A stretch of 64,000 bases of DNA from an uncultured Pelagibacteraceae bacterium (GTDB taxonomy: Bacteria > Pseudomonadota > Alphaproteobacteria > Pelagibacterales > Pelagibacteraceae), in NCBI GenBank assembly GCA_902588585.1, contig CACIPQ010000002.1, forward strand, positions 28,911-92,910, given 5' to 3'. The notes under the pieces were generated by a model. That model had not been told where the DNA came from, did no database searches, and saw only the letters and a list, made by a program, of their open reading frames with translations. Made by a program: the position numbers and the translations under genes. This document shows, piece after piece, positions 1 through 64,000 of this stretch (positions within the stretch are counted from its first letter, which is position 1; the number at the start of each line of letters is the position of its first letter).

Positions 1-1058
1 GATATGTTTGACTTGTTTGAGTTTAAAAAATCTTTATTTTTTTCTTTAAACCTCTTATTTAAAGCTTTTAAAAAACTTTCAACGTCACTTACGACAGGAA
101 GATCTACTTTAATATTTTTTCCAATCGAAGATGGATCGATATCAACATGAATTTTTTTTGACTTAGGTGAAAACTCATCAACCTTTCCTGTTATTCTATC
201 GTCAAATCTCGCGCCAATATTAATCATAAGATCACAACTGTACATGGCATTGTTGGCCTCGTATGTTCCATGCATTCCTAACATTCCTAAAAATAAAGGG
301 TCGTCTCCAGGATAAGCTCCCAAGCCTTGAAGGGTAGAAGTAATTGGAAATCCTGTTAGTGCAACAAGTTCTCTTAATAATTTGCTGGCTTCAGGTCCAG
401 AGTTTATTACTCCGCCTCCAGTATAAAAAATTGGTCTCGAAGATTTTTTCATCATATTTACAACTTTGTCAATTTCTGTATTACTAACTTTTCCATTTAG
501 TTTTCCGTTAACTTGTTTCTTTTTTTTATTTTTTAAAACAAATTCAGTTTTTTTAAATTGAATATCTTTTGGTATGTCCACTAAAACTGGGCCAGGTCTT
601 CCTGTAGTTGCAACTTCAAATGCACGATCCATAACCGCAGCTAAATCTTTTACATCTTTGACCAACCAATTATGTTTTGTACATGGTCTAGTAATTCCAG
701 TTGTATCACATTCTTGAAATGCATCTGTTCCTATCAAGTGGGTTGGAACTTGACCGCTTATACAAACAATTGGAACTGAATCCATATACGCATCCGTTAA
801 TGCTGTTACTGCATTAGTGGCTCCTGGACCAGACGTAACTAGCATGACGCCAGGTTTTCCTGAAGAACGCGCGTATCCTTCCGCAGCGTGTCCTGCTCCT
901 TGCTCGTGACGAGCTAGAATATGTTTTATTGTTTTATGATTTTTTAATTCATCATAAATCGGTAGTACCGCACCACCTGGATAACCGAATATATGTTCTA
1001 CTTTATGATGCTCTAAAACCTTAAAAACAATTTCTGCACCTGAAAATAATTTCCCCAT
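1..1058 (-). CDS. ilvB: Acetolactate synthase (AHAS) large subunit, N-terminal part; the gene continues past the left window edge
   Basis: Absent from the ORF track because it is open at the edge. Hand translation of the minus strand from the ATG at 1058-1056 gives MGKLFSGAEIVFKVLEHHKVEHIFGYPGGAVLPIYDEL..., a ThDP-enzyme N-terminal domain typical of AHAS large subunits. The paralogue (ilvB/I/G) cannot be decided. Confidence 0.8.
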   Translation of the reverse strand, partial: MGKLFSGAEIVFKVLEHHKVEHIFGYPGGAVLPIYDELKNHKTIKHILARHEQGAGHAAEGYARSSGKPGVMLVTSGPGATNAVTALTDAYMDSVPIVCISGQVPTHLIGTDAFQECDTTGITRPCTKHNWLVKDVKDLAAVMDRAFEVATTGRPGPVLVDIPKDIQFKKTEFVLKNKKKKQVNGKLNGKVSNTEIDKVVNMMKKSSRPIFYTGGGVINSGPEASKLLRELVALTGFPITSTLQGLGAYPGDDPLFLGMLGMHGTYEANNAMYSCDLMINIGARFDDRITGKVDEFSPKSKKIHVDIDPSSIGKNIKVDLPVVSDVESFLKALNKRFKEKNKDFLNSNKSNI

Positions 1059-1089
1059 AAAATGTAATCTATCTTAGGGAAATTTTGGG

Positions 1090-1983
1090 TCAAGTTTTAG
1101 ATAAATAACTTAGAATTTTTTTTCTTAAATCAAGATAATTGGTATCACTAAAACCCTTCCAATCCTTCATCTGACCTCTTTGCCAGGTAAGCTGCCTCTT
1201 TGCGTATTGCCTAGTTCTTATAAGAACTTTATCTTTAAGCTCATCTAATGAAATTTTTTTGCTTAAAAATTCAGATATTTCCTTAATACCAATTATAAAA
1301 TTGGATGAATTTACAGAATTCACTCGAATTTTTTTAAAATTTTCAGCCTCTTGGATAGCCCCTTTTTGTAACATTTCATCAAATCTTTTTTTAATTCTCT
1401 TTTCTATTTCTGGCTTTGCTGGGTGAAGAAAAATTTTTATAAATTCTTTAGTCTTGAAAATTTTCTTATTTTTTTTCTGCCATAGCCACAAAGGTTTTCC
1501 CGTATGTTTATAAACGGAAAATGCTCTTTGCACTCTCTGCTTATCGCTTGTTAGTATGCCTTTAAAAATTTTAGGGTTTTTTAAAATATAATTTTTGTCT
1601 AATTTTGAGTTCATATTTGCTTTCGGAATCTCGGGTATTTCAGATAAACCGTTAGTTAAGGCTTTAAAATACAGTCCTGTACCACCAACTATTAATGCTA
1701 TTTTTCCTTTTTTGTTTATTTCTTTAATTTTTTTTGCCGCTAACTTATACCAAGAGCCGGTGGAGAAGTTTTTCTTTACCGAAAGAAAGCCGTATAAATG
1801 ATGAGTTATACTTTTATCATTAGGTCTAGCTGATAAAATTTTAACCTCTTTGTATACTTGCATGCTATCTGCATTAACAATTTCACCATTATATTCTCTA
1901 GCAATGTCCAAAGCTAATCTTGATTTTCCTGAAGCGGTTGGGCCAAATAAAAGTATTATTTTTTTTTTTATTTTTTTTGACAA
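1090..1983 (-). CDS. miaA: tRNA dimethylallyltransferase
   Basis: 297 aa with the N-terminal P-loop LLFGPTASGKSRLALDIA, and MiaA-like length and layout. Confidence 0.9.
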   Translation of the reverse strand: MSKKIKKKIILLFGPTASGKSRLALDIAREYNGEIVNADSMQVYKEVKILSARPNDKSITHHLYGFLSVKKNFSTGSWYKLAAKKIKEINKKGKIALIVGGTGLYFKALTNGLSEIPEIPKANMNSKLDKNYILKNPKIFKGILTSDKQRVQRAFSVYKHTGKPLWLWQKKNKKIFKTKEFIKIFLHPAKPEIEKRIKKRFDEMLQKGAIQEAENFKKIRVNSVNSSNFIIGIKEISEFLSKKISLDELKDKVLIRTRQYAKRQLTWQRGQMKDWKGFSDTNYLDLRKKILSYLSKT

Positions 1984-1988
1984 ACTTT

Positions 1989-3095
1989 TTACTTTTTAAA
2001 GTCTTTGGCTGACTCCATTCTTCCTAGAGTCAGTCTTTTTGTAATTAATTTTTTATCTCTCCAGATTTTAACAGTAACTTTTGAGTTGGGTTCTGTATTT
2101 GCAACAACTCTTGGAAGGTTTCTCATAGTTTTTATTTTTTGACCATCAAATTCCAAAATAATATCAGCAATTTTTACTCCTCCCTTTTCAGCAGGACTTC
2201 CTTCAGAGACTCCTCCTATAAATGCTCCCTTTGGTTCATTCAATCCTGCAACCTGAGCCATTTCCTTTGTGACTTGTTGAATTCTAACTCCCAACCATCC
2301 TCTTTTTGTTTCACCGTACTTTATTAACTGGTCAATAACAGTTGAAGCGTAATTTGCAGGAATTGCAAAACCAATTCCGCTACTTGCTCCAGACGGACTG
2401 ATAATAGCTGTATTAATTCCAATTACATCTCCGTCCATATTAAATAATGGACCTCCTGAATTACCTTGGTTGATTGATGCGTCAGTTTGAATAAAATCAT
2501 CGTAACGAGTTAGATTTATATCTCGATTTCTTGCAGAAATTATTCCTGAAGTTACGGTGCCCCCTAAACCAAAAGGATTTCCAATTGCTACTACCCAATC
2601 TCCAACTCTAGATTTATCAGAGTTACCAAACTCTACTGTTTTGAATTTCTCTGATGATTCAATTTTTAATACAGCAATGTCTGAATATGGATCTGCTCCC
2701 AAAACTTTGGCTTCATATTCTTTATTATTTACTCTTACGATAATATCTTCCGCATTTGCAATAACATGATTATTTGTAATTACAGTCCCATTTTTTTTAA
2801 CAATAAATCCTGACCCTAGAGAAGTTGCTTTTCTCTCTGTTGGTTTTTGAAATTCTTTAAACATGTCTTCAAATGGAGATCCGGGCGGAAATTGAAATGG
2901 AAAAGGATTTGACTGAGTTTTAATTGTTTGGGTTGTTGAAATATTAACAACAGACGGCATTAACTTTTCTGCTAAGTCTGCAAATGATGCGGGCGGATTT
3001 TTAGCTCTTCCTTCAATATTAAAGATAAAATAAAAAAATATGAAGAAGACAAATAATTTTTTAGAACTAAATTTCATCATCCCTTTATATACCAA
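1989..3095 (-). CDS. degP: Periplasmic serine endoprotease, DegP/HtrA family (single PDZ)
   Basis: Signal-peptide-like N-terminus. Trypsin-fold triad contexts TNNHV, DIAVLKI and GNSGGPL, followed by a C-terminal PDZ-like segment. Confidence 0.9.
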   Translation of the reverse strand: MVYKGMMKFSSKKLFVFFIFFYFIFNIEGRAKNPPASFADLAEKLMPSVVNISTTQTIKTQSNPFPFQFPPGSPFEDMFKEFQKPTERKATSLGSGFIVKKNGTVITNNHVIANAEDIIVRVNNKEYEAKVLGADPYSDIAVLKIESSEKFKTVEFGNSDKSRVGDWVVAIGNPFGLGGTVTSGIISARNRDINLTRYDDFIQTDASINQGNSGGPLFNMDGDVIGINTAIISPSGASSGIGFAIPANYASTVIDQLIKYGETKRGWLGVRIQQVTKEMAQVAGLNEPKGAFIGGVSEGSPAEKGGVKIADIILEFDGQKIKTMRNLPRVVANTEPNSKVTVKIWRDKKLITKRLTLGRMESAKDFKK

Positions 3096-3262
3096 ATAAT
3101 AATAAACCCAATTACCGCAAAAACTATGCCGATTATTCTTAAATTATTTGCTGGCATAGCCTCAATTAATTTAGACATATTCTTGATTTTTGACGGAAAC
3201 AAGGCGCAAAGCAAACCCTCAATAAACAAAACCAAACCAATGGCAATAATGAGTTCCTTCAA
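3077..3262 (-). CDS. Small two-helix membrane protein (DUF2065-like)
   Basis: 61 aa, almost entirely hydrophobic. It lies between hflC and degP and overlaps the degP start by 19 nt. The family call rests on position and size only. Confidence 0.5.
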   Translation of the reverse strand: MKELIIAIGLVLFIEGLLCALFPSKIKNMSKLIEAMPANNLRIIGIVFAVIGFIIIWYIKG

Positions 3263-3271
3263 GCCGTAGCC

Positions 3272-4138
3272 TTATTGTTTTTTAATTAATCCAGATTTTC
3301 CAAAAAATTTAAAGAAATCGCTATCCGGTGATAATATAAGTGAAGTATCTCCACCTATTAATGCCTTTTCGTAAGATTGCATTGCACGATAAAATGCAAA
3401 GAATTTTGGATCTCTTCCGAAGGCTTCTGCAAAAATTTTGTTTCTCTGACCGTCGCCTTCTCCCTTCATAATCTCAGATTGTTTATTTGCATTGGCTAAG
3501 ATTACTGTTACTTCTTTATCTGCTGTTGAAGTTATTTTAGCTGCCATCTCGGCTCCTTGCGCTCTAAATTCTTTTGCTTCTCTTTCTCTTTCAGTTTGCA
3601 TTCGTTTAAATATTGCTTCGCTGTTTGCCTGTGGTAAGTCTGCTCGTTTAATTCTCACATCAACAATTGTAATTCCAAAGTTTTGAGCTTCTGTATTTAC
3701 ATCATTTTGAATTGAGGCCATATGCACAGCTCTGTCTGTCGATAATAATGTTGCGAGCTGTTGTGTACCTAATACACTTCTTATTCTTGAATTTATAATC
3801 GTTGCCAGTCTCGATCTTGCAACCCTTTCATTTCCAACTGATATATAAAATTTTAATGGGTCTACAATTTTAAATCGAGCAAAAGCATCCACTATTAATC
3901 TTTTTTGATCTGCAGCGATAACTTCTTCTGGTGGAGTGTCTAAATTTAATACTCTTCTATCAAGATAAGCAACATTTTGTATAAAAGGAATTTTAAAATT
4001 TAATCCAGGTTTAGTAATTATTCTTTTAGGATCACCAAATTGTAAAACAATTGCTTGGTTAATTTCTTGAACTATAAAGACAGACTGATAAGCAACTACG
4101 GCTAAAACTACTATAAAAGGTATTAAAATTTTTCTCAT
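3272..4138 (-). CDS. hflC: Protease modulator HflC (SPFH/band-7)
   Basis: 288 aa with an N-terminal TM helix followed by an SPFH domain. It overlaps the hflK stop by 4 nt. Confidence 0.9.
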   Translation of the reverse strand: MRKILIPFIVVLAVVAYQSVFIVQEINQAIVLQFGDPKRIITKPGLNFKIPFIQNVAYLDRRVLNLDTPPEEVIAADQKRLIVDAFARFKIVDPLKFYISVGNERVARSRLATIINSRIRSVLGTQQLATLLSTDRAVHMASIQNDVNTEAQNFGITIVDVRIKRADLPQANSEAIFKRMQTEREREAKEFRAQGAEMAAKITSTADKEVTVILANANKQSEIMKGEGDGQRNKIFAEAFGRDPKFFAFYRAMQSYEKALIGGDTSLILSPDSDFFKFFGKSGLIKKQ

Positions 4139-5241
4139 TGTTTAGCCTTCTTTTTAATTTCTGGAAGAGGAAGGTATGGAACTACTCCTGAGCCAGAGTT
4201 TTTATCAATAATTACTTTATCAATATCAGCTAAAACTCTTTCCATAGTTTCTAAATACATTCTCTCTTGGGTTACCTGTTTTGCTTTAGCATACTCATTA
4301 TAAATTGCTATAAATCTACTTGCTTCACCTTCTGCAGCAGCTACAACTTGTTTCTTGTAGGCTTCAGCTTGTTGTAAAATTTTTTCTGCCTCTCCACGTG
4401 CTCTCGGTATAACGTCGTTCGCATAAGCTTCGGCTTCATTCTTAGATCTTTCTCTGTCTGCTCTTGCTGCTTGAACATCTCTAAACGCATCAATAACCTG
4501 ATCAGGTGGGTCAGCTTTTTGTGTTTGAACCTGTGTAATTTGAATACCCGATCCATATTCATCTAAAATTCCTTGAGTAATTTCTTCAACTTCATTTTCT
4601 ATTTTTGATCTTCCTTCCGTTAAGATAGATTGAATTCTACTTTTGGCTATGACCTCTCTCATTGCTGTTTCTGAGGCTGCTTTAACTGTCTCCAATGGAC
4701 TTTGAATATTAAAAAGAAATTTTCCCGCATCTTTGATTACCCAAAAAACTGAATAATCAATATCAACTATATTTTCGTCTCCTGTTAACATTAAACTTTC
4801 TTCTGAAACATCTCCTATACCTGAAGTTCTTCCGGTATCACTTGCAGATCTAAAACCAACATCAATACGATTAACTTTTGTGACTTTGGGTGTAAAGACT
4901 CTCTCTACTGGAAAAGGAATATGATAATTCAATCCTGGTTGGGTAGTTTTGGTAAATTCTCCAAAACGTAAAACTACACCCTGCTCATCTGGTAAAACTC
5001 TGTAAAGACCACTTAGTCCCCAAAGAACTACTAAAACTAAAAGTCCTAAATAAATTGGCTTATTACCCCCGCTTCTTCCGCCTGGAAAAATTCTTCCAAC
5101 CGAGCCTTGGGCTTTTCTGATCAAATCGTCAATATTAGGAGGCGGTCTTCTTTTCCCTGAACCATTACCGTCTCCACTTCCTCCGCCTGGAGGAGCTCCC
5201 CATGGGGATTCTCTTTTAAATATATAATCCTTAAAAGACAT
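4135..5241 (-). CDS. hflK: Protease modulator HflK (SPFH/band-7)
   Basis: Gly/Pro-rich N-terminus (SPWGAPPGGGSGDGNGSGKRRPPPNIDDL), then a TM helix, SPFH domain and coiled-coil tail. Confidence 0.9.
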   Translation of the reverse strand: MSFKDYIFKRESPWGAPPGGGSGDGNGSGKRRPPPNIDDLIRKAQGSVGRIFPGGRSGGNKPIYLGLLVLVVLWGLSGLYRVLPDEQGVVLRFGEFTKTTQPGLNYHIPFPVERVFTPKVTKVNRIDVGFRSASDTGRTSGIGDVSEESLMLTGDENIVDIDYSVFWVIKDAGKFLFNIQSPLETVKAASETAMREVIAKSRIQSILTEGRSKIENEVEEITQGILDEYGSGIQITQVQTQKADPPDQVIDAFRDVQAARADRERSKNEAEAYANDVIPRARGEAEKILQQAEAYKKQVVAAAEGEASRFIAIYNEYAKAKQVTQERMYLETMERVLADIDKVIIDKNSGSGVVPYLPLPEIKKKAKQ

Positions 5242-5295
5242 TACACTTTATATAATGACTTTTTAGATAAAAACAAGTTGTGATACAGTGTCATA

Positions 5296-6120
5296 ATGTC
5301 TGATAATAAAGGTAAAATGGGTGAAAGTTTAAAAGAAAAAACCACACCAAAAAATTTTAAGAAAAATCCAATAAAAGGAACAAAATTTACCGTAATGGTA
5401 TCTAGTGCTAAAGGAGGCGTTGGAAAATCTACGTTTGCTATAAATTTAACTTTTGCTCTGCAGAAACTTGGAAAAAAAGTTGGCTTATTGGATGCAGACA
5501 TTCATGGTCCATCTTTACCAAAAATGATTGGGTTAAATGAAAAACCAAAAAGCGATGGAAAGCTTTTGTTTCCTCTAGAAAAATACGGGGCACAATTTAT
5601 GTCTTTGGGTTTTTTGGTGGACGAAAAAACTCCCATGATTTGGAGAGGTCCAATGGTAATCAGTGCTATAAAGACACTAACGGAAAAAGTTTCATGGAAA
5701 GATTTAGATTTTTTAATTATTGATATGCCTCCAGGCACTGGTGACACTCAGCTCACTTTTGCTCAAGATGTAAAAATCGATGGAGCCATTATAATTTCAA
5801 CACCTCAAGAGTTGGCTTTAATGGATGTTCAAAGAGGAATTCAAATGTTTGATAAAACAAAAATAAAAATTATAGGTCTAGTTGATAATATGAGTTTTTT
5901 TAAAGGTGAAGATGGGAAAAAATATAATATTTTTGGTGAAGGTGGAGTTGAAAAAACTGCAAAACAATTTGATAAGAAATTTCTTGGTCAAGTTCCTATT
6001 AGTACTTCGCTTAGAGAATCTGCAGATCTAGGTTTACCATTAACTTACAAGGAACCAGATCACGAAATATCTAAAATTTTTTCTGATATTGCAAACAAAA
6101 TTATGCAAGATGTTGTTTAA
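5296..6120 (+). CDS. mrp: Mrp/ApbC/NBP35-family P-loop ATPase (cysteine-free variant)
   Basis: Deviant Walker [12 protein letters not shown], plus [18 protein letters not shown] and VDNMSFF blocks. See the finding on the missing CxxC motif. Confidence 0.85.
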
Positions 6121-7048
6121 AACCAAAAGATTCCATTAGTTCATTCCACTCTCTTTTAGATAAACCTGATGAACTAATATCGCACTTTTCACCTTTTATC
6201 ATCTTTTGAATTACAATTTTGCCTTTAGCTGAAAGTTCCATTCCACCCACTCTATAATCTATGAAAGCATCATAAGTTATTGGAACCCATTTTTTAATAC
6301 TGTTCATCATTACATTTGCGTATTCCCTAATTTCATATTGAGCATGACTGTCTGCTCTTAAAGATAAAAAATTTAATAAATTTAATAAATCTGTTTTCCA
6401 ATACCATTGAGTGTATGAATTTAGAGTTAAATTCATTCTAGCTAACTCTCTTGCCAAGCCTTGCTTTTTATCATCAATAATACTGCCATCGTACTTTTCA
6501 TTAAGCATTTCTTCATAATGCTGATAGTTTCGTTCTGCATCTTCTTTTAAAATTTTTAAAATACTGTCTGCCTGTGTTCCGTTAATTAAATTACCTCTAC
6601 CTTGTCTATTATTTGTAGATTGTGCAGCTAAATTTTCTTTTGATGGAACATAAAATTCTTTATCCATAATAGAATATCTTGCTGAATATTCATTTACATT
6701 CGCGGTTCTATGTCTAATCCACTGTCTTGCGATAAAAATTGGTAGTTTAATATGATATTTAATTTCACACATCTCGAAAGGAGTGCTGTGTCGATGCCTC
6801 ATTAAATATTTTATTAGACCGCTATCTGTCGAAACTTTTTTAGTTCCTTTTCCATAAGAAACTCTCGCTGATTGAACTATTGATGTATCATCACCCATAT
6901 AATCAACTACTCTTACAAAACCATGATCAAGAACAGGCATTGCTTCGTAAAGAATTTTTTCTAATTCTGGTGAGGTCACTCTTTTAGTAACGTTTTTTTG
7001 TGACTGTTGGTCTAAAATTTCTTGTTTTTGTTCTTTTGTGAGCTTCAT
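6101..7048 (-). CDS. thyX: Flavin-dependent thymidylate synthase
   Basis: The ThyX signature RHR-x7-S-x-R is present as [13 protein letters not shown]. Confidence 0.9.
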
Positions 7049-7099
7049 TAGAAATATTTATTGAATCTTTATATTTTGATTTTATATTATATCTGTTGG

Positions 7100-7352
7100 T
7101 TTTCCAACTATGACGATAAACGAGTTTCGTAATAAACATTGCGGACGTGGGGGCAGTACCCACCACCTCCACCATTTACAACTTATGGGGGTGAATCAGA
7201 ATCGACGGGTGTCTAAAGGCTATTCTTTCGTTCGAGATGGTTCCGACGTAACGGGCTAATTTTAAATGCAAATAATAAATTTGCACTTGCTGCTTAATTA
7301 ACTTTGTTAATTAGGTAAACGGGGTTTGGGGCACCTGGCAACAGAACGCCCC
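7100..7352 (+). ncRNA. ssrA: Two-piece (circularly permuted) tmRNA gene: acceptor piece, 12-nt spacer, then coding piece
   Basis: T-arm gtggg(7147-7151)/cccac(7159-7163), 3' acceptor strand cacctcc(7164-7170) and ACCA(7171-7174) lie UPSTREAM of the 5' strand gggggtg(7187-7193). That strand pairs with the acceptor strand, including a G3:U70-type wobble. The segment GGGGGTGAATCAGAATCGACGGG resembles the canonical tmRNA 5' end. The tag frame is at 7268-7297. Outer boundaries are uncertain by about 30 nt. Confidence 0.85.
7268..7297 (+). other. tmRNA tag reading frame encoding ANNKFALAA followed by a stop
   Basis: gca aat aat aaa ttt gca ctt gct gct taa. It has a GCA resume codon after an A/U-rich tract and ends in the hydrophobic LAA degron typical of tmRNA tags. 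Confidence 0.8.
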
Positions 7353-7354
7353 TT

Positions 7355-8293
7355 CTAATTTTCTAATATTTTTCTTATTCCCGCCTTTAAACTATACCTG
7401 GGTTTAAAGCCAAGTTTTTTAATTTTTTTAATATCAGGAACTCTAATTGTGGTTCCTCCTTTTTTGAGTGGAGATTTTTTCAATATAATTTTCTTATTTA
7501 AAATTTTTGAAATTGTTAAAGCTAATTTTTTCATAGTGATTTTTTCTGTTGTTCCAATATTATAAATATTTAAGTGCTTTCCTTTTTTAATTATTAGTTC
7601 AAATGCTTTTACAAAATCATCTATAAATATAAATGATCTTATCTCGTTGCCAGTGCCTTGAATCTTAAATTTTTTACCCTTTAAATTTTTAAATCTTGCT
7701 AAAAATTCAGGTATCACATGTTCCGTTCCCATATTTAAACCGTAGACATTGTGTGGTCTAAAGATAATTAGTTTTTTAAAAAGTTTTCTTCCTAAATTAA
7801 TGCCCATTACTTCGGTTAAAATCTTTCCTACACCATAAGAATAACGGGGGTTATAAACGTCGGGTACTTTTAACATTTCGTTTTCTGTAGTTGGAATTTT
7901 AAGAGGTGTTTGGTAGACCTCTGAACTAGACGCTAAATATAACTCTTTAATTTTATATTTAACGCATCCGTCTAGAACGTTTAACAATCCTTTTACAGCC
8001 ACATCTAAAACTAAATTTGGTTTTGAGTAAAAATATTTTGTTCCATTAACATACGCAAGATGTATAACAGCATCAATATTGTTTAAACATTTAAAAAATT
8101 TTTTTCTATTTCTTACGTCTCCCTTAATAAAATTTATTTTTTTTTTGGACCTTAATTTTTTAATGGAACCCCTAAAATTATTATCAAAAATGGTAACTCT
8201 AAATCCTTGTCTGATAAGACTTTCTGTAATGTTTCTTCCTATAAACCCGGTACCACCAGTTATTAGATAAGATTTAGTTTTTTTTTTAAACAT
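7355..8293 (-). CDS. Extended-SDR NAD-dependent sugar epimerase/dehydratase (UDP-glucuronate decarboxylase/ArnA-C-terminal-like)
   Basis: Rossmann motif ITGGTGFIGRN, catalytic ASSSEVY and YSYGVGK (YxxxK). It is the last gene of a tightly packed sugar operon. Confidence 0.7.
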   Translation of the reverse strand: MFKKKTKSYLITGGTGFIGRNITESLIRQGFRVTIFDNNFRGSIKKLRSKKKINFIKGDVRNRKKFFKCLNNIDAVIHLAYVNGTKYFYSKPNLVLDVAVKGLLNVLDGCVKYKIKELYLASSSEVYQTPLKIPTTENEMLKVPDVYNPRYSYGVGKILTEVMGINLGRKLFKKLIIFRPHNVYGLNMGTEHVIPEFLARFKNLKGKKFKIQGTGNEIRSFIFIDDFVKAFELIIKKGKHLNIYNIGTTEKITMKKLALTISKILNKKIILKKSPLKKGGTTIRVPDIKKIKKLGFKPRYSLKAGIRKILEN

Positions 8294-8294
8294 T

Positions 8295-9005
8295 TTATTT
8301 TATATTTTTTATACCCCAAATGAACCATCTTAAATATTCTATTAACCAAGGACCAAATTTAAAAGTCGAAGAACCTCCAAAAAGCCTATCAACTGATTTT
8401 AAGGGAAATTCGTCAATTTTATATTTTTTAAGATAAACTTTAATTGAAAGTTCAAATGAAAATGCCCATCCTATGGGTTTAGATTCCAATTTTATTGATT
8501 GCCAAATATTTTTTTTCATCATTTTTATACCCGTTGTACAGTCCGAAAGGGGAATTTTTGTAAAAAATTTAAATGATTTATTTGCAACTCTTGAAAAAAT
8601 TGAACCAATTAATGAACCTCCGAGTCTTATACCTCCTTTGGCATATCGAGTTCCACTTACAAAGTCTAAATCGTTTTGGATAAAATGAGATATCATTTTA
8701 TCAACTGCAACTATTGGAAATATTTCATCAACAGCTGTTATTAAAATTATTTCATATTTTGCATTCTGCACACCAGCCTCAACCGCATGTCTAACGCCTT
8801 TTTCTATTTTGTTATGTACCAACTTTATATTGTCAAATTCTTTAACTAGACTTTGTGCAACATTAATAGCGTTATCTTGTTCCGAGTCATAAACGATTAT
8901 AATTTCTTTAGGAAATTTAATTGAAGAATTAAGCAATCTTACCATAATAGGAAGGCTATCTCTTTCGTTAAATATTGGTAAAATTATTGATAATTCTTTT
9001 TTCAT
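8295..9005 (-). CDS. Family-2 glycosyltransferase (polyprenyl-phosphate sugar transferase, ArnC/Dpm1-like)
   Basis: N-terminal LSIILPIFNE...IIIVYDSEQD GT-A/GT2 signature in a 236-aa protein. Substrate is inferred from operon context only. Confidence 0.65.
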   Translation of the reverse strand: MKKELSIILPIFNERDSLPIMVRLLNSSIKFPKEIIIVYDSEQDNAINVAQSLVKEFDNIKLVHNKIEKGVRHAVEAGVQNAKYEIILITAVDEIFPIVAVDKMISHFIQNDLDFVSGTRYAKGGIRLGGSLIGSIFSRVANKSFKFFTKIPLSDCTTGIKMMKKNIWQSIKLESKPIGWAFSFELSIKVYLKKYKIDEFPLKSVDRLFGGSSTFKFGPWLIEYLRWFIWGIKNIK

Positions 9006-10108
9006 TAATTGTTATTTTTTAAAAATAAATTTATTAAGTTACATACTTTTTTTTGCTCTTTTAAACTCATGTCTAGAGATGACGGAAGCCACATCATTTT
9101 TTTTTGTATTTTCTTAGAATTAGACAACGTTTGGAAAGAAGATTTGTAAGGAAAGCAAGTATTCATGGGATGCCAGTAATATCTACAAATAACATTTTTT
9201 GCTTTTAAAAAATTAAATAATTTATTTCTTTTTTCACAATATACATCTGTCCATAAAGGAAGTTCTCCTTTTTTAAAATTAAAATTTATTATTTTAAATT
9301 TTGAATTTTGGCGAATATTTTTTACATAATATTCGTGTATCTTATTCAGTTTTTTCATTCTCCAGTTTATATTTTTTAATTGGGAAAGGCCTAATGAAGA
9401 TTGTAGGTTTGAAAATTTAAAATTATAACCTTTTGATCTGTAACTGTCCTCTCCTCCTGAAGTTAGCCCAACTCTTCCTTGATCTTTTAATCTTTTAAGA
9501 TTTAAATAAATTTTTTTACTATTAGTGACTACTACTCCCCCTTGACCAGTTGTAATTATTTTATTAGGTGCAAATGAAAAACAACCTGCCTCACCAAAGG
9601 TACCCAGAAATTTTTTTTCATATTTTGATCCAAATGCTTCAGCTGCGTCCTCAATAATCTTAATTGATTTCTTTCTGCAAATATTAACAATGTTTTTAAT
9701 ATTTTTTCCTCTTCCAGAAACATGAACGGGAATTAAAAATTTTGTTTTCTTAGTTATTTTTTTTAATAAAGCTTTTTCATCGATCAAAAGGTTTTTTTGA
9801 TTGATATCAACTAAAACTGGTTTTGCTCCTGCCATTGCTACAGCATTAGCGGTGGCTGGAAAAGTTATATTTGGAATTATAACTTCATCATTATTTTTAA
9901 CGCCGCATGCCTTCAATGCTAAAAAAATTGCTGTTGTTCCGCTGGTTGTTGTAGCTGCATACTTAACTTTTAAAAAATTACATATTTTTTTTTCAAATTC
10001 TTTTGTTTGTTTTCCTTCATTAGGAAAATTATTTTTAAGAACATTTCTAGTTATATTTATGGTATCGGTTATATTTATTAAGGGTTTAGATAGAATTATC
10101 TTTTTCAT
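9005..10108 (-). CDS. DegT/DnrJ/EryC1/StrS-family PLP sugar aminotransferase (ArnB-like)
   Basis: 367 aa with ATTTSGTTAIFLAL and IIEDAAEAFGS blocks, and an FSFAPNKIITTGQGG Lys-containing block typical of sugar 4- or 3-aminotransferases. Confidence 0.8.
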   Translation of the reverse strand: MKKIILSKPLINITDTINITRNVLKNNFPNEGKQTKEFEKKICNFLKVKYAATTTSGTTAIFLALKACGVKNNDEVIIPNITFPATANAVAMAGAKPVLVDINQKNLLIDEKALLKKITKKTKFLIPVHVSGRGKNIKNIVNICRKKSIKIIEDAAEAFGSKYEKKFLGTFGEAGCFSFAPNKIITTGQGGVVVTNSKKIYLNLKRLKDQGRVGLTSGGEDSYRSKGYNFKFSNLQSSLGLSQLKNINWRMKKLNKIHEYYVKNIRQNSKFKIINFNFKKGELPLWTDVYCEKRNKLFNFLKAKNVICRYYWHPMNTCFPYKSSFQTLSNSKKIQKKMMWLPSSLDMSLKEQKKVCNLINLFLKNNN

Positions 10109-10110
10109 TT

Positions 10111-10896
10111 TTATTTTGGCGAATTTATAAGTTTATGAGTAGAAACCAAATTTTTGCTCACAAAATAATAAGATTGGGTTCCAATTGTAATTTTTGGTGG
10201 TGGAAAAGGCTCATGAATCATTGATCTAAGAAAATTATAAATTTTTCTTCCGCTCCATGACCAATTGATTTTTCCATTATTAGGAAAATTTTTCTTCTTA
10301 TACTTAAGATTTTGACCTTTAAGCCTATAACTAAAAATTTTTTGTTTCTTTAAAATTTTACTAAAAATTTTTTTGAACTCTTTAAAACTTTCATTCGTAA
10401 ACTTTTTATAAAGAGTTTCAGCTGTATCATGATTTAAAATTTTAATTTTTCTTTTTGATATAATTCTGCCTGAGTCTATTTTTTTTCCCAACCAATGTGC
10501 CGTTATACCTGTCAATTTTTCTCCATTAAATATTGCATGAACTAAAGAGTATCTACCTCTATACTTTGGTAGTAGAGAAGGATGAATGTTCAAAACACCA
10601 AATCTTGGATAGCTAACTAATTCTGATGGTAATATTTGTGTAGAACCCAAACAAAATATCACATCTAAATTTATTTTTTTTTTTACTAATACTTTTTTTA
10701 ATTTCTTTAATTCTATTTTTTTTAATTTATTTTTTTTAGATAATTTTGATACTGATTTATTAAATGAATTGTCAGTACCGTTGTCATCCTTATTACAAAC
10801 AACATATAAAGGTTTAATTTTTCTTTTCAGTAAATAGCTTAAGCAATTGTAGCCTAGCTGTTTGCCCCCAACAAAAATATAATTTAATTTTTTCAT
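10111..10896 (-). CDS. Formyltransferase (Fmt/ArnA-N-terminal/sugar N-formyltransferase-like)
   Basis: LNIHPSLLPKYRG motif (the folate-dependent formyltransferase HxSLLPxxRG) in a 261-aa protein. Confidence 0.75.
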   Translation of the reverse strand: MKKLNYIFVGGKQLGYNCLSYLLKRKIKPLYVVCNKDDNGTDNSFNKSVSKLSKKNKLKKIELKKLKKVLVKKKINLDVIFCLGSTQILPSELVSYPRFGVLNIHPSLLPKYRGRYSLVHAIFNGEKLTGITAHWLGKKIDSGRIISKRKIKILNHDTAETLYKKFTNESFKEFKKIFSKILKKQKIFSYRLKGQNLKYKKKNFPNNGKINWSWSGRKIYNFLRSMIHEPFPPPKITIGTQSYYFVSKNLVSTHKLINSPK

Positions 10897-12081
10897 CTAC
10901 TCTTTAGATCGACCCCATATATCTATAACATGTTTATTTTTGGAAAATTTTAAATTCATATATTTTTTATGGGGCGCACCAATAATTATTATATCAGATT
11001 TTTTTATAAGACTATTCGTTTTATAATAGTTTTTATCTCTGTAATAGACATCGCTATATATAACCTTAAATTTTCTTTTTTTTAATTTTTTTATCAAATC
11101 AATTGATAAAGAATCTCTAATATCGTCTGTTTCAGCTTTAAAAGTTACACCAAGAATACCAATAATTTTTTTTTTAGAATTTTTAATATTTTCTACTTTT
11201 TCAATAACCAAGTCTACCATGCTTTGATTTATCTTCATTGATGCAAAACCTAATTCAAATCTACCTTTGTAAAATGAACTCAGTTGCATTGTATCTTTTA
11301 ACAAACATGGTCCGGCAGTAAATCCTGACTTTGGCAGATTTAAATTTCTCTCATAACCAAACTTCATCAATTTTCTAATTCTATCAAAATCGACATTGTA
11401 TTTTTCACACATAATAAAAAGTTGGTTTGCAATTGCAAAATTGATGTATCTATTAGCATTTGAAAATAATTTTATTAGTTCAGCTTCCTGAATAGTCGAA
11501 AGAAGAATTTTTTTACAAATTTTTTTAAAAAGTTTACTGACTATATGAACAGAATTTTTATTAACCCCAGCCACTACTTGTGGTAAGTTAGGCAGTTCAA
11601 TTAAAGCTTTGCTTTGGACAATTCTTTCAGGACAATAAACAATATTGTTATTTTTCGTTTTTAAAATTTTTGATATTTTTCTTATCATTCCAGGATAAAC
11701 AGAGCTACGAATTATGAGTATTTGATTTTTGTTGATAATTTTTAACAATTTATAAAATAAAGCTACGAAGTTTTTAACCTCGGGTTTTAATTTTTTATTT
11801 ACGGGTGTACCTATGCAAATTATTATAAATTTACTTGTTTTGACTGTTTTCAAATCATTGCTAAAAGATAAAATTTTTTTTTTTAAGCACTTGTGTAAAA
11901 GTTTTTTTGCGCCTATTTCATAAAAAGGCGGTATACCTAATTTAATTTTATTTAAATTTTTTTGATCAACGTCAACTAAGTTAATTTTATATTTTTTTGA
12001 TCCAAATGCTAAGCCAAGAGGAAATCCAACGTGTCCTGCTCCACCTACAATACTAATAGAATTTTTAATAATTTTATTCAT
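10897..12081 (-). CDS. Nucleotide-sugar 6-dehydrogenase (UDP-glucose/GDP-mannose dehydrogenase family)
   Basis: N-terminal Rossmann motif ISIVGGAGHVGFPLGLAF and a catalytic-Cys block GFTAGPCLLKD, in a 394-aa protein. The sugar substrate cannot be assigned. Confidence 0.75.
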   Translation of the reverse strand: MNKIIKNSISIVGGAGHVGFPLGLAFGSKKYKINLVDVDQKNLNKIKLGIPPFYEIGAKKLLHKCLKKKILSFSNDLKTVKTSKFIIICIGTPVNKKLKPEVKNFVALFYKLLKIINKNQILIIRSSVYPGMIRKISKILKTKNNNIVYCPERIVQSKALIELPNLPQVVAGVNKNSVHIVSKLFKKICKKILLSTIQEAELIKLFSNANRYINFAIANQLFIMCEKYNVDFDRIRKLMKFGYERNLNLPKSGFTAGPCLLKDTMQLSSFYKGRFELGFASMKINQSMVDLVIEKVENIKNSKKKIIGILGVTFKAETDDIRDSLSIDLIKKLKKRKFKVIYSDVYYRDKNYYKTNSLIKKSDIIIIGAPHKKYMNLKFSKNKHVIDIWGRSKE

Positions 12082-12122
12082 ATTGAAGATTAATTTGTAT
12101 TATTATACTAACTAATAGTAAA

Positions 12123-13364
12123 ATGAAAAAGTACTCCAAAATAATTACAAAGTGTCAATTCTCTAAAAAAAAAGATCTTCAAACTGTTTTATCACTTGGA
12201 TTTTTGCCTGGTGTCAATCAAATGCAAAAAGTTAATTCGAATAATAATTTTGAGTATTTTTTTCCTACTAATTTAGTTTATTCACCATCCTCAAAATTAT
12301 TTCAAATTGATAACATAGTTGACAAAAAAATTTTATTTCCAAAAAGTTATCCTTATACAAGTAGCACAACAAAAATTTTGCGTGATAATTTTGAAAATTT
12401 GTATAAAGAAACTAAAAATACTTTTGGATTAAATAAAGATGACCTTGTTGTTGATATTGGGTCTAATGATGGTAACCTTTTAAAAAAATTTAAAAACTGT
12501 AAAGTTCTAGGAGTAACTCCTGAAAAAATTGGATACAAAGCCATTAGAGACGGGATACCTACAATCATAAACTATTTTAATAAAAAAGTGGTTAATCAAA
12601 TAAATAAAAAATATGGAAAAGCAAAAATTATTACAGCAACCAATGTTTTTGCGCATATAGATAACATTGATGATTTAATGAGAAATATTCTTAAACTAAT
12701 AAAGGAAGATGGTGTTTTTATAACTGAGTCACATTATTTTCTGTCTCTGGTCAAAACACTGCAGTATGACACAATTTATCATGAACATTTAAGATATTAC
12801 ACTGTAACGAGCTTAAAAAATATTTTTAAAAAATATGGAATGAAAATTATAAAAGTAAAAAAAATAAATACTCATGGTGGTTCAATTAGGGTCTATGCTG
12901 TAAAAAATAAAAAATTTTCAATTGATAAAAGTGTAAATAAGTCGCTAATCGAAGAAAAAACATTTTTGTCAAAAAAAAATATAAAGTTATTTAGAAATAA
13001 AGTATTAAAATCTAAGTCTGATTTACTTTCAAAGATTTTAAAGATTAAAAAAAATAATAATTCTATTTTTGCAGTAGGAGCACCTTCGAGAGCAACTACT
13101 TTGGTAAATTATGTTGGTTTAAATGAAAATTTAATTGACTGTATTTGTGAAATCAAAGGATCTCACAAAATTAGTCATTATTTACCTGGAACTCGAATAC
13201 CTATTGTGTCTGAACAAATAATTTTTAAAAAAAAACCCGAATACTTGCTGATATTGTCATGGCACATTTCAAGAGAACTAATAAAAAATTTAAGAAAAAA
13301 AGGTTACAAAGGAAAATTCATTATACCTTTACCAAATCCTAAAATTGTCAGAAAATATAATTAG
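12123..13364 (+). CDS. SAM-dependent C-methyltransferase (NDP-hexose C-methyltransferase-like)
   Basis: Class I motif I is VVDIGSNDGNLL. The long C-terminal domain and overall 413-aa architecture resemble TylCIII-type sugar C-methyltransferases. This is a by-eye call. Confidence 0.6.
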   Translation: MKKYSKIITKCQFSKKKDLQTVLSLGFLPGVNQMQKVNSNNNFEYFFPTNLVYSPSSKLFQIDNIVDKKILFPKSYPYTSSTTKILRDNFENLYKETKNTFGLNKDDLVVDIGSNDGNLLKKFKNCKVLGVTPEKIGYKAIRDGIPTIINYFNKKVVNQINKKYGKAKIITATNVFAHIDNIDDLMRNILKLIKEDGVFITESHYFLSLVKTLQYDTIYHEHLRYYTVTSLKNIFKKYGMKIIKVKKINTHGGSIRVYAVKNKKFSIDKSVNKSLIEEKTFLSKKNIKLFRNKVLKSKSDLLSKILKIKKNNNSIFAVGAPSRATTLVNYVGLNENLIDCICEIKGSHKISHYLPGTRIPIVSEQIIFKKKPEYLLILSWHISRELIKNLRKKGYKGKFIIPLPNPKIVRKYN

Positions 13365-14864
13365 ATGGATAAATTCTTAAAATTTTTAAGTAATAAATAT
13401 ATTTTGTCTATTCTTTTTATTAATATATTTTTTTTTCTTTTAACTTTTAACAATCCATGGACATTAGATGATTACGGATATTTTTCTGCAGGAAAGTTAT
13501 ACAATCTAATTAATAATAAAGTAATTAGTTTTGAACCTTTTATTTTTGGAAGTGGCTATGGCCTTCATTTAGAAAGCAGATATATGCCATTATTTTATTT
13601 TTTGAATCAAATACTGCCTTCTTCTAGCATCTTGTTTCATTTAATTATTGTTACTGTTCACACTCTTACATGTTTTATAGTTTTTTTAATCTCAGAAAAA
13701 ATATTTCAAAAAAAAAATTTGTCTTTTTTATTTTCACTTTTTTACACTCTAAACTACAGCATAAGTATTAAAGCATTATCCTGGAATGTATTCTATGGAC
13801 ATATAATTGCTGCCTTTTTTGGTTTGCTATCTATATATTTTTTAATTTTATTATTTGAAGAAAAAAGAATAAAAAAAATTTATTTATTAATTTATTTTTT
13901 ATTATCTTCTTTTTCTTTTTTAACAACCGAAAGCGGTTTAGTATTTCCAATAATAGGATCCTTTATTCTTTTGTTTTTTTTCAAAAAAGATAAATTAATA
14001 TCAAAATTTTTTATTTCTTTATTCCCATTGGTTATATTTATATTCTTAGTTTATTTAAATACTGGAAAAATTTTACCTTTGCTAAAAGATAGAGCAACAA
14101 ACGAAGATCAAACTAAAGTTGAAAAAATTTTAAATTCAAATAATGAAAATAAAATTCATTTTTACAGATCTACTTATGCCCCACGTAATTTAGAGGGATA
14201 TGTATTAAGAAGCATTGATAACGTACTTGGAAGTATTAACCTAACTTCTCTTGAAAAAGTATTAAAGTATTATGATAAAAACGATATAATCAAATTTCAT
14301 TTTAAAAAGAATATATACTTTTTTCTTACTGCTATACTTTTTATTATATTGTTTTTCTTATTTTTTATTTTAAAAGAAAAGTACTCAAAAAAAAATCTCA
14401 ATTTAATAACCAAAAGCTTTGTAATTTATTTATTAATATTTTTTATTTATAGTATAATTTTTTTTAGAAGAGATATAAATTTTGGCCTATCTTTCTGTTC
14501 CGCGCTATTGCTAACCAGTTTAATTAAAAACTTAAATGATAACAATTCTATTTTAAAAATTAGGTTAATAGTAATTTCTTTTGTGCTTCCTTCAGTTCTT
14601 TATGCTGCAACTTTTTTTTCCTACTGGGGAGAAGATTGGGGTCCAAAATCTGAAATGATAAAAAAATCAAACTACATAATTCAAATGACAAAAAAAGGTG
14701 AGCTTATTCAAAATTTGAAGTATCGTACTGATTATAAAAACTTATATTACCTTTACCATTTTAATAACTATCAAAGTTATTTGAGCAAAAAATATAAAAA
14801 TATGAATTTTATTAATTTTCAGAAAACTTTAGAAAAAGATTTTGAATTATTTCAAAATAAATAA
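13365..14864 (+). CDS. Polytopic membrane protein, candidate GT-C-fold glycosyltransferase (ArnT/PMT-like)
   Basis: 499 aa with more than 10 hydrophobic segments. An acidic pair sits in the first predicted loop (NPWTLDDYGYF) and the C-terminal ~100 aa look soluble. The start codon directly follows the methyltransferase stop (TAG ATG). Confidence 0.4.
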   Translation: MDKFLKFLSNKYILSILFINIFFFLLTFNNPWTLDDYGYFSAGKLYNLINNKVISFEPFIFGSGYGLHLESRYMPLFYFLNQILPSSSILFHLIIVTVHTLTCFIVFLISEKIFQKKNLSFLFSLFYTLNYSISIKALSWNVFYGHIIAAFFGLLSIYFLILLFEEKRIKKIYLLIYFLLSSFSFLTTESGLVFPIIGSFILLFFFKKDKLISKFFISLFPLVIFIFLVYLNTGKILPLLKDRATNEDQTKVEKILNSNNENKIHFYRSTYAPRNLEGYVLRSIDNVLGSINLTSLEKVLKYYDKNDIIKFHFKKNIYFFLTAILFIILFFLFFILKEKYSKKNLNLITKSFVIYLLIFFIYSIIFFRRDINFGLSFCSALLLTSLIKNLNDNNSILKIRLIVISFVLPSVLYAATFFSYWGEDWGPKSEMIKKSNYIIQMTKKGELIQNLKYRTDYKNLYYLYHFNNYQSYLSKKYKNMNFINFQKTLEKDFELFQNK

Positions 14865-14873
14865 TGTTTTTTC

Positions 14874-15245
14874 TTACGCAACAAATTTACTCAAATCTGG
14901 TTTAAAATAATTTGGCCCTTTCATAACTTTGCCCTTGTCATTATAAATAGGTTTCCCATCTGATCCTAATTTGCTCATGTTCGAATTTTGTACCTCTTCA
15001 AAACATTTGTCGAGATTAATTCCAAAAGCATGACCAGCTCCATATGTAACATAAAGTATATCTGTTAATGCGTCCGCAACCTCTTTAATGTCTTTTTTAT
15101 CGATAGCTTCTTTTAACTCTAATAATTCCTCTTTTATAAGGTCGTATCTAAGACTAATAATTTTTTCCTCAGGAAATTCGGCATTTTCCTTTACCTCTTG
15201 GCCGAAAGTTTGCATAAATTTTTTCACACTAGTAAAATTACTCAT
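14874..15245 (-). CDS. MazG-like nucleoside triphosphate pyrophosphohydrolase domain protein
   Basis: 123 aa, all-alpha, with the EE..EL..A....D...E.AD.L.D..Y pattern ([13 protein letters not shown]...[12 protein letters not shown]). Confidence 0.6.
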
Positions 15246-15305
15246 ATTTCTGCCTTTATATTTTATAAATATTTAATAAAAGTGTATTATATCAAAGAAT
15301 CGCAA

Positions 15306-16697
15306 ATGAAATACAGAACAGAATATGATTCAATTGGAAAAATTAAAGTTCCTGGTGATAAGTATTGGGGTGCGTCAACTCAAAGATCCAATAAATACTT
15401 TGATATCGGTGATTTCCTTATAAGACCAGTTTTAATTCAATCAATAGCTGTCATTAAAAAAGCTGCGGCAATAGTTAATGCACGAAACGGGGATTTAGAA
15501 AAAAAAATAAGTAAATACATTGTGAAAGCAGCTGATGAGGTAATTAAAGGAAAACTTCATAGTCATTTTCCTTTAAAAGTTTGGCAAACAGGGTCGGGAA
15601 CTCAAACCAATATGAATGTTAATGAAGTAATTGCCAACAGGGCAATACAGATGATGGGCGGCAAAATGGGAACCAAAAAACCCGTTCATCCTAATGATCA
15701 TGTAAACAAATCACAATCAACTAACGATGTTTTTCCGACTGCCATGCATATTGCGATTGTCGTGAAAACGAAAAATAAATTGCTGCCTTCTTTAAAATTG
15801 TTAGAAAAAGAATTAAGCAAAAAGGTAAAGCAATTCAATAAAATAGTTAAATTAGGTAGGACACACCTTCAAGATGCCACTCCTTTAACTTTGGGACAGG
15901 AATTTTCTGGATATCAATCTCAATTAAAAAAATGTATCGAAAGAATAGAGAGAGCTCTAAGCGAAATATACTATTTAGCACAGGGAGGTACAGCCGTAGG
16001 TACAGGCTTAAATACTAAAAAAAATTTCGATAAAAAAATTATAAAAGAAATTAATAAAATAACCAAATTTCCTTTTAAACCAGCAAAAAATAAGTTTGCA
16101 GCCTTAGCTGCCCATGATTCAATAGTAAATTTTTCTGGAACAATGAATACTACCGCTGTTTGCTTGATGAAAATAGCTAACGATATAAGATTTCTAGGAT
16201 CTGGACCGCGAGCGGGTTACGGAGAATTAATATTGCCGGAAAATGAACCAGGTTCTTCGATAATGCCTGGTAAAATAAATCCAACACAATGTGAGGCTGT
16301 TACAATGGTTTGTGTAAAAGTGATTGGAAATCACAATGGTATTACTATGGCAGGATCACATGGTCATTTTGAATTAAACGTTTTTAAACCTTTGATTATA
16401 CACAACATTCTTCAATCAATAAATATTATGTCCGACTCTTCTAAATGTTTTGCTAATTATTGCATTAAGGGTTTAAAGGCTGACAAAAAAAGAATTAAGT
16501 CTCTACTTGATAATTCTTTGATGCTAGTAACAGCTCTTTCCCCAAAGATTGGTTATGATAATGCAGCAAAAATAGCAAAGAAAGCTTTAAAAAATGGAAC
16601 AACTTTAAAAGAAGAAACTTTAAAAACTGGCCTTATAAACGAAAAAGAATATTTAAGAATTGTAGATCCAAAAAAAATGATCAAGCCTAATAAATAA
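15306..16697 (+). CDS. fumC: Class II fumarate hydratase
   Basis: [29 protein letters not shown]-terminus and the [11 protein letters not shown] signature loop. The start is trimmed from the track ORF (15198) to the ATG at 15306, which removes the overlap with the MazG-like gene. Confidence 0.9.
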
Positions 16698-16708
16698 GAA
16701 TCAGATTA

Positions 16709-18172
16709 TTAACCAAAAGTTTCTTTTGCAAATTTTTTTAATCTGAAAAAATCTAAAATTCCAAGATTCCCTCTGTCTAATACAAATTCATTAAAGTTTT
16801 TCTCTAAATTTAAAATATCTTTTCTATCAAATTTTTCTCTGTTATCTCTTACAATATTTTTAAATTTAATTTTATTATTAATTAAATCTATTTTACCAGC
16901 TAAGAACAAAGATGTTTCTTTTTCATTAAAATCATAAATATTAAACTTTCTTAAGAATTTATCTGAATTTTTTGAATAGAAATTAAAAGAAAAATCTAAG
17001 AATGGCTCTTTATAATTATTGGCATATAAAAGATTAAAATTGATTTTACTGCCTTGTGGTAAATTGGCTGATCCATTTTCTATTTTCATATCTCCATTTT
17101 CAAAAATCATTGACATTTTAATATTGTTTATTCGGCCAACAAATGAGTTTGTACTTTTACCATAAATTTTGAACTTTCCATTAACTTTTTTGCTTATACC
17201 TGAGTCTAAAAAATTATAATTTTTATCTGAAGAAAAATAATATAGAAGAAATTTTCTTAAATTAATTTGATTGATATTTAAGTTAAGATCAAAGAAAAAA
17301 TTGTCTACAAAAGATACTTCTCCGTCAATTTTAGAGTTAAAAAATTTATTTCTAAAAAAAGATTCATCAATTTTAAATTTTTCCTTACCTTTAAAATTTA
17401 GTGTAACAATACTATCAAATAATTTTATTTGGGATTTACCGGTTACTCTTTCTAAGGTACTTGATGGTTCAAAGATTGCACTTAGAGATGCATCTAGGTC
17501 TGGAATTTCTAATTTAAGATTTTTTTCTCCTTGTATTTTGTCTGTAAATTTTAGTTTTATTTTTTTTTTAGAAAATACAGAGTCGAATACTATCTGGTGG
17601 TTATTATTATTAAACTTCTCTTTTAAGTTAACATTTTCAAATAAAACTTTATTATTTTGATCATCTGAAAAAAATATCTTACAGTTTTTCAAAAAAATAT
17701 CATTTTTCTTTAGAATGGTAAAATACTTAAAATAATTTTTAAATTCATTTGGATATATTTTAATTGTTTGATCGAGAATAAAAAATTTTTTAAGTTTTAT
17801 ATTTTTTAAGTTATTAATATAAAATGGGGAAGTAGAAATATAAACTGTTTCTAAAAAAATTTGTTTTTTTGAATTTTTAAAATTTAAATTTACTTTTTTA
17901 ATTTCAAGTCTGGGTGACGGAAAAATTTTGTATGATATGTTACCTTTTATTTTGACATTGAGATTGAAAGAATTGTTAATATTCTTTTCAATAACATGCT
18001 TGTCTGTATTATAGTTTTTAAAAGTAGGCTTGGCAAAATAAGATATTACTGTTAACAAAAATATTGTGAAAATTCCTGCCGTAATTGTTTTTTTATTTAA
18101 ATATCTTTTATAATTGCTAACACTTTTTTTGTTAAACAAGGAATACAGAATTTTAATTACTGGATTTTCCAT
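16709..18172 (-). CDS. AsmA-family-like envelope protein
   Basis: A single N-terminal TM anchor is followed by a long repetitive region that appears beta-rich. The segment GNISYKIFPSPRLEIKKVNL resembles the AsmA N-terminal motif. This is a weak, by-eye call. Confidence 0.4.
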   Translation of the reverse strand: MENPVIKILYSLFNKKSVSNYKRYLNKKTITAGIFTIFLLTVISYFAKPTFKNYNTDKHVIEKNINNSFNLNVKIKGNISYKIFPSPRLEIKKVNLNFKNSKKQIFLETVYISTSPFYINNLKNIKLKKFFILDQTIKIYPNEFKNYFKYFTILKKNDIFLKNCKIFFSDDQNNKVLFENVNLKEKFNNNNHQIVFDSVFSKKKIKLKFTDKIQGEKNLKLEIPDLDASLSAIFEPSSTLERVTGKSQIKLFDSIVTLNFKGKEKFKIDESFFRNKFFNSKIDGEVSFVDNFFFDLNLNINQINLRKFLLYYFSSDKNYNFLDSGISKKVNGKFKIYGKSTNSFVGRINNIKMSMIFENGDMKIENGSANLPQGSKINFNLLYANNYKEPFLDFSFNFYSKNSDKFLRKFNIYDFNEKETSLFLAGKIDLINNKIKFKNIVRDNREKFDRKDILNLEKNFNEFVLDRGNLGILDFFRLKKFAKETFG

Positions 18173-18219
18173 AACGTTGTTTTATAAGCAGTATAGAACT
18201 AAAAATAAAGAACTTCATA

Positions 18220-20246
18220 ATGAAAGATTTTTTAAAAATATTAAATGAGGAACAAAAATCTGCTGTATTGAATATTGAGGGACCGAGTTTAGTTGTCGCT
18301 GGTGCCGGATCTGGCAAAACAAGAGTATTAACATCGAGGTTGGCCTACATACTAAAACAGAAAAAAGCTTGGCCCAATCAAATTTTATGCGTCACCTTCA
18401 CAAATAAAGCCGCAAAAGAAATGCGAGATAGGGTTATAAAAATTCTAGGAGGTAAAGAAAATTCCCTAGCCTGGCTTGGAACTTTTCATTCAATAAGTGT
18501 AAAATTTTTAAGAAGGCACGCTGAAGCAGTAGGTCTAAAAAGTAATTTCACAATCTTGGATACTGATGATCAAAAAAAATTAATTAAAAATATATGTAAG
18601 GGAGAAAATATAGATGCAAAAAAAATATCTCCTCAATTTATAATTGCTTTGATTGATCGTTGGAAAAATAAAGGTCTTTTGCCTGATGAAGTGCGTTTAA
18701 CAAAAAAAGATGTTTTCGAAAATCAAATACTAAAAGTATACAAAATTTATCAGAGTAAAATTAAAGATTTAAATGCTTGCGACTTTGGTGATTTAATATT
18801 GTATTGTGTAAAACTATTTGAAAAAAACACTGACATAAAAAATATTTATTCAAATAATTTTAAATATATACTTGTAGATGAATATCAAGATACAAATTTT
18901 ATTCAAAACAAGTGGTTAAATCTAATCGTTAATAAAAATAAAAATATCTGCTGTGTTGGTGATGATGATCAGTCAATTTATAGCTGGAGAGGTGCAGAAA
19001 TTAAAAATTTTCTAAGCTTTGATAAAGTTTATCCTGACTGCAAAATTTTTAGATTAGAGCAAAATTATAGATCGACTAAAAATATTTTAGATACTGCTTC
19101 TTTTTTAATTTCACATAACAAAGATCGTTTGGGTAAAAAACTTTGGTCTGACGGTGAAAAAGGTGAACTGGTTAAACTGAACTGTTACAAGAATGGACGA
19201 GAAGAGGCTCAAGGGGTTGGTGATATCATTGAGGAAAATATTAAAAAAAAAAATTCCCTAAACAATATTGCAATACTTGTTAGGGCTATATACCAAACCA
19301 GAGAATTTGAAGAGAGATTTTTAAAGATAGGCATCAATTATAGAATTATTGGAGGCACAAAATTCTATGAAAGAGCAGAAGTAAAAGATGCTATTTGCTA
19401 TTTAAGAATTATAAATCAAAAGTTTGATGATTTAGCCTTTGAAAGAATTATAAATATGCCTCGTAGAGGTTTAGGAGCCTCTACAATAAAACAATTACAC
19501 GATTTTTCCTCTAAAAATAAAATTTGTCTAGAAGACTCTTCTCACAAACTTCTTCAACTAAATCAATTTAAACCAAAAACAAGATCTGTAATAAAACATT
19601 TTTTAGAGCTAGTAAGCAAGTGGAGATCTGATTTAAAGAAAAAGAAACATTATGATTTGTTGAAAATTGTTTTAGATGAGTCTGGCTACTCTGCAATGCT
19701 AAAAAACAAAAAAGATCTTGAAAATGAAAATCGAATAGAAAATTTAAAAGAACTTTTAAGAGCCATGCATGACTATGATAATTTACAAGGATTTTTAGAA
19801 CATGTTGCTTTAGCGACTTCAATTGATCAGGAATGGGAGGATGAAAAAGTTAACATCATGACAATGCATGCGGCAAAAGGTTTGGAATTTGAGTCAGTAT
19901 TTTTGCCAGGATGGGAAGAAGGTTTGTTTCCACATCAAAAATCTTTGGAAGAAAAAGGCGACTTAGCATTAGAAGAAGAAAGAAGATTAGCGTATGTAGG
20001 TATTACGAGAGCTAAAAAAAAGGCCCATATATCTTTTGCCATGCAAAGGTCGTGGCATGGTGAATGGATGGATAGTTTACCATCAAGATTTGTAAATGAA
20101 CTTCCTGAGGAGGGTATAGAAAAAAATGAAGATCCGGTTAAAGAAATTTCTGATGATTTTGATTTCAATCAGGATAATCTTCTTGAAAATAATGAAGAGT
20201 ACAGAAGTCCTGGATGGGCTAGACTAAAAAAAAAATTACTTAAATA

Positions 20247-20247
<1 letters not shown>
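18220..20247 (+). CDS. uvrD: UvrD/Rep/PcrA-family DNA helicase II
   Basis: Walker A AGAGSGKT, motif II VDEYQDTN, and the MTMHAAKGLEF and VGITRAKK motifs. Confidence 0.9.
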
Positions 20248-24789
<4,542 letters not shown>

Positions 24790-24838
24790 GCTACTATTAA
24801 TAACAAAAAAAACAGTTCCCGTAAAATGTTGTTGAAAT

Positions 24839-25768
24839 TTAAGCGTTTACAGCAAGTCTCTTGTGAAGAGGAAGGATTTTTCTTACGTTTGTTAAAGAAG
24901 ATTCATTTTCAACAATATCATAGTTGTTTTTGTCCGAAAAAATCTTTCTCAAAAACTCATTTGTTAAAGCGTGTCCGCCATGAACACATTCTACCGATCC
25001 AATAACTCTTGCACCAGACAACATAAAGTCTCCGGCCAAATCAAGTATTTTGTGGTTAACAAATTCTTTTTTAGATCTAAGTCCTCCTTCATTAAGAACT
25101 TTGTCTCCTTGAATTACAACGGCATTATCTAACGAGCCTCCTTTTGCTAAACCGATAGATTTAATCTCTTCTATATCTTCGTATAAACAAAAAGTTCTTG
25201 CGACATAAATATCCTCTAAATTTTTCTCTTGAAAATTTACTCTATTTGTTTGCGTTTTAATTAAAGGACTTCTTTCATAATTCAATGTAAATTTAACTTC
25301 AAAGTAATTAGGTGCTGGGGTTATATTTATTAATTTATCCCCTTCTTTAAATTCTATTTTCTTTTTAACTTTAATAAATTGTCTTTTACCTTCTAGAGTT
25401 TTAAGTCCACAATTTTGTATAATCTGAACAAAGTCTTTTGCGGATCCATCCATTATTGGAACTTCTGGGCCATTTAAACATACAACTAGATTATCAACAC
25501 CACAGATATAAAATGCAGCCATCAAATGCTCTATGGTTGAAACACTTGTCCCAAAATCGTTTTCTATTTTTGTACATAGTTTTGCTGAAGAGACATTTTT
25601 AAAATTTGCCACAACCTCATTATTTTTTTCTAAATCAGTTCTTTTAAAGATTATTCCAGAGTTAGAATTAGCCGGTTTTAATATAACATCAACGTTTACA
25701 CCTGAATGAAGGCCTATTCCTGAGAAACTTGCCTCTTTTTTTAATGTTTTTTGATTTTTTTCCCACAT
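24839..25768 (-). CDS. lpxC: UDP-3-O-acyl-GlcNAc deacetylase
   Basis: KQKTLKKEASFSGIGLHSG aligns with the E. coli LpxC N-terminus (QRTLKRIVQATGVGLHTG). The start is trimmed to the ATG at 25768; the track ORF extends to 25822. Confidence 0.9.
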   Translation of the reverse strand: MWEKNQKTLKKEASFSGIGLHSGVNVDVILKPANSNSGIIFKRTDLEKNNEVVANFKNVSSAKLCTKIENDFGTSVSTIEHLMAAFYICGVDNLVVCLNGPEVPIMDGSAKDFVQIIQNCGLKTLEGKRQFIKVKKKIEFKEGDKLINITPAPNYFEVKFTLNYERSPLIKTQTNRVNFQEKNLEDIYVARTFCLYEDIEEIKSIGLAKGGSLDNAVVIQGDKVLNEGGLRSKKEFVNHKILDLAGDFMLSGARVIGSVECVHGGHALTNEFLRKIFSDKNNYDIVENESSLTNVRKILPLHKRLAVNA

Positions 25769-25842
25769 GAGAAATTTTATACAAAATATAGAAACTAGGT
25801 TGAAAACAACTAATATTACCAAAGACTACGGTATTTACTTTT

Positions 25843-27030
25843 TTAGAAGAAACGCTCAAAAAAACCCGAAATTATTGACTTTTTCTTGTTAGAGAAAGGT
25901 ATTGCCTCCTTATGCCATCCTTTAAAAATCAATTCTGCAGCTCCTAACAGAGAACCAAAGTCCTCTTTTTTTAATGATTCGACTAATATTGTTTCATTTT
26001 GAATATTTACAGATTTTTTAAATAAATTTTCCAAATTTTTAGACACAGTTTTGTTTTCAAAACACAAATAAATATTAGATATCTTTTTATCCAAATAATT
26101 TAAATTTTTATTTCTATTAAAAGTGTAGTCCATTATTTCTTTTATTCTGGCATCTATAATGTTTCGAATGTGCTCAATGCTTAACTTTTTAAAATCTGAT
26201 TCTGTAAAAAATTTTTTGTCTATATACTTGTCTTTATTTTTCTCTAGATTATCAAAATTTAAATCATTTACTATTAGTTCAATCTCATCTCTTTTTAAGG
26301 AACAAAGTTGTGAAAGATCTTTATAAATTGCATCTGTACCGAAAGGGAAAGTTTTAAAAAAAACTAATGAAGAGTCCTCATAAAGAGAAACGGTGCTTAA
26401 TTCATTGTCTATATTAATTATTATAAAATTTTTCAAATCTTTTTTTTTATTTAATAAATATATCCCGTCAACAAAAGGTTTGCTTATTATCCTGTCAACT
26501 TGCAAATCGTTTTGATTAAAAATCTCTTTTATATTTTTTAAATTATTATTTGGAATGGATATGAATGTCATATGCATACTCAAATGATCTCCAAATATAT
26601 TAAGAGGCATTTTTTTTTGCTTTGTTTTATCCAGGATAAAATTAGAATTTAGTATATGCAATATTGAATTATTTTCGTGACTCTTTTTTATTGAGCTCTT
26701 TGCTTCATTTAATATATAGTCCAAATCTCTTTTCTCTACTTTTGATCCGTTAAGATTTTTAAAACCGGTTAGATTAGTACAAAATATATCTTTCTGATTA
26801 AGAATTACTGATATATTTTTAAAAACTTTTTTAACTTCTTGTTCTATAGTCTGCAAATCTTCATTAATAATTTTGGATGCATAATTGAAGTCATAAATTT
26901 TTCCTTTTTTAACTCCTGCATTAAGGGAGGTTTTTTTATTTACAATCGTATAATCAAAATTTTCGTCTGCATTAAAAACTGCATATTTAATTTTATCATC
27001 GTCTATTTCGATAATTAATTTTTCTACCAT
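25843..27030 (-). CDS. ftsA: Cell-division protein FtsA homologue (divergent)
   Basis: It sits directly after ftsQ. It has an SHS2-like segment GVKKGKIYDFNYASKIINEDLQTIEQ and a C-terminal amphipathic tail IISGFFERFF. The nucleotide-binding motifs look degenerate (see finding). Confidence 0.7.
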   Translation of the reverse strand: MVEKLIIEIDDDKIKYAVFNADENFDYTIVNKKTSLNAGVKKGKIYDFNYASKIINEDLQTIEQEVKKVFKNISVILNQKDIFCTNLTGFKNLNGSKVEKRDLDYILNEAKSSIKKSHENNSILHILNSNFILDKTKQKKMPLNIFGDHLSMHMTFISIPNNNLKNIKEIFNQNDLQVDRIISKPFVDGIYLLNKKKDLKNFIIINIDNELSTVSLYEDSSLVFFKTFPFGTDAIYKDLSQLCSLKRDEIELIVNDLNFDNLEKNKDKYIDKKFFTESDFKKLSIEHIRNIIDARIKEIMDYTFNRNKNLNYLDKKISNIYLCFENKTVSKNLENLFKKSVNIQNETILVESLKKEDFGSLLGAAELIFKGWHKEAIPFSNKKKSIISGFFERFF

Positions 27031-27039
27031 AGTAAATTT

Positions 27040-27714
27040 CTACTTCATTATTATTTGATTCTTTACTCTAAAATCAAACACTTTGAACTTTTTAAAGTTC
27101 TTTTTTTTATAGATAGATAAAAACCTGTTTATAGACTCTTTGCTTTTATCATATTCTGAAGGTAATTTTATTAATTTTCCATCTTTTAAAAGTATATCCC
27201 ACCTATCAGCTTCAAAATATCTAAAATGATCAACTATATTAATTTCAAAATTAGTTTCTTGAAGAATTTTATAAAAGAATTTAAAATTTTTATTTGCATT
27301 CTTACCATGCACTAGTGGCAAAGTTTCAAATTTTTTATTATAATTTTTAGTTATTTTGCCACTTTCAAACAAAATAAATTTTTCTTCATTATGAATAAAG
27401 ACTCCCACAGGATTCTGTTCGTTAATTATTATTTTTAATTGATCTGGATATATTTTTTTTATTTTTATATCTCTTACAAAATCTATACCGGCAATAGCTT
27501 GGACTATTTTTTTTGAATCTAGTAAAACTATATTTTGTCCATTAAATATCTCTAAATTTTCTTGGATTCTATTTATGTCTGCATTTTCAATGCCGTTTAT
27601 TTCTATTTTTTTTATTTTAAAAAATGAGCTTATTGGATCTTCTTGTAAATCAAGATTATATGTGGTGAGAAAAATAAATAATAAAAACCATAAAAAAATA
27701 TTTTTTTTTTTCAT
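27040..27714 (-). CDS. ftsQ: Cell-division protein FtsQ (POTRA)
   Basis: 224 aa with an N-terminal TM helix followed by a POTRA-like IKKIEINGIEN segment. Located between ddl and ftsA. Confidence 0.75.
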   Translation of the reverse strand: MKKKNIFLWFLLFIFLTTYNLDLQEDPISSFFKIKKIEINGIENADINRIQENLEIFNGQNIVLLDSKKIVQAIAGIDFVRDIKIKKIYPDQLKIIINEQNPVGVFIHNEEKFILFESGKITKNYNKKFETLPLVHGKNANKNFKFFYKILQETNFEINIVDHFRYFEADRWDILLKDGKLIKLPSEYDKSKESINRFLSIYKKKNFKKFKVFDFRVKNQIIMK

Positions 27715-28640
27715 CTATTCAAGCTTGCGTCACTGACCATCCATTTAACCAGTTTGGTAAATGAAATTTTATAGTACTGTGCTATTTCTGGAACTAAAGA
27801 TAAGCTAGTCATCCCTGGTTGGGTATTTAGCTCTAAAAGATAAAATTTATTTTTATTAAATCTAAAATCACATCTTACCACCCCTCTACATTTTAAGGCT
27901 TTATTTGCTTTCTCTGCTATTTTTAAAACTTCATTGTATTTTTTCTTAGAAATTTCAGCTGGCATTACATGTAAAGTTTTTGAGGATTTTTTATACTTTG
28001 CAGCATAATCATAAAATTCTCTTCTTGGCCTAAGTTCTATTGCGCCTATTCCTTTCCCTCCAATTACAGCAACTTGAATTTCTTTTCCAGGTATAAAAGT
28101 TTCAAAAATTAAATTATCATATTTTTTCCTCAAAGTTTTAAAAGCAAGCATTAAAGAGGAGTATGTTTTGCAAATTTTTACACCGATGCTGGATCCTTCA
28201 TCATTAGGTTTAATTACTATTGGAAATTTCATTTTATTTTTTTTAATCTCTTGCTTTAAATTTAAAACAGAAAAATCACTTCTTTTTAAAAAGAAATAGT
28301 TTGGTGTTTTAATTTTATTTTTAATAAATACTTGTTTAGAAAAATATTTATTCATGGCAATCATGGAAGGTAAAACTCCTGAGTGAGTATAGGGAATTCC
28401 AATATATTCAAAAAAACTTTGTATTTTTCCATCCTCACCTTCTTTTCCGTGAAGTGCATTAAATATTACATCTGCATAATTTTTTTTAATTTCTGTAATG
28501 GAAGAAAATTTTGGATCAAATTTTAATATTTTATATCCTAATTTTTTTAAGGCTTTGATACAAGATTTTCCTGTATCCAGACTAACATCTCTCTCTTTGG
28601 AAGTTCCACCTAAAATAACAAGAATTTTTTTTTTATACAA
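27711..28640 (-). CDS. ddl: D-alanine--D-alanine ligase
   Basis: ATP-grasp fold with LELNTQPGMTSLSLVP near the C-terminus. Confidence 0.9.
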   Translation of the reverse strand: MYKKKILVILGGTSKERDVSLDTGKSCIKALKKLGYKILKFDPKFSSITEIKKNYADVIFNALHGKEGEDGKIQSFFEYIGIPYTHSGVLPSMIAMNKYFSKQVFIKNKIKTPNYFFLKRSDFSVLNLKQEIKKNKMKFPIVIKPNDEGSSIGVKICKTYSSLMLAFKTLRKKYDNLIFETFIPGKEIQVAVIGGKGIGAIELRPRREFYDYAAKYKKSSKTLHVMPAEISKKKYNEVLKIAEKANKALKCRGVVRCDFRFNKNKFYLLELNTQPGMTSLSLVPEIAQYYKISFTKLVKWMVSDASLNR

Positions 28641-28642
28641 TT

Positions 28643-29515
28643 TTATTTTTTCCCGATTATTTTTATTTCTAATTCTAATTTAACACCTGTCTTTAAAAAA
28701 ACTTTATTTTTTACTTCTTCAATAAGCATCTCAATATCTGAGGATTTTGCTTTTCCATTGTTTAAAAAAAAATTGGAATGTTGCTCTGATATTTGAGCTC
28801 CACCAATGTTTAGACCAGAACATCCTGACAGTTTAATCAGCTCCCATGCTTTTTTGTTATCAGGATTCTTGAATGTGCTTCCGCAGGTTTTTATTTTGCT
28901 GGGCTGACTTTTTCTTTTTTGATCTAAAAGCTTGACCTGTTTTTCTTTTATTTTTTCTTTTTTTTGTCGGTTTCCTTTTAATTTTACGCTTAATATAATC
29001 AGGTCTTCACCAAAATCACTTCCTCTATAAAAAAACTTAACTTTGTCAGAATTAAAAGATTTGAGTTCACCTTTAAAAGTTAATGCTTCAATAGATACAA
29101 CTGATTCAGATATATTGTGTCCATAACAACCACTGTTCATAGCAATTGCTCCACCAATAGTTCCTGGTATACACGACAAAAACTCTAATCCCTCTAAAGA
29201 GTTTTCCATCGCAAAATCTGCAACCTTTTTATCTAGTGTAGCCGCACCAACCTCTATATTGCCGTCATTGAGCATTTTAGTATAAGCAAATTCATTTCCT
29301 AATTTAATTATAATTCCTTCAAAACCATTATCTCTAAAAAGAGTATTGGAACCTGCGCCTAAAATATGAATTTTTTTATTCATATTGTTATCTTTTTCTA
29401 AAAATTTTTTAATATCAGAAATTGATTTAGGTTTAAAAAAAATTTTAGCTGGACCACCAAGACCAAACCAGTTGTATTTTGATAGTTTCTCGTTATTTAA
29501 GATTGTACCGCTCAT
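28643..29515 (-). CDS. murB: UDP-N-acetylenolpyruvoylglucosamine reductase
   Basis: FAD-binding N-terminus (WFGLGGPA, LGAGSN), 290 aa, in the expected dcw position. Confidence 0.9.
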   Translation of the reverse strand: MSGTILNNEKLSKYNWFGLGGPAKIFFKPKSISDIKKFLEKDNNMNKKIHILGAGSNTLFRDNGFEGIIIKLGNEFAYTKMLNDGNIEVGAATLDKKVADFAMENSLEGLEFLSCIPGTIGGAIAMNSGCYGHNISESVVSIEALTFKGELKSFNSDKVKFFYRGSDFGEDLIILSVKLKGNRQKKEKIKEKQVKLLDQKRKSQPSKIKTCGSTFKNPDNKKAWELIKLSGCSGLNIGGAQISEQHSNFFLNNGKAKSSDIEMLIEEVKNKVFLKTGVKLELEIKIIGKK

Positions 29516-29516
29516 T

Positions 29517-30908
29517 TTATAGATCCATCTCTCTTATCCATTTTGAAATAGATCCTGCACCCATGCATATAATTAATTCATTACTTATTAAATTTTTTAT
29601 AAAAAATTTCATCAGATTTTTTTCATTTTTTATTGTTATCACTTGAACCTTAGAGTTTTTCGCAATTAATTTTGCAAACTCAATTTCGTCATATCCTTTG
29701 TCAATTTTTTCTCCAGCTGAATAGACTGGGCATAGTATAACTAAATTAGAGTCTTTGAATGATGAAGAAAAATCTTTTTTTAAAAATTTTAATCTAGAAT
29801 ATCTATGGGGTTGGAATACAGAAATAATTTTTCTATTAGCATGTGTCATTCTTACACTCTGTAAAACTGATTTGATTTCAGTAGGATGATGTGCATAATC
29901 ATCAAAAAATTCTCTTTTGTTAATCTGAAAAACTTTTGTCAGCCTTCTCTCTATTCCTGTAAATTTCCTTAAAGAATTCTTTATAACATCCATTCTAATT
30001 CCAATATGCAGACATAGAGCAATAGCACTTACAGAATTCAAAACATTATGGGGACCAATTAAGTTTAACCTTACTTTTTTAATAATGGTATTTTTTAAAC
30101 CACTGATGGATATCTTTAAATCAAAAACTGAGTAATTATTTTTGTATTTTGCATTAAAAATTCGAAAATTAGCTTTTTTAGAAAAGCCATAAGTTAAAAA
30201 GTTTTTGTTTTTAATTCTTGGAATTATTTTTTTTATTTCTTTATCATCTATACATAAGAAAGCTTTACCTATCGTTGGTGTTTTGTTTAAAAATTTTAAA
30301 AAAGCATTCTTTAAATTATTAAAACTTTTATAAAAATCAATATGCTCTTTATCAATATTGGTAACCACCGAATAATTAACCGGGAAGTTTAAAAAACTTC
30401 CGTCAGATTCGTCGGCCTCTAACACTGCCCAATCTCCCTTTCCAAATCTAGCGTTGCTCTTAATAGAATTTATTACACCTCCATTTATAATCGTTGGGTC
30501 CAATTTAGCCTCATAAAGTATTTTTGAAATTAATGATGTGGTAGTAGTTTTTCCATGAGATCCAGTTATTACAATATTTTTTTTTAATGAAACAACATGG
30601 GCTAACATTTCAGCTCTTTTCAAAATAGTTATTTTTTTATTTTTTGCAGCTTTAATTTCTGGATTGTTATTTTTTATTGCTGAAGATCTTACGATAATTG
30701 TTGCATTTCTAATGTTTTTCTTTTTGTGTTTTGCAAAAACTCTAATACCAATTTTTTTACATCTTTCTACATTCTTGCTGTTAGTCAGATCGCTTCCCTG
30801 AACATTAAAACCCATATCTTTCATTACCTGAGCCAAACCACTCATGCCTATACCTCCTATGCCAACAAAATGAATTCTTTCTCTCGGTCCAATTTTAGAT
30901 TTATCCAT
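29517..30908 (-). CDS. murC: UDP-N-acetylmuramate--L-alanine ligase
   Basis: FVGIGGIGMSGLA and ITGSHGKTTT motifs. Confidence 0.9.
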   Translation of the reverse strand: MDKSKIGPRERIHFVGIGGIGMSGLAQVMKDMGFNVQGSDLTNSKNVERCKKIGIRVFAKHKKKNIRNATIIVRSSAIKNNNPEIKAAKNKKITILKRAEMLAHVVSLKKNIVITGSHGKTTTTSLISKILYEAKLDPTIINGGVINSIKSNARFGKGDWAVLEADESDGSFLNFPVNYSVVTNIDKEHIDFYKSFNNLKNAFLKFLNKTPTIGKAFLCIDDKEIKKIIPRIKNKNFLTYGFSKKANFRIFNAKYKNNYSVFDLKISISGLKNTIIKKVRLNLIGPHNVLNSVSAIALCLHIGIRMDVIKNSLRKFTGIERRLTKVFQINKREFFDDYAHHPTEIKSVLQSVRMTHANRKIISVFQPHRYSRLKFLKKDFSSSFKDSNLVILCPVYSAGEKIDKGYDEIEFAKLIAKNSKVQVITIKNEKNLMKFFIKNLISNELIICMGAGSISKWIREMDL

Positions 30909-31986
30909 TTAAAACCTTTTTAATTAATTCTTTTGTTTTAGAAAGAGATTTTCGATCCGAATGTTCTTTCATTTTTTGTTGCATTAAAACTAATTGATTC
31001 CTATCTTTGTTTAGATCTTTAAGCATTTCAAAAAGTTTTTCAAAGATATATTTTTGTTCTAACAAAAAACAATACCCCTTGCTTTTAAAATAGATTGCAT
31101 TCTTTAGTTGATGATTATCTGCTGAGGAAGGTAGAGGTATAGTGATAAATGGAATATTTAAATTCACCAACTCTGCCAGCGATGAAGCTCCTGATCTGGT
31201 AATTGCAAGATCTGCTTTTTCGTAATATTTCGTTAAATCCTCTGTAAATGTAAATAGTTCAAAATCTAAATTTAAACTCTTATAAATTTTATTAAGTTCC
31301 TCTGTCTGATAATCTAAGCACTGTTGATAAATTTTAAATCTAATATTGTTATTACAGCATTCTTTGATTACTTTAGGAAAATACTCTCCAAAAATTTTTG
31401 CTGACTGACTACCTCCTATAATTAAAATAGAAAGTTCTTTTTCTAATTTTAAATCCTGTCTCTTTGTCTCAAAAATTTCTTTTCTCAAGAAGTATCCAGA
31501 AAAAAATATCTTTTGGCTATATTTATTTTTTATACCTTCAATGCTTTCTGTTGAAATCAATATTTTTTTAGATAAAGGTAAAAGAAATCTATTTGTTCTA
31601 CCAATGACTAAGTTATTCTCATAAATTAATATTGGAATTTTTAATAAATAGGCTGATAAACAAACTGCAAAAGAGGAATATCCTCCCATCCCAACAACTA
31701 ACTTGGGTTTTAGTTTAATTAAAATTTTAAATGAGGAAATAATAGAAAAAAAAATTTTTATTAAACCTAAAATAATTTTAAATATATTTTTGCTAAAAAT
31801 TGTACCTGAATTAATTATGTTAATTCTTAAGTCTTTATTAGTTCTTAAATATTTAAGGCCTCTTTTATCTGTAATGAAATCTATTTCATATTCATTATTT
31901 AAAAAATTGGACAAACTTACTGATGGAAATATGTGACCTCCTGTACCACCTGTTGCTATAACAATATTTTTTTTTTCTATATCCAT
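30901..31986 (-). CDS. murG: Lipid II synthase (UDP-GlcNAc:undecaprenyl-PP-MurNAc-pentapeptide transferase)
   Basis: The G-loop ATGGTGGHIFP and a GT28 layout. Confidence 0.9.
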   Translation of the reverse strand: MDIEKKNIVIATGGTGGHIFPSVSLSNFLNNEYEIDFITDKRGLKYLRTNKDLRINIINSGTIFSKNIFKIILGLIKIFFSIISSFKILIKLKPKLVVGMGGYSSFAVCLSAYLLKIPILIYENNLVIGRTNRFLLPLSKKILISTESIEGIKNKYSQKIFFSGYFLRKEIFETKRQDLKLEKELSILIIGGSQSAKIFGEYFPKVIKECCNNNIRFKIYQQCLDYQTEELNKIYKSLNLDFELFTFTEDLTKYYEKADLAITRSGASSLAELVNLNIPFITIPLPSSADNHQLKNAIYFKSKGYCFLLEQKYIFEKLFEMLKDLNKDRNQLVLMQQKMKEHSDRKSLSKTKELIKKVLNG

Positions 31987-33126
31987 TTAGTTTTTAATCC
32001 CTAAAGATGTATAGTTTAAAACAATCCCTGCAATTATTCCGCTTGAAATCAAAGAAGAGCCTCCATAACTTAAAAAAGGAAGTGTCATGCCAGTTGTTGG
32101 CAATAAATTTGCATTAACACCAACATGAATAAAGGTCTGAAAAATTAACAAAGAAACAAGACCACAAAGAGATAGTTTGTAAAAATTATTTTTGGAATCA
32201 ATAATTATCTTGGTTATACGAAGAGCAATAAAAAGAAAAATTAATATGATAAGTATAGAAATTATTGATCCAAATTCTTCACTAATAACTGCGATGATAT
32301 AATCAGTATGAGCCTCTGGAACTGATTCTTTTAATATTCCTTCCCCCATTCCCTGTCCCTTGATACCTCCTTGCCTTATAGCTTCAATTGCTTTTTGTGA
32401 TTGAAAATTTTCTCCTTTAGATGGATCTAGGAAAGAAGAAATTCTATTTATAATATAGTTAAATTTTTCTGGTGCTAGGGCTACTAGACTGAAAAAAACA
32501 ATAATCACTGAAATTACAAGTGTAGTAATAAAATAAATATTCATCCCCGATATAAAGATTAATGAAAGCCAAGTACAAAATATTAATACGGATTGTCCCA
32601 GATCTGGCTGTTCGACAAGCAAAAGAATAATGGCTGATAACAATAAAAAAGATATAAAATGTGAAAAATTTAAATTTTTAATTCGACCTGAACTAATAAT
32701 CTGTGAAACAAAAAGAATAAAGAAAGGTTTTGTAAATTCAATTGGTTGAAAATTAAAAAAATAAAGGTTAAGCCACCTTTTTGCTCCTTTAACCTCAATC
32801 CCAATAAAAGGTACAAGCAATAAAGTTATAAAAAAAAGTAAAAAACAAGGAAATATTATTTTATTAATTAATTCATTACTCAGTGAGGAAATCAGAATCA
32901 TTAAACTAAAAGACGCAGCAGCATATAAAAGATGTTTTTGAAAAAAAGAATAATGTTCCCTATCTAATCTTTCATCTGCCAAAATCGAGGTAGAGGAAAA
33001 AGAAAAAAATATTCCAAGAATAAATAATAAAACAAATCCAGCAAGAATTTGCTTATCTATATTTCTCCAATATTTTTTAAAATTAAAATTTTTAGGAGAA
33101 AAGTTTTTAATAGTATTTTCCTGCAT
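31987..33126 (-). CDS. ftsW: SEDS-family peptidoglycan glycosyltransferase FtsW
   Basis: Polytopic membrane protein with PEAHTDYIIAVISEEFG, in the expected dcw position. Confidence 0.9.
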   Translation of the reverse strand: MQENTIKNFSPKNFNFKKYWRNIDKQILAGFVLLFILGIFFSFSSTSILADERLDREHYSFFQKHLLYAAASFSLMILISSLSNELINKIIFPCFLLFFITLLLVPFIGIEVKGAKRWLNLYFFNFQPIEFTKPFFILFVSQIISSGRIKNLNFSHFISFLLLSAIILLLVEQPDLGQSVLIFCTWLSLIFISGMNIYFITTLVISVIIVFFSLVALAPEKFNYIINRISSFLDPSKGENFQSQKAIEAIRQGGIKGQGMGEGILKESVPEAHTDYIIAVISEEFGSIISILIILIFLFIALRITKIIIDSKNNFYKLSLCGLVSLLIFQTFIHVGVNANLLPTTGMTLPFLSYGGSSLISSGIIAGIVLNYTSLGIKN

Positions 33127-34417
33127 AATTTTTAATCAATTTTTTAAATTTATTTCCTCTTTCTTCAAAATTTTTAAATTGGTCATAAGATGCGCTGGCT
33201 GGACTCAATAAAATGGTAATTTTTTTTTCTTTTATATCTCTAATGTCTTTAAATATTGAAATTACAGAACTATTTAAATTTTTACATAATTTAAAGTTAA
33301 CTTTGTTTTTTAAAAATTTTGTAAAATGTTTTACATGTTTTCCAATAATATATGCTTTTATAATATTTTTTTTTACTTTTTCTAGTTGAAATCTATCTCC
33401 TATTTTAGGAAGTCCACCTACAATCCAAAAAATATTTTTATTATTTTTTAAAGCAAATCTGCTAGCTTCAAAACTTGTTGCTTTGGAGTCATTAACAAAA
33501 GTTTTGTTATTTTTTTTATAAAAAATCTCATGTCTGTGTGCCAATCCTTTAAAAGATTTAAGTGATTTTATAAAAGATTTTTCCTTTATTTTTAAAACTT
33601 TTGAAAGTGCATAAACAAAACTCATATTTTCTTCATTTACCTCGGAATTTAAATAATTATTTTTAATCTTATTTTTAATTTTTTTATACTCTCGAGGTGT
33701 TATAAATTTTACCTTGCTCATATATTTATTTTTTCGAAATCTTTTTAATAAACCTTTATTGTTAACAAAGGCAAAATTATTTTTTGTTTGAAGTGAAAAA
33801 ATTTTTAATTTTGATTGAATATAATTACTCATTGATCCATGCCAATCTAAATGGTCTTTAGTTATATTTAAAATTAATGCATAATCAGGTTTGATAAATT
33901 TTGAATAAGCTAGCTGAAAAGATGAGGCTTCAATAACTATTAAAGGATTCTTTTTTAAATTAAGGTTTAAAACTGGACTTCCTATGTTCCCTCCTAAACT
34001 GACATTAAAATGATTTTTTTTTAGAGTGTGTTCAATAATTTTGCAGGTTGTTGATTTTCCATTTGTTCCAGTAACAACTATCGATTTTAAATCTGGATTT
34101 AATAAATAAAATAAGTCTAGGTCTGTAATGATTTTGTGTCTATTTTTTAACAAAATTTTTTTTAGTTTTGCTTTATTTATATCAATGCCGGGACTAATTA
34201 TAATGTAATCAACAAAATTGATTAATTTTAAAAAATCACCTCTCATTCTCTTGTATTTGGAGCCTAAAAATTTTTTAAATTTTTGGTTGTCATCATCCCA
34301 TCCAACAAAGTTTTTGAAATCATATTTATTAAAATAATCTATTACTGAACGACCAGTTACTCCAAGGCCATAAATTGCAAAATTTTTATGACGTAAATAA
34401 TTTAAAGATATGTTCAT
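33107..34417 (-). CDS. murD: UDP-N-acetylmuramoylalanine--D-glutamate ligase
   Basis: VTGTNGKSTT P-loop and Mur ligase layout. Confidence 0.9.
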   Translation of the reverse strand: MNISLNYLRHKNFAIYGLGVTGRSVIDYFNKYDFKNFVGWDDDNQKFKKFLGSKYKRMRGDFLKLINFVDYIIISPGIDINKAKLKKILLKNRHKIITDLDLFYLLNPDLKSIVVTGTNGKSTTCKIIEHTLKKNHFNVSLGGNIGSPVLNLNLKKNPLIVIEASSFQLAYSKFIKPDYALILNITKDHLDWHGSMSNYIQSKLKIFSLQTKNNFAFVNNKGLLKRFRKNKYMSKVKFITPREYKKIKNKIKNNYLNSEVNEENMSFVYALSKVLKIKEKSFIKSLKSFKGLAHRHEIFYKKNNKTFVNDSKATSFEASRFALKNNKNIFWIVGGLPKIGDRFQLEKVKKNIIKAYIIGKHVKHFTKFLKNKVNFKLCKNLNSSVISIFKDIRDIKEKKITILLSPASASYDQFKNFEERGNKFKKLIKNYAGKYY

Positions 34418-34426
34418 TAATTTTAA

Positions 34427-35512
34427 TTAACGTAATTTTAATGTAGCTAATCCTACCAAAGCCAAAATAATAGCGATTATCCAAAATCTAATTACTACTG
34501 TTGATTCTGCCCAACCTTTTTTTTCAAAATGGTGGTGAATGGGTGCCATCATGAATACTCTTTTGCCGGTCAATTTAAATGAAACTACTTGAATAATAAC
34601 CGAAACCGTTTCAAGAACAAATAAACCTCCTACAATTGCAAGAACAATTTCATGTTTTGCTATTATTGCAACTGAAGCTATAGAACCCCCTAAAGATAAA
34701 GAGCCTGTATCACCCATAAATATTTTTGCAGGTGGTGCATTGTACCAAAGAAAGCCCAAACATGATCCAACGATAGAACCACAAAAAATTGATAATTCTC
34801 CAACATTAGCGATGTATTGGATCTGTAAATAATTTGAAAAAATTGTATTTCCAACCACATAACAAATTAAAGAAAAAGATAATGCAACTAACATCACTGG
34901 TACTGTGGCCAAGCCATCTAGGCCATCTGTTAAATTTACTGCATTGGAAGAGCCGATAATTACAAAAATACCAAAAGGAATAAAAAACAATCCCATATTT
35001 AAAACTAAATTTTTAAAAAAAGGAAAGTATAAATTTGAAATAGTTTCATGATCTGTAAAATAAATTAAAGTTATAATTGCTGCTAAAGAAATTGAAAGCT
35101 GTCCTAAAAATTTTATTTTTGCATTAATTCCTATAGAATTTTTAAATTTGATTTTTAGATAATCATCTACAAAACCCAACAAGCCAAGGCTTGTACAAAC
35201 AAAGAGCACTATCCATATATAAACATTGGTTAGATCTGCCCACAGAAGAGTGCTTACAATAATTCCAATCAAAATCATAAGTCCCCCCATAGTAGGTGTT
35301 CCACTTTTTTTTATTATATGATCAATTGGTCCGTCTTGCCTGATTGGTCCAGTAATTTGTTTTTTTGAAAAATAATTTATTAGAGGATTTCCAATTAAAA
35401 AAATGATGATGAGGGATGTAACAACTGATAATCCAATCCTAAAAGTAATGTATTTAAATACATTAAGAAAAGAAAAAGTATCAACTAGTGAAGTTAAAAA
35501 ACTATAAAGCAT
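34427..35512 (-). CDS. mraY: Phospho-N-acetylmuramoyl-pentapeptide transferase
   Basis: NAVNLTDGLDGLA motif in a protein of about 10 TM helices. Confidence 0.95.
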   Translation of the reverse strand: MLYSFLTSLVDTFSFLNVFKYITFRIGLSVVTSLIIIFLIGNPLINYFSKKQITGPIRQDGPIDHIIKKSGTPTMGGLMILIGIIVSTLLWADLTNVYIWIVLFVCTSLGLLGFVDDYLKIKFKNSIGINAKIKFLGQLSISLAAIITLIYFTDHETISNLYFPFFKNLVLNMGLFFIPFGIFVIIGSSNAVNLTDGLDGLATVPVMLVALSFSLICYVVGNTIFSNYLQIQYIANVGELSIFCGSIVGSCLGFLWYNAPPAKIFMGDTGSLSLGGSIASVAIIAKHEIVLAIVGGLFVLETVSVIIQVVSFKLTGKRVFMMAPIHHHFEKKGWAESTVVIRFWIIAIILALVGLATLKLR

Positions 35513-35513
35513 T

Positions 35514-38351
35514 CTAGTTACTCCTCAAAAAACTTTCCGATATTCTGTATAACTTAGTTGCGTTTGAACCTTTGATCATTAAAAAATCTCCATTTTGTAA
35601 AATCTTTGAAATCGTATTATCGAATGACTTAAAATTATTAATAATTTCTCCTCTTTTATTTTTTCTCAAAAATTTATATGCCTTGGTTGCCCTTTCTCCA
35701 TAAACAAAAGTTTTATCAATATCACTATTATTTATAAATTTTGAGATCTTTTTGTGGTAAATATGTGAATTCTTGCCTAATTCCATCATATCCCCAAAAA
35801 GGAAATATTTTTTCTTACCTTTCTTTTTGATATTTGAAAAGTTTTCTACCGCAGATTTAACGGATAAAGGGTTTGCATTATAACTTTCATCTATCAAAAA
35901 GAAGCTTTTGCCAAATTTATTAACCCTTTTAATTTTTCCCCTTCCTTTTAAAGGTTTCTGTGTATTAAAAAAATTCTTTATATTTCTTAAGTTTAAACCT
36001 AAGTCACTCAAAACGGCCACGCAGCAGAGTGCATTCATTATATAATTCCTATTAACACTATTAATTTTGAATAACATACTTTCTCGATTTACAGATAATT
36101 TTAGATTGTAGTTTTTTTTACTTTTTTTCAAACTTAAAAATCTTACATCGGCTTTTTTTGAATAACCAAAAGACCTTACTTTAATATTATTTTTTCTTGC
36201 AATTTTCTTAAAATAATTAAAAAATTTATCATCCTTGTTTAGGATAATGGTTCCATCTTTTTGAATATTATAAATAATTTCACTTTTTGCTTTTGCTATA
36301 TCTCGAATACTTTTGAAGTTTTCCAAATGAGCTTCTGAAATATTAGTTATTATTCCTATTTCTGGCTTAACCATAGACGAAAGTCTAAAAATTTCTTTGA
36401 AATTACTCATCCCGACTTCAAAAACTCCAAATTTATGTTTGGGCTCAATATTGCATAAGCTTAGAGGAACCCCGTAATGATTATTATATGACTGTGGTGA
36501 GAAATAAGTTTTTGAATATCTGTTTAATAAATCTCCCAACATCGTTTTTACAGTAGTTTTCCCTACGCTTCCCGTAACAGCTATAAATTTAGCAGAGGAT
36601 ACGTCACGTTTATTTTGTGCTAAACTTTTTAAAAAATTCATAGTACTGCCAACCCTAATAAGTTTATATTTTTTCTTAATATTTTTTGATACAACGCAAT
36701 GGCTTGCCCCTTTTTTTATTGCTTCATTTAAAAAGTTATGTCCATCTTTATTTTTTCCCTTAATAGCAATAAACAAGTTTTGATTTTTTATCTTTTTTGA
36801 ATTTATAGAGGCGCCATCAAAAAAATAGCTTTTTTTATTGTTTAAAACTTTTTTTATAATAGCGCTGTTATATTTTAAATCATTTTTTTTCTCACTGATC
36901 TTTCTAGTATTAAAATTTCTTATAATTTTTTTATCACTAAAAAAAATTTTTCTTTTTCCTAAATCCTGATATGTTTCGTGTCCTTTGCCGGCTATTAAAA
37001 TAATTTCATATGGATCTGAATTTTTTAGAGCCTGAATAATTGCTTTTTTTCTACCTGGGATTTCTTTTATTTTAGATCCTTTAGTGCCCTTTATTATTTC
37101 TTTTCTTATTTTTTTAGAGCTCTCATTTCTTGGATTATCATCTGTAACATATATTTTTTCACAAAGATCTTTGGCTATTTTACCCATTAATTTTCTTTTT
37201 GATCTATCTCTTTCGCCGCCACATCCAAAAACAACAGTAATTTTTTTTTGAAAATGCTCTTGCAAAGAAAGTATGGCGTTTCTTAATGCTTCTGGGGTAT
37301 GTGCATAATCTAAAAAAACTTTTGATCGATTGGGTAAATTTTTTATTAGCTCTAATCTACCATCAACACTTTTAATTTTTTTTATTCTTTTAAATATATT
37401 TTGAATATTTAAACCGCAATTTTTACAAGCCAAAATAGCCATTAATAAATTTTTTATTTGTATTGAGCCGTATAAATTTATCTTTAAATTATAAATTTTT
37501 TTATTGTATTCAATTCTTAAAAACTGAAAATTATTGAAAATTTTATGATTTAAAATTTTAAAGGTGTTTCCTGAATTTCCAATGCTAAGAAGTTTTAAAC
37601 TTCTTTTTTCTTGTATGCTCTTTAGTATATTGTATTGCTTAATTTCAGAATCGGTGATTATGGTAGTTTTTTTTTTCAAAATTTTTTTAAACAAAATCAA
37701 TTTTGAAGAAAAATAATCTTTCATATTCTTGTGGTAATCTAAATGGTCATGACTTAGATTTGTAAAAATTCCAGATTTAACATTCAAAAAATCTAATCTT
37801 TTTTGTTTAAGGCCATGGCTGGAAGCCTCAATTATAACATTATCTATTTTAGATTTTTTCATTTCATATAAATCTTTATGTAAATTCAATGAATCCAAAG
37901 TGGTAAGCTCTCTTTTTTTTAAACGATCATTTTTTTTAAAACCAAGAGTTCCTAGTAATCCTACTCGTTTTTTTTGTATTCTAAAAATTTGATGAAAAAA
38001 ATCTGATATTGATGTTTTTCCATTTGTACCGGTTACAGCAATAATATTTTTTGGTTTTTTCTTATAATATTTAGAAGAAATCTCTGCTAGCTTAGTTCTG
38101 GTATCTTTAACTTTTATTAACTTTGCGTTTTTATATTTTTTTTTTAGGAATCCTGAATAAATTATAACTTTGGCTCCTTTGAGGTAAGCTTGGTCTATAT
38201 ACTTATTTCCATCAAACTTATTTCCTTTGATAGAAACAAATATCTCTCCCTTTTTTACATTTCTGCTGTCTGATGATATCCCCTTAATTATTTCGTTACC
38301 AATTTTAGAGCTTGAGTTATCAATCAGATTTTTTAACAACATAGTTGTCAT
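35514..38351 (-). CDS. murE/murF: Fused MurE-MurF (m-DAP-adding enzyme plus D-Ala-D-Ala-adding enzyme) in one 945-aa ORF
   Basis: The N-terminal half has AVTGTNGKTS and DDNPRNE (MurE). The C-terminal half has AVTGSVGKTT and MurF-like layout. No stop codon interrupts the frame in the track ORF. Confidence 0.85.
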   Translation of the reverse strand: MTTMLLKNLIDNSSSKIGNEIIKGISSDSRNVKKGEIFVSIKGNKFDGNKYIDQAYLKGAKVIIYSGFLKKKYKNAKLIKVKDTRTKLAEISSKYYKKKPKNIIAVTGTNGKTSISDFFHQIFRIQKKRVGLLGTLGFKKNDRLKKRELTTLDSLNLHKDLYEMKKSKIDNVIIEASSHGLKQKRLDFLNVKSGIFTNLSHDHLDYHKNMKDYFSSKLILFKKILKKKTTIITDSEIKQYNILKSIQEKRSLKLLSIGNSGNTFKILNHKIFNNFQFLRIEYNKKIYNLKINLYGSIQIKNLLMAILACKNCGLNIQNIFKRIKKIKSVDGRLELIKNLPNRSKVFLDYAHTPEALRNAILSLQEHFQKKITVVFGCGGERDRSKRKLMGKIAKDLCEKIYVTDDNPRNESSKKIRKEIIKGTKGSKIKEIPGRKKAIIQALKNSDPYEIILIAGKGHETYQDLGKRKIFFSDKKIIRNFNTRKISEKKNDLKYNSAIIKKVLNNKKSYFFDGASINSKKIKNQNLFIAIKGKNKDGHNFLNEAIKKGASHCVVSKNIKKKYKLIRVGSTMNFLKSLAQNKRDVSSAKFIAVTGSVGKTTVKTMLGDLLNRYSKTYFSPQSYNNHYGVPLSLCNIEPKHKFGVFEVGMSNFKEIFRLSSMVKPEIGIITNISEAHLENFKSIRDIAKAKSEIIYNIQKDGTIILNKDDKFFNYFKKIARKNNIKVRSFGYSKKADVRFLSLKKSKKNYNLKLSVNRESMLFKINSVNRNYIMNALCCVAVLSDLGLNLRNIKNFFNTQKPLKGRGKIKRVNKFGKSFFLIDESYNANPLSVKSAVENFSNIKKKGKKKYFLFGDMMELGKNSHIYHKKISKFINNSDIDKTFVYGERATKAYKFLRKNKRGEIINNFKSFDNTISKILQNGDFLMIKGSNATKLYRISESFLRSN

Positions 38352-40041
38352 GAAAATCGTTTTTATTTATGGCTAAAATAGGTCCAATTTTTTCTATAAT
38401 TTTGCCTGCCGCATAAGCTGAATTCCAGCCAGATTCATTTCTTTTGATACCTGAAATTTGTTTTCCTCTATAATTATAAACCAGTTGAGGTGCTGCCTTT
38501 GGTTCATCCAGCAAAACCAGTAGAATATATTTTGGATCTATCGTTGGAAATACTGATATAAAAGAAGTTAATTTTTTATTCGTGTATTTTCCATTAATAT
38601 TTTTGTTTGCTGTACCGGTCTTCCCGCCAACATAATAACCGTCTACTTCTGCTAGTGAGGCAGTACCATTATTATTTGTTACAACTTCCCTTAGGATAGA
38701 ATTGATTTGTTTGCTGGTTTTAGAGTCAACTATTCTTACTTTTTCTAAGTTAAAACTTTTATTTTTAACCAATGTTGGGCTAACTAGGTTTCCGCTCGAA
38801 ATTGAAGCATAAGCGGCAACAGCTTGTAATGGAGTGGTAGTTATACCGTGACCATAAGAAACTGTTTCTAATTTACATTTATTCCAAGAAAATTTTAAAG
38901 GAGACCCAATTTCATCTAATTCGAAGTCAATTGTATTCAACAAGTTAAGATCTTCTAAAAATGTCCTTAACTTACTCTCCCCAATTTTTCTGGCTACCTT
39001 TATAGTTCCAATGTTTGAAGATCTTACTAAAATCTGTTTTAAACTTAAGTTGCCCGGCATTTCATCATGTTCTGTTATAGTATATTTTGAACATTTAATT
39101 TCATCAGGAATATTTTTAATTACCGTGTTCGGAGAAAATAGACCATTTTCCATTGCCAAAGCTATTGTAAATGTTTTGAATATCGAACCTAATTCAAAAA
39201 CACCTTTTGTTATCTTGTTGGTAAAATTTTTATCTTTAATTTCTTGACGTTTATTTAAATTATAATCTGGCAAAGAGATTAGAGATAATATCTCGCCAGT
39301 CTTCGCATCCATTAATACGCTTGCAGCACCTTTTGCGCTAAAATCCGAAATTGATTGAAGAAGTTCTTCTCTAATTAAATACTGTAAATTTATATCAAGT
39401 GAGAGGTTCAATGATTTACCCTCAGCATTTTTAAGATTTTTATCAAAATATTTTTCTACACCGGAAATTCCGTTATTATCTAAATCTATTTGACCAACTA
39501 CGTGACTGAACAAATTTTTATGCGGATATATCCTGGTTTGCGTTGTTTCAAACAGTAAACCTTTCTCGCCTAAAGACCACAGCCTGTTTCTTTCATCCTG
39601 AGAAATATTTTTTTTTAAATAAAAATATTTATTTTTTTTTAAATTATTTTCAAAAGTTAAATAGTCTAATTCAGGATAAAGTAATTTTATTTTTATTAAA
39701 AATTTTTTTTTGTCTTTAATTAAATTAGGTTTTATACCAGCATGATAAACTAGAACATTTCTTGCTATTGGATCTCCATTTCTGTCTAGGATATCGTTCC
39801 TAATAGTTTGAAAAACTGGATAGTTTTTAACATAATTTTTTGATTCTAAATTTTTTAAAGAAATAAAAAAAATTTTAGTTGCAAAAATAAATATTAAGCA
39901 AAAAAATACAAAAAAAAGTAAATAAACTCTATCTTGATTTATAATTAATTTTTCATTTTTAATTTTATTAATTATATAATGATCGTAGTCTTGAAAATAG
40001 AAACTTCTTTTATTCGTTTTTTTATTTTTATCTTCCTTCAT
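38320..40041 (-). CDS. ftsI: Division transpeptidase FtsI (PBP3)
   Basis: SxxK (GSIFK), SSN (VRSSNIG) and KTGT (GKTGTA) motifs, with an N-terminal TM anchor. Confidence 0.9.
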   Translation of the reverse strand: MKEDKNKKTNKRSFYFQDYDHYIINKIKNEKLIINQDRVYLLFFVFFCLIFIFATKIFFISLKNLESKNYVKNYPVFQTIRNDILDRNGDPIARNVLVYHAGIKPNLIKDKKKFLIKIKLLYPELDYLTFENNLKKNKYFYLKKNISQDERNRLWSLGEKGLLFETTQTRIYPHKNLFSHVVGQIDLDNNGISGVEKYFDKNLKNAEGKSLNLSLDINLQYLIREELLQSISDFSAKGAASVLMDAKTGEILSLISLPDYNLNKRQEIKDKNFTNKITKGVFELGSIFKTFTIALAMENGLFSPNTVIKNIPDEIKCSKYTITEHDEMPGNLSLKQILVRSSNIGTIKVARKIGESKLRTFLEDLNLLNTIDFELDEIGSPLKFSWNKCKLETVSYGHGITTTPLQAVAAYASISSGNLVSPTLVKNKSFNLEKVRIVDSKTSKQINSILREVVTNNNGTASLAEVDGYYVGGKTGTANKNINGKYTNKKLTSFISVFPTIDPKYILLVLLDEPKAAPQLVYNYRGKQISGIKRNESGWNSAYAAGKIIEKIGPILAINKNDFHDNYVVKKSD

Positions 40042-40360
40042 GTAAAGTTTTTTTAATTAATTTAGTTTCTTTTAAACTTTGGCTTAAAAATTGGTTTGTA
40101 GAATGAAATATTTTTGAATAATCATAGGTAGAATAGTCCTTTTTTTTGAGAACTATTAAATATTGTTTAAGTTGTGCAGGACTTGAAAGATATACAAAAT
40201 CAGTTTCTGCATCACTTAATTGTTTTTTTAAAACAACAATTTCTTTATTGGTTTTATTGATTTTTTTTTCTAAACTTCTTGTTCTATTTTTAACTGTAGA
40301 TGTAAAAATCATTAAAATTAAAAAAATACTAAGAGAAGTTATCAATGATTTTTTAAACAT
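40028..40360 (-). CDS. ftsL: Cell-division protein FtsL-like
   Basis: 110 aa with a TM helix followed by a coiled coil, between rsmH and ftsI. Confidence 0.6.
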   Translation of the reverse strand: MFKKSLITSLSIFLILMIFTSTVKNRTRSLEKKINKTNKEIVVLKKQLSDAETDFVYLSSPAQLKQYLIVLKKKDYSTYDYSKIFHSTNQFLSQSLKETKLIKKTLHEGR

Positions 40361-41366
40361 GTTTATTCTCCAAATTGAGGTAATTCATAAATTTTTTTTT
40401 AAATTCTTTTGGATAAAAGAAATCATCCTGACTCCTTGTTGCAAATCTCAGTTTTGCAGATCTTGAGGGATTGTTTTCTTTTAATTCTTTTTGACCCGGT
40501 CTGATAATTTGATTCCTGTAATTTTCAAATAAAGGTTTTTCCTTGTATAATTCTGGATAATATCTTGATGATCTAGATTTATTTTTTGAATAATTTGTGA
40601 AAAAAAATTTTACTATTTTGTCCTCTATAGAGTGAAAAGTAATAACAATTATTTTTCCTCCAACTTTGATAGCTTCGGTTGCGCTTATCAAACCATTTAT
40701 TAACTCTGTTAATTCCTTATTTACAAAAATTCTAATAGCCTGGAATGTCTGGGTTGAAATATTAATCTTTTTCTTAAAGTCTTTCTTTTTGCTTTTTTTT
40801 ATTATTTCTACAAGATCCGGGATAGACGAAATTGGTCTTTTTTTTCTTTCTTTGACAATATTCGTCGCAATTCGAAAGCTATCTTTTTCTTCCCCAAGAA
40901 ATTTAAGAATATCATTTAAAGTGTCTAAGCTAAAATTGTTTAAAACTTCATGAGCTGTAATTGTATTTAAACCCATTCCCATATCAGCTTTGCCTTTTGA
41001 ATTAAAAGAAAAACCCCTATTTAGATTAAAAATTTGTAAAGAAGAAACGCCAAGATCAAATATTATAAAATCAAATTTTTTTTTATTTTCAACGACCTTA
41101 TTTAATTCACTAAACTTATTAGTATGAAATGAAAAACGATCCTTGTAAAACTTTGCAGTTTTTTTAACATATTGTTGGGTTTCAGAGTCTCTATCTAGAG
41201 CAACAACTTTGGTTTTTGGAAAAGACAATATTGCATTGCTATAACCTCCAGAGCCAAATGTACAATCAGCGAAATTTCCACCTTTTTCTGGCTCACAAAT
41301 TTTTAAAACCTGATCTAACATTACCGGGTAATGTGTTAGCAGTTTGGGAGATGAAAGATCTTTCAT
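40353..41366 (-). CDS. rsmH: 16S rRNA m4C1402 methyltransferase
   Basis: HYPVML, DCTFGSGGYS and DLGVSS motifs. Confidence 0.9.
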   Translation of the reverse strand: MKDLSSPKLLTHYPVMLDQVLKICEPEKGGNFADCTFGSGGYSNAILSFPKTKVVALDRDSETQQYVKKTAKFYKDRFSFHTNKFSELNKVVENKKKFDFIIFDLGVSSLQIFNLNRGFSFNSKGKADMGMGLNTITAHEVLNNFSLDTLNDILKFLGEEKDSFRIATNIVKERKKRPISSIPDLVEIIKKSKKKDFKKKINISTQTFQAIRIFVNKELTELINGLISATEAIKVGGKIIVITFHSIEDKIVKFFFTNYSKNKSRSSRYYPELYKEKPLFENYRNQIIRPGQKELKENNPSRSAKLRFATRSQDDFFYPKEFKKKFMNYLNLENKHV

Positions 41367-41380
41367 CTTTCCTAAAATCT

Positions 41381-42856
41381 TTAAAACTTTTGTTTGCGCA
41401 AAAACGCAGGTATTTCAAATTCTTCTTCTTCGTTTTTGAAAGTTTCATTTGCATTATCTTCTGATGAAGCTACAGAATTTTCTTCATCAGAAAATAATTG
41501 GGGGACACCGTCATCCTGGGAGGCATCTGCCTCTGGAATATTATTAGACTTTTGCTCATAAACAGAAATGTTATCAATTACGACTTCTTCTAACTCTTCA
41601 TCTTTATGCTTATGGTCATAATTTAGATTGTTTTCAAAATAGGCTGCGTTATCCAGAGATATTCCTGGATCTACATTTGTTTCCTTGTTTAATTCATTTT
41701 CCCTTGTAATTAAAGTTTCAGGATTAGTTTGAACTTCATTATCTAGCTTTAAAGCTGTCGCTCCCTGAATAGAATCCAGACTCGGTGATTCCGGTATATT
41801 GCTAGTAGTTGAAGTATTGGTTTCAGAATATCCGGAATTTCTATTATGAATTCTGTGAACCATATTAACAACGGATTTTGATTCTGGAGCTTCTCCATCT
41901 AGAGCCGTGGCTACAATAGATACTCTCATTTTTCCGCTTAAGTTTTCATCTTTGATCGCTCCAAATATAAGCTCTGCTTCCGGATCAACTTCTGCTCTTA
42001 TTTTGTTCACTGCCTGATCAACTTCAAACAACTTAATATCTTCTCCACCAGTTATATTTACAAGTAATCCCTTGGCACCTTTTAAAGAGTAATCATCAAT
42101 TAAAGGGTTGTTTAAAGCTAATTCTGTTGCTGCTATAGCTCTATTTTCTCCATCTGCCTCGCCAGTTCCCATCATGGCTTTGCCCATAGAACTCATTACA
42201 GTTTCAACATCCGCAAAATCTAGATTAATTAATCCTGGTCTAACCATTAGGTCGGTTATGCTTCTAACGCCATGTTTTAAAACATCGTTTGATAATGAAA
42301 AAGATTTTTCAAAAGTTGTGGACTCATTAGCAATTTTGAAAAGGTTTTGATTTGGAACAACAATTGATGCATCCAAATGTCTCTTCAAATGACTCCATCC
42401 TTCCATAGCTCTTCTCATTCTTTTTGGTCCTTCATAAGAAAATGGTAATGTAATTACACCAACTGTTAATATATTTAATTCCTTAGCAGCTCTTGCAATA
42501 ACATGTGATGCGCCAGTTCCTGTTCCTCCACCCATTCCAGCAGTAATAAAAACCATATTGGCTCCTTGTAAATAGGTTACTATTTCATTTAAAGATTCAT
42601 CAGCTGCAGCTTGACCAATATCATGTTTTGCTCCCGCACCAAGACCTTTGGTCAAATTCATTCCTATTTGAATTTTCGCATCAGCATTATTTACTTTGAG
42701 ATCCTGAGCATCTGTATTAACGGCCACAAACTCAACGCCTTGCATCCCATCTTCAATCATTGCATTAATTGCATTTCCTCCTGCTCCGCCAATTCCCATT
42801 ACTAAAATCCTTGGCTTTAATTCTTTTAGTTCTCCACCACCAATATTAATCGTCAT
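41381..42856 (-). CDS. ftsZ: Cell-division GTPase FtsZ
   Basis: GIGGAGGNAIN and GGGTGTGA tubulin signatures. A long acidic linker is followed by the conserved C-terminal peptide EIPAFLRKQ. Confidence 0.95.
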   Translation of the reverse strand: MTINIGGGELKELKPRILVMGIGGAGGNAINAMIEDGMQGVEFVAVNTDAQDLKVNNADAKIQIGMNLTKGLGAGAKHDIGQAAADESLNEIVTYLQGANMVFITAGMGGGTGTGASHVIARAAKELNILTVGVITLPFSYEGPKRMRRAMEGWSHLKRHLDASIVVPNQNLFKIANESTTFEKSFSLSNDVLKHGVRSITDLMVRPGLINLDFADVETVMSSMGKAMMGTGEADGENRAIAATELALNNPLIDDYSLKGAKGLLVNITGGEDIKLFEVDQAVNKIRAEVDPEAELIFGAIKDENLSGKMRVSIVATALDGEAPESKSVVNMVHRIHNRNSGYSETNTSTTSNIPESPSLDSIQGATALKLDNEVQTNPETLITRENELNKETNVDPGISLDNAAYFENNLNYDHKHKDEELEEVVIDNISVYEQKSNNIPEADASQDDGVPQLFSDEENSVASSEDNANETFKNEEEEFEIPAFLRKQKF

Positions 42857-43317
42857 ACTCCCTCCTTTTTAAATTTATTGTCCCACTTTAAAGCTGATCT
42901 ATTAATATAAGATTTCTTTCTTGCAACAGACTTGAAATTTTCAAATAATTTAGGATTCCAAATTTGAAAAACTTTTCCTAAACCTACAAAAACAACATTG
43001 GATTTAATTTTGGCATGCTTTAATAATTTTTCTGGAATTGATACTCTGCCCTCACTATCAAAGTTTAGGCTTATACTTTCTGAAAGAACAGATGTTGCAA
43101 AGTAATCTCTTTTATCTTCGAATGGTCCTAATGAATCTATGCTTTCTGAAAGTTTTTCAATTCTGTCTTGTGCACAACCGTCAAGGGCAGCATGATTGAA
43201 AGAAGGATAGGTAATAAATCCGTTGTATCCCATAGAATTTAGATAAGCTCTAAAACTAGATGGCACGGACACCCTTCCCTTTTTGTCTAATCTGTTCTCG
43301 TAATTTGACAAAAACAT
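42853..43317 (-). CDS. mraZ: Transcriptional regulator MraZ
   Basis: Two SpoVT/AbrB-like repeats, each with a DxxGR motif (LDKKGRVSVP and DSEGRVSIP), in a 154-aa protein. Confidence 0.9.
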   Translation of the reverse strand: MFLSNYENRLDKKGRVSVPSSFRAYLNSMGYNGFITYPSFNHAALDGCAQDRIEKLSESIDSLGPFEDKRDYFATSVLSESISLNFDSEGRVSIPEKLLKHAKIKSNVVFVGLGKVFQIWNPKLFENFKSVARKKSYINRSALKWDNKFKKEGV

Positions 43318-43357
43318 GTTTCATCTTTCTCCCTAAATCTCCCAACTATCTCGTATT

Positions 43358-43382
43358 TGGGAATTCATGGGATAGTATGGGT
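43358..43382. promoter_or_regulatory. Three TGGGN pentamers at exact 10-bp phasing (candidate MraZ operator)
   Basis: TGGGA at 43358-62, TGGGA at 43368-72 and TGGGT at 43378-82, read on the + strand. They overlap the predicted mraZ -10 element. This matches my recollection of E. coli MraZ boxes as TGGGN repeats with 5-nt spacers. Confidence 0.45.
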
Positions 43383-43400
43383 ATATTAAAGTATAGTCAA
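43372..43400 (-). promoter_or_regulatory. Candidate sigma-70 promoter of the dcw operon
   Basis: The minus strand reads TTGACT (43400-43395), a 17-nt spacer, then TACTAT (43377-43372), about 55 nt upstream of the mraZ ATG. Confidence 0.45.
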
Positions 43401-43471
43401 TACCTATTTATTAACCGTTGAATGTTGATCGCAGAGTTTTTGTAGATACAAAACATGAACATTTAGGACGG

Positions 43472-43830
43472 AAAAGCTAGGCAATCTTTAAGCCGGGTTC
43501 TGTCATTTAAGATGTCATTTATCTAGATTTAAGTTCGCACTTAAATTCAAGCGACTAACCCTGATGACTAACTAAAGACTGTTTTTAGCTTACGCAGTGT
43601 CATCTCTTTTTAGTCTTGCTCCCAGTGGGGTTTGCCGTGCGTTTTTTGTTACCAAAAAACCGGTGTGCTCTTACCACACCGTTTCACCCTTGCCTTGATC
43701 AGGCGGTCTATTCTCTGTGGCACTATCCCTAAGGTCACCCTCGCCAGCCATTAGCTGGCACCGTGTCTTTATGGAGCCCGGACTTTCCTCCACTAATTTA
43801 AAGTGGCGACAATCCAATTGCCTAGCGATT
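43472..43830 (-). ncRNA. rnpB: RNase P RNA, bacterial type A
   Basis: The minus strand contains GGAAAGTCCGGGCTCC (43788-43773), AGGGTGAAACGGTGTGGTAAGAGCACACC and ACAGAACCCGGCTTA (43503-43489). P1 pairing is gctaggcaat/attgcctagc at the two ends. Ends are uncertain by about 10 nt. Confidence 0.9.
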
Positions 43831-43857
43831 ACTGCTATAATACCTGTGTAGCAAAAA

Positions 43858-44601
43858 TCAAGTTATATTTGATTTTTTGGCTAAAATTTCACTAATTTTA
43901 AGGGTTTCTAAGTCTAAAATACCATCTACCCTATTTTGTCTATATCTTCTTTGAAAGTTTTTTATTATTTTATTTTTAAATTTCCTCTTTAAATAACGAT
44001 AACCAATTCTCCTTAGGTTCTTAAATAATTTTTCAATATTATCATTTTTTTCCCATCTATTTTCCCCTACTATTTTCAGAGCATAAATCCCAATACCCTT
44101 TGATGATAAATAACCCCAAGGAAATTTTTCACCAGGATCTATTTTTCTTAACGGGGCAATATCCGAATGCCCTAGAATAAATTTGTTTTTAATCTTGTAT
44201 TTTCTTTTGAGATTTCTGCAAAGATCAATCAATTTTTTTATTTGTATTTTGGGAAAAGCCTGATAGCCATATCTGTGACCCTTGTTTACAAGCTCAATTC
44301 CTATAGAGTTTTTATTTAGGTTTTTATATTTTCCCCACATTGATTTTCCAGCATGCCAAGCTATGTTTTGATCTTTAACTAATCTTAAAATTTTTCCTCT
44401 TCTGTTAATCAGATAATGACAGCTAACTTTTGATTGCAGTGAAGTAAGTCTTTTAATAGATTCGCGTTCTGATTGCATTCCTGTATAATGAATTATAATT
44501 AATTTTATACTTTTATTGCTGCGTTTTTTTTGATTAAAATTTGGAGAATAAAATTTGGCAATTTCCATAAAAAACATATATATCATAAAAAAATGGTTCA
44601 A
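43858..44601 (-). CDS. N-acetylmuramoyl-L-alanine amidase (AmpD/amidase_2) with C-terminal peptidoglycan-binding-like domain
   Basis: IIIHYTGM, WHAGKS and SIGIELVN blocks, with a C-terminal FQRRYRQNRVDGILDLET segment. The true start may be the internal Met at 44568 (MEIAKFYSPNF). Confidence 0.8.
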   Translation of the reverse strand: MNHFFMIYMFFMEIAKFYSPNFNQKKRSNKSIKLIIIHYTGMQSERESIKRLTSLQSKVSCHYLINRRGKILRLVKDQNIAWHAGKSMWGKYKNLNKNSIGIELVNKGHRYGYQAFPKIQIKKLIDLCRNLKRKYKIKNKFILGHSDIAPLRKIDPGEKFPWGYLSSKGIGIYALKIVGENRWEKNDNIEKLFKNLRRIGYRYLKRKFKNKIIKNFQRRYRQNRVDGILDLETLKISEILAKKSNIT

Positions 44602-45378
44602 AAACGTATAAAAATAATAGTATGCGCAATAGCTTTGGTGCTGACTTTTTCATCGCACACCTTTGCCAAGGAGAAGTATAGTGCTAACGAATGTTTTGAA
44701 AAATTCAGTAGAGGTACACTAAAATTTAATCAAGCCTTGGATAAAGTAATTTTTAAGCCAATAGCTAAAGGTTACAGAGCTTTACCCGTTCCTATACGTA
44801 CAGGCTCTAGCAATTTTGTAGGAAATTTACGATCATTATTAACGTTATCAAATAATGTTTTGCAAGGAGATTTGAGAGGCGCTGGTAATACAGCAGGAAG
44901 ATTTGTTGTAAATAGCACGGTTGGTATTTTAGGAGTTTTTGACCCAGCATCAAAAATGGGATTAGAAAAGAGAAGCAGAGAAGATTTTGGTCAAACCTTG
45001 GGAGTTTGGGGTGCTGATACCGGATGTTATTTTGTATTACCTATATTAGGTCCAACCACAACAAGAGATGCGGTAGGACTTGTGGGAAATGTTTTTATTG
45101 ATCCAATATATCAACTAACGCACAACACTGAAACAGATGTGTTTGTTGGCAATGACAATTTACAAGAACACAATTATTATATTTATAAAGGAACGGACGC
45201 TGTAGACTTTAGATCAAAAAACATTGAATCAATTGATAGCTTAGAAAAAAATTCAATAGATTTCTATGCGTCAGTTAAAAGTTTATATCTACAAAACAGA
45301 GCCCAAAAAATAAATAACTCCCCGATCGCGGACAAAGGTCAAGATGACAGCGATTGGGAAGAAATAGATAACCAGTAA
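44593..45378 (+). CDS. mlaA: MlaA/VacJ-family outer-membrane lipid-asymmetry protein
   Basis: A signal peptide followed by LGPTTTRD and other VacJ-like blocks. The start is trimmed to the ATG at 44593 (MVQKRIKIIV...). Confidence 0.8.
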   Translation: MVQKRIKIIVCAIALVLTFSSHTFAKEKYSANECFEKFSRGTLKFNQALDKVIFKPIAKGYRALPVPIRTGSSNFVGNLRSLLTLSNNVLQGDLRGAGNTAGRFVVNSTVGILGVFDPASKMGLEKRSREDFGQTLGVWGADTGCYFVLPILGPTTTRDAVGLVGNVFIDPIYQLTHNTETDVFVGNDNLQEHNYYIYKGTDAVDFRSKNIESIDSLEKNSIDFYASVKSLYLQNRAQKINNSPIADKGQDDSDWEEIDNQ

Positions 45379-45387
45379 AAGTCTAGT

Positions 45388-45990
45388 ATGAAAAGAGTAC
45401 TTATATCTTTTCTTTTATTATTTCTAATATCGATTTTTGCACAATCTAAGGCCATAGCTTATAGTTCTGATCCCAAAGAATTTATTAACGAAATCATAGA
45501 TGAGGCAAAAGTAATTTTAAGCAGTGGTTCTACCCAGGAAATAAAGGCAAAAAAGCTTTCAGATATAGCCTTAAAAACTGTAGATATAAAAGGTCTGGCC
45601 TATTATACGCTTGGAAAAAAAAGAAAAGAAATAAGTTCAGAAGAGTTAAAAAAATACGAAGAATTATTTGAAAAATATTTTTTAAAAACTTTTACTTCAC
45701 GGTTAACAGATTATTCTGATCCCAAAATTACTGTTTTATCAGCTGAAGTTGTAAACGAAAAATATACAATTGTTAAAACTATGCTGGTTAAAACAAGTAA
45801 AAAGCCTGAAGTTAAAATTGATTGGAGAGTATACACAAAAGATTCGGGTAATCCTTTAATAAGAGATTTAATAGTTGAAGGATTAAGCTTGGCTAGAACA
45901 CAGAAAGAAGAATTTGCTTCTATACTCAGTACAAACGATAATGATTTGAATGCGTTATTTAGTAAGTTAGAAGAGTTTATTAATAAGTAA
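45388..45990 (+). CDS. mlaC: MlaC/Ttg2D-family periplasmic lipid-binding protein
   Basis: 200 aa with a signal peptide. Toluene-tolerance Ttg2D-like layout, adjacent to mlaA. Confidence 0.7.
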   Translation: MKRVLISFLLLFLISIFAQSKAIAYSSDPKEFINEIIDEAKVILSSGSTQEIKAKKLSDIALKTVDIKGLAYYTLGKKRKEISSEELKKYEELFEKYFLKTFTSRLTDYSDPKITVLSAEVVNEKYTIVKTMLVKTSKKPEVKIDWRVYTKDSGNPLIRDLIVEGLSLARTQKEEFASILSTNDNDLNALFSKLEEFINK

Positions 45991-46048
45991 GAAATGATTT
46001 GGTATATTGTTATATCTTTGTGGCTCTTTGGAATGATGTCAGAGTAAT

Positions 46049-46125
46049 TGGTGGGCCCGCCAGGATTCGAACCTGGGACCAATACATTATGAGTGTACTG
46101 CTCTAACCAGCTGAGCTACAGGCCC
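46049..46125 (-). tRNA. tRNA with anticodon CAU (Met elongator or, more likely, lysidine-modified Ile2), encoded CCA
   Basis: The reverse complement folds as a 77-nt cloverleaf. Its parts are GGGCCTG / TA / GCTC-AGCTGGTTA-GAGC / A / GTACA-CTCATAA-TGTAT / TGGTC / CCAGG-TTCGAAT-CCTGG / CGGGCCC-A-CCA. Confidence 0.9.
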
Positions 46126-46167
46126 AATAGTAATATGGATATCTCAATAAATGGAAAAGTCAAATCC

Positions 46168-46428
46168 CTAATTTTGATTTATTTCTTTTAATAATTTGTT
46201 AAGAAATTTTCCCAACAATTGAGCATCATCAGGGTTCAATATTCTATCTTTTTCAATTCCTTTTTTCATCTCTTCTCTAACTTTATCTTTCATTAAAATA
46301 ATTTTTTCATTCGAAATTTGATTTTCAAGTTCCTGTTGAAAATTATTAATTACAGAACCGATAGTTATTTGAAACAGTAAAAATAAGCCAATAAAAATTA
46401 CGATAGATTTTATTAAAAAAATTTTCAT
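46168..46428 (-). CDS. Hypothetical N-terminally anchored small protein
   Basis: 86 aa with one N-terminal hydrophobic helix and a charged, coiled-coil-like tail. Its start abuts the stop of the upstream 551-aa membrane protein gene. Confidence 0.4.
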   Translation of the reverse strand: MKIFLIKSIVIFIGLFLLFQITIGSVINNFQQELENQISNEKIILMKDKVREEMKKGIEKDRILNPDDAQLLGKFLNKLLKEINQN

Positions 46429-48084
46429 TTAATTATTTAATTTTTTTGTATTAATAAATATTTCATTAATAGTAATGCCGTCAACTTTAAATTTATAATA
46501 AGATTTAAAGTGATTGGGGATATTATATCTTTTTTTATTAAAAATTGGTCTAACAAAATAATAGTAGTTTGTGAAAATCAAGTCCGCCTTATCATGATTA
46601 TCCTCAATAAAAACAAACTTTTTTCTTAAATTTTTATCCATTATTAGCTTGGTTTTATTTAAATCAGTGAAACTAGCTGAGGAAATTTTCAAAGGATAAT
46701 TGAATTTATCCCCTTTCAAAATTTTCTCTAAAGTTCTTTGATTTGATAACCCCCAATAATCAAGGGGGAAGTTACTTTGAATAAAATTTTTACTTAATAA
46801 ATTAAAATAAACATGCTGGTGGGGATGATATTTAAAAATATAAAAAACATTAAATAATATTTGAATAGTAAAAAATATAGTAAAAATTTTAAAAAATTTT
46901 TTATTTTTCAAATGCTTTAAATAATTTAAGAAATAAAGTCCTAAAATTATTAAAGAAGGATAGAGAAAATACAATTGCCTCCATCCATTATATAAAGTTG
47001 AATTAAAAACAACAACTGAGATAGCTGGTATTAAAAAAATAAATAAAATGAAAACTAATATCATTTCGTTTTTATTTTTCCATAAATTATTATAACTAAT
47101 TTTTTCTACATTAATTAAGTTTTTTATAAAAATTGAAGATGATCTAAATAAGCCTAAGGCAATTATTAAAAAAAACATAATTGGTGTTGTTATAAAAAAC
47201 CAAACAAAAAAATAGTGCCACGGTAAAAATTTTGCTTTTAAAAAATTTCCAAAATATAAAACTTCACCTTCCCAAGGATAATTTTTAAATTCTTTTAATG
47301 AAATTATTAATTTATAAATATTGCCATCCCACATCCAGGGCCAAAACAGAATAAAAAAAATTGAAAAAGATATTAGATATTTAAATGATTTAATAAGTTT
47401 TACTTTTACATCTTTTTTATTTTCTCCGTTAAAAAATAAAAAAAATATAGTTAAAGCCGGAAGATACATTGCAATTACCCTTATATCTGTCGCAAAAGCT
47501 GAAAATAAAGATCCAAGAATAATATATTTATTGCTCTTTTCTTGGAGAAATTTGATATTAAAAAAAATAGCGAACACAAATGAGGACATTAATATTATAT
47601 CTTTGGGATTATAAAAACTTTCAGCAAAAATTCTTGGAGATGAAATTAAGAATAATAAACCAATTAAAGAAATAATATTATCTTTGAAAATATATTGAAG
47701 CAAAAAATAAAAACATATTGTAGATGAAAAAAATACTAGAAAATTTATTAGATGTTTTAATAAATAAATTTCTTGAGAGTCGCTTAAATTTAATATTACT
47801 TCAATAGCTGCCAAGGGTAAATCAAATGCAACTCCATAGGCTCTATCAACATAGTTTGTTAGATTGGGTAAATTGTTAATAAATAAATTTAAATTAATAT
47901 TTATGCCAAACTTTTCAAAAATATGTTTAAGAGAAACAAAGCCATTAAGTCTATTTATATTCTCATCAAACGAAATACCGTAATCTTTAAAAATAAAAAT
48001 CCCAAATAACAGATAGATTGCTAAAAGCAGAAATATTAAAATCTTTGACTCGAAATATTGTTTTGTATAATTTATTAAATTCAT
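46429..48084 (-). CDS. Polytopic membrane protein, candidate GT-C-fold glycosyltransferase (ArnT/PMT_2-like)
   Basis: 551 aa. The first loop carries acidic residues (YGISFDEN). An NGWRQLYFLYPSL block resembles the RYxxPxxP block of GT39/GT83 enzymes. The C-terminal ~130 aa look soluble. Confidence 0.45.
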   Translation of the reverse strand: MNLINYTKQYFESKILIFLLLAIYLLFGIFIFKDYGISFDENINRLNGFVSLKHIFEKFGININLNLFINNLPNLTNYVDRAYGVAFDLPLAAIEVILNLSDSQEIYLLKHLINFLVFFSSTICFYFLLQYIFKDNIISLIGLLFLISSPRIFAESFYNPKDIILMSSFVFAIFFNIKFLQEKSNKYIILGSLFSAFATDIRVIAMYLPALTIFFLFFNGENKKDVKVKLIKSFKYLISFSIFFILFWPWMWDGNIYKLIISLKEFKNYPWEGEVLYFGNFLKAKFLPWHYFFVWFFITTPIMFFLIIALGLFRSSSIFIKNLINVEKISYNNLWKNKNEMILVFILFIFLIPAISVVVFNSTLYNGWRQLYFLYPSLIILGLYFLNYLKHLKNKKFFKIFTIFFTIQILFNVFYIFKYHPHQHVYFNLLSKNFIQSNFPLDYWGLSNQRTLEKILKGDKFNYPLKISSASFTDLNKTKLIMDKNLRKKFVFIEDNHDKADLIFTNYYYFVRPIFNKKRYNIPNHFKSYYKFKVDGITINEIFINTKKLNN

Positions 48085-48115
48085 GTTTTGTTTGGATTTT
48101 ACTTAATCAATATAA

Positions 48116-49108
48116 ATGCATAATACATTATTTAAAAAATTATCACTAATTTTAATATCTTTTGTTTTCTCTTTAATTCTCGTTGAGTTTTTTTTAAGAA
48201 TTCTAGGATTTACCCCATGGACTTATATTTCATCAAAAAATCAAAATATTTTTGACTTTGATCAAAATATTGGCTGGAAATCAAAAGAGGGCGTCTATGA
48301 CATTATTGCTTCTGAAAAATACAAAATTAATACGGTTTTAACCATTCTGAATAACGGAAATAGATATTCTGGAAAAAACTCAAGTGATCAACAGATTATA
48401 ATAGTTGGCGGTTCTTTTACTCAAGGCTGGGGTGTAAATGATAACGAAACTTTTTCATATAAACTGCAAAAAAAATTAAAGAATTTTAACATAAAAAATT
48501 ATGGTCAGTCTGGGTACAGCGGTGTTCAATCTTATTTATTATTAGAAGAAGTATTGAATCAAAATAAAAATCCGAGTTTAATAATTTATGCCTTTATAGA
48601 TCATCACGAATATAGAAATGTTGCTCGTGGTGAGTGGCTAGAGTTATTGCTCAAATATTCTAAGACTGGTCATACTAATTCACCAAAGATACCTTTTGTA
48701 ACTCTGAATAAAAAAAAAGAGTTAGTGTTCCATAAACCATCAGGATATTTACAATTACCATTAAGAGAAAAATTATCTTTGGTTGCTCTTGTCGAAAAAA
48801 CCATTATGAAACACACTACTAAAAGGCGAAAAAAACAACAAAAAGAAGTTGCACGAAAAATTTTTCTAAAAATGAAAAATATCTCTGAAGAATTTAATTC
48901 AAAATTTCTTGTAGTAAACTTAAAATCTAATATTGAAGAATACGATAATTTCTTTGAAAAAAACAATATCAATTTTGTAGATTGTAATTTTCCTCTAACT
49001 GAAAATTATTTAATAAAAGGAGATTATCATCCAAATAATAAGGCTCATTCGGTGTATAGCGAGTGTATAAACGATTATATAAACAAGGAAAAATTATTAC
49101 TTTTCTAG
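48116..49108 (+). CDS. Membrane-anchored SGNH/GDSL-like hydrolase or acyl-esterase candidate
   Basis: N-terminal TM helix. A block-I-like [13 protein letters not shown] has GGS in place of GDS. A C-terminal [10 protein letters not shown] resembles block V (DxxHPN) but has one fewer residue between Asp and His (DYH rather than DxxH). Confidence 0.4.
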
Positions 49109-50998
49109 GAAACTTTTAAGTTGCTTGGATCTGCTTGGGTGCTTAAGTTTCCTTAAAGCTTTTGCTTCTATCTGTCTTATTCTTTCTCTAGTAACATTAA
49201 ATTGCAAACCAACTTCTTCCAAAGTGTGGTCAGTATTCATTCCTATTCCAAATCTCATTCTCAAAACCCTCTCTTCTCTTGGTGTTAAAGATGCTAAAAT
49301 TTTTGTTGTTGACTCACTTAAATTCGATCTTATTGCGGTATCTAAAGGCTGTAAGGCATTTTTATCCTCTATGAAATCTCCCAAACTACTATCTTCCTCA
49401 TCGCCAACTGGAGTTTCAAGTGAAACTGGTTCTTTTGAAATTTTTAAAACTTTTCTCACTTTCTCTAATGGCATTGCTAATTTTTTTGCCAATTCTTCCG
49501 GGGTAGCCTCTCTTCCAAATTCACTTAAAATTTGTCTTTGTGTCCTTACAATTTTATTTATGGTTTCAATCATATGAACGGGAATTCTTATAGTTCTCGC
49601 CTGATCAGCTATAGATCTTGTAATAGCTTGTCTGATCCACCACGTTGCATAAGTTGAAAATTTATAACCACGTCTATATTCAAATTTATCAACTGCCTTC
49701 ATTAACCCAATGTTTCCTTCTTGAATCAGATCTAAAAATTGAAGTCCTCTATTTGTATATTTTTTTGCAATCGAAATAACTAATCTAAGATTGGCTTCTA
49801 CCATTTCTTTTTTTGCAACCCTTGATTCTCTTTCTCCTTTTTGAATTCTCTTAACTAACAACTTAAATTCACCAACAGATAGTTCTATTTTTTTACTAAA
49901 TTCAATTAATCTTTCTCTTATCTCTGTAAATTCTTTTTTGTGTTTTTTAAAAAAATTCTTCCATGTCTTATTTTCTTTTAAAAAAGATTCAAATCTTGAA
50001 TTAATTTCATTTCCAACATAATATTTTACAAATTCTTCTCTAGAAATTTTATTATCTGTTGCAAGTCTTAAAATCACGCCTTCCAGCGATAATATTTTTT
50101 TGTTTTCCTTGTAATGAGACTGGACCAATTCTTCGACAATTGAGGGGCTTAACTGAAGATTTTTAAAATCTTCAACTAAAATACTTTGGATTTTCTTTAA
50201 GTTTTTATTTTTAGAAATAGATAATTCTTTAGAATCTAAAATACAATTTAATTTTTCAATTTGATATTTTTTTAGTTTTGCATAATTTTTTGATAAATTG
50301 TGAATTAATAATATTATTTTTGGTTTTATTTCTTCTTCCATTGCGGCAAGAGAAACATTAAATTCATCATTTTGATCTGTATATTCTTCGCTTTTTTCTC
50401 CTTCTTCTGTCTGCCCTTCTGTTTTCTTTGTTTTTAATTTATCTTTATCTTTGTCTTTGTCTTTGTCTTTATTTTTATCTAATTTTTTTAATTTTTTCTC
50501 TTCATTTTCATCATTTTCAAAATCTTCATATGTTGAGTCTATGTCTATTATATCTCGTACTAATAATTCATTTTTTTCTAACTGTTCTTTCCACTCAAAT
50601 ATTTTTTTTGCTACTAAAGGACTTTGGGTAAGAGCATTTATCATAACATTTTTTCCAGCTTCAATTCTTTTTGCTATTGCTATTTCTCCATCTCTTGAAA
50701 GGAGTTCAACTCCGCCCATCTCACGTAGGTACATTCTTATTGGATCGTCACTTTTGTCTGTAGATTTTTCACCTTCAGCTTGGCTTGAGTCTCTTTTCTT
50801 TACAGCTTGGAAATCTGATTTCTTGGCAACGAGAGTAACTTTTTTATCAAATAAAATAATTAATGCTTTTTCTAAATTTTCTTGAGAGCTGTTCCTTTTT
50901 CCTAGGGACTTTCCAAGTTCTTCATAGGTTACGAAACCTCTGTGCAAACCTTTTTCTAAAAGTCTTTCAAACGATTTTGTGATAAGTTTAGTCTTCAT
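49097..50998 (-). CDS. rpoD: Primary sigma factor (sigma-70)
   Basis: Region 2 ([12 protein letters not shown]), region 3 and region 4.2 ([30 protein letters not shown]), with an acidic non-conserved insert. Confidence 0.95.
50441..50470 (-). repeat. In-frame hexanucleotide microsatellite (AAAGAY)x5 encoding (KD)5 within rpoD
   Basis: The + strand reads atcttt atcttt gtcttt gtcttt gtcttt, which translates to [10 protein letters not shown] in the sigma-70 non-conserved region. Confidence 0.9.
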
Positions 50999-51059
50999 AG
51001 AATCTTCTATTAGCGCTTCATTATATATAGAGGCAAATTATTAAAAATCTATACCTAAT

Positions 51060-52826
51060 TTATTCCTTGTTTATCTGACTTTTCAGTTCCATTAGATCGG
51101 AATAGGACTTTTCATCAAATTCTTTGATGAGTTTTTTTTCAAGATCATCTATTTTTTTTGAAAATTTGATTTCGTTAAGTTCTTTAAGTATTTCATTTAA
51201 TAATTCGATTTGTTGATTTTCATCTTTTTTTAAAAAAATATTTTTTATAACAGCATTTTGATTTATATTGTCAATTAAACTTGAATATTTTTTTTTAAAA
51301 TTAATAACATTTTTTTCATCAAACTTATCTTTAGATATAAGATCCAATAATTCTGATTTTAAAGTATTTAAACTATTAGAAGAAAATTCAATTTCTTTAA
51401 AAATTGGTACTCTTGGTATAATAATTTTCGGATAATTATACATAACATATAATATAGAATATTCCTTGATTTCTTCCTTGGTAAGATGATCTTTTGCTAC
51501 TAATATTTTTTTAGTTTCATTGAGAATTCTATGATTATTTATTTTTTTACCTTTAACAAATTTTTGTAAAGGAGTTAAATTTCTAATTTTTTCTAGATAA
51601 TGTTCTAAGATATACTTTTTAAGAGTTTTATCTCCAATAGACTGACATAAATTTCTAAATTTTTTCTCAAACTTTGTTGTGGCAAAGGGATCAGATCTAT
51701 CAAGACTGTTCAGATACATCCTCCAAATAAATTCTTCTATCGAAAGATTGTTTTTTATAAGTTTTTCAAAATTTTCTTTTCCTTTCTCCTTTATATAATC
51801 ATCTGGATCCATTCCGTCTGATAGTGTTATAAAACCAATTTTATTATTTTCTTTTATGAAAGGGAGAAGATTCTCTGCTATACGTAAAGCTGCTTTTTGC
51901 CCACTAGAATCCCCATCTAAGCAAATTACTGGGTAAGAAAAAAATTTCCAAACCAAGTTTATTTGGTTTTCTGTTAAAGCAATTCCAGAATTTGAAACAA
52001 CATTTTTTATACCAGATGAATAAATTCTAATAACATCCATATACCCTTCGACAATAATCACTTCTTCATTTCTATTTGGAGCCGATTTTGCTTTATCTAA
52101 GTTAAATATATGTCTGCCTTTTTTGTAAAATTCTGTTTCAGGCGAATTTATATATTTTGCTGTTTTTTTGTCTTTAATAATTCTTCCACCAAAAGCAACC
52201 GTATCTCCAACAATATTTTTTATTGGGAATATTATTCTTGAATGAAATCTGTTTACAAATTTATTATATTTTTCATTCTTATAGAACAGGCCTGTTAATA
52301 GAATTTCCTGTTCACTAAATTTTTTAGATAAATGACTATAATAATCTGAATTATCAGGAACAAAACCTATCTGAAACTCTGAAATTGTATCTTTTGCTAT
52401 TCCTCTTTTGTTTAAATAATTCATTGCTGCAGAATTTTTTTCAAAAATAAGCTTATGATGATAATCGTTATAATCTTTTAAAATATTTTTATACGTCTGG
52501 TATCTCTTTTCTTTTTCCAAATCAAAACTTGTAAATCTATAAGGTTGCATTCCAGCTTCTGCAGCTAATTGCCTTACCGCCTCACCAAATTTTAAAGACT
52601 GTGTCTTCATAAGAAAATCAAATATGTTTCCGTGTTCTGTTGAACTAAAACAATGATAGAATCCTTTTTCATCACTTACGGTAAAAGATGGTGTTTTCTC
52701 ACTAGTAAAAGGAGATAGACCTACAAACTCCTTTCCTCTTCTCTTCAGTTTGACTGTTTTGCCAACCACTTGGGAAACTTTTAATCTCAACTTAATTTCT
52801 TCCAAATAATTTTTGGGATACTTCAT
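51060..52826 (-). CDS. dnaG: DNA primase
   Basis: EKTPSFTV...FYHCF zinc-ribbon-region homology, TOPRIM motifs (IIVEGYMDV, CLDGDSSG), and a position upstream of rpoD. Confidence 0.9.
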   Translation of the reverse strand: MKYPKNYLEEIKLRLKVSQVVGKTVKLKRRGKEFVGLSPFTSEKTPSFTVSDEKGFYHCFSSTEHGNIFDFLMKTQSLKFGEAVRQLAAEAGMQPYRFTSFDLEKEKRYQTYKNILKDYNDYHHKLIFEKNSAAMNYLNKRGIAKDTISEFQIGFVPDNSDYYSHLSKKFSEQEILLTGLFYKNEKYNKFVNRFHSRIIFPIKNIVGDTVAFGGRIIKDKKTAKYINSPETEFYKKGRHIFNLDKAKSAPNRNEEVIIVEGYMDVIRIYSSGIKNVVSNSGIALTENQINLVWKFFSYPVICLDGDSSGQKAALRIAENLLPFIKENNKIGFITLSDGMDPDDYIKEKGKENFEKLIKNNLSIEEFIWRMYLNSLDRSDPFATTKFEKKFRNLCQSIGDKTLKKYILEHYLEKIRNLTPLQKFVKGKKINNHRILNETKKILVAKDHLTKEEIKEYSILYVMYNYPKIIIPRVPIFKEIEFSSNSLNTLKSELLDLISKDKFDEKNVINFKKKYSSLIDNINQNAVIKNIFLKKDENQQIELLNEILKELNEIKFSKKIDDLEKKLIKEFDEKSYSDLMELKSQINKE

Positions 52827-52827
52827 G

Positions 52828-53283
52828 TTATTTTAGGGTTTCCTTAATAATTTGACTCACCTTTGAAAAATCCAAAACATCGGAATATTCTTTTTTTAGT
52901 GCCCCCATTACTTTACCCATGTCTTTAATAGAGCTAGCACCAACTTTCTTCATTGTTTCAAGACAAATTTTTTTTGTTTCTTCTTCGCTTAACTGTTTTG
53001 GCAAAAACTCGTTTATAATTTTAATTTCAGACATTTCATTTTCTAGTAATTCCCCTCGCCCAGCCTTTTTGTAAGCATCGCAAGAATCGTTTCTCTGTTT
53101 TACCATCTTTTTGAGAAGGCCTATCAAGTCGTTATCTGGCAAAATCTTTTTATCTCTAATTTTTTTAGCAATCATTGTGTCTTTTATGGCCGCAACCACT
53201 AATCTTAAAGTAGAATAGGTTTTTTTATCTTTTGCTTTTAAAGCCTCGCTTAGCTTAGTCTCTATTTTGGTTTGAAGGGACAT
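52828..53283 (-). CDS. GatB/YqeY-domain protein
   Basis: 151 aa and all-alpha. The LSEALKAKDK...LRLVVAAIKD N-terminus is typical of YqeY. It lies immediately upstream of dnaG. Confidence 0.75.
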   Translation of the reverse strand: MSLQTKIETKLSEALKAKDKKTYSTLRLVVAAIKDTMIAKKIRDKKILPDNDLIGLLKKMVKQRNDSCDAYKKAGRGELLENEMSEIKIINEFLPKQLSEEETKKICLETMKKVGASSIKDMGKVMGALKKEYSDVLDFSKVSQIIKETLK

Positions 53284-53339
53284 ATGACTTTTGAACTTAC
53301 TTTAATCACATTTTATCTTCAAAAGAAAAAAGAATGGGG

Positions 53340-53368
53340 TTGACGACTGTTAGCCTTTTTCATATAAA
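53340..53368 (+). promoter_or_regulatory. Candidate sigma-70 promoter for carAB
   Basis: TTGACG (53340-45), a 17-nt spacer, then TATAAA (53363-68), about 40 nt upstream of the carA ORF. Confidence 0.4.
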
Positions 53369-53409
53369 GCGCAAAACCTTATTAAAAAGGTTTTTCTTTA
53401 ACTCATGAG

Positions 53410-54618
53410 TTGTATTTGAGACAGTTCATAAACAGAAAAAAAAATAATTCACATAATTTTTCTACAGGTATTTTAGTTTTTGAAGATGGCACCAAGTTTT
53501 CTGGCAACGGTATAGGCTATGAGGGCATTGCAGTTGGAGAAGTTTGTTTTAATACATCAATAACTGGTTACCAAGAAATAATAACGGATCCTTCTTATTC
53601 AGATCAAATTATTAACTTTACCTTTCCTCATATTGGGAATGTTGGAACAAACCCGGAGGATAATGAAGCAGAAAAGGCTTGGGTTAAAGGAGTTGTGTTT
53701 AATTCGAATGTTACTGAACCATCAAATTATAGATCTATTAAAAAGCTAGATAAGTGGCTAAAAAAAAGAAAAATAGTTGGCATTGTTGGGTTGGACACAA
53801 GGGTAATCACAAATTACATAAGAGATAAAGGTGCGCCTAAAGGCACCATTCAATTTTCAAGAAAAGGCAAACATGATCTAGGAAAACTTTTAAATAAATC
53901 TAAATCATGGAATGGACTTTTAGGTTTGGATTTAGCAAAAAAAGTTAGCTGTAAAAATATTTATAATTGGTCTTCTCTAAAATCTTGGGACAAGAAAAAA
54001 GGATATACAAAAAATAAAAAAAATAAATATAAGGTTGTTGCTATAGATTACGGTATTAAAAAAAACATACTTAGATGCTTCTCAGATATCAATTGTTCTG
54101 TAACCGTTGTTCCGGCAAACTATTCAGCAGAGAAAATAATTAAATTAAGACCAGATGGAATTTTTTTATCCAATGGCCCTGGGGATCCAGCGGCAACGGG
54201 ACAATATGCCATACCAATAATAAAAAAATTAATTACTAATGGAATTCCTATATTTGGTATTTGTCTTGGCCACCAATTATTGTCTTTAGCTTTAGGTGCA
54301 AAAACAAAAAAAATGTCACTTGGTCATAGAGGCGCTAATCATCCTGTTAAAGATTTGTCTACAAATAAGGTAGAAATCACAAGTCAAAATCATGGTTTTG
54401 AAGTTGATCCAAAATCAATTCCGAGTTCAGTAAAAATTACTCATAAATCTCTATTTGATAACTGTATTGAAGGTATAGAGGTAAAAGAAAAAAAAGTATT
54501 TTCAGTACAATATCACCCGGAGGCAAATCCCGGGCCACAGGATAGTAAATATTTATTTAATAAATTTTTGAAAAATATAATAGTAGTTAAAAAAAATGGG
54601 AAAAAGAAGAGATATTAA
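53410..54618 (+). CDS. carA: Carbamoyl-phosphate synthase small (glutaminase) subunit
   Basis: [18 protein letters not shown]...[21 protein letters not shown], with a catalytic GICLGHQLL and a C-terminal HPE motif. There is no in-frame ATG upstream of the conserved core, so the start is TTG at 53410 or 53416. Confidence 0.9.
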
Positions 54619-57600
54619 AAAAATTTTAGTTATAGGAGCTGGTCCAATTGTCATTGGTCAGGCATGTGAATTTGATTATTCAGGAACCCAGGCTTGTAAA
54701 GCTTTAAAAGACGAAGGGTACAAAGTAATATTAATTAATTCTAATCCTGCAACAATAATGACAGATCCAGAAGTCGCAGACAGAACCTACATAGAACCAA
54801 TTACAATCGAGATCGTAGAAAAAATAATAAAAAAAGAAAAGCCATGTGCAATCTTGCCGACCATGGGTGGACAAACCGCACTGAATACAGCGATATTAAT
54901 GGAAAAAAAAGGAATATTAAAAAAAAATAAAGTTGAGTTAATTGGAGCAAAAGCCAAAGCAATATCTAGAGCAGAAGATAGAGATTTGTTCAGAAAATCT
55001 ATGAAAGAAATAAACTTGGATTTACCTAAATCAGAAATAATTAATTCATTTGGTAAGTCAAACAAGGTTCTGAAAAAAATTGGTTTACCGGCTATCATAA
55101 GGCCTTCTTTCACTTTGGGTGGTTCAGGCGGAGGTATTGCAAAAAATAAAAAAGAATTCTTTGATTTAATAAAGTCTGGTCTTGCAGAATCTCCTGAGAA
55201 TCAAGTTTTGGTGGAAGAGTCCCTTGAAGGATGGAAAGAATTTGAAATGGAGGTTGTTAGAGACAAAAAAGATAATTGTATTATAATTTGTTCGATAGAA
55301 AATGTTGACCCAATGGGGATACACACTGGTGACTCTGTCACGGTTGCACCTGCATTAACATTAACTGACAAAGAATTTCAAGTTATGAGAAATGCATCGA
55401 TTGAATGCTTGAGAAAAATTGGTGTTGAGACTGGTGGCTCTAATGTTCAATTCGCTATTAACCCAAAAGATGGAAGAATGGTTATCATTGAAATGAATCC
55501 AAGAGTTTCTAGATCATCAGCCTTAGCTTCAAAGGCTACTGGATTTCCAATTGCAAAGGTGGCTGCAAAATTAGCTGTTGGATATACTCTTGATGAACTA
55601 ACAAATGAAATCACCGGGACAACTCCCGCATCATTCGAACCAACAATAGATTACGTTGTAACAAAAATTCCAAGATTTACTTTTGAAAAATTTAAATCGG
55701 CTAAAGCTAAACTAGGGACTTCTATGAAATCAGTAGGAGAAGCGATGTCTATAGGAAGAAACTTTAAAGAATCTTTTCAAAAAGGGTTGGTTTCATTAGA
55801 AATTGGCTATAAAGGATTGGACTCACTTGAACAATTATCAGTTAAAGAATTAAAGAAAAAGTTGGGCCAAAATTTACCTGACAAACTTATTATCGTTGCT
55901 GAAGCTTTAAGGAGAAAAGTTAGTATTAATAATATTTATAAACTTACAAATATTGATCCTTGGTTTTTAGAACAAATATCTGAGTTGGTTAAAGAAGAAA
56001 GAAAATTAAAAAAATATGGCTTACCAAAAACAACTAAGGAGCTATCTTATATTAAATCTATAGGATTTTCTGATGATAAAATTGCAGAATTAACTAAGAC
56101 CACTGTCAATGAAGTTAAAAAACAGAGACAAAAATTAGATGTGTTTCCTGTATTTAAAAAAATTGATACTTGTGCGGCTGAGTTTAAATCAGAAACTCCA
56201 TATATGTATTCGACTTATCAAAAGTTAGCGGGTGACTTGGCTGCTTGCGAGTCCAACCCAACAGATAAGGAAAAAATCATAATATTAGGGGGAGGTCCAA
56301 ACAGAATTGGACAAGGTATAGAATTTGACTATTGCTGCTGTCAAGCAAGCTTTGCTTTAAAAGAAAAAGGATATGAGACAATTATGGTTAATTGTAATCC
56401 AGAAACAGTTTCCACCGACTATGACACTAGTGACAGATTATACTTTGAACCCTTGGTAGAGGAGAGTGTATTAAATATAATAAATAAAGAAATGAAAAAT
56501 GGAAAACTACTTGGTGTTATTGCCCAATTTGGCGGTCAAACCCCTATAAAATTGGCAAAAACTCTTGAAGAAAATAGTATTCCAATTTTAGGTACTCAAT
56601 TTGACTCCATAGATCTTGCAGAAGATAGAGAAAGATTTAAAGAAATACTTGTTAAAGAAAATTTAAAACAGGCAGATAGTGGTATTGCAAAAAATAAGGA
56701 TGAAGCATTTAAGATTGCTAGTAAAATAGGTTTTCCAATTGTTATTAGACCATCCTATGTCCTTGGGGGAAGAGGCATGGAAATAATTTATAGTCAGTCA
56801 GATTTAAAGAAATATATAGATGAGGCAGTTAAAGTATCGGGATCAAATCCTGTTCTTATTGATAAATTCTTAAATGAAGCAACTGAAGTTGATGTAGATG
56901 GAATATCCGATGGAAATAATGTTTTTGTTGCTGGAATTATGGAACACATTGAAGAGGCTGGTATACATTCTGGGGACTCTGCGTGTTCACTGCCTCCTTA
57001 CACTTTAGGCAAAGAAATTATCGATAAAATAGAAAAGCAAACCAGACAGTTGGCTATTGCTTTAAAGGTGGTTGGTCTAATTAATATTCAGTTTGCAGTT
57101 AAAGGTAGCGAAGTTTATGTGTTAGAAGTGAATCCAAGAGCAAGTAGAACTGTACCGTTTGTTTCAAAAGCTACAAGCCTTCCTGTTGCTAAAATAGCAT
57201 CCAGAGTAATGGCAGGTGAAAAACTGTCTAATTTTGATTTAAAAAGAAAAAACGAAAATACTTTTGCGGTAAAAGAAGCTGTATTTCCTTTCAATAGATT
57301 TCCTGAGGTAGATGTACTTTTAGGTCCAGAAATGAAATCAACTGGTGAGGCAATGGGGTTTGATAAAAATTTTGGTTTGTCTTTTGCAAAAAGTCAAATT
57401 GCAAGCAATAATAGAATTCCTTTAAAGGGAATCGCTTTTATTTCTGTAAAAGATAAAGATAAAGAAAAAATATTAAATAATGCAGAAAAGTTAATAAAAT
57501 TAGGATTCTCGATATGTGCTACTTCTGGAACAGCAAGATATTTAATGTCTAATGGGATCAAATGCAAAAAAATTAACAAAGTTAGTCAAGGATCTCCGCA

Positions 57601-57814
57601 TATAGTAGAAAAGTTAAATAAAAAAAATATTGCTCTAGTAATTAACACCACAGAGGGAAAAAATTCGATATCGGATTCTTTTAGTCTAAGAAGGTCGAGT
57701 TTAATGAATAAAATTCCTTACTTTACTACAATGGCTGCCGCAAATGCCTGTTTAGAGTCTATTGAGTCACTGAAAAAATATCCTATAAAAGTAAGAGCTT
57801 TACAAGATAATTAG
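54596..57814 (+). CDS. carB: Carbamoyl-phosphate synthase large subunit
   Basis: [30 protein letters not shown], duplicated ATP-grasp halves, 1072 aa. Confidence 0.95.
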
Positions 57815-58002
57815 GTTCTGCAGGCCATATCTTGACCGCAGCATAATGGAGATTTTATTTTTCCGTGATTATTCGGACATTTAGAAATTTGAACCTGTTT
57901 CCCGCCATCAAGCTTTAAGTTGTCATTAGCTAATGGAGCATTACATTTTCCACATGTAGCATTGACTGACATCCCACATTTTGAACATTCGTATGTTGAC
58001 AT
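57811..58002 (-). CDS. Small Cys-rich (8 Cys in 63 aa) putative metal-binding/zinc-ribbon-like protein
   Basis: [24 protein letters not shown]...[31 protein letters not shown] (58014-58007) lies 4 nt upstream of the ATG at 58002, so I prefer this start over the track start at 58032. Confidence 0.55.
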
Positions 58003-58032
58003 ATTTCCTCCTCCAGCACCAATCATATACAA

Positions 58033-58698
58033 TTAGGATTTCACTTTCCAGTCAGTTTTAAAGGAAACATAGTTAACCTGTACGCAGCGTCTTTCTTTTT
58101 TGATCTCTTTTTTTTCCATTCCATGCCAAGTATTTGGCCCGCTAGTAAAGAAATAACCATAATTATTTCTGTAAGGGACAGTTTTGACTTTATTAAGTTT
58201 TTCATCATAAAAGTCAGTTCCTAAATTTTCTGATTCATTAAAGGGATTAACAAATATTAATGATGATAATAATTTCTCTTTAATATCGCAGTGTGGCTTA
58301 AGCCAAAATCCAGTTCTGTCACAAATTACCTCTACTCTTACAAAAGAGTTTGATAAATCCTTTTTTATTAGTTCGCCTATGTACTGTTGTACATTTTTTG
58401 AGCAAAGTTCATTAATAAAATTTGTTAATTCAGGAAAATTTTTTGAGTTTTCTTTCGTTACAAAACATCTATATTTTTTAGCTTTACCTCCAGACTTAAT
58501 GCCTTCTCTATATGTGCCCTCACCTCCGTCGATAGCTCTTGTTCCATCGTATTTAAGACCATCGATAATAGGGTTGGCAATTTCAGCACTACAAACCTCT
58601 TTTATGGCCAATTCTGTCAAAGGTTGGTTTATAGCCCAATGTTTGAAAGGTTTGTCGTAAGTTTCCAATCTTGACTTTAATGAATTAAATAATTCCAT
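58033..58698 (-). CDS. 2OG-Fe(II) oxygenase-superfamily-like protein
   Basis: HxD...H...R pattern: LKPHCDIKE, then NTWHGME, then RRCVQVNY. The N-terminal KPFKHWAINQPL resembles the PFxHxxIDxFL start of prolyl-hydroxylase-like enzymes. This is a by-eye call. Confidence 0.5.
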   Translation of the reverse strand: MELFNSLKSRLETYDKPFKHWAINQPLTELAIKEVCSAEIANPIIDGLKYDGTRAIDGGEGTYREGIKSGGKAKKYRCFVTKENSKNFPELTNFINELCSKNVQQYIGELIKKDLSNSFVRVEVICDRTGFWLKPHCDIKEKLLSSLIFVNPFNESENLGTDFYDEKLNKVKTVPYRNNYGYFFTSGPNTWHGMEKKEIKKERRCVQVNYVSFKTDWKVKS

Positions 58699-59635
58699 TT
58701 TTTTTCATTTTTTCTTTTACCATAGATGCGGCACGATTAACTTCGTCTAATCCGCTATAAGTCCAATGCTCAATTTTATCATCCAGATCCCTAATTATAC
58801 CAAGATCTTTGAACAATTTATAAAACTTTTGAAATCTATGAATATTTTTTTTATTTTTCATTTGTGCAACATATACTGGTTTGCCTGTAATAGCAGCCTC
58901 TGAAATCATTGATGTTGAATCGCAAGTTACAATTATAATGTCTGCAAGACCAAGTGACGATAAATAGGCTTTTTTGTCTCTTTCTTTTACTACCAAATGA
59001 TTATCGCTAAAGTAATTAAAAGCAAGTTTTAAGATATTTTCTGGAGTTCTGTACGACGGAATTACAATCAATTTATATTTTGAGTAAACAAACAAATTTT
59101 TTATTTTTGCAAATGTAGAGGTCATTTGCTTTTCTGAAAAACCATAATATTTATTTGGGCCTCCAAGAATAAGGGTAACAATTTTTTTGTTTTCTGCTCT
59201 TGGGTTTAAATAATTTATGTTTTTTTTAATTTCATCATTGGTAAGATAATGTATAGCTCCTTTGGTTTTAATAACATTATTGCCATCCAAATTGTCGTGT
59301 TCTGGACAAATAATAGAATCAAAATTACTCAGACCTACCTTTGGGTCCTGAATATGAATTGTAAATATTTCTTTTTTAAACCGTCTCTTTAACAAAATAG
59401 AGGGAACTACGCTTTTTCTTCCGCAAGAAATTACTACTTTTGAATCGCAAATAAACCTATTTGCTAAAATGCTCTCAGATACTGGTGTAAATTTTGGCGG
59501 AACAATATCCCAGATTTTCTTAAGTTTTATGGTTTCATGCCTAAATTTTAAACCCAGGGCTTTTGCCAAACCTTCAACCTGGCTTATCATACCATGCATA
59601 CCTTGGGTCAAAAGAAGGGCTCTGAGCTTTAACAT
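58685..59635 (-). CDS. ELM1/DUF1022-family protein (predicted GT-B-like)
   Basis: The following blocks match my recollection of the ELM1 (mitochondrial fission) family consensus: LLLTQGMHGMISQVEGLAKALGL, HIQDPKVGLSNFDSIICPEHD, LILGGPNK, IPSYRTPE and ADIIIVTCDSTSMISEAAITGKPVYV. Confidence 0.65.
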   Translation of the reverse strand: MLKLRALLLTQGMHGMISQVEGLAKALGLKFRHETIKLKKIWDIVPPKFTPVSESILANRFICDSKVVISCGRKSVVPSILLKRRFKKEIFTIHIQDPKVGLSNFDSIICPEHDNLDGNNVIKTKGAIHYLTNDEIKKNINYLNPRAENKKIVTLILGGPNKYYGFSEKQMTSTFAKIKNLFVYSKYKLIVIPSYRTPENILKLAFNYFSDNHLVVKERDKKAYLSSLGLADIIIVTCDSTSMISEAAITGKPVYVAQMKNKKNIHRFQKFYKLFKDLGIIRDLDDKIEHWTYSGLDEVNRAASMVKEKMKKNGII

Positions 59636-59733
59636 AAGATACCTTATATATTTCTAAGTTTTATTTATCCACATATAAAAAACGGAATAGCTTTTTATTT
59701 AAATACAAACCTTTATACATGTTCAATGGAAAT

Positions 59734-60765
59734 ATGCGTATTGAAGAAGATATCAAGTTGGATTATGCCGATGTTCTATTTCGGCCAAAAAGAAGTACTT
59801 TGCATAGCCGTAAAGATGTAAAGCTCGAGCGTACGTATAAATTCAAATATAGCAATCATGAATGGTCCGGTATTCCCCTGATGGCCGCTAACATGGATGG
59901 TGTTGGGGAACTTCAAATGGCAGAAAAATTAGCTGAACATCAAATTATGACTTGCTTAACTAAACAGCATAATTCCAAAACAATAAAAAAATTTTCCTCT
60001 ATTAAGAAAATCTTTCCTCATGTTGTTCTCAGTACCGGAACAAGTGATGAGGATTACAAAAGGCTAAACGAAATTTTGAAAGAATACAGTTTTTTTGAAT
60101 TTATCTGTATTGATATTGCAAATGGTTACTCTGATCATTTCAGTAAATTTGTCAGTTCAGTTAGAAAGAAATATCCTACTAAAACTATAATTGCAGGAAA
60201 TGTTGTCACTGCAGATATGACCCAAGAGCTAGTTTTAGCTGGAGCTGACATTGTAAAAGTCGGTATCGGTCCAGGAAGTGTTTGTACCACGCGTATTCAG
60301 ACAGGTGTAGGGTACCCACAACTAAGTGCTGTCATCGAATGTGCAGATGCTGCTCACGGATTAGGAGCTCATATTATCGCCGACGGAGGCTGTACATGCC
60401 CAGGGGATGTAGCTAAAGCATTTGGTGGAGGAGCTGATTTTGTGATGCTAGGAGGTATGTTCGCGGGTCATGATGAGGGTGGTGGAAAAGTTGTGAAAAA
60501 GAATGGTTCAAAATTAATAGAATTTTATGGTTCAAGTTCTGAAACAGCTCTAAACAAACATTACGGGGGCCACGCAGACTATAGAAGTAGTGAGGGTAAA
60601 AAGGTCCAATTAAAATATCGTGGAAAAATAAATGATACAGTTTTAAATATTTTAGGTGGATTGAGAAGTAGTTGCACCTATGTAGGAGCTCCATCTTTAA
60701 AACAATTAAGTAAGTGCACAACCTTTGTAAGAGTTAATCAACAGTATAACGATACTTTTGAATAA
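59734..60765 (+). CDS. guaC: GMP reductase
   Basis: [29 protein letters not shown] matches the E. coli GuaC N-terminus. The catalytic block is [11 protein letters not shown]. The start is trimmed from 59719 to 59734. Confidence 0.9.
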
Positions 60766-60813
60766 AAGTTTAAGCTTTAAATTTTATTAAAAATACCTAT
60801 ATGAGCCTTATTA

Positions 60814-61749
60814 ATGAAAAAGCACTCTAAAGTATTAATTTTAGGATCTGGTCCAGCTGGTTACACGGCTGCTATTTATGCTGCCAGAGCTATGTTAAAG
60901 CCAATATTGGTATTTGGATCTGAACCAGGCGGTCAATTAACTACAACTACAGATGTAGAGAATTTTCCTGGTTACTCAAAAGTAATTCAAGGTCCTTGGT
61001 TAATGGAAGAAATGAAAGGCCAAGCAAAAGCGGTGGGGACTGAAATGATCCAAGATCATATAAGCAAAGTAGATCTATCAAAAAAACCTTTTACAGCAAC
61101 AGGCGATAGTGGTCAGGTTTATACAGCAGACAGCTTCATAATCTCAACTGGTGCACAAGCGAGATGGTTAAATTTAAAATCTGAGCAAGAATTTAGGGGA
61201 TTTGGTGTTTCCGCTTGCGCAACATGTGACGGTTTCTTTTTCAAAGAAAAAGAAGTGGCAGTTGTGGGAGGTGGTAATGCAGCCGTAGAAGAGGCAATGT
61301 TTTTAACTAAATTTGCATCTAAAGTAAAACTCATTCATAGAAGAAATGAATTAAGAGCAGAAAAAATGCTTCAAGCAAAATTAAAAGCAAACAAAAAGAT
61401 TGAAATTATATGGGATAGCGTTGTTGAAGACGTAATTGGAGAAAAAAAACCAAAATCAGTTAAAGCAATAAAAATTAAGAACGTAAAAACTAATAAAACT
61501 TCTGAGCTAAAAGTAGATGGGCTTTTTATTGCTATAGGACACGATCCAGCAACCTCGCTTTTTAAAGGTCAGTTAAATATGGATAAAGAGGGATATATAG
61601 TTACCAAACCAGACTCTACTGTGACTAATGTACCTGGTGTTTTTGCAGCAGGAGATGTTAAGGATAAAATATTTAGACAGGCAGTTACTGCGGCCGGAAT
61701 GGGATGCATGGCCGCACTTGAAGCTGAAAAACATTTGTCATCAAAATGA
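60814..61749 (+). CDS. trxB: Thioredoxin reductase
   Basis: GSGPAGYTAA FAD motif, redox-active CATCDG and GGGNAAVEEA NADPH motif. Confidence 0.95.
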   Translation: MKKHSKVLILGSGPAGYTAAIYAARAMLKPILVFGSEPGGQLTTTTDVENFPGYSKVIQGPWLMEEMKGQAKAVGTEMIQDHISKVDLSKKPFTATGDSGQVYTADSFIISTGAQARWLNLKSEQEFRGFGVSACATCDGFFFKEKEVAVVGGGNAAVEEAMFLTKFASKVKLIHRRNELRAEKMLQAKLKANKKIEIIWDSVVEDVIGEKKPKSVKAIKIKNVKTNKTSELKVDGLFIAIGHDPATSLFKGQLNMDKEGYIVTKPDSTVTNVPGVFAAGDVKDKIFRQAVTAAGMGCMAALEAEKHLSSK

Positions 61750-62768
61750 GCAATAAAGTTTTACTAACAGGAATAAGCGGATGGATTGCAAAACATACTG
61801 CAATAGAATTATTAAATTCTGGCTACGAGGTTTTAGGAACAGTAAGGAACAATACTTTAATTGAGGAAACAAAAGAAACTATAAGTAAATATGCTCCAAT
61901 AGATAAATTGTCATTTGTTGAGTTGGATCTTCTCAAAGATGATGGATGGAATGAGGCAGCAAAAGGATGTAAATATATATTTCACATTGCTTCTCCATTT
62001 CCCATGAAAGTTTCAAAAAATAGAGAAAGTTTATTGCCCACTGCTGTTGATGGGACATTAAGAGTATTAAACGCTGGTGTAAATGCTGGTGTGGAACAAA
62101 TAATTAAAACTTCCTCAATCGTTGCAATGTTTAGAAAACCTAACAGAAGCAATCCCTATACTTTTGGAGAAAATGATTGGACTGATGAAAACTGGATAGA
62201 GGGTGTGAGTGACTACTTTTTGTCAAAAACAAAAGCAGAAAGAACTGCTTGGGAGTTTATGGAGAGTAAAGGATTAAAAAATAAATTAACGGCAATTAAT
62301 CCTGGCGGAGTATTTGGTGATGCTTTAGATAAAAAAGGTGGTACATCAATAGAATATGTTAGACAATTTATGTCAGGTAAATTTCCAGGAGCACCAAAAT
62401 TTGCAGTTTTAATTTCTGATGTCAAAGATATAGCAAAAGCACATGTTGCCTGTATAGGAAATAAAAAAGTCGGTGGAAGAAGATTAATTGTTGGAAAAGA
62501 AGTAAAAAAACTAGTTGAGTTATCTCAATTGATGGCCGAAGCGATGCCTGAGTATGCAAAAAAACTTCCCAAAAAAGAACTGCCAAATTTTATGGTTAAA
62601 TTAATAAGTTATTTAGATTCAAGTGCTAAAACAATGATACCGGATCTAGGAATTTTAATGCAAACTGATACAACTTATGCAGAAGAATTATTAGGTTTTA
62701 AATTTAAACCTGCAAAAGGTTGTATGGCAGAGAATGCTAGATCAGTAGTTAGACTGGGATTAGTTTAA
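61746..62768 (+). CDS. Extended-SDR NAD(P)-dependent reductase (dihydroflavonol/cinnamoyl-CoA reductase-like aldehyde reductase)
   Basis: LLTGISGWIAKH Rossmann motif and YFLSKTKAE (YxxxK). It has an ATGA overlap with trxB. Confidence 0.7.
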   Translation: MSNKVLLTGISGWIAKHTAIELLNSGYEVLGTVRNNTLIEETKETISKYAPIDKLSFVELDLLKDDGWNEAAKGCKYIFHIASPFPMKVSKNRESLLPTAVDGTLRVLNAGVNAGVEQIIKTSSIVAMFRKPNRSNPYTFGENDWTDENWIEGVSDYFLSKTKAERTAWEFMESKGLKNKLTAINPGGVFGDALDKKGGTSIEYVRQFMSGKFPGAPKFAVLISDVKDIAKAHVACIGNKKVGGRRLIVGKEVKKLVELSQLMAEAMPEYAKKLPKKELPNFMVKLISYLDSSAKTMIPDLGILMQTDTTYAEELLGFKFKPAKGCMAENARSVVRLGLV

Positions 62769-63947
62769 ACTTTCACAAAAAGATTTTATTCTCTCTAAAG
62801 CTTTTTTAAGATTATCCATTGAAGTGGCATAAGAAATTCTAAAATATCCATCCAATCCAAATGCGGATCCTTGAACTACTGCTACTTCTGACTTTTCAAG
62901 TAATTTTTCAACAAAATCTTTATCTGTTTTTAATTTTGTTTTTTTTCCTAATAATTTTTTACAGTTTGGGAATACATAAAAAGCACCATTAGGTTTTAAG
63001 CAGCTTAATCCTTCAATATTATTTAAGTTTTCAACAACAAAATCTCTTCTCTCTTTAAATGATTCAGATCTAGTTTTAATGAAATCTTGTGTTCCATTTA
63101 AAGCTTCAACTGCTGCAGCTTGACTTATAGAAGATGGATTTGTTGTTGATTGAGACTGAATTTTAGCCATAGCTTTAATTATATCTTTTGGTCCAGCTCC
63201 GTAACCTATTCTCCATCCTGTCATTGAATAAGATTTACTTACTCCATTCATGGTTAGAACTCTATCTTTTAAAGATTTTATTTGTGCAATGGTAAAAAAT
63301 TCGAATCCATCGTAAGTTATATGTTCGTATATATCGTCGCTTAAAATAAAAACTTTTTTATTTTTAATTAAAATTTTTGATAGCTCTTGTATCTCTTCCT
63401 TTGTATAACAAGATCCCGTGGGATTAGACGGGGAATTAATAATTAACCATTTAGTTTTTTTATTAATAGCTTTTTTAAGTTCCACTGGAGTTATTTTAAA
63501 TTCATTTTTTTCAGAGCATTTTACTATTTTAGGTTTACCACCAGCTAATAAAACCATGTCTGGATAAGACACCCAATATGGTGCCGGGATAATTACTTCG
63601 TCACCTGGATTCAACGTAGCCATGAAAGCGTTATAGAGTACTTGCTTTCCTCCAGTTCCAACTGAGATTTGATCTAGTTCATAAGTTAAATTATTCTCTC
63701 TAGAAAATTTTTCTTTGATAGCCTTTTTAAGTGCTGGAGTTCCATCTACGGCTGTATACTTAGTGTCACCTTTTTTAATAGCCTGAATAGCCGCCTCTTT
63801 AATATTGTCTGGCGTATCAAAATCAGGTTCTCCTGCTCCTAATCCAATTACATCTTTGCCGGCTGCTCTCATTTCCCTTGCTTTTGAGGTCACAGCTATG
63901 GTTGGGGACGGTTTTATTCGTTTTAAACTATTGGAAACTATGCTCAT
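62760..63947 (-). CDS. aspC: Aspartate/aromatic class-I aminotransferase
   Basis: NPSNPTG, and SKSYSMTGWRIGY containing the PLP lysine, in a 395-aa protein. Confidence 0.85.
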   Translation of the reverse strand: MSIVSNSLKRIKPSPTIAVTSKAREMRAAGKDVIGLGAGEPDFDTPDNIKEAAIQAIKKGDTKYTAVDGTPALKKAIKEKFSRENNLTYELDQISVGTGGKQVLYNAFMATLNPGDEVIIPAPYWVSYPDMVLLAGGKPKIVKCSEKNEFKITPVELKKAINKKTKWLIINSPSNPTGSCYTKEEIQELSKILIKNKKVFILSDDIYEHITYDGFEFFTIAQIKSLKDRVLTMNGVSKSYSMTGWRIGYGAGPKDIIKAMAKIQSQSTTNPSSISQAAAVEALNGTQDFIKTRSESFKERRDFVVENLNNIEGLSCLKPNGAFYVFPNCKKLLGKKTKLKTDKDFVEKLLEKSEVAVVQGSAFGLDGYFRISYATSMDNLKKALERIKSFCESLN

Positions 63948-64000
63948 TGAAATTTATAATATTTTGTTATTATTAACATAAAATGCAAAATACTTATCAA

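Follow-up and report, generated by a model that had tools for sequence, protein, structure and literature searches.

Organization of the locus

The window, a 64,000-nucleotide stretch of a Pelagibacter (SAR11) contig, contains a unit of seven genes: five on the minus strand, a divergent methyltransferase gene and a gene for a membrane protein (Table 1). A sequence-only reading had placed the first five, closely packed, at 7355–12081. The ORF listing returns precisely these limits, with intergenic spacings, 5' to 3' along the operon, of 0 nt, 2 nt, a 1-nt overlap and 1 nt. The ORFs are not chance occurrences because they are long, lie in DNA of 25% GC and have Pfam E-values that include 1e-45 and 5e-91. 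Independent marine metagenome contigs (L002–L009) encode identical proteins in the same gene order. In sequence searches and motif alignments, all seven proteins have their domains, with intact catalytic residues.

Table 1. Features of the seven-gene unit and its left border; functions are predicted
Feature	Position	Strand	Evidence
ssrA, two-piece alphaproteobacterial tmRNA gene	7057..7356	+	Rfam RF01849 223 bits, RF04321 130 bits; ARAGORN agrees
Extended SDR, 312 aa	7355..8293	-	Pfam Epimerase E 1e-45
Polyprenyl-phosphate glycosyltransferase, DPM1/PpgS type, GT2, 236 aa	8295..9005	-	Glycos_transf_2 E 1e-19
PLP-dependent sugar 4-aminotransferase, DegT family, 367 aa	9005..10108	-	DegT_DnrJ_EryC1 E 5e-91
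Sugar N-formyltransferase, 261 aa	10111..10896	-	Formyl_trans_N E 7e-29
Nucleotide-sugar 6-dehydrogenase, 394 aa, first gene of the operon	10897..12081	-	Pfam UDPG_MGDP_dh, TIGR03026
Divergent intergenic region, 41 nt between dehydrogenase and methyltransferase start codons	12082..12122	.	Coordinates
NDP-4-keto-sugar 3-C-methyltransferase, TylC3-type, 413 aa	12123..13364	+	Pfam Methyltransf_13/23/14
GT-C-fold membrane glycosyltransferase, 499 aa, ~10–11 transmembrane helices	13365..14864	+	Fold and profile

The divergent region is presumed to be a shared promoter region. It has one promoter-like hexamer pair per strand, a frequency no higher than in shuffled sequence. At the other end of the operon, the tmRNA gene abuts the SDR stop codon and forms the left edge of the island. 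The single-cell genome AG-426-L15 (L016) has the same thyX–ssrA junction, followed by a different 16-kb island. The best reading is that the cassette is a flexible island beside ssrA. Such a pathway had been called unexpected in a streamlined genome, but the flexible regions of SAR11 genomes typically carry glycan islands. The two plus-strand genes and the abutting tmRNA gene had been passed over in the sequence-only reading.

Enzymes of the sugar pathway

The domains named in that reading were recovered by Pfam profile search. The dehydrogenase matches UDPG_MGDP_dh in its N-terminal (E 1e-31), central (5e-11) and C-terminal (7e-15) parts and TIGR03026 with 277 bits, and its catalytic cysteine lies within GPCLLKD (residues 257–263). 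The top solved relatives are the UDP-ManNAcA dehydrogenase 4r16 (E 3e-34) and Cap5O, and the top characterised relative is UGlcNAcDH of Bacillus cereus (132 bits vs 93 for WecC and 67 for Ugd). The enzyme is probably a UDP-HexNAc (GlcNAc-type) 6-dehydrogenase, with UDP-GlcNAc/ManNAc dehydrogenases rather than Ugd as its closer relatives.

The SDR has the motifs SSSEVY (122–127), PRYSYGVGK (149–157) and IRVPDI (283–288). Among the references, this set (S-E, PRxxYxxxK and R-x-P) is common only to UXNAcS of B. cereus and the C-terminal domain of E. coli ArnA, although the S/T-x-E and PRxxY motifs are also present in GDP-mannose 4,6-dehydratase. Residues E125, R150, Y153, K157, R284 and P286 are invariant across 25 close SAR11 homologues. 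E125 is retained throughout the clade, including two loci on contigs of 53–57% GC (L025 and L026) in which the proline of R-x-P is not retained. The top characterised relative is UXNAcS (108 bits, 28% identity), followed by RmlB (85), Fcl (72), GalE (71) and ArnA-C (66), and the decarboxylases Pcryo_0617, EvdS6 and UXS1 are among the leading sequence and fold matches. From these features, the SDR is probably an NAD-dependent UDP-hexuronate (HexNAcA) C4-oxidase/C6-decarboxylase that frees a 4-keto-pentose. Overall scores to RmlB-, GalE- and LegB-type models equal or exceed those to decarboxylases, with LegB (124 bits) leading in NCBIfam and dTDP-glucose 4,6-dehydratase scoring 120 bits. The neighbor-joining placement beside decarboxylases has a bootstrap of only 38%, the fold search does not discriminate and the AF2 model is poor over the active-site loop (124–152). 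A plain epimerase was considered and rejected, the motifs being of the decarboxylase and not the epimerase type. The sequence-only reading had held that a UDP-ManNAc/GlcNAc-type dehydrogenase together with a plain 4-epimerase would speak for an ordinary O-antigen sugar pathway; the dehydrogenase is indeed of that type, but the SDR has decarboxylase motifs.

The methyltransferase gives full-length matches to the mycarose 3-C-methyltransferase 4rv9 (E 6e-55), TcaB9 and 5t64, which is annotated as ‘Sugar 3-C-methyl transferase’, and has YHEHL at 219–223. It is 64–82% identical across all SAR11 cassette variants and 40–43% identical in L025 and L026, where it adjoins the formyltransferase and aminotransferase.

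The closest NCBIfam models of the aminotransferase are LegC (top, 251 bits), PseC, WecE, DesI and ArnB, all under cut-off. Its PLP lysine lies within FAPNKII (179–185), and its solved relatives include perosamine synthases and 8vr3/8vr5 (E 4e-42). The remaining enzyme is, from its sequence, assigned as a stand-alone sugar N-formyltransferase of the type of the ArnA N-terminal domain. It carries HPSLLPKYRG at residues 105–114, as had been noted; N103, H105 and D141 correspond in alignment to the catalytic triad of ArnA, and the solved relatives (5uij, WbkC 5vyr, ArnA and WlaRD) are sugar N-formyltransferases. In NCBIfam, PRK06988 (130 bits) and ArnA (124 bits) are both under cut-off. The two ArnA activities, decarboxylase and formyltransferase, are thus encoded by separate genes, as first read.

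Predicted transfer proteins

The best solved match of the GT2 is Pyrococcus dolichyl-phosphate mannose synthase (DPMS; 5mlz, E 4e-14, residues 4–227), with which it aligns end to end, the C-terminal amphipathic helix covered. The remaining named matches, GtrB (5ekp) and ArnC (9hwj), are both polyprenyl-phosphate enzymes, and such glycosyltransferases make up three of its four distinct solved relatives. Weak end-to-end NCBIfam matches to dolichyl-P-hexose transferase, AglJ and PpgS reach no curated cut-off. Hydropathy reveals no transmembrane segment, and AVDE stands at the position of the relatives' DAD. We infer that the GT2 acts on a polyprenyl-phosphate carrier.

The 499-residue membrane protein has no match in Pfam, NCBIfam or PDB sequences. 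Its AF2 model (pLDDT 83) was compared by Foldseek, and all matches with a probability of at least ~0.8 are GT-C enzymes (AglB, DPY19, ArnT, STT3, AftA/B and Pmt4; TM scores 0.3–0.43). Matches outside GT-C have probabilities of at most ~0.3 and comprise MFS-type and CLC transporters and a few unrelated proteins; Wzy is absent from the matches. Further support came from the family profile, which reaches PMT_2+TPR proteins; hhalign to these, a set picked from matches to the same profile, gives a probability of 99.4% over the first 207 columns. Aligned directly with E. coli ArnT by hhalign, the family shows no significant match. Directly past TM1, D36 is invariant and D35 nearly so. The protein is placed in GT-C by fold and profile, and it would fill the ArnT/GtrC role, that is, the ArnT-type transferase absent from the account of the sequence-only reading. 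GT-C enzymes use lipid-linked donors (PMC11127046).

Related loci and exchange of modules

SAR11 variants of the cassette retain the dehydrogenase, SDR, methyltransferase, GT2 and a membrane protein, and the GT2 and a polytopic membrane protein are present in every SAR11 variant examined. Here, the aminotransferase and formyltransferase are replaced by an aminotransferase and a hexapeptide acetyltransferase (L013 and L016) or by an RmlD-type reductase (L010 and L017). This exchange of tailoring modules is predicted by a shared 4-keto branch point. GT2 identity follows the tailoring set, at 80% in aminotransferase-containing cassettes vs 31% in reductase cassettes. The membrane protein belongs to the window's family in three SAR11 variants; L010 and L024 carry one of a second family. 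L024, an 8.8-kb contig, has the aminotransferase, GT2, methyltransferase and formyltransferase, and lacks the dehydrogenase and SDR.

In L025 and L026, the dehydrogenase, SDR, C-methyltransferase, aminotransferase and formyltransferase recur at 30–47% identity in other gene orders; therefore, the five enzymes form one pathway. Both loci are of the capsule/Wzx (polysaccharide) type, and neither the GT2 nor the GT-C of the window has a detected homologue in them. In L024–L026, formyltransferase homologues (41–58% identity) are still linked to the methyltransferase and aminotransferase. Genes for the dehydrogenase and the SDR lie side by side in Azospirillum and B. mycoides plasmids as well as in L025; in L026 they share a locus.

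Proposed pathway and alternatives

The sequence-only reading proposed a single pathway that loads an N-formylated 4-amino sugar onto polyprenyl phosphate, and the relationship of the GT2 to DPMS, GtrB and ArnC supports this. On balance, we favor a three-component surface glycosylation system of the Gtr/Arn-like kind, which works through a lipid carrier and has its own pathway for an unusual sugar. By homology, the cytoplasmic steps would begin with the dehydrogenase, forming the uronic acid from a UDP-hexose (most likely UDP-GlcNAc), and the SDR would carry out C4 oxidation and decarboxylation and release a UDP-4-keto-pentose. This would then be methylated at C3 by the TylC3-type enzyme, aminated at C4 by the DegT enzyme and N-formylated. 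The small, monotopic, DPM1-like GT2 would transfer the sugar to polyprenyl phosphate, a putative flippase, for which the window has no gene, would move it across the inner membrane, and the GT-C would pass it to an envelope acceptor, most plausibly a surface polysaccharide or LPS and possibly a protein. The product is probably a neutral, branched (C-methylated) formamido-pentose, so far undescribed. It would be neutral because the window has no deformylase, and the function would then be surface-glycan diversification and not the charge modification first suggested, for which the N-acetyl or hydroxyl sugars of the sister cassettes likewise give no support.

The sequence-only reading likened the five genes to the enterobacterial route to undecaprenyl-phosphate-linked 4-formamido-arabinose (Ara4FN). 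A true Arn system, in which Ugd, a split ArnA, ArnB and ArnC make undecaprenyl-phosphate-Ara4FN that is deformylated and added to lipid A to lessen its negative charge, is highly improbable. The order of the chemistry is the same, each Arn biosynthetic activity has a counterpart, PRK06988 and ArnA are the best models of the formyltransferase, and the SDR has the S-E and R-x-P motifs of ArnA. Orthology nevertheless fails, since every equivalog score is far under its cut-off (ArnA 124 + 64 vs 777 bits, ArnB 162 vs 631, ArnC 27 vs 529 and Ugd 55 vs 757). HexNAc dehydrogenases, not Ugd, are the closer relatives of the dehydrogenase. The pathway also includes a conserved TylC3-type 3-C-methyltransferase; therefore, the product is not Ara4FN. 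In addition, the GT2 lacks the transmembrane helices of ArnC, the acetyl and hydroxyl versions cannot yield a cationic sugar, and a GT83 ArnT is absent from the window, as are ArnD and ArnE/F; the absence of these, as first reported, is confirmed within the detection range of tblastn and phmmer searches that used the E. coli proteins as queries.

It is also unlikely that the SDR is a 4,6-dehydratase making a 4-formamido-4,6-dideoxy-3-C-methyl-hexose (HexNAc) by early steps of the bacillosamine/viosamine/legionaminic-acid type, with the dehydrogenase serving another glycan. In its favor are the top scores of LegB and LegC, the score of dTDP-glucose 4,6-dehydratase, the motifs shared with GDP-mannose 4,6-dehydratase and the absence of both dehydrogenase and SDR from L024, and it would fit the TylC3-type enzymes, all characterised examples of which, to our knowledge, act on 6-deoxy-4-keto sugars. 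However, a 6-deoxy sugar is an impossible substrate for the dehydrogenase, which heads the operon and, in SAR11 as well as in Azospirillum, Bacillus and both high-GC contigs, accompanies this clade of SDRs; the cassette has a single GT2 and a single GT-C. The D-E pair of RmlB is missing from the SDR, whose R-x-P-D-I matches decarboxylases only, and UXNAcS outscores RmlB and Gmd. Nucleoside antibiotics contain 4-amino-hexuronic acids made by C4 oxidation and transamination without decarboxylation. This precedent, the conserved dehydrogenase and the assignment of the SDR by motifs leave a small chance that the carboxylate is kept and the lipid-linked sugar is a 4-formamido-4-deoxy-hexuronic acid, but the ArnA/UXS-type decarboxylation residues are conserved (E125 clade-wide, with R284 in the 25 SAR11 homologues) and every one of the nearest characterised relatives is a decarboxylase. 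Equally small is the chance that no lipid carrier is involved, the GT2 acting in the cytoplasm as an ordinary glycan glycosyltransferase and the membrane protein being a polymerase, ligase, transporter or unrelated protein. Consistent with this are the sub-cut-off GT2 scores, its non-canonical DxD region, the low TM scores of fold-level GT-C evidence, the lack of a flippase in the window and the two high-GC loci, where the pathway feeds capsule/Wzx-type loci with no detected homologue of either protein. Against it are the solved relatives and end-to-end DPMS alignment of the GT2, the high-probability fold matches (all GT-C, no Wzy) and the GT2 and membrane protein of all examined SAR11 variants.

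Comparison with known systems

The enterobacterial polymyxin-resistance pathway Arn (Pmr; Ugd, ArnA, ArnB, ArnC, ArnD, ArnE/F and ArnT) resembles the favored lipid-carrier reading in the succession of dehydrogenation, C4 oxidation/decarboxylation, transamination, N-formylation, GT2 and GT-C, and in the catalytic motifs of ArnA. The cassette differs in being non-orthologous, with a HexNAc-type dehydrogenase, an additional 3-C-methyltransferase, a monotopic GT2, no deformylase or ArnE/F, a predicted neutral product and a GT-C lacking detectable sequence similarity to ArnT. Gtr systems (GtrA/GtrB/GtrC) likewise pair a GT2 polyprenyl-phosphate sugar synthase with a variable GT-C; they decorate a pre-formed surface glycan, lie in mobile or flexible DNA and diversify the cell surface (PMC11127046). 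Unlike these, the cassette brings five enzymes of its own to make a dedicated rare sugar, the island has no GtrA, SMR or MATE flippase gene (nor is there a GtrA homologue within the window) and a search of viral contigs did not find the cassette.

The B. cereus enzymes UGlcNAcDH and UXNAcS, which convert UDP-GlcNAc to UDP-GlcNAcA and then UDP-XylNAc (PMC5078965; GenBank GU784842/3), are the best characterised relatives of the dehydrogenase and SDR, and the UXNAcS motifs STSEVY, RWSYxxxK and NRKPDV have counterparts in the latter. Identity is low and the substrate of the cassette is putative; moreover, UXNAcS reduces its own 4-keto intermediate, whereas the keto sugar here would have to leave for methylation and amination. 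The TylC3/TcaB9/KijD1 methyltransferases share full-length homology and the conserved YHEHL with the cassette enzyme, which lacks three of the four zinc-ribbon cysteines. They act on dTDP-4-keto-6-deoxyhexoses in an antibiotic context, in contrast to the UDP-4-keto-pentose and primary envelope glycan predicted here. The Psychrobacter cryohalolentis decarboxylase Pcryo_0617 (8vr2) matches the SDR with an E of 2e-24 and the lowest rmsd in the fold search; we take it and the 8vr3/8vr5 aminotransferases to be enzymes for the triacetamido-arabinose of that organism. The sugar, 2,3,4-triacetamido-2,3,4-trideoxy-L-arabinose, is contained in its O-antigen (PMC8040287). The Psychrobacter system uses N-acetylation instead of formylation and lacks C-methylation. 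We know of no lipid-carrier/GT-C delivery in it. Its sugar offers a precedent for making N-acylated 4-amino-pentoses from HexNAc uronic acids.

Gene content and genomic position

The cassette is made up of five minus-strand genes and two divergent plus-strand genes (table of genes). The five had been described in a sequence-only reading as an unfused Arn-like operon, and they were recovered exactly where that reading placed them, each with a strong Pfam match to the family claimed for it. Their junctions are 0 nt, 2 nt, a 1-nt overlap and 1 nt, and the same gene order, with identical proteins, is present on independent marine metagenome contigs. The unit extends beyond these genes: the genes for a methyltransferase and a 499-aa membrane protein, with a 0-nt gap between them, run in the opposite direction 41 nt upstream of the dehydrogenase and belong to the cassette. 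Catalytic residues are intact, namely the dehydrogenase cysteine (GPCLLKD), N103/H105/D141 of the formyltransferase, the PLP lysine of the aminotransferase (FAPNKII) and Y153/K157 of the SDR.

Genes of the cassette, with window positions, strand and basis of assignment
Gene product	Position	Strand	Basis
Nucleotide-sugar 6-dehydrogenase	10897-12081	-	ORF listing + Pfam
Formyltransferase	10111-10896	-	ORF listing + Pfam
DegT aminotransferase	9005-10108	-	ORF listing + Pfam
GT2	8295-9005	-	ORF listing + Pfam
Extended SDR	7355-8293	-	ORF listing + Pfam
Sugar 3-C-methyltransferase	12123-13364	+	Pfam + PDB sequence match
499-aa polytopic membrane protein	13365-14864	+	Predicted fold + profile

What looks like a 300-bp "gap" separating thyX from the SDR gene is a two-piece (permuted) alphaproteobacterial tmRNA gene, ssrA (7057-7356, +; tag ANNKFALAA). 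Its 3' end and the stop codon of the SDR gene share 2 nt, so that the island starts where ssrA ends. This gene is a classic integration hot spot. The island (7355-14864) has a GC content of 25.1%, compared with 29.7% in the remainder of the window, and its right end lies 9 nt from a MazG-like gene, which is followed by fumC. A search for an att-like direct repeat of the tmRNA 3' end was negative at the other boundary of the island, and a scan for promoters and terminators gave match counts no higher than in shuffled sequence. Viral contigs yielded no relative of the GT-C protein or of the formyltransferase, so that carriage by phage is without evidence. The mechanical fumC ORF (15198-16697, +; 499 aa) has a TTG start that overlaps the MazG-like gene; its true start is probably further downstream, since the gene calls of metagenome contigs give 463 aa and not 499.

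In the genome collection, relatives of the GT-C protein occur in only two Pelagibacteraceae single-cell genomes. In AG-426-L15 (locus L016), the thyX-ssrA...mazG-fumC locus of the window recurs; its island there is 16 kb long, and the genes of the cassette are ordered differently. In two further SAR11 loci the cassette adjoins rRNA genes (16S-23S or 23S; L017 263-4928, L013 16981-17189), which is hypervariable region 2 (HVR2), and this implies that the cassette moves between HVR2 and the ssrA island. As HVR2 is known to be full of surface-polysaccharide genes, a glycan cassette located in such glycan-rich flexible regions is to be expected in a streamlined genome and is not the surprise it was first taken for.

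Dehydrogenase and SDR

The dehydrogenase scores 55 bits against the Ugd model PRK15057, which has a cut-off of 757 (NCBIfam). In BLAST comparisons it is closest to the B. cereus UGlcNAcDH (132 bits), followed by E. coli WecC (93) and Ugd (67), and its best solved relatives are the UDP-ManNAcA dehydrogenase 4r16 (E 3e-34) and Cap5O, with UDP-glucose dehydrogenases ranking later. The SDR gives a parallel result: among characterised references, UXNAcS of B. cereus is the top match (108 bits), followed by RmlB (85), Fcl (72), GalE (71) and the ArnA C-domain (66). The UGlcNAcDH and UXNAcS references were translated from the supplement of PMC5078965, with one frameshift repaired in each.

Overall similarity does little to place the SDR. 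It scores 64 bits against the ArnA model (cut-off 777; 24% identity), and its scores to LegB, RmlB, GalE, UXS1 and an archaeal epimerase are similar to one another. The decarboxylases Pcryo_0617 (8vr2), EvdS6 and UXS1 are among its top sequence and fold matches; in the fold search epimerases, dehydratases and decarboxylases all have TM scores of ~0.8, without discrimination, and the model is weak at residues 124-152. In a neighbour-joining tree the SDR clade adjoins the ArnA C-domain and UXNAcS with 38% bootstrap, the deep nodes being weak.

Active-site motifs of the SDR and reference enzymes
Enzyme	Active site	Tyr-Lys motif	C-terminal motif
Window SDR	ASSSEVY	PRYSYGVGK	IRVPDI
UXNAcS	ASTSEVY	IRWSYAICK	NRKPDV
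ArnA C-domain	PSTSEVY	PRWIYSVSK	HRKPSI
Epimerases	SS[TA]TVY		without R-x-P
RmlB	STDEVY		without R-x-P
Fcl	SSCIY		without R-x-P

The motifs are more telling. The SDR carries the S/T-x-E, PRxxYxxxK and R-x-P signatures of the UXS/ArnA-C/UXNAcS class and has a partner 6-dehydrogenase. Its decarboxylation-type residues (SSSEVY, Y153/K157 and R284) are invariant in 25 homologues; in ArnA the Ser-Glu pair and the arginine are Ser433/Glu434 and Arg619, which drive decarboxylation. The R-x-P proline is not conserved in the SDRs of two metagenome contigs, L025 and L026. Gene context agrees with the decarboxylase signatures: a dehydrogenase gene adjoins the SDR in the SAR11 loci, in Azospirillum, in B. 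mycoides and in L025, and L026 has one within the locus. On the Azospirillum and B. mycoides plasmids a dehydrogenase is directly upstream of a member of the SDR clade (45% and 34% identity, respectively). Together, motifs and context suggest that the SDR is of the nucleotide-uronic acid decarboxylase type, a predicted activity that draws on these two sources and not on a robust phylogeny. A role as a plain 4-epimerase was rejected on account of the invariant Glu125 and the need of the aminotransferase for a keto sugar.

The Azospirillum genes, on plasmid pAB510d of strain sp. B510 (L021, 7609-11057), are a dehydrogenase, an SDR and an Fcl-like gene in a row within a Wzz/flippase/GT4 polysaccharide locus. 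The B. mycoides plasmid pair (L022) is clustered with an adenylating enzyme, acyl carrier proteins and a DegT aminotransferase.

Formyltransferase, aminotransferase and methyltransferase

The formyltransferase retains the N-H-D triad and the HxSLLPxYRG motif. It scores 124 bits against the ArnA model (cut-off 777) and 130 against PRK06988 (cut-off 316), and is equally close to formyltransferases of dTDP and GDP sugars. The separation of formyltransferase and decarboxylase genes is not new in itself, because NCBIfam holds separate models for them (PRK06988 and PRK11908). The aminotransferase is 26% identical to E. coli ArnB and scores 162 bits against the ArnB model PRK11658, where the cut-off is 631; the LegC, PseC and WecE models of NCBIfam score higher.

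The methyltransferase matches Pfam Methyltransf_13/23/14 and, over its full length, solved sugar 3-C-methyltransferases: the mycarose enzyme 4rv9 (E 6e-55, residues 6-409), TcaB9 and 5t64, annotated "Sugar 3-C-methyl transferase", which is presumably KijD1. The substrates of such TylC3-type enzymes are NDP-4-keto sugars. The protein has their three domains (Zn ribbon, SAM domain and C-terminal domain) and their HEH motif, here YHEHL. One of the four zinc-ribbon cysteines of the 4rv9 CxxC...CxxC is kept (C11), and the L016 homologue shows the same loss.

GT2 and the 499-aa membrane protein

The best solved match of the GT2 is the Pyrococcus dolichyl-phosphate mannose synthase 5mlz (E 4e-14, residues 4-227), and the only other named solved matches are GtrB and ArnC. 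Among the NCBIfam models, those for dolichyl-phosphate hexose transferase, AglJ and PpgS are matched weakly and from end to end. Against the ArnC model PRK10714 the score is 27 bits (cut-off 529), the N-terminal 120 residues alone aligning with ArnC. The protein has no transmembrane helix, whereas ArnC has two at its C-terminus, and it ends in an amphipathic EYLRWFIWG helix. In place of the metal-binding DAD of DPMS, ArnC and GtrB, AVDE stands at residues 91-94 of this GT2 and in every close homologue, and PADD in the GT2s of the reductase variants described below. By homology, the GT2 would be a polyprenyl-phosphate sugar synthase of the DPM1/GtrB type.

The 499-aa protein has no Pfam, NCBIfam or PDB sequence match, and a word-index-level search found its family in 15 clusters only. 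In the family alignment D35 is nearly invariant and D36 invariant, directly after the first transmembrane helix, and the motifs RSTYAPRN and FFRRD are conserved. In Foldseek searches with the AlphaFold model (pLDDT 83, pTM 0.86), all matches with a probability of at least ~0.8 are GT-C enzymes (AglB, DPY19, ArnT 5f15, STT3, AftA/AftB and Pmt4), with low TM scores of 0.3-0.43. In a full HMMER scan the family profile also matches proteins of 550-800 aa, over their first ~230 residues; three of ten scanned matches (P0219, P0227 and P0240) have Pfam PMT_2 on the matched stretch, followed by TPR repeats. In hhalign the family aligns with the PMT_2-bearing set at 99.4% probability with the DD motifs in register, support that is not fully independent because the second alignment was picked from matches to the first profile. 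Against E. coli ArnT itself, BLASTP was not significant and hhalign of the family profile gave a probability of 0.3%. With a GT-C-like predicted fold, albeit at low TM scores, and an acidic motif in the first outside loop, the 499-aa protein is taken to be a GT-C enzyme and a functional counterpart of ArnT/GtrC, an assignment made at the level of fold.

Cassette variants

Homologues of the SDR and of the GT-C protein led to the loci used for comparison. All variants share a constant core of dehydrogenase (57-69% identity to the window), SDR (66-74%) and C-methyltransferase (64-82%), together with a GT2 and a polytopic membrane protein. What differs is a tailoring slot, which holds an aminotransferase and a formyltransferase in the window, an aminotransferase and a hexapeptide acetyltransferase in L013 and L016, and a 260-aa RmlD-type reductase in L010 and L017. 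Such a pattern would follow if the product of the core were a C-methylated 4-keto sugar, with either reduction or amination plus N-acylation as the next step. Compared with the window, GT2 identity is 80% for the amino-sugar variants and 31% for the reductase variants, a difference that recognition of the finished sugar by the GT2 would predict.

Variation extends to the membrane partner: members of the 499-aa family are 35-49% identical, and the slot in two loci holds a ~425-aa family. Members of this second polytopic family (L010 4802-6073 and L024 5022-6317; 32% mutual identity, no Pfam match) replace the 499-aa protein beside the C-methyltransferase and have an acidic E-(S)-D-F motif after TM1. 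They are possibly another unclassified GT-C family. The contig L024 carries aminotransferase, GT2, methyltransferase and formyltransferase genes, and neither dehydrogenase nor SDR.

A metagenome scan with the formyltransferase returned two contigs of 53-57% GC, L025 (1146-6610) and L026 (5332-12065), in which formyltransferase, C-methyltransferase, aminotransferase, an SDR of the same clade and dehydrogenase occur together. Their neighbours are capsule-synthesis-like genes and Wzx-like (L025) or GT1 (L026) genes. No homologue of the window GT2 or GT-C was detected on either contig, and L026 has its own 236-aa GT2. The recurrence of the five enzymes implies that the sugar pathway is an old, transferable unit, which SAR11 combines with a predicted module for lipid-carrier/GT-C delivery.

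Proposed pathway and acceptor

By homology, the dehydrogenase would convert UDP-HexNAc (or UDP-Glc) to the uronic acid, which the SDR would oxidise at C4 and decarboxylate to a UDP-4-keto-pentose. The TylC3-type enzyme would then methylate C3 of the keto sugar, the aminotransferase would aminate C4 and the formyltransferase would N-formylate the amine. The GT2 would transfer the sugar to polyprenyl phosphate; once the lipid-linked sugar had been flipped over the inner membrane, the GT-C enzyme would pass it to an envelope acceptor. The donors of GT-C enzymes are lipid-linked, and Gtr-type three-component systems add their sugars to O-antigens that are already assembled (PMC11127046). The most plausible acceptor is a surface polysaccharide or LPS, because the cassette is embedded in O-chain regions of other genomes; a protein may serve instead, as the distant relatives with PMT_2 and TPR repeats would allow.

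Relation to known systems

Of the Arn assignment in the sequence-only reading, what stands is an Arn/Gtr-like way of working; membership in Arn does not, as every equivalog score is below its cut-off. The dehydrogenase, closer to UGlcNAcDH and WecC, is not Ugd-like, the aminotransferase cannot be called ArnB when other models outscore PRK11658, and the GT2 lacks the architecture of ArnC. The reported absence of ArnD and ArnE/F was confirmed, since the E. coli proteins found nothing at E<=1 among all ORFs of the 64-kb window by tblastn and phmmer. The window also lacks GT83 ArnT, with which the 499-aa protein has only the GT-C fold in common, and an extra C-methyltransferase changes the product. 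The window has no homologue of a flippase (GtrA, ArnE or ArnF) or of a deformylase, and there are sister variants of N-acetyl and hydroxyl type; both facts favour a sugar that stays neutral and speak against the suggested charge-modifying role. An "Arn-like" gene set alone is thus not a sign of cationic lipid A modification or polymyxin-type resistance.

The cassette resembles Gtr in its GT2 and its GT-C candidate, but no dedicated flippase (GtrA, SMR or MATE) was found in the window. In L010 (10943-14405) the SDR is followed by a DedA/VTT membrane protein, a candidate lipid-carrier flippase, a 654-aa amidotransferase-like protein starting MCGIFG and a YdjC-family protein; the DedA/VTT protein is seen in that variant only and has no counterpart in the window. 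An Rgt-like GalA system, as in Rhizobium, was rejected on account of Glu125 and the keto-sugar argument, and of the aminotransferase, formyltransferase and methyltransferase genes. The closest biochemical precedents are UGlcNAcDH/UXNAcS of B. cereus and, probably, the Psychrobacter route to 2,3,4-triacetamido-2,3,4-trideoxy-L-arabinose; the 8vr2 annotation appears in the SDR fold search. This sugar is documented (PMC8040287). No description of the cassette, of an Arn system in SAR11 or of C-methylation of a UDP-4-keto-pentose was found in the literature.

The cassette thus appears to be a three-component Arn/Gtr-like glycosylation system in a flexible SAR11 island adjacent to ssrA. It would include an unclassified GT-C and a dedicated route to a branched formamido sugar that is probably new. 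A joint reading goes further, and we hold it tentatively, as rather unlikely in full: that a sugar undescribed in any glycan (4-formamido-4-deoxy-3-C-methyl-pentose, possibly also 2-acetamido) is delivered through polyprenyl phosphate by the founder of a new GT-C family, and that a serotype switch shaping pelagiphage susceptibility operates by the exchange, between HVR2 and the ssrA island, of the GT-C and of tailoring modules (formamido, acetamido or hydroxyl). If true, this would be a serotype-switch mechanism in the most abundant bacterium of the ocean.

To our knowledge, almost nothing is known of SAR11 surface glycan chemistry. These glycans are thought to be the main recognition target of pelagiphages, and their genes dominate the flexible genome. 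The cassette is small, self-contained and readable almost step by step. Three predictions follow from it: a branched formamido sugar that is specific, testable and probably new; a GT-C family that is new and without a Pfam model; and a logic of module swapping (formyl, acetyl or hydroxyl; two families of membrane transferase), by which surface diversity on a fine scale might be explained.

Elsewhere in the window, and unrelated to the cassette, are an RNase P RNA (43473-43825, -), a tRNA-Met (46049-46125, -) and a gene (58685-59635, -) whose product matches Pfam Mito_fiss_Elm1 over the full length (E 1e-74).

Follow-up and report, generated by a model that had tools for sequence, protein, structure and literature searches.

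A C-methyltransferase and a GT-C-like membrane protein encoded side by side in a putative SAR11 surface-glycan cassette

The window analysed here, a 64,000-nucleotide stretch of DNA from an uncultured Pelagibacteraceae bacterium (ocean SAR11), contains a cassette composed of a methyltransferase gene, a gene for a GT-C-like membrane protein and five Arn-like genes. Its left border is a permuted tmRNA gene identified by ARAGORN (7079–7388, plus strand). A MazG/PRA-PH-like gene (14874–15245, minus strand; Pfam PRA-PH) forms the right border and lies outside the cassette, and the interval between these two features leaves no space for extra genes. One SAR11 genomic island with a tmRNA border is on record (PMC11796062). 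The conserved MazG-fumC-AsmA flank is also found at loci L008 and L030–L032, where the island content differs.

The five Arn-like genes occupy the minus strand and encode an extended SDR of 312 aa (7355–8293; Pfam Epimerase and GDP_Man_Dehyd), a GT2 of 236 aa (8295–9005; Pfam Glycos_transf_2), a DegT/ArnB-type PLP sugar aminotransferase of 367 aa (9005–10108; Pfam DegT_DnrJ_EryC1), a formyltransferase of 261 aa (10111–10896; Pfam Formyl_trans_N) and an NDP-sugar 6-dehydrogenase of 394 aa (10897–12081; Pfam UDPG_MGDP_dh N, central and C domains). The dehydrogenase ORF starts at position 12081 and is separated by a 41-bp divergent spacer (12082–12122) from a plus-strand gene pair. The first gene of this pair encodes the 413-aa methyltransferase (12123–13364; Pfam Methyltransf_13, _23 and _14), and its TAG (13362–13364) directly abuts the ATG at 13365 of the second, a 499-aa ORF ending at 14864 whose product was assigned to the GT-C family by AF2/Foldseek and hhalign. 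The initial annotation had given the same spacer, ORF lengths and stop-start junction, and all of its coordinates proved exact against the ORF listing and the raw sequence; the motif VVDIGSNDGNLL that it claimed for the methyltransferase is present as well.

The spacer presumably serves the dehydrogenase and methyltransferase genes jointly as a control region. It is identical at 41 of 41 positions in L013 and at 39 of 41 in L010, while the flanking proteins are 69–87% identical, and a second, 40-bp spacer type is conserved among L027, L033, L036 and L037. Promoter-like consensus matches in the 41-bp spacer showed no excess over shuffled background.

Based on its sequence, the product of 12123–13364 is predicted to be an NDP-sugar C-methyltransferase of the TylC3/TcaB9/MtmC type. 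The three-domain architecture of these enzymes is complete, with a zinc-ribbon N-terminal domain (PF08421, 32.3 bits), a class I SAM domain (PF13489, 62.8 bits) and the C-methyltransferase C-terminal domain (PF08484, 125.6 bits), each scoring above its cut-off. Full-length matches in the PDB include MtmC (4rv9, E-value 6.3e-55, residues 6–409), TcaB9 (3ndi, 4e-42) and a KijD1-type enzyme (5t64, 3e-37). The catalytic residues of TcaB9, which we take to be Tyr76, His181, Tyr222, Glu224 and His225, correspond with a uniform offset of +2 to Y78, H183, Y224, E226 and H227 of the crystallised chain; these align with Y76, H178, Y219, E221 and H222 of the methyltransferase, so that all five positions are conserved. 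A non-sugar substrate (lipid, quinone or protein) is highly improbable: it would fit the name benzoquinol methylase, which JGI assigned automatically to a 75%-identical relative (P0208), and a weak UbiG match in NCBIfam (19.7 bits, with the cut-off at 103), but the protein has both the N-terminal and the C-terminal domain that mark out sugar C-methyltransferases, the PDB matches with E-values of 1e-37 to 1e-55 are sugar 3-C-methyltransferases only, the catalytic residues are kept, and at locus L051 the gene has the formyltransferase and aminotransferase genes of sugar metabolism on either side. The sugar C-methyltransferase assignment of the initial annotation is thus upheld, the protein grouping with solved sugar 3-C-methyltransferases and not with lipid or protein methyltransferases.

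In comparison with TylC3, TcaB9, MtmC and KijD1, the NDP-hexose 3-C-methyltransferases of actinomycete antibiotic pathways, the SAR11 enzyme shares the domain architecture, full-length homology and the Tyr/His/Tyr/Glu/His set. It differs at the zinc site, where the CrmC...CrsC pattern of MtmC is replaced by CqfS...SpsS. Serine occupies three of the four zinc-binding cysteine positions, and the alignment with MtmC accordingly reveals no four-cysteine site in the N-terminal domain of the window methyltransferase. The same substitution is found in all SAR11 orthologues examined (L008, L010, L013, L017, L018 and L023). In TylC3-type enzymes the zinc site has a structural role and is not known to be catalytic. 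A TylC3-like enzyme has also been proposed for Coxiella virenose. Two further differences concern pathway context: the genomic partners of the SAR11 enzyme point to a 4-keto sugar derived from a UDP-uronate and not to a dTDP- or GDP-4-keto-6-deoxyhexose, and its product would enter a lipid-linked envelope pathway in place of a secondary metabolite.

The 499-aa membrane protein (13365–14864) had no match at E <= 0.01 among Pfam and NCBIfam families and none in a PDB sequence search, even when a 39-sequence profile was used, and in our searches its rare family was found only in Pelagibacteraceae-type DNA. The AF2 model (pLDDT 83, pTM 0.86) gave as best Foldseek matches AglB (7e9s; E 1.6e-3, probability 1.0), DPY19, ArnT (5f15), STT3 and AftB, with AftA and Pmt4 also among the GT-C enzymes retrieved, at TM-scores of just 0.26–0.43; the best matches have TM-scores of 0.32–0.43 with E-values of 1.6e-3 to 0.3. 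Among the 50 matches listed of 221 (E <= 10), those with a probability of at least 0.8 are exclusively GT-C enzymes and no other protein exceeds 0.33. A profile search started from the family reaches PMT_2-bearing proteins at E-values of 1e-10 to 1e-7. In agreement with this, hhalign aligned the family with a set of PMT_2/TPR proteins, of whose 43 members 19 match PMT_2 and three match PMT, over 375 columns (99.7% probability, E 6.8e-27). Taken together, the model and the profile comparisons identify the protein as a predicted GT-C glycosyltransferase of a previously unclassified family, with the PMT_2/TPR proteins as its apparent nearest relatives.

The predicted topology has 11 TM helices, with the N-terminus inside, the C-terminus outside, and lysines and arginines distributed 12 to 3 between inner and outer short loops. 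A DD motif (D35–D36) lies eight residues past TM1 in the first external loop. The invariant residues of the periplasmic side are D36, K44, K136, H146, E189, R243, R268, R274, R282, R368 and D370; every invariant charged residue maps to an external loop or to the outer end of a helix, and no invariant residue falls in a cytoplasmic loop. The C-terminus forms a small, all-helical periplasmic domain of approximately 85 residues. Variable-island membrane proteins of SAR11 are mostly unannotated, and this family would gain a fold and a candidate active site.

Homology with bacterial PMT_2 + TPR proteins (TMTC-like/PMT-like GT-C) covers the transmembrane core and includes the DD past TM1, a first-loop (Y)RP and an invariant Glu past TM5. 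The window protein differs in having its helical C-terminal domain in place of the TPR domain, in being too divergent for a match to the PMT_2 model, and in the HPxHxEAVxW motif of its relatives, where the Glu is replaced in the window family by an invariant Lys (K136).

That the protein is instead an O-antigen polymerase (Wzy), an O-antigen ligase (WaaL), a flippase or a transporter appears very unlikely, its lack of Pfam, NCBIfam and PDB sequence matches notwithstanding. MFS and CLC transporters occur among the low-probability Foldseek matches, but with probabilities of 0.04–0.33 and TM-scores of 0.1–0.17; WaaL and Wzy structures are absent from the 50 matches listed, Pfam detects no Wzy_C/O-antigen ligase domain, and the hhalign result ties the family to PMT_2-bearing proteins. 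The GT-C-like character proposed in the initial annotation is therefore supported by profile and structure comparison, but membership of the ArnT family is not: the protein matches neither an ArnT nor a PMT_2 model and has 11 TM helices. The ArnT structures (5ezm and 5f15) have, as we understand them, 13 TM helices and a C-terminal periplasmic domain.

Of the remaining enzymes, the GT2 finds its best PDB match in dolichol-P-mannose synthase from Pyrococcus (5mlz, a full-length match at 4.5e-14), with GtrB and ArnC (9hwj) next, and its NCBIfam matches (PgaC at the top; also dolichyl-P hexose transferase, PpgS, AglJ and ArnC) are weak and far below cut-off. It is probably a polyprenyl-phosphate sugar synthase of the DPM1/GtrB/ArnC type, as judged from these similarities. 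The aminotransferase shows a strong DegT_DnrJ_EryC1 match (E 4.9e-91) and LegC-, PseC- and ArnB-like NCBIfam matches that all remain below cut-off, and the formyltransferase resembles the ArnA N-terminal domain (PRK06988, 130 bits; ArnA N-terminal region, 124 bits). The dehydrogenase scores above cut-off for TIGR03026 (277 bits) and is closer in the PDB to the UDP-ManNAc dehydrogenases 4r16 and Cap5O than to Ugd, which leaves an N-acetylhexosamine as a possible starting sugar.

The SDR is putatively a uronate 4-oxidase/decarboxylase of the UXS or ArnA C-terminal domain type. Its orthologues (63–85% identity) are present in every complete cassette, its active-site stretch reads SSSEVY, and it is the sole candidate source of an NDP-4-keto sugar in the cassette; such a 4-keto sugar is required by both TylC3-type enzymes and DegT aminotransferases. 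The PDB matches comprise a promiscuous GDP-sugar 4-epimerase (8rdg, 2e-29), a 4,6-dehydratase (2e-25), UXS1 (4lk3, 1.6e-24) and ArnA (1e-13), and none of the NCBIfam models matched it above its cut-off.

The pairing of methyltransferase and GT-C genes recurs and is no chance neighbourhood. In 9 of 13 distinct contexts a gene of the membrane-protein family directly follows a TylC3-type methyltransferase gene on the same strand, and in a tenth the two share one co-directional operon. In the eight contexts besides the window the two genes overlap by up to 8 nt or are separated by up to 5 nt, and the pairing is kept despite divergence of the membrane protein to 32–39% identity. The test of seven-gene co-occurrence that the initial annotation had suggested likewise gave a positive result. 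The seven-gene order is repeated in L048 at the same thyX locus, the contig ending past the methyltransferase gene, and all seven orthologues (38–68% identity) are found in L051 as a single rearranged co-directional operon, MEM-LbH-DH-FT-CMT-AT-GT2-SDR. Six-gene rearranged versions occur in L008, L010, L011, L033 and L034, and the recurrent core consists of the dehydrogenase, SDR, GT2 and methyltransferase. Linkage of the GT-C gene to ArnA/ArnB/ArnC-type enzymes, represented in the window by the divergent five-gene operon, extends to 10 of 13 contexts overall.

The gene set is reminiscent of the Arn (Pmr) system, which adds 4-amino-4-deoxy-L-arabinose to lipid A by means of Ugd, ArnA, ArnB, ArnC, ArnD, ArnE/F and ArnT. 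Both feature a 6-dehydrogenase, an extended SDR, a DegT-type aminotransferase, a formyltransferase, a GT2 and then a GT-C with a periplasmic active site. In the SAR11 cassette, however, the ArnA functions are divided between two genes, a TylC3-type C-methyltransferase is added, the GT-C and the dehydrogenase depart from ArnT and Ugd as described above, and neither an ArnD deformylase nor an ArnE/F flippase is found between the tmRNA and MazG genes. The formyltransferase is a variable member: L048, L050 and L051 have it, and other contexts carry in its place either an LbH acyltransferase gene or one for an RmlD-like SDR. The cassette also resembles the GtrA/GtrB/Gtr(type) system of O-antigen glucosylation, PpgS/Rv3779 and CsbB/YfhO, in which a small GT2 produces a polyprenyl-phosphate monosaccharide and a variable, island-borne and exchangeable type-specific GT-C transfers it outside the cytoplasm. 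An AT3-SGNH O-acyltransferase adjoins sister cassettes, much like OafA in serotype conversion. Unlike in the Gtr system, the donor would be the product of five-enzyme NDP-sugar tailoring that includes C-methylation and not a housekeeping sugar, and a search of the genome, which is 87% complete, yielded no GtrA-type flippase.

We somewhat favour the view that the seven genes constitute a horizontally shuffled SAR11 surface-glycan cassette in which Arn/Gtr-like three-component periplasmic glycosylation is combined with sugar C-methylation. Such a cassette would probably place an undescribed methyl-branched amino sugar, predicted together with its target, on the cell envelope. In the proposed route, the 6-dehydrogenase would oxidise a housekeeping UDP-sugar to a uronic acid, the cassette having no nucleotidyltransferase, and C-4 oxidation and decarboxylation by the SDR would yield an NDP-4-keto-pentose. 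The methyltransferase would then deprotonate a carbon beside the 4-ketone and methylate it from SAM, at C-3 by analogy with TcaB9 and MtmC, before the aminotransferase converts the ketone to a 4-amine that the formyltransferase may N-formylate. The short GT2 would move the finished sugar onto polyprenyl phosphate, and after flipping the 499-aa GT-C would transfer it at the periplasmic face to an envelope acceptor, candidates being LPS/lipid A, another glycan or protein.

Two other readings deserve weight. According to one, which we consider rather unlikely, the C-methylated product is not a pentose and the SDR is a 4,6-dehydratase or a 4-oxidase that does not decarboxylate, leading to a branched 4-amino-6-deoxyhexose, a branched hexuronate or a C-5 methyl sugar as with NovU, with the lipid-linked logic retained. 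The SDR indeed scores higher with dTDP-glucose 4,6-dehydratase, LegB and GalE models than with those of UXS and ArnA (dehydratase 119, UXS-type 69 and ArnA 64 bits in NCBIfam, all below cut-off). Its SSE active-site triplet is also found in GDP-mannose 4,6-dehydratase, and to our knowledge all characterised members of the TylC3/TcaB9/MtmC family methylate 6-deoxyhexoses, in agreement with the PDB molecule names. On the other hand, no gene accompanies the methyltransferase more constantly than the 6-dehydrogenase, 4,6-dehydration is impossible on a uronic acid, and every cassette version compared lacks a nucleotidyltransferase for a dTDP, CDP or GDP route.

The other reading holds that the GT-C is a mere neighbour, its adjacency reflecting island packaging, and that it modifies an envelope acceptor with some other sugar delivered on polyprenyl phosphate. 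Three of the 13 contexts of the membrane-protein family lack the methyltransferase (L009, L030–32 and L038/39), and the closest GT-C homologue (57% identity) has the same fumC/MazG flank and no sugar genes in the 3 kb upstream. Conversely, close methyltransferase orthologues accompany other membrane proteins in L017, L019, L022 and L023 and occur without GT2 or GT-C in L050. The trees of the two proteins look incongruent, as in a comparison with G113 in which the methyltransferases are 82% and the GT-Cs 35% identical, and the genome encodes three further PMT_2 GT-Cs as well as one or more additional GT2 partners. Against this, the near-zero spacing of the two genes persists down to 32% GT-C identity and through four gene orders, the GT-C gene comes first in the L051 operon with all six enzymes, and the GT2 product of the cassette would otherwise have no transferase using it. 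We judge a fortuitous adjacency to be doubtful.

Returning to the lipid-linked pentose route, the initial annotation had suggested that an ArnT equivalent installs a branched formamido sugar. The methyltransferase and GT-C identities support this proposal, but ArnT membership and the ArnD, ArnE/F and GtrA partners do not. Because the ArnT features and these partners are lacking, the formyltransferase is variable, the dehydrogenase and SDR are ambiguous and the methyltransferase is missing from three contexts, we regard ArnT-like installation as no more than a coherent inference. Our most specific version is tentative: a 3-C-methyl-4-formamido-4-deoxy-pentose (4-acetamido or 4-hydroxy in sister cassettes), derived from a UDP-uronate and attached to the envelope by the new GT-C, could serve in surface variation and phage evasion. 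Such a role, if true, would follow from the mobility of the cassette, which moves among flexible islands at the ssrA/thyX site and in the rRNA-linked HVR2.

We found no description of this cassette in the literature. In SAR11, the most abundant marine bacteria, the glycans of the cell surface are considered a driving force of phage-host dynamics, yet their chemistry has hardly been described; the cassette offers a proposed, concrete biosynthetic route to a branched amino sugar. If true, it would represent an envelope sugar new to all organisms, made by an Arn-type pathway with an inserted C-methyltransferase, and would extend the Arn/Gtr scheme of lipid-linked single-sugar decoration by a C–C bond-forming tailoring step. 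Pelagibacteraceae commonly encode TylC3-type C-methyltransferases, a group otherwise familiar chiefly from antibiotic pathways: 272 of the 401 genomes searched have one or more. Many of the Pelagibacteraceae enzymes carry a conserved SDR fusion.

The coordinates proposed in the initial annotation for a plus-strand gene pair diverging from an Arn-like operon were all borne out by the ORF listing and the raw sequence. The minus-strand dehydrogenase (DH) ORF begins at 12081 and, across a 41-bp spacer (12082–12122), the ORF of the 413-aa methyltransferase (CMT) begins at 12123 on the plus strand. Its TAG (13362–13364) is directly abutted by the ATG (13365) of the plus-strand 499-aa membrane-protein ORF, which ends at 14864. 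The seven-gene block is bordered on one side by a permuted tmRNA gene (7079–7388, ARAGORN) and on the other by a MazG-like gene and then fumC. The G+C content of the window is 24–36%, and its assembly is ~1 Mb long and 87% complete. The tmRNA span takes in the last 34 nt (7355–7388) of the operon's SDR ORF, whose stop codon is placed at 7355. Either the 3' end of the tmRNA has been called too far out, or the SDR gene ends within the tmRNA gene.

CMT carries three Pfam domains, all above cut-off: Methyltransf_13 (PF08421), the class I SAM domain (PF13489), and Methyltransf_14 (PF08484). Its matches in the PDB were exclusively sugar 3-C-methyltransferases, aligned end to end (MtmC 4rv9, 6e-55; TcaB9, 4e-42; 5t64, 3e-37). 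The residues that we take to be the catalytic set of TcaB9 (Tyr76, His181, Tyr222, Glu224, and His225) are all identical in CMT (Y76, H178, Y219, E221, and H222), the aligned chain numbering being offset by +2 at every position. A UbiG-type or other non-sugar function was considered because of a weak match to the UbiG model (19.7 bits; cut-off 103) and one automatic name in the family, "benzoquinol methylase"; both are outweighed by the domain, PDB, and catalytic-residue evidence. No clustering with non-sugar methyltransferases was seen, and the sugar C-methyltransferase assignment made initially is retained. The CxxC...CxxC zinc site of the family is not kept in CMT (CQFS...SPSS): in the knuckles at residues 11–14 and 54–57 (window 12153–12164 and 12282–12293), three of the four ligand cysteines are replaced by serine, a change (CQFS...SxxS) common to all SAR11 CMT orthologues examined.

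The TylC3-type family has at least one member in 272 of the 401 Pelagibacteraceae genomes searched, and CMT orthologues at ≥63% identity form >120 clusters, far more than the family of the 499-aa protein. The window's own genome encodes a second, stand-alone paralogue of 35% identity (L024, G000:C1:105592-106809, minus strand) with all three Pfam domains and a stronger zinc-domain match (53.6 bits). Beside lon on contig 1 of another genome, G020, an 847-aa fusion (L047:4391-6934, minus strand) joins an N-terminal RmlD/epimerase-type SDR to a complete TylC3-type CMT (PF08421, PF13489, and PF08484). Many of the Pelagibacteraceae genomes searched contain open frames of ~850 aa that are 37–41% identical to the window CMT. 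The fusion appears to be a conserved enzyme with both sugar ketoreductase and C-methyltransferase functions, and we found no description of it.

Searched singly, the 499-aa membrane protein matched nothing in Pfam, NCBIfam, or the PDB by sequence. A PDB sequence search with a 39-sequence profile of its family returned nothing relevant, and one with a profile of 43 distant relatives (alignment A3) was swamped by TPR proteins. The family is rare, with 15 clusters among 5.8 billion proteins. At E ≤ 0.001 it was detected in 5 of the 400 other Pelagibacteraceae species genomes searched (one a marginal 70-residue match, E 1e-4), a search of 400 other genomes from the class at E ≤ 1e-10 detected no member, and a word-indexed search with the family alignment gained almost no further members.

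The AF2 model of the protein, built from 14 homologues, was confident (pLDDT 83, pTM 0.86). Its high-probability Foldseek matches were all GT-C enzymes (AglB, DPY19, ArnT, STT3, AftB, AftA, and Pmt4), with modest values (E 1.6e-3 to 0.9, TM-scores 0.26–0.43). An exhaustive profile search with the family recovered 736 relatives; the distant members of this set, with E-values of 1e-10 to 1e-7, align at profile positions 13–233 and carry PMT_2, usually plus TPR repeats. Comparison of the family with the 43 distant relatives in hhalign gave 99.7% probability (E 7e-27, 375 columns), pairing the DD, R-x-x-P, S-I-K-x-L-x-W, and T-E-S-G motifs of the family with the DD, YRP, HxEAVxW, and KE of the relatives; the genome's own strong PMT_2 protein, entered alone without homologues, gave a weak match (24%, E 8e-4). 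The PMT_2/TPR proteins are the nearest relatives of the family, whereas the 499-aa protein itself is without TPR repeats. The helices of the model correspond to 11 TM segments and place the N-terminus inside; the short loops contain 12 lysines and arginines on the inside versus 3 on the outside. The invariant charged residues (D36, K44, K136, H146, E189, R243, R268, R274, R282, R368, and D370) lie in periplasmic loops or outer helix ends, and the cytoplasmic loops contain none. Such an arrangement is typical of GT-C enzymes, and the predicted periplasmic active site would be fed by a lipid-linked donor.

Model and profile evidence agree with the GT-C-like character proposed at the outset. Identification as an O-antigen polymerase or ligase gained no support, with neither Wzy nor WaaL among the Foldseek matches listed. 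Membership of the ArnT family did not hold: the protein matches neither the ArnT nor the PMT_2 model and has 11 TM helices, not 13. The 499-aa GT-C family is covered by no curated model.

Co-occurrence was examined in 13 distinct contexts of this GT-C family, and CMT accompanies it in 10. In nine, CMT is the immediate upstream neighbour in the same orientation, the two genes overlapping by at most 8 nt or standing at most 5 nt apart: the window, genomes G063 (L008), G113 (L010/L049), and G038 (L011), and loci L027-29, L033, L034/35, L036, and L037. The tenth, locus L051, has all seven orthologues (38–68% identity) in one co-directional operon, ordered GT-C, LbH, DH, FT, CMT, AT, GT2, SDR, so that CMT stands between the formyltransferase (FT) and aminotransferase (AT) genes. 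At the same thyX locus, L048 repeats the window's gene order until the contig ends just past CMT. The three contexts without CMT are a 35% GT-C paralogue in G177 (L009), the closest GT-C homologue (57% identity, same fumC/MazG flank), and an LbH-GT-C-SDR arrangement.

Close CMT orthologues keep the divergent DH partner but are paired with other polytopic proteins. As single sequences, the L017 partner (424 aa) showed GT-C-like profile similarity (95% over 96 columns), and those of L023 (471 aa) and L051 (557 aa) gave no significant GT-C signal. The N-modifying gene is a formyltransferase in the window, L048, L019, L050, and L051, an LbH acyltransferase in L017, L022, L034, and L038/L039, and an RmlD-like SDR in L010, L011, L027, L033, and L036. 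This co-occurrence pattern identifies DH, SDR, GT2, and CMT as the stable core; the 4-substituent genes and GT-C are exchangeable parts of the cassette. We also considered whether particular GT-C clades and GT2 types go together with particular 4-substituent genes, and dropped the idea because in L051 the FT/AT set and a 66%-identical GT2 occur with a GT-C of the 480 type. On an 85-kb Logan contig (DRR583368, L050), a DH-FT-AT-SDR operon diverges from a 75%-identical CMT, with pyruvate kinase among the flanking housekeeping genes; this cassette has no GT2 and no GT-C, so a branched NDP-sugar there would need a transferase of a different kind.

The cassettes sit at ssrA/thyX-fumC or beside rRNA genes (the HVR2 setting), and both settings belong to the type of flexible island described in SAR11. 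In sister islands, a histone-deacetylase-family (PF00850) gene, which could be a deacylase in the ArnD role, adjoins GT-C or lies at the island edge (L030:4757-5653 and L008:3482-4375); the window has no such gene. The 41-bp spacer is identical at 41 of 41 positions in L013 and 39 of 41 in L010, whereas the flanking proteins are only 69–87% identical, which suggests that it may be a constrained bidirectional control element. RmlD-type cassettes have their own conserved spacer type of 40 bp. Promoter and terminator consensus scans gave matches no higher than background; in such AT-rich DNA, the promoter scans are uninformative.

The description of the divergent operon as Arn-like is apt as an analogy. 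FT resembles the ArnA N-terminal domain, AT is a DegT aminotransferase, and the short GT2 has dolichol-P-mannose synthase, GtrB, and ArnC as its best solved relatives. DH is an NDP-sugar 6-dehydrogenase (TIGR03026, above cut-off) whose closest PDB relatives are UDP-ManNAc dehydrogenases, not Ugd, and the extended SDR scores alike against 4-epimerases, 4,6-dehydratases, and UDP-glucuronate decarboxylases.

Both TylC3-type methyltransferases and DegT aminotransferases need an NDP-4-keto sugar. SDR is its probable supplier, being the only candidate for that step in the cassette. Oxidative decarboxylation of UDP-uronate, as in ArnA and UXS, would yield the 4-keto sugar, and we favour this route because SDR is constantly paired with the 6-dehydrogenase and the cassette has no nucleotidyltransferase. 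The most likely product would be a polyprenyl-phosphate-linked 3-C-methyl-4-formamido-4-deoxy-pentose, possibly with a 2-acetamido group, which GT-C, if matched to this donor, would move onto a periplasmic acceptor. The initial proposal that an ArnT equivalent installs a branched formamido sugar is consistent with what the analysis establishes: the enzyme families, including the GT-C fold and CMT identity, their coupling, and the recurrence of the set. Its transferase falls outside the ArnT family, and substrate, methylation position, carrier, donor-transferase match, and acceptor are predictions. An Acyl_transf_3 and SGNH (OafA-like) O-acyltransferase gene, divergent from CMT in two sister cassettes (L008:11818-13794 and L034:1823-3799), points to a surface-glycan acceptor. 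The cassette contains no flippase or deformylase gene, and a search of the window's 87% complete genome assembly returned no GtrA.

The cassette would work like the Arn pathway and Gtr-type three-component decoration systems, from both of which it differs by the C-methylation step. The combination is, as first suggested, outside the described Arn pathway, and we found no paper describing it. Searches of the literature for a sugar C-methyltransferase in connection with SAR11 or an Arn/UXS-type pathway returned nothing relevant; the main text of an mBio paper on a SAR11 O-chain cluster mentions no methyltransferase, arabinose, formyltransferase, or ArnT. Two features are particular to this system: an Arn-like enzyme set that includes a TylC3-type CMT, predicted to act on a nucleotide sugar, and a GT-C family lacking a curated model. 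The window's genome also encodes three canonical PMT_2 GT-C proteins (window 46429–48084, minus strand; L040:1351-2715, plus strand; G000:C6:25415-25861). The L040 protein (454 aa, 109 bits) has a GT2 gene directly downstream, a classic ArnT/ArnC-like pair, and with three such proteins the genome appears to run several lipid-linked decoration systems.
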